A stretch of 38,991 nt of DNA, taken from contig CAMNAD010000001.1 in assembly GCA_946530505.1 (NCBI GenBank), forward strand, positions 1 through 38,991. Direction: 5' to 3'. Within the stretch, counting starts at the first letter, position 1. The number at the start of each line of letters is the position of its first letter. Under the pieces are notes generated by a model. That model worked only from the letters and a program-made list of their open reading frames with translations. It ran no database searches and was not told where the DNA came from. Shown piece after piece: positions 1 to 38,991 of this stretch. The stretch is from an uncultured Bacteroidales bacterium. GTDB taxonomy: Bacteria > Bacteroidota > Bacteroidia > Bacteroidales > UBA932. The position numbers and the translations under genes are program-made.

Positions 1-3000
1 AGCACGCTGCGCGATATGGCGAGGCCCAGGCCGCTGCCGCCGTTTTTGGTGGTGAAGTTCGGAGTGAACAACTTGTCGATATTCTCTTCGGCCACACCCG
101 GGCCGCTGTCCTCGAACACAATGTCGTAGTAGCCTTCGGTGATGGAATTGCGGAGACTCACGCGCACCGTGCCTTCGGCATCGCCATGCCCGGCGATGGC
201 CTGCACGGAATTGCTGATGAGATTCACGAAAACCCGGGTCAACTGCGGCTTCGGCCCCATCACCATGACATCTTCCAGGCCTATGTACTCGAACTTGAAG
301 CCGTCCCTGTTGTCGAACATCGACAACTCTTCCTGCAGGAGGGCCGAAAGGTTGATTTCATCCGGCTCCTGCGAATACAACTTCGCAAAGGTCGAGAATT
401 CGTTGGCGGTCTCCGTAAGCATGTCGATGTGATCGAGCAGAGTCTTGCTGCTTTCGTCGAATTTGTCCTGCCAGCTCTCGTCTCCCTTGCTCTTGAGACG
501 CATCAGGCGCTGTATCTGGAGCTTCATCGGAGTGAGCGGATTCTTGATCTCGTGGGCGACCTGCCGGGCCATTCCGCTCCACGCCTTGTCGCGCTCCGCC
601 TGAGCCAGCTGGCGGGTGCTCTCGCGGAGCTCGGTCACCATGTTGTTGTAGGCATTCACGAGGCCGGAAATCTCATCCTTGCTATTGTACTGAATGTACT
701 CGAGCTCCCCGATCCCCGCGGAATCCATCTTGGTCCCCATCTCAACCAGCGGCTTGAACATCAGCGCAAGCACGCGGGACACCATGAACGTCGCCACCAG
801 CAGCAGGAAAATGAACAGCGAGACTATCATCAGGGAATGGCTTACGACATAAGATTCGAAGTCGTAGCTTTCATCGGTATAAGGAGAACAGATGATGGCC
901 AGCACCGAACCGTCTTCTCCCAGCAACGGGGCATACATACTGTAGTACGCCCTCTTCCCTATCCGCTCCTTATGGATAAAATACCTGCTTGTATTCTTGA
1001 CTATTGAAATGAAAGCATCTGAATCGATCCTCGGTTCCATAGTCATCTGGTAGAACAGATCCGGGGCCGTCGACATCATGACCATACCGGAGGGAGAATA
1101 CAGGGTTATGTCGGAATTGGTATTGTTGCCGACATCGCTGATGATGCGCATCATCTCCTGTGTGCGGATATCCGGTTCTTTGAGCAAAGCACGGGCCCTT
1201 GCTGACACCGAAGCCTGAATAGAGTTTATCTTCTCCGACATCAGGGTGTTGCGGTTGACTTCATTACGGTTGATGACGAAAGCCATACTGACGGCAGCCA
1301 TGGTAACCAGCGTCATCACCAGAGAGATCAGCACAACCAGACGTATCCTTGTCTGGAAATAACTTTGCCCGAATGCCCTGCGCCTGGCCTTGCGCATCGA
1401 CACCAGTGTAAAAAACAGGAAACAGAGCAGGCCGATGAATATCACGGATATGACGTAATTGACCGTCTTTATCTTCTGGCGGGAGATGACTACGGCCTCA
1501 TTGGGAGTGACGTTGTATATGAAATGCACCCATGAGCCCTGCTTCATACGTCCGTCCTCAGTCCAGCCGTCAGGCATCTTGACGGAATAGGCATAACTCC
1601 CTCTGAATGTAAGGAGTTTTCCGTCGTTGTACCGTGCGAAAGAATACTTTGCCGGAATCAGAACCTGTCCGGGCAAAGTAGGGCCTATGATGCTGGCATA
1701 GCCGCTGTACCTCCAGTCTGTTTTCTGCTCTACGATTATCAAGACGCGGCTCAGGCCATAATTCCCTATATTGAAGTAAAAAGCCCCCAGATATGTAACG
1801 AATCCGTTGCCGGCATCTACATAGGAAAAGCGGGAATTTGGAGCGATGGGCTCGGAGCCGTTCAGCAACGCGAAATCCTCGCTTTTCAGTGAAACGGAAA
1901 CATCATAATCCTGCATGATGCGCCGCATATAGCTCTCTGCCAGACGGTTGCTTATGCTCGCCCCGCCATTTTCAAGCACCGAAAGCGACGCGATGATAGG
2001 GTCGGATGCTATGCGTTCCTCGGCAGAGCGCAAGCGCATTTCCAGCGAAATGTCCCTGCTGACGGCCAGTCTCCTCGCCCACACCTCGAGACTTGCCTGC
2101 TCCTTCTTGAGGCCAAGGGATGCCGTAATGCATACGAACAGGATGGCACCAAGGCTGGAAAGCAGGATGCGGATTGCGGGGCGTCTGGAGAAAACAGGAG
2201 TCAGCATCTGCACGAGCATCATGACTACTGTCAGCAGAAGGATATATGAGAAAATGATGATGGCGCTGACCACCGAAAAATTCTCCAGCTTATAGAGTTC
2301 GAGGGAAATATTTGAATTCAGCACTATGCTCCTGAGCGCAAATACTGTATAAGTCACGACTCCCACTATCATCAGGGATATGAACAACGTCCACATTACG
2401 CGGGAATTCCTTGAACGCAAACGGCGGTAGATGTCGCGGCGGACGACATACATAAACCCTACCAGAAGCAGAATCGCGACAAGATAGTTCACGTGTGCTC
2501 CCAGTGAATAAAACAGCCCGGAATCGGCATATACGGCAGGAGAAAAAACAGGGATCTCATTGCCAATGTCACGGCCCCATATCTGCAGTGTGGCCATTAT
2601 CGGAAAGATGGGCAGGAATGCTATCCAGAACCGTTTGAGGGACGGTTTCGCATAAAGAAACACAAAACCGCAGAAAATGAATATGGTCAGCGCCAGAAGA
2701 AGCAGGACGTGATTAACGGCAAAGACCGGCCCGGGGGAATCATAAACAAGCTTGAATTCCGGAATACCTCCGACACACACCTCCCTGCCTTCGCTGAACG
2801 ATATCGGCTGGATGCTGTAAGACCCCTGGGCTACGGAATTGGAATTTACGATTTCCAAACCCGCGATTATACGCACATCCAGGCTGTCGACCGACTTTGC
2901 AAGATACCATTTCGGACCAAGATTGCAGAAAGACACGTCGTGACCTACCGAAGCCAAAGGGGACCTCCCCGGAGAACGCGGGCTGACTATGGCATCCAAC

Positions 3001-3320
3001 AGGACCCCGGAGCGGATATCGTCGTTCATCACGGGGAAACGGTTGCACCAACTCTGAAGAGAATCGTTGACATACCTGTAGATTACCATATCCTGAGGCA
3101 GATTGTGCAGGTCCAGCCACTCGTCTGATGGTGTATCCAACGCACGGGAAATATAACCATCAAGAACGGCCATGCGGTGATTCACCCTTCGTTCCAGGCG
3201 TTGTGCCGATTCTTCTGCACGACGGGACGGATTACTGCCGATGGTTGAAAGCCCCAGCAGCAACAGGCTGACCGCAAGAAGGCAACCTGCAATAATATCC
3301 ATTATCCTGCGTCTGTTCAT
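1..3320 (-). CDS. Large multi-pass membrane sensor histidine kinase (NtrY-like; HAMP-HisKA-HATPase), 3' end outside window
   Basis: Not in the ORF track because no stop falls inside the window. Read manually on the minus strand: ATG at 3320 overlaps the rlmH stop (ATGA), giving MNRRRIMDIIAGCLLAVSLLLLG. Many hydrophobic segments follow. H-box AWSGMARQVAHEIKNPLTPMKL lies near 520-590; G1/F/G2 boxes DSGPGV..LFTPNFTTKNGGSGLGLAI lie near 10-115. Start and C-terminal motifs share one frame; frame continuity was sampled, not checked codon by codon. Confidence 0.9.
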   Translation of the reverse strand, partial: MNRRRIMDIIAGCLLAVSLLLLGLSTIGSNPSRRAEESAQRLERRVNHRMAVLDGYISRALDTPSDEWLDLHNLPQDMVIYRYVNDSLQSWCNRFPVMNDDIRSGVLLDAIVSPRSPGRSPLASVGHDVSFCNLGPKWYLAKSVDSLDVRIIAGLEIVNSNSVAQGSYSIQPISFSEGREVCVGGIPEFKLVYDSPGPVFAVNHVLLLLALTIFIFCGFVFLYAKPSLKRFWIAFLPIFPIMATLQIWGRDIGNEIPVFSPAVYADSGLFYSLGAHVNYLVAILLLVGFMYVVRRDIYRRLRSRNSRVMWTLFISLMIVGVVTYTVFALRSIVLNSNISLELYKLENFSVVSAIIIFSYILLLTVVMMLVQMLTPVFSRRPAIRILLSSLGAILFVCITASLGLKKEQASLEVWARRLAVSRDISLEMRLRSAEERIASDPIIASLSVLENGGASISNRLAESYMRRIMQDYDVSVSLKSEDFALLNGSEPIAPNSRFSYVDAGNGFVTYLGAFYFNIGNYGLSRVLIIVEQKTDWRYSGYASIIGPTLPGQVLIPAKYSFARYNDGKLLTFRGSYAYSVKMPDGWTEDGRMKQGSWVHFIYNVTPNEAVVISRQKIKTVNYVISVIFIGLLCFLFFTLVSMRKARRRAFGQSYFQTRIRLVVLISLVMTLVTMAAVSMAFVINRNEVNRNTLMSEKINSIQASVSARARALLKEPDIRTQEMMRIISDVGNNTNSDITLYSPSGMVMMSTAPDLFYQMTMEPRIDSDAFISIVKNTSRYFIHKERIGKRAYYSMYAPLLGEDGSVLAIICSPYTDESYDFESYVVSHSLMIVSLFIFLLLVATFMVSRVLALMFKPLVEMGTKMDSAGIGELEYIQYNSKDEISGLVNAYNNMVTELRESTRQLAQAERDKAWSGMARQVAHEIKNPLTPMKLQIQRLMRLKSKGDESWQDKFDESSKTLLDHIDMLTETANEFSTFAKLYSQEPDEINLSALLQEELSMFDNRDGFKFEYIGLEDVMVMGPKPQLTRVFVNLISNSVQAIAGHGDAEGTVRVSLRNSITEGYYDIVFEDSGPGVAEENIDKLFTPNFTTKNGGSGLGLAISRSV

Positions 3321-3787
3321 TCGTGATGATAGGGTTCTCCTTTAATAATAGTGAAGGCCCGGTATAACTGCTCTGCAAAAATCGTTCTCACCATTTGATG
3401 AGAAAAAGTCATTTTGCTGAGAGACAGCTTCCCGGATGCGACATCATAGACTTCCCTGCTGAAACCATAAGCACCTCCTATAACAAAACAGATATCTTTC
3501 CCTCCTCTGTTCAAGCGGTCCTGCAGCCACGCCGCGAACTCGATGGACCTGTATTCCCTGCCGTGCTCGTCAAGAAGATATATTTCCATGCCCACGGTCT
3601 CTTTTAGAATAAGAGCCCCTTCCCTGGATTTTATCTGGTCTTCGCTCAATGCGGAAGTGTTCTTCAATTCGGGTATCTCCTTGAGTTCGAACCTGGCATA
3701 ATGCTGAAGGCGGGCCGCATATAGCTGCAAGCCCTCCCTCACCCAGGGGACATCGGTTTTGCCGACCGTAAGAAGAACTATCTTCAT
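3317..3787 (-). CDS. rlmH: 23S rRNA (pseudouridine1915-N3)-methyltransferase
   Basis: MKIVLLTVGKT start, FVIGGAYG, SLSKMTFSHQMVR and C-terminal GEPYHHE are typical SPOUT RlmH motifs. Start moved to the ATG at 3787. Confidence 0.96.
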   Translation of the reverse strand: MKIVLLTVGKTDVPWVREGLQLYAARLQHYARFELKEIPELKNTSALSEDQIKSREGALILKETVGMEIYLLDEHGREYRSIEFAAWLQDRLNRGGKDICFVIGGAYGFSREVYDVASGKLSLSKMTFSHQMVRTIFAEQLYRAFTIIKGEPYHHE

Positions 3788-3793
3788 AGAATG

Positions 3794-3801
3794 CAAAGAT
3801 A
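3794..3801 (-). promoter_or_regulatory. Bacteroidetes -7 promoter element (TATCTTTG) for rlmH and the kinase
   Basis: Matches the TAnnTTTG consensus, 6 nt upstream of the rlmH ATG. Confidence 0.65.
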
Positions 3802-3837
3802 ATGATCTGGCGCAGTATTTGCAAAAGATCTTTTGGT

Positions 3838-4245
3838 ATGCATTTAAGTTTCAAAGCATTCATAACAGCATTCCTGATGCTTTGCTCCGTTTCCGTGGCC
3901 AAGGCCCAGAGCGGGAGCTATGATGTTTTTGTCCCCATATCGAAATATATTTCCCAAGGGAACGCAGAGGCCCTCTCTGCCTGGTTTTCGGACAATCTGG
4001 ACATAACTATCCTTGCAAAAGGAGGAAATTCCAGCAAAGTGCAGGCAAAACAGATTGTAAGCAATTTCTTCAATGCACACACACCAAGGTCGTTCGAAGT
4101 GACCTATACCGCAGGACGTGCCAATATGAAATACGCACTCGGCAACCTCAATGCTGGAGGCGAAACCTATCTGGTAACGATTTTCGTCTACTGTAACGAA
4201 GAGAAAAACCAGATACAGCAATTCAAAATAGAGAGAGTACAATAA
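3838..4245 (+). CDS. DUF4783-family secreted protein
   Basis: Signal peptide, then ISQGNAEALSAWF...SKVQAKQIVSNFF...IQQFKIE, which resembles DUF4783. That family is commonly adjacent to rlmH in Bacteroidales. The ATG at 3838 is preferred as start. Confidence 0.75.
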   Translation: MHLSFKAFITAFLMLCSVSVAKAQSGSYDVFVPISKYISQGNAEALSAWFSDNLDITILAKGGNSSKVQAKQIVSNFFNAHTPRSFEVTYTAGRANMKYALGNLNAGGETYLVTIFVYCNEEKNQIQQFKIERVQ

Positions 4246-4273
4246 AAATGGCGGCCTTGAAGGTCGCCATTAT
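4244..4273. terminator. Probable intrinsic terminator hairpin between the convergent DUF4783-like gene and efp
   Basis: AATGGCGGCC-TTGAA-GGTCGCCATT stem (4247-4271, one G-U pair). The A-run on the left gives a U-tract for the efp transcript. Confidence 0.7.
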
Positions 4274-4294
4274 CATTCCGGTTTTACACTCTTG

Positions 4295-4858
4295 TCAGAC
4301 ACGCTGGCCGTAGCTGCGGTCGGTAGTGTTTACGGTAATCACATCACCCTGGTTGATGAAGAGGGGAACCATGATCTTTGCACCGGTCTCGAGAGTGACC
4401 TCCTTGAGAGCGGAAGTGGAAGCGGTATTGCCCTTGACTGCAGGCTCCGAATAAGTGACTTCGAGGGTAACATAGGTAGGGAGTTCGCAAGTGAGGCAGC
4501 GCTCTTCGTCAGAAACGAACATCATCTCAACGTGCTGTCCTTCCTTCATAAGGTCGGCATTCTCAACCACGTCGTGAGGGAGATGAATCTGCTCGTAAGT
4601 TTCTTCGTGCATGAAGTTGAATCCGTCTTCATCAGCATAGAGGAACTGATAGGGACGGCGCTCCACATTGATGGTTTCGATTTTGGCACCTGCAGTGAAG
4701 GTGTTTTCGAGGATGCGTCCGTTTTCGAGGTTGCGAAGTTTGGTTTTAACGAAAGCGGGGCCCTTGCCAGGCTTCACATGCTGGAACCAAACGATCATAC
4801 AAGGCTTACCATTGAAATTCAGGTAGAGGCCGTTTTTGAAATCAGCTGTTGTTGCCAT
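4295..4858 (-). CDS. efp: Translation elongation factor P
   Basis: FQHVKPGKGPAFV motif, LETGAKIMVPLFI, 187 aa. Confidence 0.98.
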   Translation of the reverse strand: MATTADFKNGLYLNFNGKPCMIVWFQHVKPGKGPAFVKTKLRNLENGRILENTFTAGAKIETINVERRPYQFLYADEDGFNFMHEETYEQIHLPHDVVENADLMKEGQHVEMMFVSDEERCLTCELPTYVTLEVTYSEPAVKGNTASTSALKEVTLETGAKIMVPLFINQGDVITVNTTDRSYGQRV

Positions 4859-4892
4859 ATAAAAACTTGATGATTATTTCGAGTATACCACG

Positions 4893-4900
4893 CAAAAATA
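4893..4900 (-). promoter_or_regulatory. -7 promoter element (TATTTTTG) for efp
   Basis: TAnnTTTG match in the ispH-efp spacer, followed by an AT-rich leader. Confidence 0.6.
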
Positions 4901-4914
4901 ATGATTATGCGCCA

Positions 4915-5841
4915 TTAATGCAAATTTTTGATTTTTGAGGCCACTTCTTCGAGCAGCCACTTGGGAGTAGATGTCGCCCCGCACACTCCTATGTTATCTT
5001 CCGGACGAAACCATTCGGAATCCAGCCCGGAGGCATCCACAATGCAGAATGTCCGTGCGTTTTCCCTCTTGCAGAGTTCGGAAAGCACTTTCCCGTTTGA
5101 ACTCTCGCGGCCGGATACAAAAACAACGGCATCATGGCTGCGGGCAAACTCTGCAAGCTCCCTATGACGGGATGCCACCTGTCTGCAGATGGTATTGTGA
5201 ACGGAAAGCAAGTCAGGGGACGACATGTTCTGCCCGAGTATCCTGCATATCTGCTCGTACTCCACAGGGCTTTTTGTTGTCTGCGAGAATATGTCGATAT
5301 GCCGGGACGGGTCGATGCGGCCGTTCGAAAGCGCTTCAGCCAACTGGGCGGAATTCTCTATCACCACGGCCTTCCCGTCCACCTGTCCGACAAGTCCAAG
5401 CACTTCTGCATGGCCGATTTTGCCGAATATCACGATCTGTCCTTCGGGCGCATTGCGCTTGGCCGCTTCGCGTATGCTCTTCTGGATGTTCAGCACCACC
5501 GGGCAGGTGAAATCCACAACATTGAACCCCCTTTCGCGTGCCTGGGCGTAGGTCTGCGGCGGCTCCCCATGGGCCCGTATCAGAAGTGTCTTTTGCGCGG
5601 AGACCGGCGCTTTTCCGGCTGAGCCTTTTTTTGGCGAAGACGGGAATGACGCCGGCGCAGCGCCAAGAGAGGTCAAGGTTACAAGCCCTTTGGCGTGCAG
5701 ACGCGCCAACTCGGCTTCGTTGTGGACTATGGCACCGAGAGAATACAGGCAGCCGTTTTCGGCAAGGAGCTTCTCCGCGCCCTCGATGGCACGGATAACA
5801 CCCCCGCAAAAGCCGGAATTACCGTCGATCTCTACCGTCAT
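4915..5841 (-). CDS. ispH: 4-hydroxy-3-methylbut-2-enyl diphosphate reductase
   Basis: GFCGGV, IVHN, RAHG, TCPVV, SQTT, TICRQV, SSN and GATSTP motifs, with three Fe-S cysteines. Carries an extra low-complexity segment before LLIRAHG. Confidence 0.96.
   Translation of the reverse strand: MTVEIDGNSGFCGGVIRAIEGAEKLLAENGCLYSLGAIVHNEAELARLHAKGLVTLTSLGAAPASFPSSPKKGSAGKAPVSAQKTLLIRAHGEPPQTYAQARERGFNVVDFTCPVVLNIQKSIREAAKRNAPEGQIVIFGKIGHAEVLGLVGQVDGKAVVIENSAQLAEALSNGRIDPSRHIDIFSQTTKSPVEYEQICRILGQNMSSPDLLSVHNTICRQVASRHRELAEFARSHDAVVFVSGRESSNGKVLSELCKRENARTFCIVDASGLDSEWFRPEDNIGVCGATSTPKWLLEEVASKIKNLH
5589..5668. repeat. Imperfect palindrome in frame within ispH
   Basis: Nested inverted repeats CCGGCG(5604-09)/CGCCGG(5650-55), TTTTCCG(5611-17)/CGGGAA(5641-46) and GCC/GGC around a T7 loop. 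Coincides with the peptide GAAPASFPSSPKKGSAGKAPVSAQK. Confidence 0.55.
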
Positions 5842-6545
5842 CAGCCCAAAATGCCAAACTTTCCCTGCATGAGTCCCTGGATCCAGACAAGTTCTTCATG
5901 CAGATTCATATCGGAATTGTCGAGCTCGAATGCATCGTCGGCACGCCTGAGAGGAGATGTCTCACGATGCGAGTCTATGTAGTCACGCTCTTTGAGGTTG
6001 GCCATTACTTCCTCCATCGTTGCCGGAGTCCCCTTGGCCTGAAGTTCGTCGAAGCGTCTCCGGGCCCGCACCTCATCACTGGCCGTCATGAATATCTTCA
6101 GCTCAGCAGCAGGGAACACGGTGGTTCCTATATCACGGCCATCCATTATGACACGTCCGTTGATGCTGAATGCATGCAGGCGCTCATCAACCCAGGAACG
6201 CACGAAAGGCACTGCCGACACAGGGCTGACCAGCGATGAAACCTCCATGGTGCGTATTTCCTTTTCGATATTGCGGTCGCCGCTGAAAAGTTGCGTACTG
6301 CCATCTTCCGGACGCTCGAAATGAAGGTCGAAGCCCGCATCCAGGGCAGCCTTGAGTGCAGGCTCGTCGATGCCTGAAGGACCAGCTATTCCCTTTTCCA
6401 AAGCAAGCAGGGTTACTCCGCGGTACATTGCGCCGGAATCGAGATACAAGAAAGCAAAATGCTTCGCAACAAGCTTTGCGAAAGTACTTTTGCCCGTGGA
6501 CGACCATCCGTCCACCGCGATGATGATGTCGGGAACTGTTATCAT
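5841..6545 (-). CDS. cmk: Cytidylate kinase
   Basis: IAVDGWSSTGKST P-loop, LDSGAMYR, DGRDIGTTVFP. The true start is the ATG at 6545 (ATGA overlap with the upstream stop), not 6710. Confidence 0.96.
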   Translation of the reverse strand: MITVPDIIIAVDGWSSTGKSTFAKLVAKHFAFLYLDSGAMYRGVTLLALEKGIAGPSGIDEPALKAALDAGFDLHFERPEDGSTQLFSGDRNIEKEIRTMEVSSLVSPVSAVPFVRSWVDERLHAFSINGRVIMDGRDIGTTVFPAAELKIFMTASDEVRARRRFDELQAKGTPATMEEVMANLKERDYIDSHRETSPLRRADDAFELDNSDMNLHEELVWIQGLMQGKFGILG

Positions 6546-7687
6546 ACGAAATCTTTTACGTCTTTTGCAGAAACAGGGTTGCCGCCGAGAATCAGCAGAC
6601 GCTCGACCACATTGCGAAGTTCGCGGATATTGCCCGGCCAGTGTCTCTCCTGAAGCAGGCGGATGGCTTCGTCGCTGAATGCTACAACACTCTTGCCGCT
6701 TTCCGCGCATATCTGTTCCACGAAATAATTAACCAGCTCAGGGATATCTTCTTTGCGGTCGTCCAGCGACGGGACCTTGATAAGGATTACGCTCAACCTG
6801 TGGTAAAGGTCTTCGCGGAAACGATTCTCCTCTATCTCCCTGCGAAGATCCTTGTTGGTGGCGGCGATTACACGCACATCGACCTGTATATCCTTGTCAG
6901 AGCCCACGCGGGACAGCTTTTTCTCCTGAAGCACACGCAGGACCTTCGCCTGGGCGGCAAGCGACATGTCTCCGATCTCATCCAGGAAGAGGGTGCCCCC
7001 GTCAGCCTGCTCGAATTTGCCCTTGTGCTGCTTTATCGCCGAGGTGAAAGAACCCTTTTCGTGTCCGAAGAGTTCACTTTCTATAAGTTCGGAAGGGATG
7101 GCCGCGCAGTTCACTTCGATATATGGCATGGCACTGCGGTCACTCTGCTGGTGCAGGCTGCGTGCAACCAGTTCCTTGCCGGTACCGTTTGCTCCGGTAA
7201 TAAGCACGCGCGCATCGGTAGGCGCCACCTTGGCGATCATATCCCTTATCTGCTGCAATGCAGCCGATGAACCGACCATCTGCTGGCCATATACTTTCTT
7301 CTTGAGAACCTTGTTGTCCTTGACAAGAGTGGTGCGTTCCGAAGCGTTTTTGACAGTAATGAGGATGCGGTTCAGATCGAGGGGTTTGGGGATGTAGTCG
7401 AAGGCTCCCCGCTTGATGCAGTCGATGGCTGTATCAAGGTCACCGTGGCCTGTAATCATCACAACTGCTGAATCTATACCCTCGTCATGCACGAAGTCAA
7501 GGACTTCGTTACCGTCCTTCACAGGCATCTTGATATCGCAGAACACCACATCGTAGTGTTCCTTGCTTATCAAATCGATGCCGGCAGCACCGTCTTCGGC
7601 AAGGTCCACTTCATATCCCTCGTCGCCGAGTATCTCCTTGAGCGAATTCCTGATGGACCGCTCGTCATCTATTACGAGTATTTTCAT
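6542..7687 (-). CDS. Sigma54-type response regulator (receiver + AAA+; NtrX-like), no C-terminal HTH
   Basis: Receiver domain (IDDE, DIKMP, TGHG, KP), Walker [38 protein letters not shown]. The protein ends just after the AAA+ domain (381 aa). Confidence 0.93.
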
Positions 7688-8478
7688 TCTTCCTCCTTTT
7701 TCTGTTGGGCAATCATCTCCGCGTGCTCACGCTGCGCGCGCTCCACCGAAACGGAACGCTTGAGCACGAAGCCCGAGCCAAGATATTTTGTACGTACGTC
7801 TTCGTCTCCCGCAAGAGCCTCCGGAGTACCCTGCTGAAGGATGGTGCCCTCATAAAGCAGGTATGCCCGGTCGGTAATTGCAAGCGTTTCACCAACGTTA
7901 TGGTCGGTTATGATAACCCCGATGTTGCGATATTTGAGTTTGGCAATAATGTACTGGATATCCTCCACTGCGATAGGGTCAACTCCGGCGAACGGCTCAT
8001 CCAGCAGGATGAACTTTGGGTCTATTGCAAGTGCCCGCGCAATCTCACAGCGCCTGCGCTCACCTCCTGACAGCTGAATCCCAAGACTCTTACGCACCTT
8101 GGAAAGATTAAACTCGTCGATCAGTTGTTCCATACGATCCTTGCGCTCCGCCTTGGTCATCCCGGTCATCTCCATCACGGAGAGGATGTTGTCCTCGACA
8201 CTCATTTTGCGGAAAACGGAAGCTTCCTGGGGCAGATAACCCACACCTTTCTGTGCACGTTTATACATAGGAAGACCTGTAAGCTCTTCGTCATCCAGAA
8301 AAATACGTCCTTCATTAGGGACTATCTGCCCGGTTATCATATAAAAGCTTGTTGTCTTCCCTGCACCGTTCGGCCCAAGAAAGCCTACTATCTCACCCTG
8401 GTTGACTTCCATCGACACACCTTTTACGACGGTGCGTACACCATATTTCTTTACCAGATTTTCGCAGCGAAGTTTCAT
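7684..8478 (-). CDS. lptB: LPS export ABC transporter ATP-binding protein
   Basis: [59 protein letters not shown]. Confidence 0.95.
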
Positions 8479-8484
8479 TCCTTT

Positions 8485-10176
8485 CTAATTTGCATCAAGG
8501 CCCAGATCCTTAACAAGATTCAGTACCTCGGGGTTGGTATTCATCAATTCTTGTGCCTTTTCTGCAGGCATATACACTTTAGGTGCCGATTCTTCGGCCG
8601 GTTTCACTGTCACGAACAGGTGAACCCTGCCATTGCCGAGTATCCTCGCAAAACTTGTCTCCATGGTACGGAGCAGCCCGTTTTCGATCCAGTTCTTCTG
8701 TGCCTCATTGGTAACCTCGAATTTGACGTTCTTGAATCCGTCTTCTTCGCTGAAAGAGAGAGACGCACTGTTCAAGGCATACTCCAGCCTGGGCTTCCCC
8801 TTGGCACACTCAGAGACAAGTGCAGGCCACTTCGCCCGGATTTCGTCATCCGTGGGGATTTTATGTTCAGAATCTGCGGAAAGCCCCTTCTGAGCAGGTT
8901 CCGCAACAGGGGTTTCCGTATCTTCCTCTCCGGAAAGGAGGCCGGACATCACCTTCCTTGCACGGCTGCCGCGCTTTGGAGCCGCTTCTTCAGCAGGTGC
9001 CGTGGCTGTGACGTCTTGCTGTGCGGGAGCTGCGGTCTTGACCGGAGCGGCGGCAGGCTTCGCAACATCTTTGCCTTCGGGTACGCCGCCAAGGAATGCC
9101 AGTTTCATAAGGGCATATTCGATGTGCAGGCGCTGGTTGGTGCTGGACTTATACCCTGCCTCGCAAGCAGTCGTAATGCCAAGGGAATCATAAATATACT
9201 GGATGGTACAGCGCCCTGCCTGCTCACGATAGCGTCCCTTGAGCGACTCCGGCAGGTCGAGCAATGAGTCCAGTCCTCCGGTACGCGCAACAAGCAGATT
9301 GCGGAAGTGTTCCCCTAGCGCCGACACGAAATGCAGAGCATTGAAGCCCTTGGAAAGGATATCGTCAAATTCCAGAAGCGCGTGGGCATAATCCTTGGAC
9401 AGGAAGAAATCCACAAGCCTGAAAGTATAGTCGTAGTCCAGTACACCAAGATTGCGGATCACATCTGCATAATGGATGTCATTGCCGCAGAAAGCGACAG
9501 TCTGGTCGAAAATTGTAAGTGCATCGCGCATGGCGCCGTCCGCCTTCTGGGCAATCACGTGCAGGGACTCATCATCCACCTTCACTCCCTCCTTGTCCGC
9601 AATCCCACGGAGGTTCCGAACCATATCGGAGATGCCGATACGGTTGAAATCGTAAGTCTGGCAGCGAGAGAGAATTGTAGGGAGAACCTTGTGCTTTTCG
9701 GTCGTACAGAGAATGAAAATGGCATATGACGGCGGTTCTTCCAAGGTCTTGAGAAATGCATTGAAAGCGGCCTGGCTGAGCATGTGGACCTCGTCGATGA
9801 TATACACGCTGTAGTTGCCGACCTGCGGAGGTATCTGCACCTTTTCCATCAAGGTCTTGATATCCTCGACACTGTTGTTGGAAGCGGCATCGAGTTCGTA
9901 GATGCAGTAAGAGCGCCCTTCGGCGAAAGAAACGCAAGACTCGCACTCCCCGCACGGTTCCATATTGTCGGAAGGATGCAGGCAGTTGATCGTTTTGGCA
10001 AATATACGCGCCGTACTGGTCTTGCCTACTCCGCGAGGACCGCAGAAGAGATAGGCGTGGGCCAGCTGGCCGCGGAGAATCGAATTCTTCAGCGTCCTGG
10101 CTATGTTGTCCTGTCCGATAAGGGTTTCAAATGAATCCGGACGGTACTTGCGTGCAGATACTATATACTCACTCAT
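8485..10176 (-). CDS. dnaX: DNA polymerase III subunit gamma/tau
   Basis: ARKYRP, GPRGVGKT, Zn-binding cysteines, IIDEVHML, SRC motif. An Ala/Pro-rich linker precedes the C-terminal domain. Confidence 0.97.
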   Translation of the reverse strand: MSEYIVSARKYRPDSFETLIGQDNIARTLKNSILRGQLAHAYLFCGPRGVGKTSTARIFAKTINCLHPSDNMEPCGECESCVSFAEGRSYCIYELDAASNNSVEDIKTLMEKVQIPPQVGNYSVYIIDEVHMLSQAAFNAFLKTLEEPPSYAIFILCTTEKHKVLPTILSRCQTYDFNRIGISDMVRNLRGIADKEGVKVDDESLHVIAQKADGAMRDALTIFDQTVAFCGNDIHYADVIRNLGVLDYDYTFRLVDFFLSKDYAHALLEFDDILSKGFNALHFVSALGEHFRNLLVARTGGLDSLLDLPESLKGRYREQAGRCTIQYIYDSLGITTACEAGYKSSTNQRLHIEYALMKLAFLGGVPEGKDVAKPAAAPVKTAAPAQQDVTATAPAEEAAPKRGSRARKVMSGLLSGEEDTETPVAEPAQKGLSADSEHKIPTDDEIRAKWPALVSECAKGKPRLEYALNSASLSFSEEDGFKNVKFEVTNEAQKNWIENGLLRTMETSFARILGNGRVHLFVTVKPAEESAPKVYMPAEKAQELMNTNPEVLNLVKDLGLDAN

Positions 10177-10183
10177 AAGATTA

Positions 10184-10212
10184 CAAAAATAATAAAATAA
10201 AGTGTAAATTTG
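10184..10212. promoter_or_regulatory. Back-to-back divergent -7 promoter elements
   Basis: TATTTTTG on minus (10184-10191, 7 nt before the dnaX ATG) and TAAATTTG on plus (10205-10212, 5 nt before the GTG at 10218), within a 41-bp AT-rich spacer. Confidence 0.7.
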
Positions 10213-10217
10213 CCTCC

Positions 10218-10895
10218 GTGAGAAACACTAAGAAAAAATATTTGCTTGTTCTGCTCCTCGTCCTTTGCGGAGCGGCCGCATACGGACAAGGACGCATATA
10301 TACGCGCAAGGCGCGTCTCGAAGACTTTCCCTCCCGCACGACACGTGTGGTCCTGACCGGTCAGGAGCTGTTCGATGCAGTATTGAAAGAAGAGATAACC
10401 AGCCGCTGGATGGTTTCTCCATATGAGTTCTGCACCGTAACCGATTACACCCGCGACCGATACACCAGTCTCTACTATTTCGTACGCTTTACCTTCGATG
10501 CCGATTTCACATATATGACGCTTACAAAAAGCGGAGATCCGGATGATGAAAACCAGCTGAGGCAGGGTTTCGACGTAGTGATGATTCCAATAGCACCGGC
10601 TTATATGACGGGGGGAGACGAACTGGTGTATCTTCCGGCATATATCGACATCCTGCAGGAATACATCAACAAGGCGATGGAGTCAGACAAAGTGGCCTAC
10701 CGCGGGCTGAAAGCCATATGCTCAAAGCCTGTCGGACCCATACACACCGAAAGGCAGACGGCGCTGGACGCATTCCTGGCTGCCAGGCCTTTCGAGAATT
10801 GCAGGATAGAAATCACGTCCTCCTCTTCCGACAAAAAGATAGAGATGGTCATCTCGACCGACACCCACGAACTCCGCAGCATCAAGAGAAAATAG
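10218..10895 (+). CDS. Hypothetical exported protein
   Basis: 225-aa ORF filling the gap, N-terminal signal peptide, promoter immediately upstream, 1 nt from the next gene. No family recognised. Confidence 0.8.
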   Translation: MRNTKKKYLLVLLLVLCGAAAYGQGRIYTRKARLEDFPSRTTRVVLTGQELFDAVLKEEITSRWMVSPYEFCTVTDYTRDRYTSLYYFVRFTFDADFTYMTLTKSGDPDDENQLRQGFDVVMIPIAPAYMTGGDELVYLPAYIDILQEYINKAMESDKVAYRGLKAICSKPVGPIHTERQTALDAFLAARPFENCRIEITSSSSDKKIEMVISTDTHELRSIKRK

Positions 10896-10896
10896 C

Positions 10897-11526
10897 ATGT
10901 CCTCCCCACTTGAAAAGTACCTGCTCGCCCACAGCACTCCGTTCGGAGACGATCTGCAGAAAATAGAGGCGGCGACCCACATGCATACCAACTACCCGCG
11001 CATGATGTGCGGGCCGGTACAGGGAAGGCTTCTCACGATGCTCACACGGATCGGCGGCGTCCGCAGGGCTCTCGAGATAGGCACATTCACCGGCTATTCC
11101 GCCGCCTGCATCGCCTCCGGCCTTCCGGAAGACGGTCTGCTCGACACCCTTGAGATAGACGACGAACTGGAAGACATGATAAGGAAGGGATGGAGGGATG
11201 CCGGCCTGGAAAACAGGATACGGCTTCACACCGGCCCCGCCCTGGAGACGCTGACAAGGCTTCCCGGGCCCTACGACCTCGCCTACATCGACGCCGACAA
11301 AAGAGAATACATCGACTACTACGAAGCCATCCTCCCCAAACTCCGTCCAGGCGGGATCATCATCGCCGATGACGTACTCCTCGGAGGCAAGCCCTACGAT
11401 GAAAACTGCAGCGATGCCAAGACGCAAGCTCTGCGCGCCTTCAACGAGCACGTAAAAAACGACCCCCGCGTGGAGGTCGTCATCCTGCCGCTCAGGGACG
11501 GCATAAGCATCATAAGGAAGTTCTGA
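10897..11526 (+). CDS. SAM-dependent O-methyltransferase (Methyltransf_3, caffeoyl-CoA OMT/YrrM-like)
   Basis: LEIGTFTGYSA, YIDADKREY, GGIIIADDVL, LPLRDGI. Confidence 0.92.
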   Translation: MSSPLEKYLLAHSTPFGDDLQKIEAATHMHTNYPRMMCGPVQGRLLTMLTRIGGVRRALEIGTFTGYSAACIASGLPEDGLLDTLEIDDELEDMIRKGWRDAGLENRIRLHTGPALETLTRLPGPYDLAYIDADKREYIDYYEAILPKLRPGGIIIADDVLLGGKPYDENCSDAKTQALRAFNEHVKNDPRVEVVILPLRDGISIIRKF

Positions 11527-12940
11527 ACATAGGCAGCGGGAGTCCGTTGTCGGTGACTACGTTCGCCTCCCCGGGCCAGTTGTGAAAGGCATAGCGTGCC
11601 GCCACGGGAGAGGGGACCTCGGGGCAGGAAACTATAATATCGTTCGTCTTCCAGTCTATCTCCGCAGTGGCGTCGTGCCAGACTCCGTCCTCTCCGGCAA
11701 TCTCGAAGCCCTTCAGCACCAGTTTCTCCTTCGGGCCGTGAACTCGGAAGCAGTTCCCTATGGTGGACACCCCGTCGAAACTCAGCCGGATACTGCCGCC
11801 TTCGACTTTCATGCTCCTGTAGGTGGGCGTCACCGGCAGGTCCCGTACACCGTAATCCCTTGCCAGGGCGAGCCATGCCAGCCTCTCCCCCACTTCCTTC
11901 TTGTACGGCGGATGGATGCAGTCCCTGTGGCCTATGTCCGTAGTGGCCGCAACTGCGGAATGCGGCAGCAGGCCGGGGATCCTGTATTGCTGCTCGACCA
12001 GCAGCGGGAGACCTGTGCCGTCCGGATTGTCATAGCTATGGGGCGCTATCTGCACGAGATAATAAGGCATCTCGGGATTTCCCCAGAGAGTACGCCATTC
12101 GTTCACCATCGCCACCGTCAGTGCCGCATAATCGCCGGCATTCACCAGGTTGGCTTCTCCCTGATACCAGATAAAACCGCGAGCGGTGAACCTGCGAAGA
12201 GGATAGATCATCCCGTTATAAAGCTGTCCGGTATGCACCACATCCCAATACAGGCTCTTGGACAGTGGAAGATTGATTCCGGGGATGGATTCCAGGGTTG
12301 CGACGCTCATCCACGCCTCAATTGGAGTTCCGCCCCATACGGAGGCCACCAGTCCTATGGGGACATCCGGCATGAAACGGGAGAGCGTCTTTCCGAAATG
12401 ATAAGCCGTGGCGCTGAAATAGCGGAGGGCGTCGGGAGTGCTCCTTTTCCACTCCCCGGTGCAATCTTCCTGAGGGGTGTCGGCATTGTGCCTTTTCACG
12501 GTGAACATCCTGACCAGAGGGGTGGACGCAGCATCGTTGATGGTCTCGTATGCGTCTTTAACTCTCTGATGATCCCAGCCACCGAGAGGCATTTCCATAT
12601 TGGACTGGCCGCTGCATATCCAGACTTCGCCGACAAGGATGTCGTTCAGGAGTATCCTGTCGCCGTCGCTGATACTTATGCTGTAGGGGCCTCCGGCCTC
12701 CGGAGTGGACACTTTTACGCTCCAGTTGCCCCCGGCATCGGGTTTCGCGCTGTATTTGGCACCGTTCCAGGACGTGACCACCTTCACGGCCCTGTCGCCG
12801 TCGGTGGCACCCCAGATTTCGACCACGCTGTTTCTCTGCAAAACCATCCCGCTCCCAAGCAAGCCGGGGAGCGTCACTTTGGCTGCCGCGCCGACCCCGA
12901 GGGACAGCATTGCGGCCAGTATCAGGACAAATCTTTTCAT
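11510..12940 (-). CDS. Sialate O-acetylesterase (SASA/SGNH) family carbohydrate acetylesterase
   Basis: GEVWICSGQSNM (catalytic Ser), WYQGEAN, DCIHP (DxxH) and a signal peptide. Confidence 0.92.
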   Translation of the reverse strand: MKRFVLILAAMLSLGVGAAAKVTLPGLLGSGMVLQRNSVVEIWGATDGDRAVKVVTSWNGAKYSAKPDAGGNWSVKVSTPEAGGPYSISISDGDRILLNDILVGEVWICSGQSNMEMPLGGWDHQRVKDAYETINDAASTPLVRMFTVKRHNADTPQEDCTGEWKRSTPDALRYFSATAYHFGKTLSRFMPDVPIGLVASVWGGTPIEAWMSVATLESIPGINLPLSKSLYWDVVHTGQLYNGMIYPLRRFTARGFIWYQGEANLVNAGDYAALTVAMVNEWRTLWGNPEMPYYLVQIAPHSYDNPDGTGLPLLVEQQYRIPGLLPHSAVAATTDIGHRDCIHPPYKKEVGERLAWLALARDYGVRDLPVTPTYRSMKVEGGSIRLSFDGVSTIGNCFRVHGPKEKLVLKGFEIAGEDGVWHDATAEIDWKTNDIIVSCPEVPSPVAARYAFHNWPGEANVVTDNGLPLPMFRTSL

Positions 12941-14364
12941 TCTGCGGCAAATATAGCAAAAGTCCGGGCAGGAAGAATGAAATCCTGCCTGTCGGAGGCG
13001 GGGGCGGGCCGCTTCTCAAGTTTGTCGGAATAGAACTGCAGGCTGTAGCCGCTGCATTCCTCAGGGAGTTTCAAGCTGATTTTCCTGTCCTTGTCTCCGA
13101 AGTTCACCATCGCCACCGAATAGCTGCCGTCCGGGGTCCTTGCAGCCGTCGCGGCAACGCCTTCGGGAAGGGACTCCCCAATGCGCAGTATCTCGCTTCC
13201 CGAGGGGAAATTGCGGCACATCAGACTCCAGCTGTAATACCACGGGCGGATTTCCTCCTGGGAAGGATCCCCGAACACTTCACTTCCGAGTATGTTCCAC
13301 ATACCCCAGAGCTTGATATCCTCGGTCTTTCCCGAATCTCCGGAGGAATGCATGGCATCGTCCAGCATCCAGGCAGCTGCGCCGGAAAAGCCGGAATTCA
13401 TCACGCTGATCAGCAGCAGCGGCATGTCGAGGGCGTAGAAACTGTCGTATACCAGCATGTTGCAGTCGGAGCCCCTGGTAAAGGGATGCCCTTCCACACG
13501 GCGCCAGTATTCTGCGGCCAGGGCGGAATCCGCGGGGTCGGAGAAATACTTGAACCCGGCTTCTCCGAGTATTATGGGCTTGTCCACCAAGGCCTTGAGT
13601 TCCTTGAGCCGGGCACAGAACTCTCCGCTCCTCACATATCTCTGTCCCGGATAGGCGTGCATGTCGTAGATGCCCACCTCAGGCACACTTTCCACAGTTG
13701 CTTCCAGCCATCCGGCATAGTCATATTCGGAGTCGGGATTGCTGTAGTCTATCACCGCATCCGGGCCGGCGATGTCCACCTTGTCCTTCAGGCCGGCATA
13801 CTTGTCCATTTCGGCGCGGAATTCCTTCACCATCTTCTTCCAGAAGGCGAAGTCTCCGTTCGTGGAGGCCCAGTTTCCGTCGGGCTCATTGAAAATCACG
13901 AAATGCCTGATGCAGTCGAAGCCATTCCCGTTGACCAGCCAGTCAAGATGTTTCACCGAAGCCTTCACCCAGGCTTCGGAGCCTTTCATATCCCAGGACG
14001 GAGGATTGTATTCACCATAGACGACCATCACTCCACGGCTCTGGCAGTATTGCAGCAGCTTCTTCAGGCCGTCCGAATTGCGTCCGATATCAAAGCCTTT
14101 GCCGTCGTAGTAGGTGAAGGGGCTGTTGATCATGCAGCGCACATACTGCGGACGCATGTAGTCCAGGCGCTCGTAGAGTGTGTTCCAGTCAGCGTCCGAG
14201 AGCGGGCTGCCCCAGGAGAGCGCCTCATCGTATGGGTCCCATTCTATCCCGTTTCCGAGATAGCAGGGATTGATGACATCTCCGGTAACCGTGACACGGG
14301 TGATATCGGTGCAGGAAACGGCGGCCATTGTCAGACAGGCGATAAAAACGGACAGTCTTTTCAT
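12937..14364 (-). CDS. Clan GH-A glycoside hydrolase lipoprotein (GH5/GH30-like, family uncertain)
   Basis: Lipobox AVSC, FNEPD acid/base, DMHAY, ILGEAG nucleophile, AAWMLDD and a beta-rich C-terminal domain. Confidence 0.8.
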   Translation of the reverse strand: MKRLSVFIACLTMAAVSCTDITRVTVTGDVINPCYLGNGIEWDPYDEALSWGSPLSDADWNTLYERLDYMRPQYVRCMINSPFTYYDGKGFDIGRNSDGLKKLLQYCQSRGVMVVYGEYNPPSWDMKGSEAWVKASVKHLDWLVNGNGFDCIRHFVIFNEPDGNWASTNGDFAFWKKMVKEFRAEMDKYAGLKDKVDIAGPDAVIDYSNPDSEYDYAGWLEATVESVPEVGIYDMHAYPGQRYVRSGEFCARLKELKALVDKPIILGEAGFKYFSDPADSALAAEYWRRVEGHPFTRGSDCNMLVYDSFYALDMPLLLISVMNSGFSGAAAWMLDDAMHSSGDSGKTEDIKLWGMWNILGSEVFGDPSQEEIRPWYYSWSLMCRNFPSGSEILRIGESLPEGVAATAARTPDGSYSVAMVNFGDKDRKISLKLPEECSGYSLQFYSDKLEKRPAPASDRQDFILPARTFAIFAAE

Positions 14365-15530
14365 TTTACGGATATGTTTTCGGCTGGGACGTACATGTCG
14401 GGAAGATCATTGCAGAAGAATGTGTCCGAACGCTCATACATGGTTTTGAACGAATTCTCGGACACGTGTCCCGGGAAGACCGAGAAATAGTGGCTGCCCT
14501 GTTCCATGGGGTCGTATTTGTTGCGCCATGTAACCAGCAGGCTCATCTTGCGGTTCGCCATGGGAGCCGCTATGTTGGTGGTCCAGTAATCTTCCTGTTT
14601 GAAACCTTCCACTCCGGTTTCGGTGACGCCGGCAGGTTTCATCTTGCCGGAGGACAACTTGCCGAGCACCTTGAGATTGTTCACGAAAACATTGTTGTTG
14701 ATGCCCTGATAACAGTCCATCCCTATGAAATCGACATATTCATCTCCCGGCCAGCGGAAGAGGAAATCGGATTCGGTCCTGGCCTTGTCCATCTGGGGAG
14801 AGATCGCATAGATGAAACTGTGCACTCCGGAAGCCTTCATGTAGTTCACGAAATACTGCCAGAGTTCCTTGAATTCCTTTTCGGTCGTGCAGGAGGATCC
14901 CCACCAGCTCCATTCCTGGGTATGCTCGTGGAACGGCCGGATTATTATGGGGATATTCTTGCCGTCGGCTCCTTTCAGGTTGACCGCAAGCCTTGCAAGA
15001 CGGTCCAGCCAGGAATTGAACTTGGTCCTGACGGCGCTGCCCTCCTTGAGTATTTCGGCGACCACCTGCCTGTTCGAGTTGTCCCAGGCATCTCCGCCGG
15101 TCAGAGGGTTGTTCAGGTGCATACAGGCGATAATCACCATTCCGCGATTATAGGCATCCTTCATGCACCTTATCCGGAGAGCGTTGTCATCGAGTTCGGT
15201 CTCGGCTCTCTCGTCCATGAATGAAGCCAGGTCCAGGGCATAAACTGCAGGATAATCCCCGCATACAGCCTTGGTGTCCGAAGCTCCCTGTTCGCCATAC
15301 CATTTGCGGCCATACATCAAATCGTCGTGATGGCCGAACATCCAGCCCTTGTCCCTGATAGCCCAGAGATTCGAATAAAGGGCCTTGGTTTCGGCGGTGG
15401 CGGAAGGATCGGCCATGCTCAGCACCACTTCCCCGGCTTCCGCAGGTTCTTCTTTGCCGCTTTCCGGTTTGCTGCAGCTCAGCAACAGGGGTGCCGCCAT
15501 CAGGGCGGCGATAACTAAACTCTTCATCAT
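14361..15530 (-). CDS. GH26 beta-mannanase lipoprotein
   Basis: Lipobox LLSC, FGHHDDLMYG, RPFHE acid/base, WSWWG, GMDCY, VTETG nucleophile, TWRN. Confidence 0.93.
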   Translation of the reverse strand: MMKSLVIAALMAAPLLLSCSKPESGKEEPAEAGEVVLSMADPSATAETKALYSNLWAIRDKGWMFGHHDDLMYGRKWYGEQGASDTKAVCGDYPAVYALDLASFMDERAETELDDNALRIRCMKDAYNRGMVIIACMHLNNPLTGGDAWDNSNRQVVAEILKEGSAVRTKFNSWLDRLARLAVNLKGADGKNIPIIIRPFHEHTQEWSWWGSSCTTEKEFKELWQYFVNYMKASGVHSFIYAISPQMDKARTESDFLFRWPGDEYVDFIGMDCYQGINNNVFVNNLKVLGKLSSGKMKPAGVTETGVEGFKQEDYWTTNIAAPMANRKMSLLVTWRNKYDPMEQGSHYFSVFPGHVSENSFKTMYERSDTFFCNDLPDMYVPAENISVK

Positions 15531-16702
15531 TCAACTGTTATGTTTTCCGCCATGACGTACATGTCAGGCAGGTCTTCGCAGAAAAAGGTGTCCGGACGGG
15601 AATACATTTCCCTGAAAGATCCCTCCGACGGATGCCCGGGGAATACCGAAAAGTAGTTCCTGTCCTGTCCCATCGGAGAGTATTCATTCGTCCATGTAAC
15701 CAGCATGCTCATCTTGCGGTTCGCCATGGGAGCCGCTATGTTCTTTATCCAGTAATCCTCTGCGGAAAAATGCTCTACGCCGATTTCTGTCACGCCGGCA
15801 GGCTTGAGCTTTTCTTCGGACACCTTCTTCAGGAGTTTGAGGTTGTTCAGGAATTTATTGTTGTTCAGTCCCACATAGCAATCCATTCCCATGAAATCGA
15901 CGTAATCGTCCCCGGGCCAACGGTAGGTAAAGTCCGATTCCGTCTGCTCGGAGTTCATGGCGGGAGAAGAGGCATAGATGAAATTATGCACTCCCCTGGC
16001 AATCATTCCGTCCACCAGATACCGCCATAAAGCCACGTATTCAGCAGCCGTCGTACAGGAACGTCCCCACCAGCTCCACTCATGGCCATGTTCGTGGAAA
16101 GGACGCAGGATTATGGGGATCTGCACCCCGTCGCCGCCTTTCAGGCTCCGCGAAAGCGCGGCCAGATTGTCCAGCCAGCTGTCGAACAGGATATTGGTTT
16201 CACTGCCCTTTTCGAGGATGGAAGCGGCCACCTTGTTGCTGGAGTTGTCCCAGGCATCGCCCCCGGTAAGAGGGTTGTTCAGATGAAGGCAGGCCATCAC
16301 CACCATTCCGCGGTCGTAGGCTTCCTTTATCGTACGGCGTTTCACCGGATTTTCCAGAGTATCCTGGAAAGCCGCCTTGCGCCCGTCCATGAACGAGGCT
16401 ACGTCAACGGCGAAAACCGCAGGATAATCCCCGCACACCGCCCTGGTGTCGGATCCGCCCTCCTCATATTCCCAGTTCCTGCCACAGACCAGGTCGCTCT
16501 GATGCCCGAACATCCACCCTTTCTCCCGGATGGCCCACAGGTTGGAATACAGGGCCTTGGTCTCAGGGGTCGCTTCGGGATCGACCAGCTTCAGGACTGT
16601 CGTTTCCACTTCGTTGTCATCCTTCTCCGCAGGCCCATCCCCCTTGCAGGAAAAGCAAAGAGGGATGGCTGCGAGAAGAATCGGTATCAGGTAACGCTTC
16701 AT
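15527..16702 (-). CDS. GH26 beta-mannanase-like lipoprotein (paralogue)
   Basis: Lipobox CFSC, RPFHE, WSWWG, GMDCY, VTEIG. Colinear with the neighbouring GH26. Confidence 0.92.
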   Translation of the reverse strand: MKRYLIPILLAAIPLCFSCKGDGPAEKDDNEVETTVLKLVDPEATPETKALYSNLWAIREKGWMFGHQSDLVCGRNWEYEEGGSDTRAVCGDYPAVFAVDVASFMDGRKAAFQDTLENPVKRRTIKEAYDRGMVVMACLHLNNPLTGGDAWDNSSNKVAASILEKGSETNILFDSWLDNLAALSRSLKGGDGVQIPIILRPFHEHGHEWSWWGRSCTTAAEYVALWRYLVDGMIARGVHNFIYASSPAMNSEQTESDFTYRWPGDDYVDFMGMDCYVGLNNNKFLNNLKLLKKVSEEKLKPAGVTEIGVEHFSAEDYWIKNIAAPMANRKMSMLVTWTNEYSPMGQDRNYFSVFPGHPSEGSFREMYSRPDTFFCEDLPDMYVMAENITVE

Positions 16703-18342
16703 CAGTCGCCCGCCTCCAGTTTTTCGAACACCATCACATAGAGCAGCGGGCTGTGTACGAACCTGTCATAATCGGTCCACTGATAAGTAGTGTCCGGCGA
16801 AGCGCTTTCCGACAAAGGCAGGGCGAGGGCGATGCAATTGTCGCTTATCACAAGCTTGGATTTTCCGAGGAACACGTATTCGCCGGGAAGAAGCAGAGGC
16901 ACATTGTAGCTGAGCACGCCCTTCATCTTGACTGACAGCACTCCCCCGTCGGGATTGGATTCGTCCTTGGGATTGTAGGTGTAGGAGGTCTCTGCATGAG
17001 GCAGCCATCCGTACCACTCACTGCAATCTATGTTCTGGGGTACCCCGGCTTTATTTCCTACATACATGTAATCCCAGTACCTTCCGTCGGCGCCGGCAGT
17101 ATAGTTGAGTTTGCCGCTGAGGGAACCTTCGGCAGAAGGAGTAAAACTGAGGATGTTGTCCAGCTCGTTGTTGCAGTTGTTCCAGCACCAGCTCTTGCTT
17201 TCCGCCTTGTCCTTGGTCACGCATCCGCTGGCTCCGCCATATACCCAGAGTTCCTTGACCTCCCAGTCGCCCGCCAGGTCGAGGGCTTCCTCGGGAGTGT
17301 CATCGGGAGGGGTGACAGTGTTCTTGCCCTCGGTGCCCTCGGTCGCGGAAGCGGAAGGGATGCCGTCCACGGGCTCCACCATGACGAAATACGCACGCGG
17401 CCTTGCAACCAGCATGTCGTAATTGCTGTAGATGTTGGTCCAGTCGTCGGCGGCACCGTCTTCGAGGGTGATGGTGAACAGGAAGGCCTTCTTTTCGATG
17501 GTAATCTTCATGTCCCTGGTTTCGTCCTTGTAGACCTGATACTCGCCGGCTTCCACCATGACACCCTTGCTGACGGTCCCGTCGGCGGCAGTGAAGATGA
17601 TGTTGCCGCTGGCCACATCATGGGTCCAGGTGCTTTCGCCCACGGGAATCTTGCGATACCATTTGTGAACGTCGATATCCATGACCTCGAGAGGATTCTG
17701 ATCCGCCATGAACAGGCAGTTCCAGTGCTTACCGTCTACGCCGCCGTAGTGAATGCATTTGCCGGTGGGATTGCCGTCCGGAGTGAAATCCTCCAGGGTG
17801 AATTCCAGATAGTCGTCATACTCGGCGGCAGGGCCATAACCTTCGGAATTCCAGCAGGAGGCTTTCGCCACGGGATCGAAGAGTGCGGAGCCGCCGTACA
17901 TGGGGCCCGTGCCTCCCCAGATCTTGGAACCGGTTATGGCATACTTGCCGATGAGAGGTTCGGTAAACTCGGTCATGTCTATTGTATACACACGGGACTT
18001 CCCGGTGGCGGACGTCACCTTGATGGTGGGGGCGTCACCGCTGAAATCCATCGTCTGGCCACGCTCTACGTCGGCCTTGGATTTGTACGACAGGTCCAGG
18101 ACCTCGATGCCCACCTTGGACTTGTCGGCCACGAGGTTGGAGACAAGCTGGACGGTGATCGTTCCGGTAGTTTCATCGACCTCCTTGATGGCGGCCTTGC
18201 CGGCCTGTCCCGAGAACTTGATGTCGAGAATCTTATGGTCGTTGTTCCATTCTCCTTTCTCTACATCCGCCCAAGGATCCTTGGTGCATGCGCTCAGGAG
18301 GGTGAGAGCGCCCAATGCTATGAATAATAACTTGCTTTTCAT
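16702..18342 (-). CDS. Surface lipoprotein in SusE-like position, putative glycan-binding, with an internally duplicated domain
   Basis: Lipobox LSAC, directly downstream of susD. An N-terminal beta-rich domain is followed by two similar aromatic-rich repeats of about 190 aa. Confidence 0.75.
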   Translation of the reverse strand: MKSKLLFIALGALTLLSACTKDPWADVEKGEWNNDHKILDIKFSGQAGKAAIKEVDETTGTITVQLVSNLVADKSKVGIEVLDLSYKSKADVERGQTMDFSGDAPTIKVTSATGKSRVYTIDMTEFTEPLIGKYAITGSKIWGGTGPMYGGSALFDPVAKASCWNSEGYGPAAEYDDYLEFTLEDFTPDGNPTGKCIHYGGVDGKHWNCLFMADQNPLEVMDIDVHKWYRKIPVGESTWTHDVASGNIIFTAADGTVSKGVMVEAGEYQVYKDETRDMKITIEKKAFLFTITLEDGAADDWTNIYSNYDMLVARPRAYFVMVEPVDGIPSASATEGTEGKNTVTPPDDTPEEALDLAGDWEVKELWVYGGASGCVTKDKAESKSWCWNNCNNELDNILSFTPSAEGSLSGKLNYTAGADGRYWDYMYVGNKAGVPQNIDCSEWYGWLPHAETSYTYNPKDESNPDGGVLSVKMKGVLSYNVPLLLPGEYVFLGKSKLVISDNCIALALPLSESASPDTTYQWTDYDRFVHSPLLYVMVFEKLEAGD

Positions 18343-18344
18343 GA

Positions 18345-19871
18345 TTACTGGATGTTAGGATTGAGATCCGTCTCGATGGAAGGTATGGGATAGAAGAGAA
18401 CATCTTCTTCGTTGGTGATACCCTGCCCCTGTACGGCAGCTACGGTGTGCAGGCTGCATGTACGCCGGAGGTCGTAGGTTATGTTGCCCTCGAACGCGAG
18501 TTCATAGACGCGCTCCTTGATCACAGCCTTGCGGAAATCCGCGACGGAAAGGCCGGGAGCAAGGTCTCCAAGACCGGCCCTGTGACGTATGTAATTCACA
18601 AGTTCGTAAGACTTGGCGCCGGGGCCTGCGGCTTCGGCGTAAGTCAGGGCGATGTCCGAGAAACGGATCAGGAAAGGTTTCGTGGACGTCTTGTCGCCGT
18701 TGAATGCCGGATCGATGTACTTGCGGCAGAACGGATAGGTCAGGGCTCCGGGATAGGAAGCGGCCACGGCTCCGGTGGCATCGTATACTTCCCTGCAGAT
18801 GAGCCAGTCCTTGCGGAGATCGCCCGTCTCGTATGAATTGTAGAAATCGATGTTGGTCTTGTACTCCGACCATCCGTCGTGGGTAGGGACCAGATTCTCG
18901 GTATCTCCCTGCTTCAGGTAGACGGTACTTCCGGAAATGTACGGAATGTACATCTTGGAAATCTTCGAGTACTGTCCTTCCGTCTCTCCGGTACGGTCCA
19001 TGCTCATTATAAAGATGTGCTCCGGCCCGTCAGGGTAGTTCACATCGTAGATATGCATGAGGTCGTCGTCGAAGTGATAGGTCGTCTGTTCCGCATTGTC
19101 CACCACGTATCCTGCATACTCGGCCGCCTTGGCGTAATACTGGTCCACATCAAAGGACATGGAGGAATACTGGGGCGTATCGTAATCCTTGGCCGAGGCG
19201 AGATACAGGTAGGTCTTGGCAAGCAGGGACTGCGCTGCGGCCTTGTCCGCACGCCCGGGTTCCGGCTTGGCATAATAGGGCAGGAGCCTGATGGCTTCTT
19301 CGAGATCGGAGATCACGTAGTTCCACATGGCGTCCAGGCTTTCGGGGAGTCCGGCCTGGGTGTCTTCAAGCTTGGCGACCACATCCATGTGCACGGGAAC
19401 ACGTCCGAAATTGCGGGCGAGATTGAAATACGAGTATGCGCGCATGAAGTAGGCTTCGCCCACATAACGGTTGCGCAGATTCTCGTCGAGATCCATGCCG
19501 GAAACGTTCTTGATTACGGCGTTCGCCCTGTTTATGGTGATGTATGAATACTTGAAGAAGTTGCCCAGCGTGGTATTCGTCTTGAAGTTGTTCTGGCTCC
19601 AGGCGTCCAGGTCCCGGACCGAGGGCGTGGCGTCACCTTTCGGATCGAGTTCATCGGAGTTCATGCCTCCGAGGAATACGATGGCGCGGGAATACTCGAT
19701 ATAGGTGATGGCATCGTAGATATACATGGTGGCAGACTCCGCATCCGCAGGGGTCTTGTAGAAATTGCCCTCCGAATAGAAGCCGTAAGGATATTCATTC
19801 AAAGAACAGCCCGCAAAGAGTAAAGCTGCAATCAACAAAGCTGAAATCTTGTTATTCATGGCTGTATTCAT
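18345..19871 (-). CDS. susD: SusD/RagB family nutrient-binding lipoprotein
   Basis: Lipobox FAGC, GEAYFMRAYSYFNL, LIRFSDIALTYAEA, ERVYELAFEG, YPIP near the C-terminus. Confidence 0.96.
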   Translation of the reverse strand: MNTAMNNKISALLIAALLFAGCSLNEYPYGFYSEGNFYKTPADAESATMYIYDAITYIEYSRAIVFLGGMNSDELDPKGDATPSVRDLDAWSQNNFKTNTTLGNFFKYSYITINRANAVIKNVSGMDLDENLRNRYVGEAYFMRAYSYFNLARNFGRVPVHMDVVAKLEDTQAGLPESLDAMWNYVISDLEEAIRLLPYYAKPEPGRADKAAAQSLLAKTYLYLASAKDYDTPQYSSMSFDVDQYYAKAAEYAGYVVDNAEQTTYHFDDDLMHIYDVNYPDGPEHIFIMSMDRTGETEGQYSKISKMYIPYISGSTVYLKQGDTENLVPTHDGWSEYKTNIDFYNSYETGDLRKDWLICREVYDATGAVAASYPGALTYPFCRKYIDPAFNGDKTSTKPFLIRFSDIALTYAEAAGPGAKSYELVNYIRHRAGLGDLAPGLSVADFRKAVIKERVYELAFEGNITYDLRRTCSLHTVAAVQGQGITNEEDVLFYPIPSIETDLNPNIQ

Positions 19872-22800
19872 TAAAAGTTAAAGTCGATTCCGAAAGTCCA
19901 CTTTCTCAGACGGGGATATCCCCCGCTGTAAATCCCGTTTGCGCCGACCTCGGGGTCGTAGCCTGTAAATTTAGTGAAAGTGTAGAGATTGTCAATATTC
20001 ACGTAGAAACGGAGGCTGTCCATGAAGGACAGTTTTCCCCGCAGCGGAAGCGTGTATCCGAAGGAGACTGTCTGAATGCGGACGAAGGAACCGTCTTCCA
20101 CCCACCATTCGGAAAACTTGGTGGAGCGGTCGTCACGCAGGCTGGGATAATCGTTGTTCGGATTGTCGGAAGTCCAGCGGAGAGGGTTGTTGGAAGGCAG
20201 ACCGAAACGCTGGGTGTTGATCACGTCGTTTCCGAACACGCCGTTGAAGAAGATGCTGGCGTCGAAATTCTTCCAGCTTACGTCGAGACTCAGGGAAGCG
20301 AGAAAATCCGGATTCGGATCGCCTATGATGGTACGGTCGCTTTCATCCACGGTGCCGCTGCCGTCGAAGTCGACATATTTGAACTCGCCCGCTTCGGCAT
20401 CGTTGCCGGTAAGTCCGGCGGTAAGGCCCTCTTCCAGGCTCTGCACTATACCGTCGACCTTGTATCCGTAAAATACGAACATGGGCTGGTCGATGGCAAG
20501 GATATTGGTATATCCGCGGAACTGCCCGAGGCTGTTTCCGGAATACTCATACTGCATTCCGGTATTGGGATCGGTCATGAGGCCGGCCTCGATGGCGTTG
20601 CCAAGGCTTACGACCCTGTTGCGGTTGTGCGAGAACACCGCGGTGGCTCCGATTTTCCAATCCCTGTCAGAGTAGATGATACCGTCCAGGGTGGCCTCCA
20701 CGCCGCGGTTGCGTATCTTTCCGTCGTTCACCCACATACGGTCGAAACCGGAGGAAGGGGCGATGTTACGCTCGCGGAGCAGGCCGTCGGTAATCTTGTC
20801 GTAGACATCTACGGTGAGATTGAGCCTGTTGCCGAAAAGGCTGACGTCCATGCCAAGGTCGAGCTGGGAAGTCGTCTCCCATTTGAGATTCTCGTTGGCG
20901 ATACCGCTCCAGACTGCATAGATGCCGCTCTCACCCGTCGTGCCGGATTTGTAACCGGGGCCGATGGCGGTCATCCACGAGCCATTGTAGTAGTATTTGT
21001 GCTGACCGAAACGGCTGAGCGTCTGGTAGGGCGAAATGCCCTGGTTGCCGGAGATACCGTAGGAAGCACGGAACTTGAGCGCGTCGATCTGCTTCACGTC
21101 CTTGAGGAAGCTCTCGTTATGTGCGTTCCAGCTGAAGGCCCCGGAGGGGAAGAACGCCCACTTGTTGCCCGCACCGAATTTTGACGAGCCGTCCGCACGG
21201 GCGGTGAAAGTCACGAGATAACGGTTGTCGTATCCGTAGTTGAAACGTGTGAGTCCGGAAACCAGTTCACTCTCGGAGAGCCCGTTGGTAATCCTGTAGA
21301 GTTCGGGATTTCCGGCCTGCAGGTTTTCGTTGCCGAGGGTTTCATTGACGAATTCCACGCCCGTAAGGCTCGACGAACGGGACTTGTAGTGCTCGTAGGA
21401 ATAGCCGAGCATCGCGGTCAGGTGATGTTTCTCCGCGAACACTTTGTCGTAGGTGCCGTAGACGTCGACCACCAGATTGTCGTCCTTCCAGTTGCTTATC
21501 TGGCCGTAACCGTTGTTGAAGTTTCCAGTTTCGGAATACACGTTGGGGTTGTAGACGTCCTGCACAGTCTCGCCGTGCTTGTAGTTGAGCTGGCTGGTGA
21601 GAGTGAAGCCTTCGAACATCTTCCACTCTAAACCTGCATTCGCAATGACGTCGGTGCCTTCCTTCGTGTTTTTGGAAAGCTCCTTCAGAGCTATCGGATG
21701 ATAGTAATCGCTGGCGCTGTACAGCCAGTAGTTACCTTCGTCGTCGTAGACCGGGAAGATGGGGTTGCGGTTGAAGGAACGGCCGGGATTGTAGTTGCGG
21801 TTGCCGTGGACCACGTTGGCGCCCAGTTTGAGCGTAAGGTTGTCGAACACCTTGTGGTCTACGGAGAACTTTCCGCCGTACTTCTGGTAGTAGTCGTCCA
21901 CGAAGACGCCGTTGTCGCGGAAGTAGTTGGCGCTTGCCACGAAGTTGGTCCTGTCGTTGGAACTGCGCACCTGCACCGTGGTGTTGTCGGACACGGGAAC
22001 GTCCCTGAGAACGAGGTCAGCCCAGTCGGTATTGGTGGTCCAGGTAGTCTGCAACTCCTCTATGGAAGGATAGTAAATGCCCGCAGAGTTCACTGCACCG
22101 ACATACAGAGGGGTGAGCCCCGCGTTGGTCTTGGCTTCGTTCTGGGTAATGGCCATCAGCACCGGGTCCCGCCAGATATTGAGTTCCGAAGTCATCTGCG
22201 AGAGGGTGGTCTGCTGGCGCACGCTGATGCTGGTACGGTTGGCGGAAGCCTTGGTGGTCGTGATGAGGATTACGCCGTTGGCGCCTCGGGAACCATAGAT
22301 GGCGGATGCGCTCGCATCCTTCAGGACCTCCATAGAAACGATGTCCTGAGGGTTGATCTGCGCCAGGTTGCCTGCATCCCCGAAAGGGAATCCGTCCACG
22401 ACGAGCAGCGGAGCGTTCGAGCCCCTTACCGACGAGTTGCCGCGGATGCGCACCACGGAAGCAGCACCGGGTTCCTGTGAGTTGTTGGTAACCTGCACGC
22501 CTGCCACACGTCCCTGCATCAGGCTTTCAATGGAATTGGAGGGTTTGGAAACGAGGTTTTCCGGATCAAGCGATGCCACCGAACCAGTGAGGTCGCTTTT
22601 TTTCATGCGTCCGTAACCGATAGCGACTGTCTCTTCGAGCATGAAGGAGGATTCGTCGAGAACGATGTCGATGACAGCCCTGCCGTTGACTGCAACGCTG
22701 GCATCTTCATAGCCCAGGCAGCTGACGGTGATCACGGCGTCGGAAGCCACTCCGTCGATAGCCCAGGATCCGTTTGCCGAGGTGACCGAGTACTTGTTCG

Positions 22801-22951
22801 TGCCACCTACGAGCACGGCAGCTCCGACGACGGGGTTGCCGTACTGGTCATTCACCTTTCCGGACACACGGCCCGTGGTCTGGGCAAGGGCCGCGCTCGG
22901 AGCCAAAAGGCAAAGGACCGCAAAGAAAAAGCATAAAAGACTCTTTTTCAT
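19871..22951 (-). CDS. susC: SusC/RagA family TonB-dependent transporter
   Basis: AIGYG..KKSDLTGSV, LKDASASAIYGSRGANGVILITT, RADGSSKF, LKWETT, GYDPE and a terminal Phe. Confidence 0.98.
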   Translation of the reverse strand: MKKSLLCFFFAVLCLLAPSAALAQTTGRVSGKVNDQYGNPVVGAAVLVGGTNKYSVTSANGSWAIDGVASDAVITVSCLGYEDASVAVNGRAVIDIVLDESSFMLEETVAIGYGRMKKSDLTGSVASLDPENLVSKPSNSIESLMQGRVAGVQVTNNSQEPGAASVVRIRGNSSVRGSNAPLLVVDGFPFGDAGNLAQINPQDIVSMEVLKDASASAIYGSRGANGVILITTTKASANRTSISVRQQTTLSQMTSELNIWRDPVLMAITQNEAKTNAGLTPLYVGAVNSAGIYYPSIEELQTTWTTNTDWADLVLRDVPVSDNTTVQVRSSNDRTNFVASANYFRDNGVFVDDYYQKYGGKFSVDHKVFDNLTLKLGANVVHGNRNYNPGRSFNRNPIFPVYDDEGNYWLYSASDYYHPIALKELSKNTKEGTDVIANAGLEWKMFEGFTLTSQLNYKHGETVQDVYNPNVYSETGNFNNGYGQISNWKDDNLVVDVYGTYDKVFAEKHHLTAMLGYSYEHYKSRSSSLTGVEFVNETLGNENLQAGNPELYRITNGLSESELVSGLTRFNYGYDNRYLVTFTARADGSSKFGAGNKWAFFPSGAFSWNAHNESFLKDVKQIDALKFRASYGISGNQGISPYQTLSRFGQHKYYYNGSWMTAIGPGYKSGTTGESGIYAVWSGIANENLKWETTSQLDLGMDVSLFGNRLNLTVDVYDKITDGLLRERNIAPSSGFDRMWVNDGKIRNRGVEATLDGIIYSDRDWKIGATAVFSHNRNRVVSLGNAIEAGLMTDPNTGMQYEYSGNSLGQFRGYTNILAIDQPMFVFYGYKVDGIVQSLEEGLTAGLTGNDAEAGEFKYVDFDGSGTVDESDRTIIGDPNPDFLASLSLDVSWKNFDASIFFNGVFGNDVINTQRFGLPSNNPLRWTSDNPNNDYPSLRDDRSTKFSEWWVEDGSFVRIQTVSFGYTLPLRGKLSFMDSLRFYVNIDNLYTFTKFTGYDPEVGANGIYSGGYPRLRKWTFGIDFNF

Positions 22952-22962
22952 TGTTGTTCTGA

Positions 22963-23967
22963 TTATTGATTATCCATAAAATCAAGTAGTTCGCTTACCG
23001 GACATGTGGCCACTCCCACATATCTGTCGGCACCGCCGTAGTAGACGTAGAGAATACCGTCCTTCACGACATTCCCCGTCGGAAAGACGCATCCCGGGTA
23101 GAAGCCTTCCCTTTCGAAAGGAAGCTCCGGCTCGAGTATCGGTTCCCTGGTACGGGCCAGCACCTTGAGCGGATTGTCGCGGTCCAGCAGCATGGCCCAT
23201 ACGGTATAGTCGGCAAGTCCTCCGTCCGCAACTCCGTGATAGAGCACCAGCCAACCGCGGTCGGTGAGAATGGGAGGCGTGCTTCCCCCTATCTTCTCTT
23301 CCTTCGTGCCCGGACGGCCTTCGATGAGAAGATGATCTTCGGCACTTTCCCAGTTCAGCAGATCGTCCGAGAATTTCAGCCAGATCGAAGGGAACCTGGT
23401 GGCGGAAGTCTGTTTCGGCCTGTGGAGCATCGCGAATCTGCCGCCTATCTTCTGGGGGAACAGGATCACGTCCCTGTCGTCCTGGACGGCGGAAGTGATG
23501 CGTCCAAGCCGCCTGAAATTGCGGAAATCGCGAGTACATGCCAGGCCTGTGTTCCCGAGGTTCTCCCTCAGAGCCATGGGGGCGAACTCGTCCACGTCCG
23601 GTTTCAGCACCATATCGTGAGGGAAAGTCCAGTAGCGGCCGGGAGCCATGGGCCTGTATGCATATGTGACATAAAAAGTATCACCGAACTTGACGATCCT
23701 GGCATCTTCCACGCAGCCGCTGTCCGGGCCGTCGGCGCTGGGGCCGAACACGGGCCGGTCGCTGACACGCTGAAAATGGAATCCGTCGGTGCTGGTGGCC
23801 AGTCCGAAGCGTATCACGTGTTTCTCATCGTCCCCTGCGGCACGGTAGAGCATGTAGAAAACGCCGTCATCCAGAATGACTCCCGGATTGCAGACCACCA
23901 GATTCTCCCACTCGTTCGCGGGATTCGGAGAGAGGATGGGGTTTCCCCCGTATCTTAGCAGTTTCAT
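22963..23967 (-). CDS. GH130 beta-mannoside phosphorylase
   Basis: NPILSP, NPG, LYRA, EDAR (catalytic Asp), DDRDVILFP, MLHRP, LYHG, YYGGAD. No signal peptide. Start set at ATG 23967 (TAATG coupling with the symporter). Confidence 0.92.
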   Translation of the reverse strand: MKLLRYGGNPILSPNPANEWENLVVCNPGVILDDGVFYMLYRAAGDDEKHVIRFGLATSTDGFHFQRVSDRPVFGPSADGPDSGCVEDARIVKFGDTFYVTYAYRPMAPGRYWTFPHDMVLKPDVDEFAPMALRENLGNTGLACTRDFRNFRRLGRITSAVQDDRDVILFPQKIGGRFAMLHRPKQTSATRFPSIWLKFSDDLLNWESAEDHLLIEGRPGTKEEKIGGSTPPILTDRGWLVLYHGVADGGLADYTVWAMLLDRDNPLKVLARTREPILEPELPFEREGFYPGCVFPTGNVVKDGILYVYYGGADRYVGVATCPVSELLDFMDNQ

Positions 23968-25553
23968 TATCTGAAAATGAATAATAGTATAAAACTCATT
24001 ACCATGAGACCGGCGGCCATGACCCTGTAATTCTTCCACCACTTTTCCTTTTTGAGTTCGACGGTCTCGGCCCTGTAGTCTTCGAGACTGAAGGTGGTGT
24101 TCTCCAGTTTTTCGGGAGAAGGCCTGCCCGTGGCGAGGCTCACCAGCCAGATTACCAGCATGCTGAAAATCAGCAGTATGGGCACGATGAACAGGAAGTG
24201 CATATTCCCGAAGATGGCATCGCGCCAGAACAGCAGGACGACAGCCAGCGCAAGCCCCGAAAGAAGGCCGGCGAACGCCCCGCGGGCATTGGTCCGCTTG
24301 AAGAACACACCCATCAGGAAGGTGGCCACAATGGGCGGGGAAATGTAGGAAAGCATCTCCTGATAGTATTTCAACAGGGAGCCGAACTTTTCGATGTTAG
24401 GAGCCCACAGTGTGGCTATTATGATTATGACGAGAGCGGAAATCTTTCCGACCCGCACAAGTTTCTTCTGATCCGCCTTCTTGTCGAACTTGGCATAGAA
24501 GTCCATGGTGAACAAGGTGGAAGCCGAATTGAGAATGGCGCTCAAGGTAGAGGTGAGAGCAGCCAGCATGGCGGAGAGCATCAGTCCGAGGATTCCGGCG
24601 GGCATCAGCTTGAGAACCATGGTGGGATATATCATGTCGGGATTTTCGATTCCGGGGAAGAACTTGCGCGCCATGACTCCTGGGATATTGAAGATAAACA
24701 GCGTGCAAAGGGTGAGGAAGCCCGCCAGCATCACTCCGATGCGGCCCTGGTTTACGTTCCTGGCGCTGAGCACCCGCTGCACCAGGGTCTGGTTGTTGGC
24801 CCAGAAATAGATGCCGAGCACTGGCATGCCTACAAGGAGACCCAGCCAGGGAGTGGAGGAGTCTGAAAGCGGCCTGACGAGTTTCGCCGCCACATCGCCG
24901 TTCTCCATAAGACCGGCGAAGTATTCCCCTCCCCCCTTGGCATAGCAGATTATCATCATCGCGACGGAACCTGCAAGAAGGACCACAGCCTGAATCAGGT
25001 CGGTATTAATGGCTGCGGAAAGGCCTCCCGGGATAGTATATGACGCAGCAATCACTGCGAATACAAGTACGAACACCCATAACTCGACTTCCGGAAAGAG
25101 GAGCTTGAGAATCAGGGCCGCCGAATAGAGGGCTCCGGCGGCATCCAGGAAAATGTTCCCAATTATGCTGATTGCGGAGAAGTAATAACGGGACCTGCTG
25201 TCGAAGCGCTTCTCCAGAAATTCAGGAATGGTGAAAACCCCTGATCTGATATATAAAGGTAAAAGGAATATGGCGAAGAAAACCAGGACCCATACGCCGG
25301 TAAGGTTGTAATTGAAAACGGCTATACCGGTAGCGTAGGCGTCGCCGGTCTGCCCGATCAGCGTGGTGCTGGAAATGCTGGCCGCAAAGAGCGACAGCCC
25401 TATTATGAACCACGGCATCCCCCGTCCGGCAAGAAAGTATGATCCGGCATTCGAGCTCTTGCCGTTACGCAGCCCCCACCAGATGATGAAAAGCAGGTAA
25501 ACGACAATGATTATCACATCGATGGTGCCAATTCCTGAACTGTGCATTTTCAT
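23967..25553 (-). CDS. Sodium:solute (SSS/SGLT-like) sugar symporter
   Basis: YFLAGRGMPW, SLFAASISS, TIPEFLEKRFD, GGLSA, NQTLVQRVLSA and many TM helices. Confidence 0.95.
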   Translation of the reverse strand: MKMHSSGIGTIDVIIIVVYLLFIIWWGLRNGKSSNAGSYFLAGRGMPWFIIGLSLFAASISSTTLIGQTGDAYATGIAVFNYNLTGVWVLVFFAIFLLPLYIRSGVFTIPEFLEKRFDSRSRYYFSAISIIGNIFLDAAGALYSAALILKLLFPEVELWVFVLVFAVIAASYTIPGGLSAAINTDLIQAVVLLAGSVAMMIICYAKGGGEYFAGLMENGDVAAKLVRPLSDSSTPWLGLLVGMPVLGIYFWANNQTLVQRVLSARNVNQGRIGVMLAGFLTLCTLFIFNIPGVMARKFFPGIENPDMIYPTMVLKLMPAGILGLMLSAMLAALTSTLSAILNSASTLFTMDFYAKFDKKADQKKLVRVGKISALVIIIIATLWAPNIEKFGSLLKYYQEMLSYISPPIVATFLMGVFFKRTNARGAFAGLLSGLALAVVLLFWRDAIFGNMHFLFIVPILLIFSMLVIWLVSLATGRPSPEKLENTTFSLEDYRAETVELKKEKWWKNYRVMAAGLMVMSFILLFIFR

Positions 25554-25570
25554 TATAGTTTAGTGCGATA

Positions 25571-25650
25571 CAAATATAAGGGACAATTTCGGGCTTTTTT
25601 TTTACAATAGAGTAAAAGATTGATACTATTTTGAATTTTTCCTACATTTG
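25571..25650. promoter_or_regulatory. Divergent promoter region for the PUL operon and the AraC regulator
   Basis: TATATTTG on minus (25571-78) and TACATTTG on plus (25643-50). Between them lie a T9 tract (25595-603) and the palindrome TTTTAC-N6-GTAAAA (25600-617). Confidence 0.65.
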
Positions 25651-25655
25651 CAAAG

Positions 25656-26501
25656 ATGAAAAGCATACAAGAGGAAATAACGCCCGTCGAAAGCGACGAC
25701 CTGTATGTAGTCCTGGACCACATAAACGCCAAGTTCGACTACCCTATCCATTGCCACGAAGAATACGAGATAAATCTTATTCTCCATTCCGACGGCACAC
25801 ACATTATCGGGACACGCCAGGAGGCGTTTTATGGCATGGATCTGATAGTTATCACCCCTTTCGTGCCCCATGTATGGAAGGCGCGGGAAGAGGGGAACCG
25901 CGTCATAACCATCCAATTCTCCGGGAAAATGCTGGAATTCCCCATGATAAGGCTGAAACAGTTCCGCAAAATAGAATCATTCCTCAAAAATATCGTTCCG
26001 GCAGCAAAGTATCATCTTTCCGAATCGGACCCTCTGGTGCAGGAAACCCTTGCGCTTGCAAATGCAAAAGGCTTCGACGCTACCCTGGCCTTCCTGCATC
26101 TGCTTAACTCCATGGCGGAAAGGGAATTCTCGGTGCTGGGAGATTCCGACTCAGGCATCAGGGCGTCCCGTTCTCGCAGGATAGCCAAGGTCATGGACTG
26201 GTCCAGGAAGCACCTTGGCGAAACCATCCGGCTCTCGGAAGTCGCATCGCTCGTAGACATGTCCGAATCGGCTTTCTCGCATTTCTTCAAGAAACACACA
26301 AACCTTTCCTATATCAGCTACCTCAACGGACTGCGGATCTCCAGGGCCTGCCGCGAACTTGAATCCAGTGCCATGAGCGTCAGTGAAATCTGCTGGAACT
26401 GCGGCTTCAACAACAAGTCCAACTTCAACAGAAAATTCCTGCAGGCAAAGGGCATGACCCCTACTGCCTACAGGAAATACATCTCCGAGATTCTGATCTA
26501 G
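25656..26501 (+). CDS. AraC family transcriptional regulator (cupin + double HTH)
   Basis: [13 protein letters not shown] cupin motif; [12 protein letters not shown] and [24 protein letters not shown] motifs. Divergent from the PUL operon. Confidence 0.95.
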
Positions 26502-28729
26502 CCTACCTGGGCTCCGTTGACCACGACTTCCTGCGGAGTTATGAAGCGCATCTTCCCGTCGTTCTGCTTGGCCATGAGAATCATGCCCTTGCTCTCGATC
26601 CCCTTGATGGTGCGGGGCTTGAGATTGGCGAGGATGCAGACCTGCTTTCCGAGCATATCTTCGGGGCTGTAGTATTCGGCGATGCCGGAGACGATAACGC
26701 GCTTGTCGATGCCGGTGTCTATGGTAAGCTTGAGCAGTTTGTCGGTCTTGGGCACACGCTCCGCCTCAAGGACAGTCGCGGTGCGGATGTCCATCTTCTC
26801 GAAGTCCTCGAAACTGCATTCTTCCTTCTGCGGAGTCACCTGCTTCGCAAGCTCGGCCTTTGCCTCCGCCTCTTTCTGCGCCCGAATTGCAGCCAAACGG
26901 TCCAATTGCTTCTGGATGGCTTCGTCTTCGATCTTCGCGAACAGCAGTTCGGCCTCACCCAACTGATGCCCTTCCGGCAGAATATCGGCTGTACCCAGTT
27001 GTTCCCAGCCAACGACTGGCGCATCAGCTTCCGGACCGTCAATGGCGGCCACGGAAGTTTTTTGAGCGGGCTCGAGCGTGGCGGTAGCGGAGTGGCCGCC
27101 ATTGCCGGGCGCGTCAGCCTTCGGAAAAGCAATGCCGGGACCGGGCTCCCCTTGCGGGACACGGCCCGGCCCTTTGCTTTTCGCGGAGGGCTTAATGTTC
27201 AGCATTTTACGCAGGCGCTCGCAGGCAAATGGTGTAAACGGCTCGAAAGCGATGGCAAGATCCGCGCAGAGCTGCAGGCATACGTTCAGTATGGTGCCAG
27301 TACGCGCCAGATCCGTCTTCGCAAGCTTCCACGGCTCGCTGTCGGAAATGTACTTGTTGCCAAGGCGCGCAATCTGCATCGCATCCTTGAGCGCCTCGCG
27401 GAAACGGTAGTTTTCGATATTCTTCTCTATACTCTCGCGCAGCGCCGGAACCTCGGCAAGAGTCTCCCGGTCCACATCGGTCAACTCTCCCGCAGCAGGC
27501 ACACGCCCCTCGAAATATTTGTGAGTCAGCACCACAGCACGGTTTACGAAATTACCGAAAATGGCTACCAGCTCGGAATTGTTGCGGGTCTGGAACTCTT
27601 TCCAGGAGAAGTCGTTATCCTTGGTCTCAGGAGCATTGGCGGTGAGCACATAACGCAGCACATCCTCCTTGCCAGGGAAATCCTGCACATACTCGTGCGC
27701 CCAGACGGCCCAGCCGCGGGAGGTGGAAATCTTGTCGCCCTCGAGATTCAGGAACTCGTTGGCAGGCACGTTATCCGGAAGGATGAATCCGTCGCCATAG
27801 GCCTTGAGCATAGAAGGGAACACTATGCAGTGGAACACGATATTGTCCTTGCCTATGAAATGCACCAGCTTGGTGTCGGGGCTCTTCCACCACTTCTCCC
27901 AGTCATTCGGCAGGAGCTCGATGGTATTGGAGATATAGCCGATGGGGGCATCGAACCATACGTAGAGCACCTTCCCCTCGGCACCTTCCACGGGCACGGG
28001 GACGCCCCAGTCGAGGTCGCGGGTGACGGCACGGGGCTGCAGGCCGCCGTCCAGCCAGCTCTTCACCTGGCCGTAAACATTGGAACGCCATTCCTTGTGG
28101 CCTTCCAGTATCCATTCACGAAGCCAGGGCTCGTAGTCCTGCAGTGGAAGATACCAGTGGGTAGTCTTTTTCTTTATCGGTTCCGCACCGCTGAGTTTGG
28201 AATGAGGGTTGATGAGTTCTTCGGGACTTAGGGTAGACCCGCACTTCTCGCACTGGTCGCCGTAGGCATTCTCGTTGCCGCACTTGGGGCAGGTCCCCAC
28301 GATGTATCGGTCGGCAAGGAAGGTCTTTGCCTCCGGGTCGTAGTACTGCTCACTTTCCCGGGTGACGAACTTGCCCTCGTCGTAGAGTTTGCGGAAGAAC
28401 TGCGAAGCATTCTTCTCGTGAATCTTCGACGAAGTGCGGCCATAGATGTCGAAATTGATGCCCAGGGCCTTGAAACTGTCGCTGATTATACTGTGATACT
28501 TGTCCACAATATCCTGGGGGGAGCAGCCCTGCTGGCGCGCCTTGATGGTGATGGGCACGCCGTGCTCGTCGCTGCCGCACACATACAGCACATCCTCTCC
28601 GCGAAGACGGAGATATCTCACATAAATATCTGCCGGCACATATACTCCGGCAAGATGCCCGATATGCACCGGGCCATTGGCATAAGGCAACGCACAGGTC
28701 ACCAGGGTTCTCTTGAACTTCTTTTCCAT
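26498..28729 (-). CDS. metG: Methionine--tRNA ligase with C-terminal tRNA-binding domain and a large internal insertion
   Basis: [12 protein letters not shown], Zn knuckles, YVWFDA, KISTS and a C-terminal OB domain. A 62-aa stretch lies between LRKMLNI and WEQLG. Confidence 0.98.
27040..27104. repeat. 65-bp palindromic element in frame in metG (element A)
   Basis: Perfect 13-bp inverted repeat CAATGGCGGCCAC (27040-52) / GTGGCCGCCATTG (27092-104) around a 39-nt loop GGAAGTTTTTT...GCGGA. Confidence 0.9.
27116..27192. repeat. 77-bp nested palindromic element in frame in metG (element B)
   Basis: Nested pairs AGCC/GGCT, GAAAAGCAA(27124-32)/TTGCTTTTC(27174-82), CCGGGC/GCCCGG and TCCC/GGGA. GGA and GCGGA lie just inside the outer arms. 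Confidence 0.85.
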
Positions 28730-28735
28730 ATATAG

Positions 28736-30703
28736 TTAATCTTCTTTTTTCAGACTGTCTTTCAATTTCTTCTGGCGCTTCCGCAATTTGATCATTTCCT
28801 GCATCAGGGCCATTTCTTCTTCTCCGGAAGTACCGGAAAGCGCCTTGCGTATTTCCTCGAGGCGCGATGCCACCCGGCGCTCGGCAAGCGTGAGCATTGC
28901 GCGGGGGACGTATGCCACCAGCCAGGACTGTTCCGAGGTCAGGGAACTCTCCAGACGCTTCACGGATAACTGATAGGGGCGGGTGGAAAACTCTCCCGCA
29001 ATCTCGGCAAGCGTGCGGTCGGGAGAGTCAAGGAGGGTGCGGACAATCTCGTCCTGATCTTTGCCTTCGTCGTAAAGATCCAGATATGCATCATATACGC
29101 GGCGGTATCCGTTGTTTGCCAGGGGCTGTCCGGTAGATTCTATGGCAGACGCAATGAAGCCGGCTACAGTGTCGACCGCCTCAGGGTCGTAATACGGAGA
29201 GTCCGTCTCGAAGTGCAGTTCTTCGCATCCGTGCTGCAGCAGGAAGGTCAGAATATCGCCCTCCACCGCCGCAAGGATACGGTTCTCCGGAGTGTATCTG
29301 GCCGATGCCGATGGAGCAGAGTCCCCCTCTGGAGCATTTTCCCGTATAGGGTTGCGAAGCAACGCGGAAGAGGGGGACTCGCGCTCACGGCGCTCATCTT
29401 CCAGAAGGCGGTCGCGGGTGGTTTTCACACGGGTGAAAAGGATGTCCGGCGCCACGTCGAATTTCTCGGCGGCAGTGTTCACATAAACAGAGCGCTTTAC
29501 CGCATCAGGTATCCGGGCGATGGTGTCCGCTATGTCGTTTACGAAATTCGCCTTCTTGAGAGGATTCCCGGCGGCTTCCCCGAGGAGGATGTCCGACTTG
29601 AAATCGAGGAAATCCTTTGCATTCTCCCGAATATAGTCCTGCACTTCCTCCAGGCTCCTGCCCTTGCTGAACGAATCAGGGTCCTCCCCTTCCGGAAGAA
29701 GCACCACGCGCACGTTCAGGCCTTCATACAAGATGAGGTCGATATCCTTCAGCGAAGCGTGGATGCCGGCGGAATCGCCGTCGTTCATCAGCAGCACATT
29801 CTCGGTGAACTTGTGTATCAGGCGGATCTGCTGCACCGTAAGCGCCGTTCCGCAGGGGGCCACCACATTGTGTATGCCCAGCTGCTGGAGCATCACATAG
29901 TCGATATTACCCTCGACGATAATACACTCATCCTGACGGGATATTTCGCTCTTGGCGAAATAGATGCCGAAGAGGATGTTGCTCTTGCGGTAGATTTCGG
30001 TATCGGGAGAGTTGACGTACTTTGCAGGATTGTCGGCCTTGAGAGTACGGCCGCTGAAGGCGATGGTACGTCCGCTCACCGACTGGATCGGGAACATCAC
30101 GCGTTCGCGGAACTTGTCGCCAAGGGTGCCGTCTTCCCGCTTTACCACCAGGCCTGCATCCAGCAGGTACTCTTCTTTGTATCCGGCTGCCTTAGCCGCC
30201 TGCAGGAGGGTATCCTTGCCGGACGGGGCCCATCCGAGTCCGAATTTCTCTATGGTTTCGTCTTCCAGACGGCGGGAATGGTAGTAGGCAAGGCCGACGT
30301 CCTTTCCTTCGCCGGACTTGAGCTGGTCAGCAAAGAACTTTTGGGCGAATTCACTCACGAGCATCAGGCTTTCGCTGCGCTGGCGGCTGGCGAGTTCTTC
30401 CGGAGATTCTTCCTCCTCGACAACCTCTATATTGTAGCGTTTCGCAATGTAGCGCAGGGCCTCCACGTAGGAATTATGCTCGTGCTCCATCAGGAAGCCA
30501 ACGGCCGAGCCAGACTTCCCGCATCCGAAACATTTGTAGATACCTTTCGACGGCGACACGTAGAAAGACGGGGTCTTCTCCTGATGGAAAGGACAGCAGG
30601 CCACATAGTTGGCCCCGCGGCGCTTCAGCGTCACGAAGTCCCCTATTATATCCTCTATCCGTACGGTATCCAGGATGAGGTCGACCGTTTCTTTAGGTAT
30701 CAT
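28736..30703 (-). CDS. dnaG: DNA primase
   Basis: CPFHQEKTPSF..CFGC Zn ribbon, RVMFPI, KYVNSP, VEGNID, DGDSAG TOPRIM, EDPD. Confidence 0.98.
   Translation of the reverse strand: MIPKETVDLILDTVRIEDIIGDFVTLKRRGANYVACCPFHQEKTPSFYVSPSKGIYKCFGCGKSGSAVGFLMEHEHNSYVEALRYIAKRYNIEVVEEEESPEELASRQRSESLMLVSEFAQKFFADQLKSGEGKDVGLAYYHSRRLEDETIEKFGLGWAPSGKDTLLQAAKAAGYKEEYLLDAGLVVKREDGTLGDKFRERVMFPIQSVSGRTIAFSGRTLKADNPAKYVNSPDTEIYRKSNILFGIYFAKSEISRQDECIIVEGNIDYVMLQQLGIHNVVAPCGTALTVQQIRLIHKFTENVLLMNDGDSAGIHASLKDIDLILYEGLNVRVVLLPEGEDPDSFSKGRSLEEVQDYIRENAKDFLDFKSDILLGEAAGNPLKKANFVNDIADTIARIPDAVKRSVYVNTAAEKFDVAPDILFTRVKTTRDRLLEDERRERESPSSALLRNPIRENAPEGDSAPSASARYTPENRILAAVEGDILTFLLQHGCEELHFETDSPYYDPEAVDTVAGFIASAIESTGQPLANNGYRRVYDAYLDLYDEGKDQDEIVRTLLDSPDRTLAEIAGEFSTRPYQLSVKRLESSLTSEQSWLVAYVPRAMLTLAERRVASRLEEIRKALSGTSGEEEMALMQEMIKLRKRQKKLKDSLKKED
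29319..29380. repeat. 62-bp palindromic element in frame in dnaG
   Basis: Perfect 12-bp inverted repeat GAGTCCCCCTCT (29319-30) / AGAGGGGGACTC (29369-80) around a 38-nt loop GGAGCATTTT...GCGGA. The loop contains the mini-hairpins CCC/GGG and GTTGC/GCAAC. Confidence 0.9.
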
Positions 30704-30709
30704 CTGAAC

Positions 30710-32923
30710 TTATGATGCTATATCACACAGGAACTTGATGCGGATGAGGCGGATTTCAAGTTCTTCGAAATCGCCTCCGAGGGCGGCTATGGCCTCCTCG
30801 ACCGAGTCGGATTCCGCCTCGCTGCGGAAGTATTCGTAAATCTCCTCCACATCTTCCTCGTCGTAATTGTCTTCAATGTAATAATCCAGATTAAGTTTGG
30901 TGCCGGTGGAAACTATTCCCTCTATTTCCGCCACCAGTTCGTCGAGGTCCATGCTCTTTGCGGATGCAATGTCCTCAAGGTCCATCCGGCGGTCTATGCT
31001 CTGGATAATGAAAATCTTGTTCGCGCTCTTGTTGGGAGCGGACTTCACCACGAAGTCATCCGGGCGGGTGATGTCATTCTCCTCCACGTACTGCGCGATA
31101 ATGTTCACAAACTCGGCGCCGAACTTGCGGGCCTTGCCTTCGCCCACGCCCTGGCAGTTCTTGAGTTCGTCTATAGTTATGGGGTACAGGATCGCCATAT
31201 CCTGCAGGGCTGGATCGCCGAAGATAATCCAGGGCTGGAGTTTCAGGCGGCGGGCGACATCCTTGCGGAGGTCCTTGAGCATCTTGAGGAGGTTTTCGTC
31301 GCATCCTCCTCCGCCGCGTACGGCACCTGCTGCAGCGGCCGCCTCTTCGTCCTCAAAGTCGTCGGAGCCATCGTCGGTAAACACACCGTCCTGCACAAGT
31401 TCCAATTTCCAGGGGGAGATAAGGAACTCGAGGCCCAGCCCGGTAACGGAGATGAGGCCGTATGTCTCTATCTCCTTTTCGAGCAGGTGATGTACGATTC
31501 CCTGATGGATGACGGTAATCCAGAAACGTTCGTCGTGGGCGCTGCCCTTGCCGAAAAACTCGAGTTCGTCGTGCTTGTAACTCTTGATAAGAGCCGTTTC
31601 CTTTCCTGAAAGTATGCAGGCCAGATGTTCCACCTTGAAATGCTCCGGAAGACTGGTGATGAGGTCGATGACCAGCTGCATGTCCCTGCGGCCGTCGAAC
31701 ACTGGCTTTGGATGAAGGCAATTGTCGCAGCAGCCGCAGTTCTCCTGCGTGTATTCTTCGCCGAAGTAGTTGAGCAGCAACTTTCTGCGGCACTGCCCGG
31801 ACTCGGCGTACGCCACGACCTCGTTCAGCAGCTGGCGGCTGATTTCCTGTTCTGCCACGGGCTTGCCCTGCATGAACTTCTCCAGTTTGCGTATGTCCTT
31901 GTAACTGTAGTAGGTGATGCAGATGCCTTCCTCGCCGTCGCGGCCTGCGCGCCCGGTCTCCTGATAATAACTCTCTATGCTCTTGGGGATGTCGTAGTGG
32001 ATGACGAAACGCACGTCCGGCTTGTCGATGCCCATTCCGAAGGCGATGGTGGCCACTATCACATCTATCTCCTCCATCAGGAACTTGTCCTGATTCTCGG
32101 CACGCACCTTCGCATCGAGTCCTGCGTGATATGGCAGGGCCCGGATGCCATTGATGCTGAGGAAGGCGGCCATCTCCTCAACCTTCTTGCGGCTGAGGCA
32201 GTAGATGATGCCGGACTTGCCGGCATTCTGGCGAATGAAACGCACTATGTCCTTCTCCGGCTCAACCTTGCTCCGGATTTCGTAGTAAAGGTTCGGGCGG
32301 TTGAAGGAAGACTTGAAAATGACGGCGTCCTGGATGCCGAGGTTCTTGAGGATATCACTCTGCACCTTGGGAGTCGCCGTTGCGGTGAGGGCGATGATGG
32401 GCGCGCGGCCTATCTCGTTCACCAGGCTGCGGATGCGCCTGTATTCGGGACGGAAGTCATGCCCCCATTCCGAGATACAGTGCGCCTCGTCCACAGCATA
32501 GAAGGATATCTTGATTTCCTGCAGAAGGGCTACGTTCTCTTCCTTTGTAAGGGATTCGGGAGCGACGTAGAGTATCTTGGTGCGGCCGGACAGAAGGTCG
32601 GCCCGGACCTCTTCGATTTCCTGCCTCGAGAGCGAGGAGTTCAGGAAATGGGCGATGCTCTCGTTGCTGCTGACGAAACCGCGCAGCACGTCCACCTGAT
32701 TCTTCATGAGTGCGATCAGCGGAGAGATCACGATTGCCGTGCCCTCCGCCACAAGGGCCGGAAGTTGGTAGCAGAGCGATTTGCCTCCTCCTGTAGGCAT
32801 CAGGACAAAGGCGTCGCCTCCGTTGAGGAGATGGTTTATAACCTGCTCCTGGTCCCCCTTGAAGTTGTCGTACCCGAAGAATTCCTTCAGAGTGCTGTGT
32901 ATTTCGGCAGAGTAGTCCTTCAT
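30710..32923 (-). CDS. recQ: ATP-dependent DNA helicase RecQ
   Basis: MPTGGGKSLCYQLP, DEAHCISEWGHDFRP, QETGRAGRDG, Zn-binding cysteines, RQC and HRDC domains. Confidence 0.97.
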   Translation of the reverse strand: MKDYSAEIHSTLKEFFGYDNFKGDQEQVINHLLNGGDAFVLMPTGGGKSLCYQLPALVAEGTAIVISPLIALMKNQVDVLRGFVSSNESIAHFLNSSLSRQEIEEVRADLLSGRTKILYVAPESLTKEENVALLQEIKISFYAVDEAHCISEWGHDFRPEYRRIRSLVNEIGRAPIIALTATATPKVQSDILKNLGIQDAVIFKSSFNRPNLYYEIRSKVEPEKDIVRFIRQNAGKSGIIYCLSRKKVEEMAAFLSINGIRALPYHAGLDAKVRAENQDKFLMEEIDVIVATIAFGMGIDKPDVRFVIHYDIPKSIESYYQETGRAGRDGEEGICITYYSYKDIRKLEKFMQGKPVAEQEISRQLLNEVVAYAESGQCRRKLLLNYFGEEYTQENCGCCDNCLHPKPVFDGRRDMQLVIDLITSLPEHFKVEHLACILSGKETALIKSYKHDELEFFGKGSAHDERFWITVIHQGIVHHLLEKEIETYGLISVTGLGLEFLISPWKLELVQDGVFTDDGSDDFEDEEAAAAAGAVRGGGGCDENLLKMLKDLRKDVARRLKLQPWIIFGDPALQDMAILYPITIDELKNCQGVGEGKARKFGAEFVNIIAQYVEENDITRPDDFVVKSAPNKSANKIFIIQSIDRRMDLEDIASAKSMDLDELVAEIEGIVSTGTKLNLDYYIEDNYDEEDVEEIYEYFRSEAESDSVEEAIAALGGDFEELEIRLIRIKFLCDIAS

Positions 32924-32932
32924 AAAAACAGA

Positions 32933-34174
32933 TTAATCGAGTGAATGAATTGCCAAACCGGAACGGAGCTTGGGCTCGAACCAGGTGGTCTTGGGCGGCA
33001 TTATGTTGCCTGTGTCCGCAATGTCGGTGAGCTGTTTCATCGACACGGGATAAAGCGCGAAGGCGACTGCCATCTCGCCGCTGTCCACCCTGCGTTCAAG
33101 TTCCCCGAGCCCGCGGATGCCGCCTACGAAGTCGATGCGCTTGTCCGTGCGCAGGTCCTTGATGCCCAGGATCTTGTCCAGCACCAGATTGGAGAGGATG
33201 GTCACATCCAGCACACCTATGGGGTCGGCGTCGTCGTAGCGGCCGGGCTTGGCGGTGAGGGAGTACCACTTCCCGTCGAGATACATGCTGAAATTGTGCA
33301 GGCCCGTGGGGTTCTTCGTTTCACCCTGAATAACATCTACCTCAAAGTCTTTTTCGAGGGCAGAGAGGAACTGCTCTTTGCCGAGTCCGTTCAGGTCTTT
33401 GACCACGCGATTGTAGTCGATGATCTTGAGATGGCTCTCAGGGAAGCACACGGCCATGAAGTAGTTGTATTCCTCCTTTCCGGTATGACCGGGGTTGTGG
33501 GCCTTCTTTTCTTCGCACACGCGTGCCGCGGCAGCCGTGCGGTGATGTCCGTCGGCAACGTAGAATGCGGGAACCTGAGTCGTGAAGAGTTCTGTGATGC
33601 GGGCAACGGTGGCATCGTCGTCGATTACCCAGAATTCGTGTCCGAACTTGTTCTCGTCCGTGAACTTGTACTCAGAAGGTCCGGCGACGGTCTTTTCGAC
33701 TATAGCATTGATTTCCGCATTGTCCTTGTAGGCAAAGAAAACGGGCTCGATGTTCGCATTCTGGATGCGCACGTGCACCATACGGTCGTCCTCCTTGTCC
33801 TTGCGGGTAAGTTCGTGCTTCTTGATGAGTCCGTTCGCATAGTCGGCGGCATGGGCACAGAGCACTATTCCGTACTGGGTGCGTCCGTCCATAGTCTGTG
33901 CATACACATAGTAGCAGGGCTTGGAGTCGCGCACAAGCCAGCCGCGCTCCTTCCAGAGCCTGAAGTTCTCGACAGCCTTGTCGTAGGTGCGCTGTTCGTG
34001 CTCCCCTGCGATGGGCTCGAAGTCGATTTCGGGCTTGGTAATGTGCAGCAGGCTCTTCTCGCCCGCCATCGCCTTTGCCTCGGCGGAGTTGAGAACGTCG
34101 TAAGGAGGTGCCGCGACTTCCGTCACCAGATTCTTGGGAGGCCTGATGGCCTCGAAGGGTTTGACTGTTACCAT
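32933..34174 (-). CDS. DUF1015 family protein
   Basis: APPYDV, IKKHELT, ADGHHRTA, MPPKTTWFEPKLRSGL. Confidence 0.92.
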   Translation of the reverse strand: MVTVKPFEAIRPPKNLVTEVAAPPYDVLNSAEAKAMAGEKSLLHITKPEIDFEPIAGEHEQRTYDKAVENFRLWKERGWLVRDSKPCYYVYAQTMDGRTQYGIVLCAHAADYANGLIKKHELTRKDKEDDRMVHVRIQNANIEPVFFAYKDNAEINAIVEKTVAGPSEYKFTDENKFGHEFWVIDDDATVARITELFTTQVPAFYVADGHHRTAAAARVCEEKKAHNPGHTGKEEYNYFMAVCFPESHLKIIDYNRVVKDLNGLGKEQFLSALEKDFEVDVIQGETKNPTGLHNFSMYLDGKWYSLTAKPGRYDDADPIGVLDVTILSNLVLDKILGIKDLRTDKRIDFVGGIRGLGELERRVDSGEMAVAFALYPVSMKQLTDIADTGNIMPPKTTWFEPKLRSGLAIHSLD

Positions 34175-34178
34175 ACTC

Positions 34179-35099
34179 TTACTTGTTTACCTGGAACCTG
34201 GTATTTCCTGTTGCGAAATAATCCACAATCTGCCTTGCGGCTGCAAGACCGGCGTTGATGTTGGCTTCTGCGGTCTGCGCGCCCATCTTCTTTGGAGTGG
34301 CGAACACGCGGAGGCCGAACTTCTCCTGCAGGACCGCGAAATTGTCGGGAGCCACGTCGGTGACGTACTTGAGGTCCGGACGCTCTTCGAGAGCTTTCTC
34401 CAGGCCGGCTTCATCGATCACTTCCTTGCGGGCGGTATTCACCAAAGTCGCCCCCTTGGGCATTTTGGTAATGAGGTCGTAGTTTATGCTTCCGATGGTG
34501 GAAGGGAGTGCGGGGATGTGCAGGGAGAGATAGTCGCTGCCTGCATAGAGTTCATCGAGGCTGTGCACGGGTTCGGCTCCGCCAGCCGCTATCTGCTCGT
34601 CGGAGAGGAAGGGATCGAGGGCCTTGACCTTCATCCCGAGGGCCTTAGCCTTCGCACCCACCAGACGGCCTACGTTGCCGAAGGCCTGGATGCCCAGAGT
34701 CTTGCCCTGGACCTCGCTTCCGGTTGCGGGGGTGAACTGGGTGCGTGCCATGAAAATCATCATGGCGATTGCAAGTTCAGCGACCGCATTGGAGTTCTGG
34801 CCGGGGGTGTTCATCACCACCACGCCGTGTGCGGTGGCTGCTGCAAGATCGACATTGTCGTATCCTGCGCCTGCGCGCACGACTATCTTGAGTTCCTTTG
34901 CGGCGTCGAGAACCTCGGCGGTCACTTTGTCGGAACGTATGATGAGGGCGTTTACATCTGCGACGGCCTTCACGAGATCGGCCTGCTCAGGATACTTTTC
35001 GAGAAGGGCGACTTCGTGTCCGCCTTTCTCAAGAATATCTTTGATACCTGCCACTGCTGCAGCGGCAAAAGGTTTCTGGGTAGCTATGAGGACTTTCAT
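34179..35099 (-). CDS. serA: D-3-phosphoglycerate dehydrogenase (short, ACT-less)
   Basis: [22 protein letters not shown], Rossmann fold, [13 protein letters not shown] has Lys at the usual His position. Directly follows serC. Confidence 0.88.
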
Positions 35100-36169
35100 T
35101 TCTTGAGTGCTTCAAATTCCTTCATCGCGGCGGTAAGGGCCTCGACATCTTCCTGGGTGCAGGCATTGTAGAGCGATGCGCGGAATCCGCCCACGCTGCG
35201 ATGGCCCTTGATGCCCACGATATTCTTGCTCTTCGCAAATGCGAGGAACTCGTCCTGCAGGGCCTCGTAGCCGGGAGCCATCACGAAGCAGACGTTCATT
35301 ATGGAGCGGTCTTCCTTCTCGGCGGTGCCTACGAACAAGGGGTTGCGGTCGATTTCGGCGTAGAGGGTAGCGGCCTTCTTCTCGTCGATCTCGTGTATGG
35401 CATCGATGCCTCCGATGCCCTTGAGCCATTTGAGAGTCTCGTTCATTACGAAGATGCTGAAGACGGGAGGTGTGTTGAACATGGATTCCTTGTCGAGGTG
35501 CACGCGATAGTCGAGCATCGTAGGGATGTAGCGGCTGACCTTTCCGAGGCTGTCCTTGCGGATGATGGCGAATGCCACGCCTGCAGGGCCGGCGTTCTTC
35601 TGGGCGCCGCCGTAGATCATCGCATACTTGCTGACATCCACCCTGCGGGAGAGGATGTCGGAAGACATGTCGGCGATGAGGGGAACGGGGCAGTCGATGT
35701 CGTGCTTGATCTCGGTGCCGTAGATGGTGTTGTTGGTAGTGATGTGGAAGTAGTCGAGATCGGTGGGGATTTCGTATCCCTTGGGGATATAGGTGTAGTT
35801 CTTGTCCTTGCTGCAGGCGATCGCATAGGCGTCTCCCAGTCCCTGGGCTTCCTTGAGAGCCTTGTGCGCCCATACGCCCGTATCGAGGTATGCGGCCTTC
35901 TTCTCGAGGTAGTTCATCGCCACATAAAGGAACTGGAGGCTGGCGCCGCCGCCGAGGAATACGGTCTCGTAATCATCGGGAATGTTAAGGATCTCTCTCC
36001 AGAGAGCCCTGGTCTCGTTCATCGTCTCTTCCCACTCCTTGGTTCTGTGTGAAATGGATATTAGTGATACACCGGTGCCCTTGAAGTCGAGGAGGGCTTC
36101 ACGGGCGTGTTCGATGGCCACCTGCGGCAGAAGGCAGGGGCCTGCATTAAATACGTGGATTTTGCTCAT
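35096..36169 (-). CDS. serC: Phosphoserine aminotransferase
   Basis: FNAGP, SHR, GGASLQF, DMSS, GAQKN (PLP Lys), [20 protein letters not shown]. Confidence 0.98.
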
Positions 36170-36813
36170 AGCATTAAAATGATTTTATCCTTAAAGATAC
36201 CTATTTTTTCTGTATGTTCCAAAAATTGAGTCTCTTTCGACAGGGGCACGTCAATTTCGAAGCGGCAGGCTTCGGCGAAATCCCTCTTCGCAACGTCCAG
36301 GCCAAGCGACTTCAAATCGCTCATCACGGCGGGCATCAGTTCATACCCGAATTCCAGGCTCCAGCGGCGGGTAGCGGTTTTTTCGACGATCTGCGCCTTG
36401 TCGAGGGCGTCTGCCGTTGCGCTTTTGTAGGCTCGGATCAATCCTGGGACACCGAGCAGTATGCCGCCGAAGTAGCGCACTACCACCACCAGCACATTCT
36501 GCAGTCCGCGAGAATCTATTTGCCCAAGAATCGGCCTGCCGGCAGTGCCGGAGGGCTCTCCGTCGTCGTTGGCGCGCCACAGGCCTTCCTTTGCCAGAAC
36601 CGGTCCCTCAGGACTATCTTCCACTTTGTTTATCCGATAAGAAAAACAATGATGCCTTGCAGAATGGTGTTCCCTTCGCAAGGCATCCACTATAGGCTTG
36701 ACTTCTGATTCAGAGGTAATTGGGTATGCATAGGCAATAAAACGGCTGCCACTGTCCCTGAAGAGGCCTTCGGATGGAGCGGCGATCGTGCTGTATTTAT
36801 CGGACGTAAGCAT
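36166..36813 (-). CDS. yigZ: YigZ/IMPACT family protein
   Basis: [39 protein letters not shown]. Start likely the ATG at 36813, just after a TAATTTTG box (36817-24). Confidence 0.92.
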
Positions 36814-36871
36814 AACCAAAATTAGCAAAAATCTTGTATATTCGCAATGTATTTTGAAATTTAGTTAGAAG

Positions 36872-37465
36872 ATGACTTACCGTTACCGCGTCACGCTCGA
36901 AGGAATAAAAGGCTTTTTCAGGGTATATCTCGTAAATGCCTCGAACAGTCTGTATACTTTGCACAAGCAACTCCGTGCCGATCTTGAGTTCCCTCAGGAC
37001 CAGCAGATACTCTTCAAGGCCTTCGACGAGGCCGGAAACGTTGCCGGGCGCTTCGCGCTGATGCCCCTTCCAGGCAACAAGGCGGTGGACGAGGTCAGCC
37101 TAGCCGAAACGGTAAAGGCCGGCATAGTCAGGTTCCAGTACTTCTACGACGTCGTTTCCAAAAAGAGCGTAATCGTCACTTTTGAAGGCGAGGAGCCGGG
37201 GCGCGAGGTCCAGCTTCCTGAAATCATAGAATCCAAGGGCCCCCTGCCCATCGAATTCGAGCACGGCTACGTCGCCTTCGAAGACCTTCCCGACAACCGC
37301 AGGCGCCTTCCGGGCGAGAAGAAGGAAGGGAACGGCCTTCTCGCCATGCTCGGCCTAGAAGATGAGGACGACGAGGACGACGAAGACGACGAAGACGACG
37401 AGGATGATGAAGAAAAAGATGACGACCTCGAAGAAGAGGACGTCATCTATGATGAGAATGAGTAG
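36872..37465 (+). CDS. Hypothetical protein with acidic tail (possibly pRiA4b ORF-3-like)
   Basis: YRYRVTL...F.R....LYTLH..L and FQYFYD patterns resemble the Bacteroidales pRiA4b-ORF3-like proteins. The last ~35 residues are almost all Asp/Glu. Confidence 0.6.
   Translation: MTYRYRVTLEGIKGFFRVYLVNASNSLYTLHKQLRADLEFPQDQQILFKAFDEAGNVAGRFALMPLPGNKAVDEVSLAETVKAGIVRFQYFYDVVSKKSVIVTFEGEEPGREVQLPEIIESKGPLPIEFEHGYVAFEDLPDNRRRLPGEKKEGNGLLAMLGLEDEDDEDDEDDEDDEDDEEKDDDLEEEDVIYDENE
37361..37414 (+). repeat. Six imperfect 9-bp tandem units (GAYGARGAN) encoding (DED)n
   Basis: GATGAGGAC GACGAGGAC GACGAAGAC GACGAAGAC GACGAGGAT GATGAAGAA. Confidence 0.85.
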
Positions 37466-37475
37466 GGATTAATCT

Positions 37476-38282
37476 TTACTTGGCTTCTTCCTCTTTCTCT
37501 ACGAAAGGAGCAACCTTGCAAAGGTCTACCGTGAAGATGAGGGTGGCGTTGGGTTCGATGCCCTGGTTGCCGCGCTCACCGTATCCAAGCTTGGCGGGAA
37601 CATAGAGTTCGATGGTTCCGCCTTCACCTACCTGCTGTATGCCTTCGGTCCAGCCTGCAACCACGCGGTTGAGGGTGAAGCGTACGGAATCACGGTCGGG
37701 GGTAACCTCGTCGAACACGTTGCCGTCGAGGGTCTTGCCCTGATAGCGCACCCAGACGGTATCCTTGTCGGATGTAGGCTTCTTGCCACCTTCCTTGATA
37801 ATCTTGTACTGGAGGCCGCTCTCAAGTTCTACGACACCTTCCTTGGTCTTGTTCTTGGCAAGGAAAGCTTCCTCTGCTTCCTTGTTGGTAAGGAGCTTGA
37901 GGGAACGCCTGTTCTCGAGGAATTCACCGAAGAGACGGTTCATCTCGTCGGGATTGATCTTGAACTGCTCGCCGAATTCAGGGTCGCGCATGTTGCCCTT
38001 GGCCTTGATGAAGTCGTTCATACCCTTTTTGATCTGGGCGTAGTTCAGGTCGCCGAAATCGTATCCCTTGATGAAGGAACCGAAGTTGATACCTACGAGG
38101 TATGATACAGAATCGATCTGCTTCTTGCTGGGAGTGTAGTCCTTTGCGGTCTTGACCACTTCTTCCACTGTTTCGACGGCTTCTTCGCCGTCTTCTACTT
38201 CTGCTGCCTTCTCAGCCTTGGGTGAGCAGGCGGCAACTGCAAGTCCTGCTGCGAGGACTGCGAACAAAAAATTCTTTCTCAT
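37476..38282 (-). CDS. FKBP-type peptidyl-prolyl isomerase lipoprotein (FkpA/FklB-like)
   Basis: Lipobox VAAC, DSVSYLVG N-domain, SGLQYK, VVAGWTEG, LGYG, IEPNATLIF. Confidence 0.93.
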   Translation of the reverse strand: MRKNFLFAVLAAGLAVAACSPKAEKAAEVEDGEEAVETVEEVVKTAKDYTPSKKQIDSVSYLVGINFGSFIKGYDFGDLNYAQIKKGMNDFIKAKGNMRDPEFGEQFKINPDEMNRLFGEFLENRRSLKLLTNKEAEEAFLAKNKTKEGVVELESGLQYKIIKEGGKKPTSDKDTVWVRYQGKTLDGNVFDEVTPDRDSVRFTLNRVVAGWTEGIQQVGEGGTIELYVPAKLGYGERGNQGIEPNATLIFTVDLCKVAPFVEKEEEAK

Positions 38283-38309
38283 TACATTTATAAGTTTTAA
38301 AAGTTGTTT

Positions 38310-38991
38310 CTAAAGTTCCCATGCAAGGGCGGATGCGCCGAGGATGGCGGCATCGCTTTCCTTGAGTTGGGAGAAAAGGAGTTTGACCTTGCCTTTCCAC
38401 AAGGGCAGGACGTTGTCGTTCATGCTCTTGAAGGTGGGTTCATAAATAAACTCCTTTGCACGTGCCAGCCCGCCGAAGAGGACTATAGCCTCCGGGGCGG
38501 AGAACTGTATGAAGTCTGCAAGTTTCTCGCCAAGAATGCGTCCGGTATAGTTGAATACGCGAAGAGCGACGGCGTCGCCTTCCTTGGCAGCTTCGTAAAC
38601 ATCCTTGGAAGTGATGTTCTGGACTTCACGGAGCAAAGAAGGTTCCTCGCTCATGTCGAGCCACTCGCGCGCCGTGCGTGCCACTCCGATTGCGGAGCAG
38701 TACGCCTCGAGGCAGCCGTTACGGCCGCAGCCGCAGAGACGCCCGTTATGGCGTACGGCGATAGTGTGTCCCAGTTCCCCGGCAAATCCGTCGGAGCCGT
38801 AAAGCACCTCACCGTTCACCACGATACCGGATCCTACGCCGGTGCCGAGAGTAATCATTATGAAGTTCTTCATACCCTTGGCGACGCCGTAGGTCATTTC
38901 ACCCACAGCCGCCGCATTGGCGTCGTTGGTAAGCGATACGGGGATGCCTCCGCAGGCCTCGGAAAGCTTCTGCGCAAACTTGACCTCGCCG
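38310..38991 (-). CDS. ROK family sugar kinase (glucokinase-like), 5' end outside window
   Basis: The frame is open to the window edge: NDANAAAVGE, TLGTGVGSG, GELGH, CGCGRNGCLE, AAILGA. Confidence 0.93.
   Translation of the reverse strand, partial: GEVKFAQKLSEACGGIPVSLTNDANAAAVGEMTYGVAKGMKNFIMITLGTGVGSGIVVNGEVLYGSDGFAGELGHTIAVRHNGRLCGCGRNGCLEAYCSAIGVARTAREWLDMSEEPSLLREVQNITSKDVYEAAKEGDAVALRVFNYTGRILGEKLADFIQFSAPEAIVLFGGLARAKEFIYEPTFKSMNDNVLPLWKGKVKLLFSQLKESDAAILGASALAWEL

Follow-up and report, generated by a model that had tools for sequence, protein, structure and literature searches.

Protein-coding palindromes are represented among described systems by the Rickettsia palindromic elements (RPEs; Ogata et al. 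2000, 2002, as summarized in PMC10969869 and PMC3733652), given as about 150 bp long and carrying a conserved peptide; the passages of PMC10969869 and PMC3733652 that deal with such elements name no mobilizer. How protein-coding palindromes of this kind spread and are maintained is still an open question. Among RAYT proteins, a Bacteroidetes subclass, 2.6, with atypical structures is described in PMC6006769. Template switching is reported in PMC8604942 and PMC5941160 to homogenize palindrome arms and invert spacers, the inversions given for yeast in the former source spanning 2-5 bp. Here, hairpin repeats are described from a 38,991-nucleotide stretch of DNA of an uncultured rumen Bacteroidales bacterium (the window; its genome is designated G000) and from related genomes, among them G089 (2.15 Mb).

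Hairpin repeats in metG, dnaG and other genes

The window contains intact metG and dnaG frames, each interrupted by palindromic sequence (Table 1). The positions and the arm and loop lengths reported in the initial annotation for a metG element (A) and for the dnaG element (D) were reproduced, as were the GGA that opens and the GCGGA that closes their loops (39 and 38 nt, respectively) on the + strand. The same layout had been assigned to a second metG element, B, at 27116-27192. The GGA...GCGGA letters are indeed present there, but the geometry differs, with outer arms of only 4 bp; the architecture of B is distinct because these letters belong to a long conserved stem. All three elements are free of stop codons in the frames of their hosts, as had been noted, and their DNA folding z-scores range from -2.6 to -4.4. 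The MetG insert occupies the loop after the anticodon-binding helices and is predicted to be disordered (pLDDT <50 over fragment residues 137-183 of the predicted structure); the DnaG insert lies beyond the TIGR01391 match. The partner of the orphan outer arm in dnaG was lost through a 30-nt in-frame deletion, and G089 retains perfect 23-bp arms at this place.

Table 1. Features of the window connected with the hairpin repeats.
Feature	Position	Strand	Remarks
metG, methionine-tRNA ligase, intact 743-aa frame	26498..28729	-	NF001100, E 1e-258; carries B and A
Entire MetG insert, about residues 513-571 (B, then A, then second B-like tail)	27017..27193	-	
Family B element in metG	27110..27192	-	
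Parts of B: TCCGC box; 3' tail; internal loop; inner stems	27183-27187 (box); 27110-27123 (tail)	-	
Outer stem of B, 9 bp	27174-27182 paired with 27124-27132	-	
Family A element in metG	27040..27104	-	Perfect 13-bp arms; conserved 39-nt core at 27053-27091
Second, diverged copy of B 3' tail, behind element A	27020..27033	-	Sequence
dnaG, DNA primase, intact 655-aa frame	28736..30703	-	TIGR01391 over residues 1-415; carries D
Family D element in dnaG	29319..29380	-	Perfect 12-bp arms; conserved 38-nt core (29331-29368) with two mini-hairpins
Orphan outer arm of dnaG D element	29308..29318	-	
Family I hairpin, related, in frame in ispH	5604..5661	-	Flipped in G089
Relic arms without core in dnaX	8878..8917	-	D element at same site in G089, G258 and G288

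The central proposal of the initial annotation, that these are dispersed non-autonomous repeats lying in frame, with covaried stems and fixed junction boxes, was upheld. Their recognition by structure, as suggested there, is inferred. A descriptor scan (stem of at least 8 bp, TCCGC...TCC) returned four matches in G000, two of them the elements originally noted, versus none in each of five codon-block shuffles. The repeats do not form the single family first envisaged; there are three related multi-copy families, A, B and D, which differ in their conserved cores, and G, a deleted D. Together, A, B, D and G number 29 copies in G000 and 37 in G089, family A contributing 2 and 7 and family B 17 and 19, respectively (one match to a family F in G089, L347, appears spurious). 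Sixty-one of the 66 copies lie within coding frames, the stop-to-stop background being 0.945. The idea that such repeats escape BLAST was not borne out: a short-word BLAST recovers the sister copies inside each family, but not copies of another family. Nor are the hosts essential genes only: besides tRNA ligases, IF-2 and UvrD they include glycoside hydrolases and peptidases. For annotation purposes, the inserts account for odd proline- and glycine-rich linkers and are not to be taken for domains.

The exact D core was found at 55 loci in 13 assemblies, every one of which is titled as uncultured Bacteroidales or Bacteroidia. The A pattern occurred in 5 of 401 genus genomes, one scan of which left 118 without a score, and the B pattern was missing from all 150 further genomes in the sample of the order. 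All copies found belong to a single sub-clade of rumen Bacteroidales. Viral contigs contained no match to the D, A or B patterns; in plasmid and phage collections, A and B matched at chance level only, and D was not found in plasmids. A derivation of the cores from transfer origins received no support from these collections. In one lineage, intergenic D copies at different places have almost identical arms, which looks like recent spread.

Arms follow the site, a core loop follows the genome

Over the inner 8 bp of the D arms, Watson-Crick pairing amounts to 0.92 within a site and 0.44 across sites (41 sites); the non-pairs comprise 5 G-T, 7 A-C and 13 others. The ends of the D core are invariant and the arms drift, with a sharp boundary between them. 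D arms track the site, with an identity of 0.66 (0.59 for elements that differ in the loop) versus 0.44. The second loop of the core tracks the genome: its variant is shared by 0.63 of same-genome, different-site pairs versus 0.37 upon permutation (0/2000; 52 elements, 17 sites), in a set of genomes that are kin and in which the G258/m1 pair supplies much of the signal. Genome tracking is weaker elsewhere in D (loop 1, 71/2000) and does not extend to the first stem (813/2000). Stems therefore follow the site and the loop, in the one D loop displaying the pattern, follows the genome, a twist relative to the Rickettsia palindromes.

The arms of D and A show a fuzzy family consensus, so that most of the arm length is derived from the element and not from the host. 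This consensus led us to discard, for A and D, an origin of all arms by inverted duplication of the target. Such an origin was retained for the outer arms at metK and purM, which consist of host codons or an inverted copy of them. At metK, the empty allele of G258 already contains an imperfect hairpin in the codons for ADIR and PYLR; in G000 and G283 the hairpin has been made perfect, with a change of Asp to Gln. At the end of purM, the right arm in G089 is an inverted copy of the TVSI codons and provides the stop of purM as well as a start for purN; G000 is empty at this site. These are clear natural cases of arm copying altering conserved host codons (MetK) and gene boundaries (purM, purN).

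Presence, orientation and family at shared sites

Alignment of orthologues uncovered empty sites in relatives, namely in metG, dnaG, metK, rsgA and ileS, so that presence/absence polymorphism exists alongside the excess of copies over shuffled sequence. The B site of metG is filled in G258, G288, G283 and G177, holds remnants in G089 and G291, and is empty in G282 and G185. Nearly identical contigs from runs X3, X5 and X13 lack element A, with a net in-frame difference of 90 nt, whereas it is present in X4. As the A-less form is found in the RNA run X13 and in DNA runs, splicing does not explain it (X13 contigs over B are no proof of transcription).

The three elements of the window share one orientation relative to their host genes, as originally remarked, but this is not a rule, since a single site can hold an element in either direction. 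The D element of dnaG has the orientation of the window also in G210, G089 and G258 and is inverted in G288 and G283; both orientations occur at 13 of 30 multi-member D sites. Sense/antisense counts in G000 and G089 combined are 2/6 for A, 19/14 for B, 10/3 for D and 6/1 for G. Comparison of 25 G000 sites with their G089 orthologues gave 7 in the same orientation, 6 flipped, 11 absent or decayed and 1 changed from D to G; one "same" case (the second B in C3) probably matched a neighbor, and one "absent/decayed" case (C24) is a diverged B. Orientation is near-random between genomes whose flanks are only about 85% alike. B elements flip with outer arms of merely 8-14 bp. In one group of D sites (cluster 5) the core alone has flipped inside perfect arms, whereas in two others (clusters 0 and 4) the asymmetry of the arms inverts together with the core, indicating that breakpoints vary and can lie out in the arms. 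A family swap is seen at ileS, where a single site is occupied by B in G000, G089, G177 and G283 and by A in G258. At many sites both orientations leave the frame open. No consistent target-site duplication was apparent by eye at the sites compared, which are old and reworked, and none of the insertions found was both recent and clean enough for its target site to be read. Because the clade supplies numerous genomes that share dozens of sites, with alleles that are empty, filled, flipped or swapped, the life cycle of the elements becomes readable and candidate enzymes become testable.

Probable origin and reworking of the elements

There can be little doubt that the elements are mobile non-autonomous repeats. 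Overall, we lean toward reading them as hairpin repeats that occupy protein linkers, spread in trans, are reshaped in place and are tolerated. Mobility itself is observed; the copying to new sites of hairpins of 60-100 nt that share a conserved core may be the work of a single-strand-cutting HUH enzyme of the RAYT-like Y1 type. The sequences show that genic copies last when they alter the length by a multiple of three, leave the frame open and fall in loops or linkers. One arm would then template the other, so that the stem stays perfectly paired while drifting, the pattern recorded above. The same reworking could turn adjacent host codons into part of the stem and, in an inter-strand form, invert the center. 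Finally, cores at distant, long-held sites may be replaced by the variant that dominates the genome or be converted to it, as the pattern of one D loop suggests. Template switching or short-repeat recombination probably accounts for the arms and flips, although the inverted centers, at 38-80 nt, are far above the range reported for yeast and count against template switching. The repeats, of non-coding origin, are likely to be tolerated rather than useful, and a selected function is very doubtful.

No mobilizer is encoded in the window, in agreement with the initial annotation. Y1-like genes number six in G000 and nine, two of them broken, in G089. In the latter genome, 5 of 37 elements lie within 3 kb of such a gene versus 0.85 expected (P 0.003, random anchors; a post hoc test, with G000 matches sharing a locus with some of the G089 matches). 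Three further genomes gave 3 elements near Y1 genes versus 0.5-0.7. Y1 genes and elements could both merely favor housekeeping regions; elements also cluster with one another (9/37 versus about 3.5). A search for HUH genes flanked by the motif had been suggested; no A, B, D or G core directly borders any of the Y1 genes inspected. Other hairpins border most of these genes, and the elements close by sit in neighboring genes. A RAYT-like Y1 protein is put forward tentatively as the spreader. In five carrier genomes, searches for DUF559, TnpB and stand-alone GIY-YIG proteins were negative; as these are incomplete MAGs, the three families are to be taken as not found, rather than absent. Each carrier genome has one GIY-YIG protein of about 610 aa, presumably UvrC. 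Reverse transcriptase is present in one of the five and IS110 in two. Around three D copies in non-coding DNA, no enzyme was recognized by eye in the adjoining open frames.

Alternatively, one catalyzed reaction might underlie the flips, the swaps between families and the genome-wide refresh of the loop: a structure-specific HUH enzyme would cut the conserved core at its foot and rejoin it, cores hopping between resident hairpin "docks" in either orientation. The sharp border between invariant core ends and drifting arms, the core-only flips of cluster 5, the opposite allegiances of loop 2 and arms, the alternation of A and B at ileS and the near-random orientation between genomes with diverged flanks would all fit such an exchange. 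It is nonetheless unlikely, because asymmetric arms flip along with the core in clusters 0 and 4, a fixed cut leaves the conversion of host codons into arms unexplained, and no cognate enzyme locus was found. More broadly, one may imagine a "dock and cassette" selfish DNA, with site-specific hairpin docks, made partly of host codons and vertically inherited within housekeeping genes, and short conserved cores that a remotely acting, structure-reading HUH enzyme excises, flips, swaps between families and refreshes throughout the genome. Although we consider this rather unlikely, it would, if true, constitute a mobile unit below REPIN size, able to rewrite protein linkers reversibly.

Could the elements do without a present-day mobilizer, an old burst having seeded the sites and RecA-type ectopic conversion of cores, together with arm recombination, having acted since? 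Many sites are common to the whole sub-clade and decaying (11/25 absent or decayed), no enzyme gene is flanked by elements, and D arms of 20-24 bp and cores of 38 nt are near the minimum substrate size of RecA. However, a spreading step was required for several families to reach some 50 sites or more, the outer arms through which B flips are very short, and the near-identical arms of intergenic D copies in one lineage and the enrichment near Y1 genes also speak against this scenario, which appears quite improbable. A programmed inversion, driven by an invertase and yielding two versions of a protein, is harder still to defend: the frame is open both ways at many sites, tyrosine recombinases occur in 10/10 genomes tested, and intragenic invertons are reported from Bacteroides in the relevant part of PMC10028968, but the arms have no fixed sequence between sites (identity 0.44), the inserts lie in linkers, that of MetG being predicted disordered, empty alleles are common, and no strand change was seen among the joints listed, 15 of 50 (short contigs, four runs). 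A functional structured RNA (an element of mRNA stability, splicing or recoding), considered in the initial annotation, has in its favor stable folds and many compensatory changes but is largely refuted already by the orientation flips and, as far as tested, has next to no likelihood, given that both strands are used even at one site, that G-U is not in excess over A-C, and that Rfam yielded for 26500-30000 only three matches, all far under the gathering score.

Relation to described elements

The freely accessible Bacteroidales literature searched contained no description of these families, and the core words searched for are absent from the text portions of the supplements of PMC6006769 and PMC3733652. 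The elements work like RPEs or intragenic REPs but, by the features that define each class, belong to neither. With RPEs, as characterized in the sources cited above, they share the nature of short dispersed palindromes, in several families, in frame in housekeeping genes and with no known dedicated transposase. Unlike in RPEs, just a 38-50-nt core is conserved, the arms being site-specific (0.44 identical across sites); several frames and both strands are used, with flips and swaps in place, and there is no conserved peptide spanning the whole element. Intragenic GTAG/CGTC REPs, in the account of Di Nocera et al. (2013; PMC3733652), have similar hosts (UvrD/REP helicase, tRNA synthetases, TruA and TruB), but REPs are there mostly intergenic, with GTAG or CGTC at the stem foot, whereas the present elements lie in frames in 61/66 cases and have TCCGC boxes. 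No GTAG/GTGG or CGTC foot tag is conserved in 56 D contexts or in A contexts, and B tails are variable. In a further two members of the genus, the metG loop that holds the insert here contains short palindromes that we take to be of CGTC type.

Like REPINs and their RAYT, as outlined in PMC3116915 and PMC6006769, the elements are non-autonomous long hairpins of genomes rich in Y1 HUH genes, near which they lie more often than chance predicts. REPINs, in those outlines, are doublets with conserved arms, extragenic and flanking their RAYT; here the core is conserved and the arms vary, copies are in frames, and none of the Y1 genes inspected has such cores on its flanks. Terminal inverted repeats are not conserved among copies, unlike in a MITE. 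Homogenized arms, multi-base codon changes and inverted spacers in coding DNA recall template-switch (quasi-palindrome) mutation in the pertinent sections of PMC8604942 and PMC5941160, which is, however, a mutational process and not an element, with spacers of 2-5 bp versus 38-80 nt. Intragenic invertons, as presented in part of PMC10028968, likewise invert between inverted repeats inside a gene and recode a stretch of protein, but flip within populations, presumably through an invertase, whereas the flips seen here are between genomes and the arms differ from site to site. The kind of element is already known; what is new is the genome-wide refresh of a loop and the arms made of host codons.

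Hairpin families of the window and their distribution

The three elements of the window are real. The geometry that the initial annotation had given for A and D was reproduced (see the table), and its descriptor returned 4 sites in the parent genome (G000, a metagenome-assembled genome of 1.47 Mb, 68% complete, whose contig C1 is the window) versus 0 in each of five shuffles, placing the copies above background. Contrary to its expectation that such repeats would be invisible to BLAST, a short-word search recovered sisters of each element, with identical cores and different arms. Pattern searches counted 17 B, 5 D, 5 G, 2 A, 1 E, 3 F and 4 I matches in G000, and 19 B, 9 D, 7 A, 2 G, 4 F and 7 I matches in 2.15 Mb of the related genome G089. 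G is D minus 21 nt, as seen at one shared site; families H, I and J have parts of the same layout. In family F, likewise in frame, the conserved cores are longer and the arms are long and specific to each site.

Coordinates of the elements and of other features
Feature	Sequence	Position	Description
Element A	window	27040-27104	perfect 13-bp arms, 39-nt loop; in frame in intact metG
Element B	window	27116-27192	long imperfect stem, TCCGC box as in A and D; in frame in intact metG
Element D	window	29319-29380	perfect 12-bp arms, 38-nt loop; in frame in intact dnaG
Family I hairpin	window	5604-5661	in frame in ispH; orientation reversed at same site in G089
Inverted repeat	window	5068-5157	ispH; perfect 11-bp repeat, 68-nt loop
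Relic arm pair	window	8878-8917	dnaX linker; no core; D in both orientations in relatives
Tandem paralogous genes	window	14361-16702	1166 nt apart; 68-76% identical blocks; susC/susD-like cluster; presumably glycoside hydrolases
Head-to-tail A cores	runs X3, X4, X5	aligned to window 27050-27107	joint back 49 nt, 13-20 letters between
Family F	G000 C9, C27, C39, C112; G089 L321, L326, L292		
Family H	G000 C21	516-619	at a site holding B in G089
Family H	G000 C95	2231-2337	at a site holding B in G089
Inverted copy	L146 (G000 C91)	2443-2655	beside Y1 gene; neighbour gene's last codons and stop duplicated
Y1 HUH genes	L146-L165, L277, L315, L346, L348, L389		
Intergenic D copies	L092, L116, L222		near-identical arms at different places, one lineage
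Unrelated MetG-loop inserts	L002-L012, L043-L059		~30-45 aa, same loop

The families look confined to a single sub-clade. In the genus, presumably Cryptobacteroides, which numbers more than 400 genomes, the A pattern was present in 5 of 401; the B pattern was found in 4 of 5 close relatives and in 0 of 150 other genomes sampled across the order. The exact D core occurs at 55 loci in 13 assemblies of a species-level collection, in records of uncultured Bacteroidales or Bacteroidia, and at 64 loci in metagenomes; it had no match among viral contigs. Sequencing runs containing the window stretch were mostly cattle or sheep rumen or gut samples.

Occupancy, arms and cores

Empty orthologous sites, anticipated in the initial annotation, do exist. 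The metG site of element B is filled in G000, G258, G288, G283 and G177; G089 and G291 retain remnants only, and G282 and G185 lack the element. The metK, rsgA and ileS sites are also empty in some orthologues. As for element A of metG, a contig of run X4 that matches the window exactly carries it, and contigs of runs X3 and X5 lack it in frame, with 5 nt in place of 95; these two differ from the window by 0 and 2 letters over ~200 nt. Because the contigs are short, their belonging to the window's species is likely rather than proven. A similar A-less metG was found in RNA run X13. The ileS site holds A in G258 versus B in G000, G089, G177 and G283. Of the two family H copies at sites of B, one is apparently nested within B. 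The head-to-tail A cores suggest tandem A arrays in other organisms, and the intergenic D copies with near-identical arms may represent a recent burst.

Over the inner 8 bp of the D arms, Watson-Crick pairing is 0.92 within sites versus 0.44 across sites (41 sites). Each position shows two to four kinds of pair, and G-U pairs are not in excess in the same sample. This covariation is the pattern of DNA-level copying. At metK both outer arms are made of host codons: in the empty allele of G258 the codons for ADIR and PYLR already form an imperfect stem, ADIR is retained in G089, and the stem is perfect in G000 and G283, changing Asp to Gln. Where purM ends in G089, the TVSI codons recur as their reverse complement in the right arm, which supplies the purM stop and a purN start; G000 is empty there. 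The inverted copy beside the Y1 gene at L146 reads as another host-derived arm, its neighbour gene being, in our reading, a fucose isomerase.

Arms and cores behave in reverse ways. The second mini-hairpin loop of D has a prevailing form in each genome: TGTAC in G089 (8 of 9 copies), GTTCC in G258 (10 of 13) and TATAC in G000 (3 of 5). These genome-typical loops stand at sites with inherited arms. Among 52 elements at 17 sites shared between genomes, in which kin are not independent, second-loop identity was 0.63 for same-genome pairs versus 0.37 after within-site permutation (0/2000), and 0.30 for same-site pairs; arm identity was 0.66 at the same site versus 0.44-0.46 otherwise. Parallel point mutation would hardly produce the same three-base differences at many sites, which suggests that cores undergo conversion or replacement throughout the genome. 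The first loop of D, for which genome tracking is weak, is mostly G-N-A on the GGA strand, which we take to be a stable DNA mini-hairpin motif.

Cores also turn in place. The dnaG core has one orientation in G000, G210, G089 and G258 and the opposite one in G288 and G283. Both orientations occur at 13 of 30 multi-member D sites (127 distinct contexts in 44 sites), and G000 and G089 differ at 6 of the ~13 sites occupied in both genomes. With perfect arms, the core alone appears turned; an internal arm mismatch turns along with the core, which places the crossovers out in the arms. In the parts of two reports cited here, template switching at short inverted repeats homogenises arms and, when intermolecular, inverts the spacer; the spacers reported there are 2-5 bp (PMC8604942, PMC5941160).

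Host genes and a candidate enzyme

Of the 66 A, B, D and G copies in G000 and G089, a codon model places 61 in coding frames; this is close to the background of 0.945, and the copies thus neither seek nor avoid genes. The fixed orientation relative to the host suggested by the window does not extend to these copies, which point both ways. Nor are hosts restricted to essential genes: besides MiaA, RsgA, IleRS, IF-2, UvrD-type helicases, MutL, TruA and purine and shikimate enzymes, they include GH3, GH43, GH88 and peptidases. A Pfam match at 1e-20 was obtained for 29 of 36 host frames, a set in which F, H and I hosts are counted too. Among the length differences listed between G000 and G089, the intragenic ones are multiples of three and the three exceptions lie between genes or at gene ends. 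On the solved MetRS structure 1RQG, the MetG insert maps between residues 523 and 532; it is predicted to be disordered (pLDDT <50 against a model mean of 82, the thin alignment there also lowering the score). In many further members of the genus this loop holds an unrelated insert, and two of these inserts contain nested short palindromes.

The window encodes no mobilising enzyme, as originally noted. Y1 HUH-like (RAYT-like) genes number 6 in G000 and 9, two of them broken, in G089. The motif-flanked HUH genes that had been envisaged were not seen: among the Y1 genes examined, none lies between A, B, D or G cores; most are bracketed by hairpins that belong to other families, some being GTAG-type hairpins. 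In post hoc tests, 5 of 37 elements in G089 lay within 3 kb of Y1 genes versus 0.85 expected (P 0.003), and 3 elements lay near the 14 Y1 genes considered in three further genomes, versus 0.5-0.7 expected; these elements sit in neighbouring genes. Further families of nucleases and transposases that were searched for were either not found or patchy in occurrence. Bacteroidetes Y1 genes have been described, in the portion of the source cited, with flanking atypical structures that have copies elsewhere in the genome (PMC6006769). On these grounds a Y1 enzyme is the spreader we would prefer, at somewhat under even odds. The divergent Y1 HUH genes (~300 aa) reach up to 9 per 2-Mb genome, several scoring below the Pfam cut-off, and mostly have a flanking hairpin or tandem array family of their own.

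Relation to known palindromic elements

Our literature search found no description of these elements for Bacteroidales. On the features tested they fall outside RPE, REP/REPIN, MITE and inverton. As far as the cited extracts describe them, Rickettsia palindromic elements (PMC10969869) and intragenic REPs (PMC3733652) resemble the present families in mode of working and occupy the same kinds of host gene.

What the first reader, a model, noticed from the sequence alone, without database searches (positions are those of the whole stretch)
27008..27193. MetRS carries a ~60-aa insertion built from two adjacent palindromes and a direct repeat
Seen: 62 codons lie between LRKMLNI and WEQLG, almost entirely covered by hairpins A and B. 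An 18-bp direct repeat (GGCGCATCAGCTTCCGGA 27018-35 / GGCGCGTCAGCCTTCGGA 27108-25; 15/18 identical, exactly 90 bp apart; peptides PEADAP/PKADAP) brackets element A. Known: Bacteroidales MetRS normally has only a few residues at this position. Inference: two successive insertions at one permissive loop, the direct repeat being a decayed target duplication or a shared element end. The 90-bp unit preserves the frame.
Basis: partly seen in the sequence, partly recalled or inferred. Interest (0 to 1): 0.75.

Follow-up and report, generated by a model that had tools for sequence, protein, structure and literature searches.

The report
Two hairpin repeats stacked inside MetRS
The extra ~60 amino acids in this ruminant-gut bacterium's methionyl-tRNA synthetase gene are two different small hairpin-shaped DNA repeats lying side by side in frame; the second is present in some strains and missing in others, was likely imported from a related species, and is predicted to be read as a floppy loop, much like the palindromic elements of Rickettsia.

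Summary
metG (26498-28729, minus strand) carries a 62-codon stretch made of two repeat families. B (27120-27190) has 21 copies in this genome; 16 lie in Pfam-supported reading frames, and its stem covaries. A (27036-27108) has a constant core and variable paired arms.

Relatives show short, B-only, A-only, truncated and doubled alleles. B-only alleles are exactly 30 aa shorter. Public metagenome contigs with identical flanks carry the B-only allele, so the 90-bp unit is polymorphic.

The direct repeat is a shared element end, not a decayed target duplication: 95 nt replace 5 nt, and the second copy is diverged although the flanks are identical. This A copy is closest to A copies in other species' metG, so import by recombination is likely. 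AlphaFold gives the insert low confidence between well-folded flanks. IleRS also hosts A or B at one site.

Most of the genus has a different, non-palindromic long loop here. These genomes hold many RAYT-like transposases, but none is flanked by A or B. This is a Rickettsia-palindromic-element-like system. The scan has noted this class before in other rumen Bacteroidales genomes.

The parts
26498..28729 (-). metG, methionine--tRNA ligase with C-terminal tRNA-binding domain, 743 aa, uninterrupted frame
27008..27193 (-). 62-codon loop just after the last helix of the anticodon-binding domain; about 58 aa longer than the short alleles; Ala/Pro/Gly-rich; predicted disordered
27120..27190 (-). Element B: 71-nt bulged hairpin of a dispersed family (21 copies in this genome); this copy is stop-free in all six frames; gives the peptide [23 protein letters not shown]
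27108..27125 (-). Direct repeat copy 1: the 3' end and tail of element B; also present in B-only alleles and, 17/18 identical, at a B copy in another locus (L077)
27036..27108 (-). Element A: conserved core of about 40 nt between 17-nt inverted arms that vary between copies but stay paired; closest to A copies in other species' metG
27018..27035 (-). Direct repeat copy 2: a B-type end carried by the A unit; its first 7 nt match the end of an A-only metG allele (L116), not copy 1
27011..27105 (-). 95-nt tract (A, copy 2 and two Val codons) that stands in place of 5 nt in B-only strains; net +90 bp

Best explanation
The insert is two unrelated-core palindromic DNA repeats, B and A, lying head to tail in frame in MetRS; B came first, A was likely added recently by recombination with an A-bearing metG allele of a related species, and the peptide is predicted to be a tolerated disordered loop. 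Shown: B and A are dispersed families; the allele series; the 95-for-5 nt polymorphism; the direct repeat matching the family end. Inferred: both families spread as non-autonomous elements recognised as single-stranded hairpins, because stems covary while bulges and cores are constant. They persist in essential genes when the net length is a multiple of three and the site is a surface loop. Inferred (about 55%): the left crossover used short homology at B's tail and the right crossover used the conserved Gly-Trp codons, so the donor's diverged end and Val-Val codons came along. Untested (about 30%): the original mobiliser is one of the host's many RAYT-like Y1/HUH transposases. The core claim (two repeat families, B first, shared end, neutral loop) stands at about 0.9; the import route lowers the whole.
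For: B: 21 copies in G000, 16 in Pfam-supported host frames; 13, 6 and 17 pattern matches in G093, G181 and G214, reversed control 0; 96.8% of cells paired, 11 of 25 pairs compensatory, 0 of 500 shuffles reach this, slid controls 28-54%. A: 32 distinct copies with a constant core and mostly paired variable arms. Alleles: and L222. Order: G000 groups with B-only L050/L112/L113 downstream of the loop (99/95) and weakly with L112/L113 upstream (85/79). Same-species polymorphism: joint 27010->27106 with 5 letters between in X4, X6 and X9; X9's contig has 0 differences over 180 nt; all loop-skipping metG joints are net 90 bp. Direct repeat: copies 1 and 2 score above all but 5e-6 and 2e-4 of genome 18-mers on a profile from 53 non-metG B ends. 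Donor: the nearest of 34 other arm sets are the metG copies L116 (33/39) and L115 (30/39); the G093 metG remnant matches 21/24. Structure: pLDDT below 50 at residues 188-237, about 90-98 in the flanking domain, pTM 0.76; 9 residues in PDB 1rqg against 70 here.
Against: No donor allele with the same end and Val-Val codons was found among 141 parsed metG loci. A copy in another locus (L097) is nearly as close (29/39), so the arms are not strictly locus-specific. The tail part of copy 2 scores only weakly on the B profile (2.9% of background), so a 12-nt duplication cannot be fully excluded. No RAYT-like gene is flanked by A or B; 5 of 60 such loci have one within about 1.5 kb, close to my rough chance estimate of 2-3. 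Covariation counts include orthologous copies and do not correct for kinship. Low pLDDT is expected for a stretch with few aligned homologues. The genome is 68% complete.
Confidence: 0.6

Rival explanations
1. A was placed next to B's end directly by a HUH (RAYT-like) transposase acting on single-stranded hairpins, building a translated BIME-like mosaic; the donor was another A copy in the same genome.
For: Head-to-tail arrays recur (G000 C3, G181 metG B+B', G016, G189, L102, L115). G000 holds 6 RAYT-like genes; nine other element-bearing genomes hold 2-12 matches each and G189 one. B has constant bulges, and a bulge is required for E. coli TnpA-REP activity (PMC8266576, passages).
Against: No A or B flanks any of 60 RAYT-like loci; best flank scores are at shuffle level except for full B copies in neighbouring sequence. 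The only other A copy in G000 has unlike arms. The proteins score 28-34 bits on NCBIfam REP_Tyr_transpos against a cut-off of 80.
Confidence: 0.25
2. A inserted as a classical MITE with a 12-18 bp target-site duplication that has since decayed.
For: 78 nt of A plus a 12-nt near-duplicate (10/12) add up to 90; the 12-nt stretch is single in B-only alleles.
Against: B-only strains are identical in the flanks, yet copy 2 differs from copy 1 at 3 of 18 positions and the next codons differ too, so there was no time to decay. The first 7 nt of copy 2 match an A-only allele. I saw no such flanking duplication at other A copies by eye.
Confidence: 0.1
3. The loop is selected as protein (a binding or regulatory appendage) and the palindromy is incidental.
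For: Most genus members keep a conserved long loop at this exact site (95 of 116 distinct loops; 92 of 95 keep an HT motif), so the site can carry a conserved peptide.
Against: This insert is not that loop: no A or B profile hit in those loops. Its clade shows short, truncated, A, B and doubled alleles. The same DNA is read in three frames and two orientations at the IleRS site.
Confidence: 0.05

Closest known systems
Rickettsia palindromic elements (RPE; as described in the review PMC10969869, passages read; original papers not read)
   Same: Small palindromic dispersed repeats of several families, inserted in frame in unrelated housekeeping genes, giving a recurring peptide compatible with the fold.
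   Different: Different lineage; no sequence comparison with RPE was made. These are 70-90 nt rather than about 150 nt. A higher share is in frame (at least 16 of 21 B copies against nearly half). Two families stack at one site, alternate at the same sites in MetRS and IleRS, and flip in place.
REP/BIME/REPIN with TnpA-REP (RAYT), including intragenic REPs and TIRtrons (PMC3733652, PMC6006769, PMC8266576; passages read)
   Same: Imperfect hairpins with conserved bulges, mosaic head-to-tail arrays and in-frame intragenic copies (double insertions are reported). The host encodes many Y1/HUH proteins, most flanked by their own hairpins.
   Different: Longer than 20-40 bp REPs and mostly coding rather than extragenic. 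No terminal GTAG tag is conserved in B. No cognate transposase gene flanked by A or B was found.
Classical MITEs (terminal inverted repeats plus target-site duplication)
   Same: Small, non-coding in origin, inverted ends, dispersed.
   Different: No target-site duplication shown; the outer arms differ from copy to copy instead of being constant terminal repeats.

Membership tests
RPE-like coding palindromic elements | Dispersed multi-copy palindromic repeat | tested here: met
   21 B copies in G000; A in G000 twice and in 4 of 200 other genus genomes
RPE-like coding palindromic elements | In-frame insertion in unrelated intact genes | tested here: met
   16 of 21 B copies in frames with Pfam or NCBIfam support; 3 more recognised by recalled motifs only; 2 probably outside coding sequence
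RPE-like coding palindromic elements | Absent from orthologues of relatives | tested here: met
   Short, single-element and double alleles of metG and ileS
RPE-like coding palindromic elements | Insert in a surface loop, host protein still active | tested here: inconclusive
   Predicted disordered loop; activity not testable here
RPE proper (Rickettsia families) | Sequence homology to RPE-1 to RPE-10 | not tested
   No RPE sequence was fetched or compared; Rfam gave nothing near a gathering score
REP/RAYT (REPtron) | Conserved GTAG or CGTC tag at the foot of the hairpin | tested here: inconclusive
   No terminal GTAG in the B alignment; the B stem contains a CGTC-like run and the A core an internal GTAG, neither placed as a clear foot
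REP/RAYT (REPtron) | Cognate Y1 transposase gene flanked by the repeat | tested here: not met
   0 of 60 distinct RAYT-like loci flanked by A or B; genomes are incomplete and not every match was fetched
REP/RAYT (REPtron) | Cleavage of the single-stranded hairpin by the transposase | not testable with these tools
   needs an in vitro assay
Classical MITE | Target-site duplication | tested here: not met
   95-for-5 nt replacement with a diverged second copy between strains with identical flanks

The most novel reading that the evidence does not exclude
A and B are non-autonomous partners of an expanded, unclassified family of ~300-aa Y1/HUH transposases of rumen Bacteroidales. They home to the same loops of essential enzymes and to each other's ends, and travel between species as metG and ileS alleles, building translated BIME-like mosaics. 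That would name the first candidate enzyme for RPE-type protein insertions and give a live polymorphism to test it on.
Probability: 0.25. Interest if true: 0.75.

Novelty: new variant of a known kind. Interest (0 to 1): 0.45.

Why it matters
It shows an essential aminoacyl-tRNA synthetase gaining 30 residues of repeat-derived sequence within one species, with almost every intermediate allele still to be found. Whether RPE-type inserts are neutral, and how they move, is an old open question. Here a present/absent pair on identical flanks, two families sharing one end, and a short list of candidate HUH enzymes make both questions testable. The phenomenon itself is known from Rickettsia and from intragenic REPs, and this scan has already noted it in other rumen Bacteroidales, so surprise is moderate.

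Tried and rejected
Rfam: no match near a gathering score. Viral contigs: 0 exact matches for the B pattern or the A pattern. A single-sequence AlphaFold run gave pLDDT 39 and was discarded.

RAYT partner: no flanking by A or B; 5 of 60 loci have an element nearby, which I do not count as enrichment. By-eye likeness of A arms to the hairpin beside one RAYT-like gene scored at 1.9% of background, and A-arm against B-arm consensus at 3.3% with a poorly anchored A consensus; both are inconclusive. The likeness of ends is therefore claimed only for the metG A copies.

Simple deletion between the repeats as the source of B-only alleles was rejected: it would keep Val-Val, but these alleles read Glu-Ile. 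An ancient palindromic origin of the older genus loop is not supported (median z 0.07; 5 of 95 below -2). Assembly artefact was rejected (zero-difference contigs in runs of studies P4, P5 and P8).

I first took the shared A/B site for purL; Pfam shows it is ileS. The G189 short allele may be ancestral or a remnant; unresolved. The RNA-library contigs (X11, X14) are not proof of transcription.

Paper searches listed no description of these families. The library lacks most subscription papers and I opened no supplements; those of PMC3733652 and PMC6006769 list intragenic REPs and transposase flanks and could bear on novelty. The genus name used as a search term was my recalled guess and comes from no call.

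Full report
Observation. The window's ORF 26498-28729(-) is an intact 743-aa MetRS. Bases 27008-27193 encode 62 residues between LRKMLNI and WEQLG. The 18-nt direct repeat is 15/18 identical at 90 bp spacing; 8 of 300 codon shuffles do as well, so alone it is weak. Hairpin A has 17-nt arms; A and B fold at z -2.0 to -2.4 and -2.8 to -3.1. Rfam has nothing relevant. Runs that hold the stretch are rumen, ruminant-gut or unspecified gut metagenomes, and named contigs with the A core are Bacteroidales/Bacteroidia assemblies, mostly from rumen by their titles.

Element B is a dispersed family. BLAST and iterated nhmmer give 21 copies in this 68%-complete genome. Sixteen lie in reading frames with family support: ileS, purL, a glycosyltransferase (2), metK, a radical SAM protein, metG, thrA, a GH88 hydrolase (2), mutL, rsmE, apbE, dapF, a SAM methyltransferase and msrA (gene names are my reading of the Pfam domains). 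Three more lie in frames I recognise only by recalled motifs, and two are probably outside coding sequence. B was found in 3 of 200 other genus genomes, with 13, 6 and 17 pattern matches and none for the reversed control. On 30 chosen copies, 96.8% of cells pair and 11 of 25 pairs change on both sides; no shuffle of 500 reaches this and slid structures give 28-54% (kinship not corrected). Stops are rare in all six frames (1-8 copies per frame in a set of 58).

Element A is a second family: a nearly constant core between arms that differ from copy to copy but mostly stay paired (32 distinct copies). It occurs in 4 of 200 other genus genomes, in 21 GTDB stretches and once more in this genome, in a pmbA/tldD frame.

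Alleles. Of 144 metG loci, 140 parsed, giving 116 distinct loops (loci were best hits to the query, so long loops are over-represented). Eleven are short, 95 carry an older conserved GxDH[RK]..HT loop that has no A or B hit and no palindromy, and 10 are element alleles. These are: B-only (G214, L112/113, G292/G262; also G287), A-only (L116), A plus partial A (L115), an A remnant (G093), B plus a second B-like copy (G181), truncated B (L114, L117) and this A+B allele. B-only segments are 74 aa against 104 here: exactly 30 codons. On trees of the flanks G000 groups with B-only alleles (99/95 downstream, 85/79 upstream), so A arrived on a B background.

Within the species. Logan contigs of 8 runs were laid on the stretch. 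A+B pieces with no differences occur in X4, X5, X7 and the RNA library X14 (X7 shares a study with a possible source run). B-only joints occur in X4, X6 and X9 (27010->27106, 5 letters between), and variants in X6, X9, X11 and X12 are also net 90 bp. X9's B-only contig is identical over 180 nt of flank; X6 has zero-difference contigs on both sides; X4 holds both alleles. X11's B-only contig matches this B over 51 nt where sister-species alleles differ at 5-10 positions. So 95 nt replace 5 nt, recently.

The direct repeat. Both copies fit a profile made from 53 B ends outside metG (background 5e-6 and 2e-4), and a B copy in another locus ends 17/18 like copy 1. A fresh target duplication would be identical on identical flanks; instead copy 2 differs at 3 of 18 and the following codons read Val-Val rather than Glu-Ile. 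The L115 A copy has B-type ends on both sides (my reading: 12/14 and 16/19 against the B consensus). The repeat is thus best read as a shared element end. The nearest relatives of this A copy's arms among 34 others are the metG copies L116 and L115, and the G093 remnant matches 21/24. I infer import of a short tract from an A-bearing metG allele of a related species. No exact donor was found, and L097 in another locus is nearly as close.

Same behaviour elsewhere. One site in ileS, between the catalytic and anticodon-binding domains, holds B in G000, G181 and G287, flipped B in two other frames in G093 and G214, A in G262 and other assemblies, and no element in G189. The purL copy is flipped between G000 and G214. 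The peptide is therefore not what is conserved.

Structure. With a 52-row alignment AlphaFold2 models the anticodon-binding domain at pLDDT about 90-98 and residues 188-237 (the insert) below 50, pTM 0.76. PDB 1rqg has 9 residues where this protein has 70. A tolerated surface loop is predicted; activity is untested.

Mobiliser. Pfam Y1_Tnp hits over the cut-off occur in 5 of 5 element-bearing genomes tested. G000 has 6 RAYT-like genes and the ten other genomes searched have 1-12 matches each. They keep HUH and Tyr residues but score below the NCBIfam REP_Tyr_transpos cut-off, and most are flanked by their own hairpins. None of 60 distinct loci is flanked by A or B, and 5 have one nearby. Arm-likeness tests were inconclusive. 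They remain candidates only.

Comparison with what is known. It works like the Rickettsia palindromic elements (PMC10969869, passages) and like intragenic REPs, for which double insertions and in-frame copies in flexible loops are reported (PMC3733652 and PMC6006769, passages). It fails the REPtron test (no flanked transposase) and the MITE test (no target duplication). Seven paper searches listed no description of these families. Earlier notes of this scan report the same class in at least 11 genomes; they are unchecked AI notes and not evidence. One of them pointed me to PMC3733652.

Verdict. A real feature and a new variant of a known kind. What this locus adds is the allele series, a within-species present/absent pair, the shared-end reading of the repeat, A/B alternation in two class I synthetases, and a list of candidate enzymes. 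Interest 0.45.

Noticed in passing
metG loci L002-L020, L118-L221 (same loop position): Most genus members carry a conserved, non-palindromic long loop with a GxDH[RK]..HT motif (95 distinct loops; 92 keep HT). The conserved Asp/His residues, and frequent Cys, could bind a metal; unexplained.
   Followed up: partly
G000 C95, C58, C7, C91, C4, C183; L223-L297: Expanded family of ~290-330 aa RAYT-like Y1/HUH proteins, up to 12 per genome, most flanked by their own 35-55 nt hairpins (TIRtron-like), scoring below the NCBIfam family cut-off.
   Followed up: partly
window 29311-29390, inside the ORF 28736-30703 (primase-like by recalled motifs): Another hairpin with about 12-bp perfect arms lies in frame in a linker-like stretch; not A or B by profile search; possibly a third repeat family.
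   Followed up: no
L304:1115-1195 (ileS) with L056, L057, L070, L098, L298, L299, L300: One IleRS site holds B in three frames and two orientations, A, or nothing, depending on species. In A alleles the outermost arm bases look like an inverted copy of the host flank.
   Followed up: partly
L305 (purL) and L061: The B copy is inverted in place between perfect outer arms in two related species, with the frame open in G000.
   Followed up: partly
L011 metG loop: A short stretch encoding VIPSEAS resembles, by recall only, a repeat type often found near GIY-YIG nucleases, suggesting further repeat families use this loop.
   Followed up: no
window 25656-26501 and 26498-28729: An AraC-like regulator ORF (recalled motif) converges on metG with the stop codons overlapping by 4 bp.
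   Followed up: no
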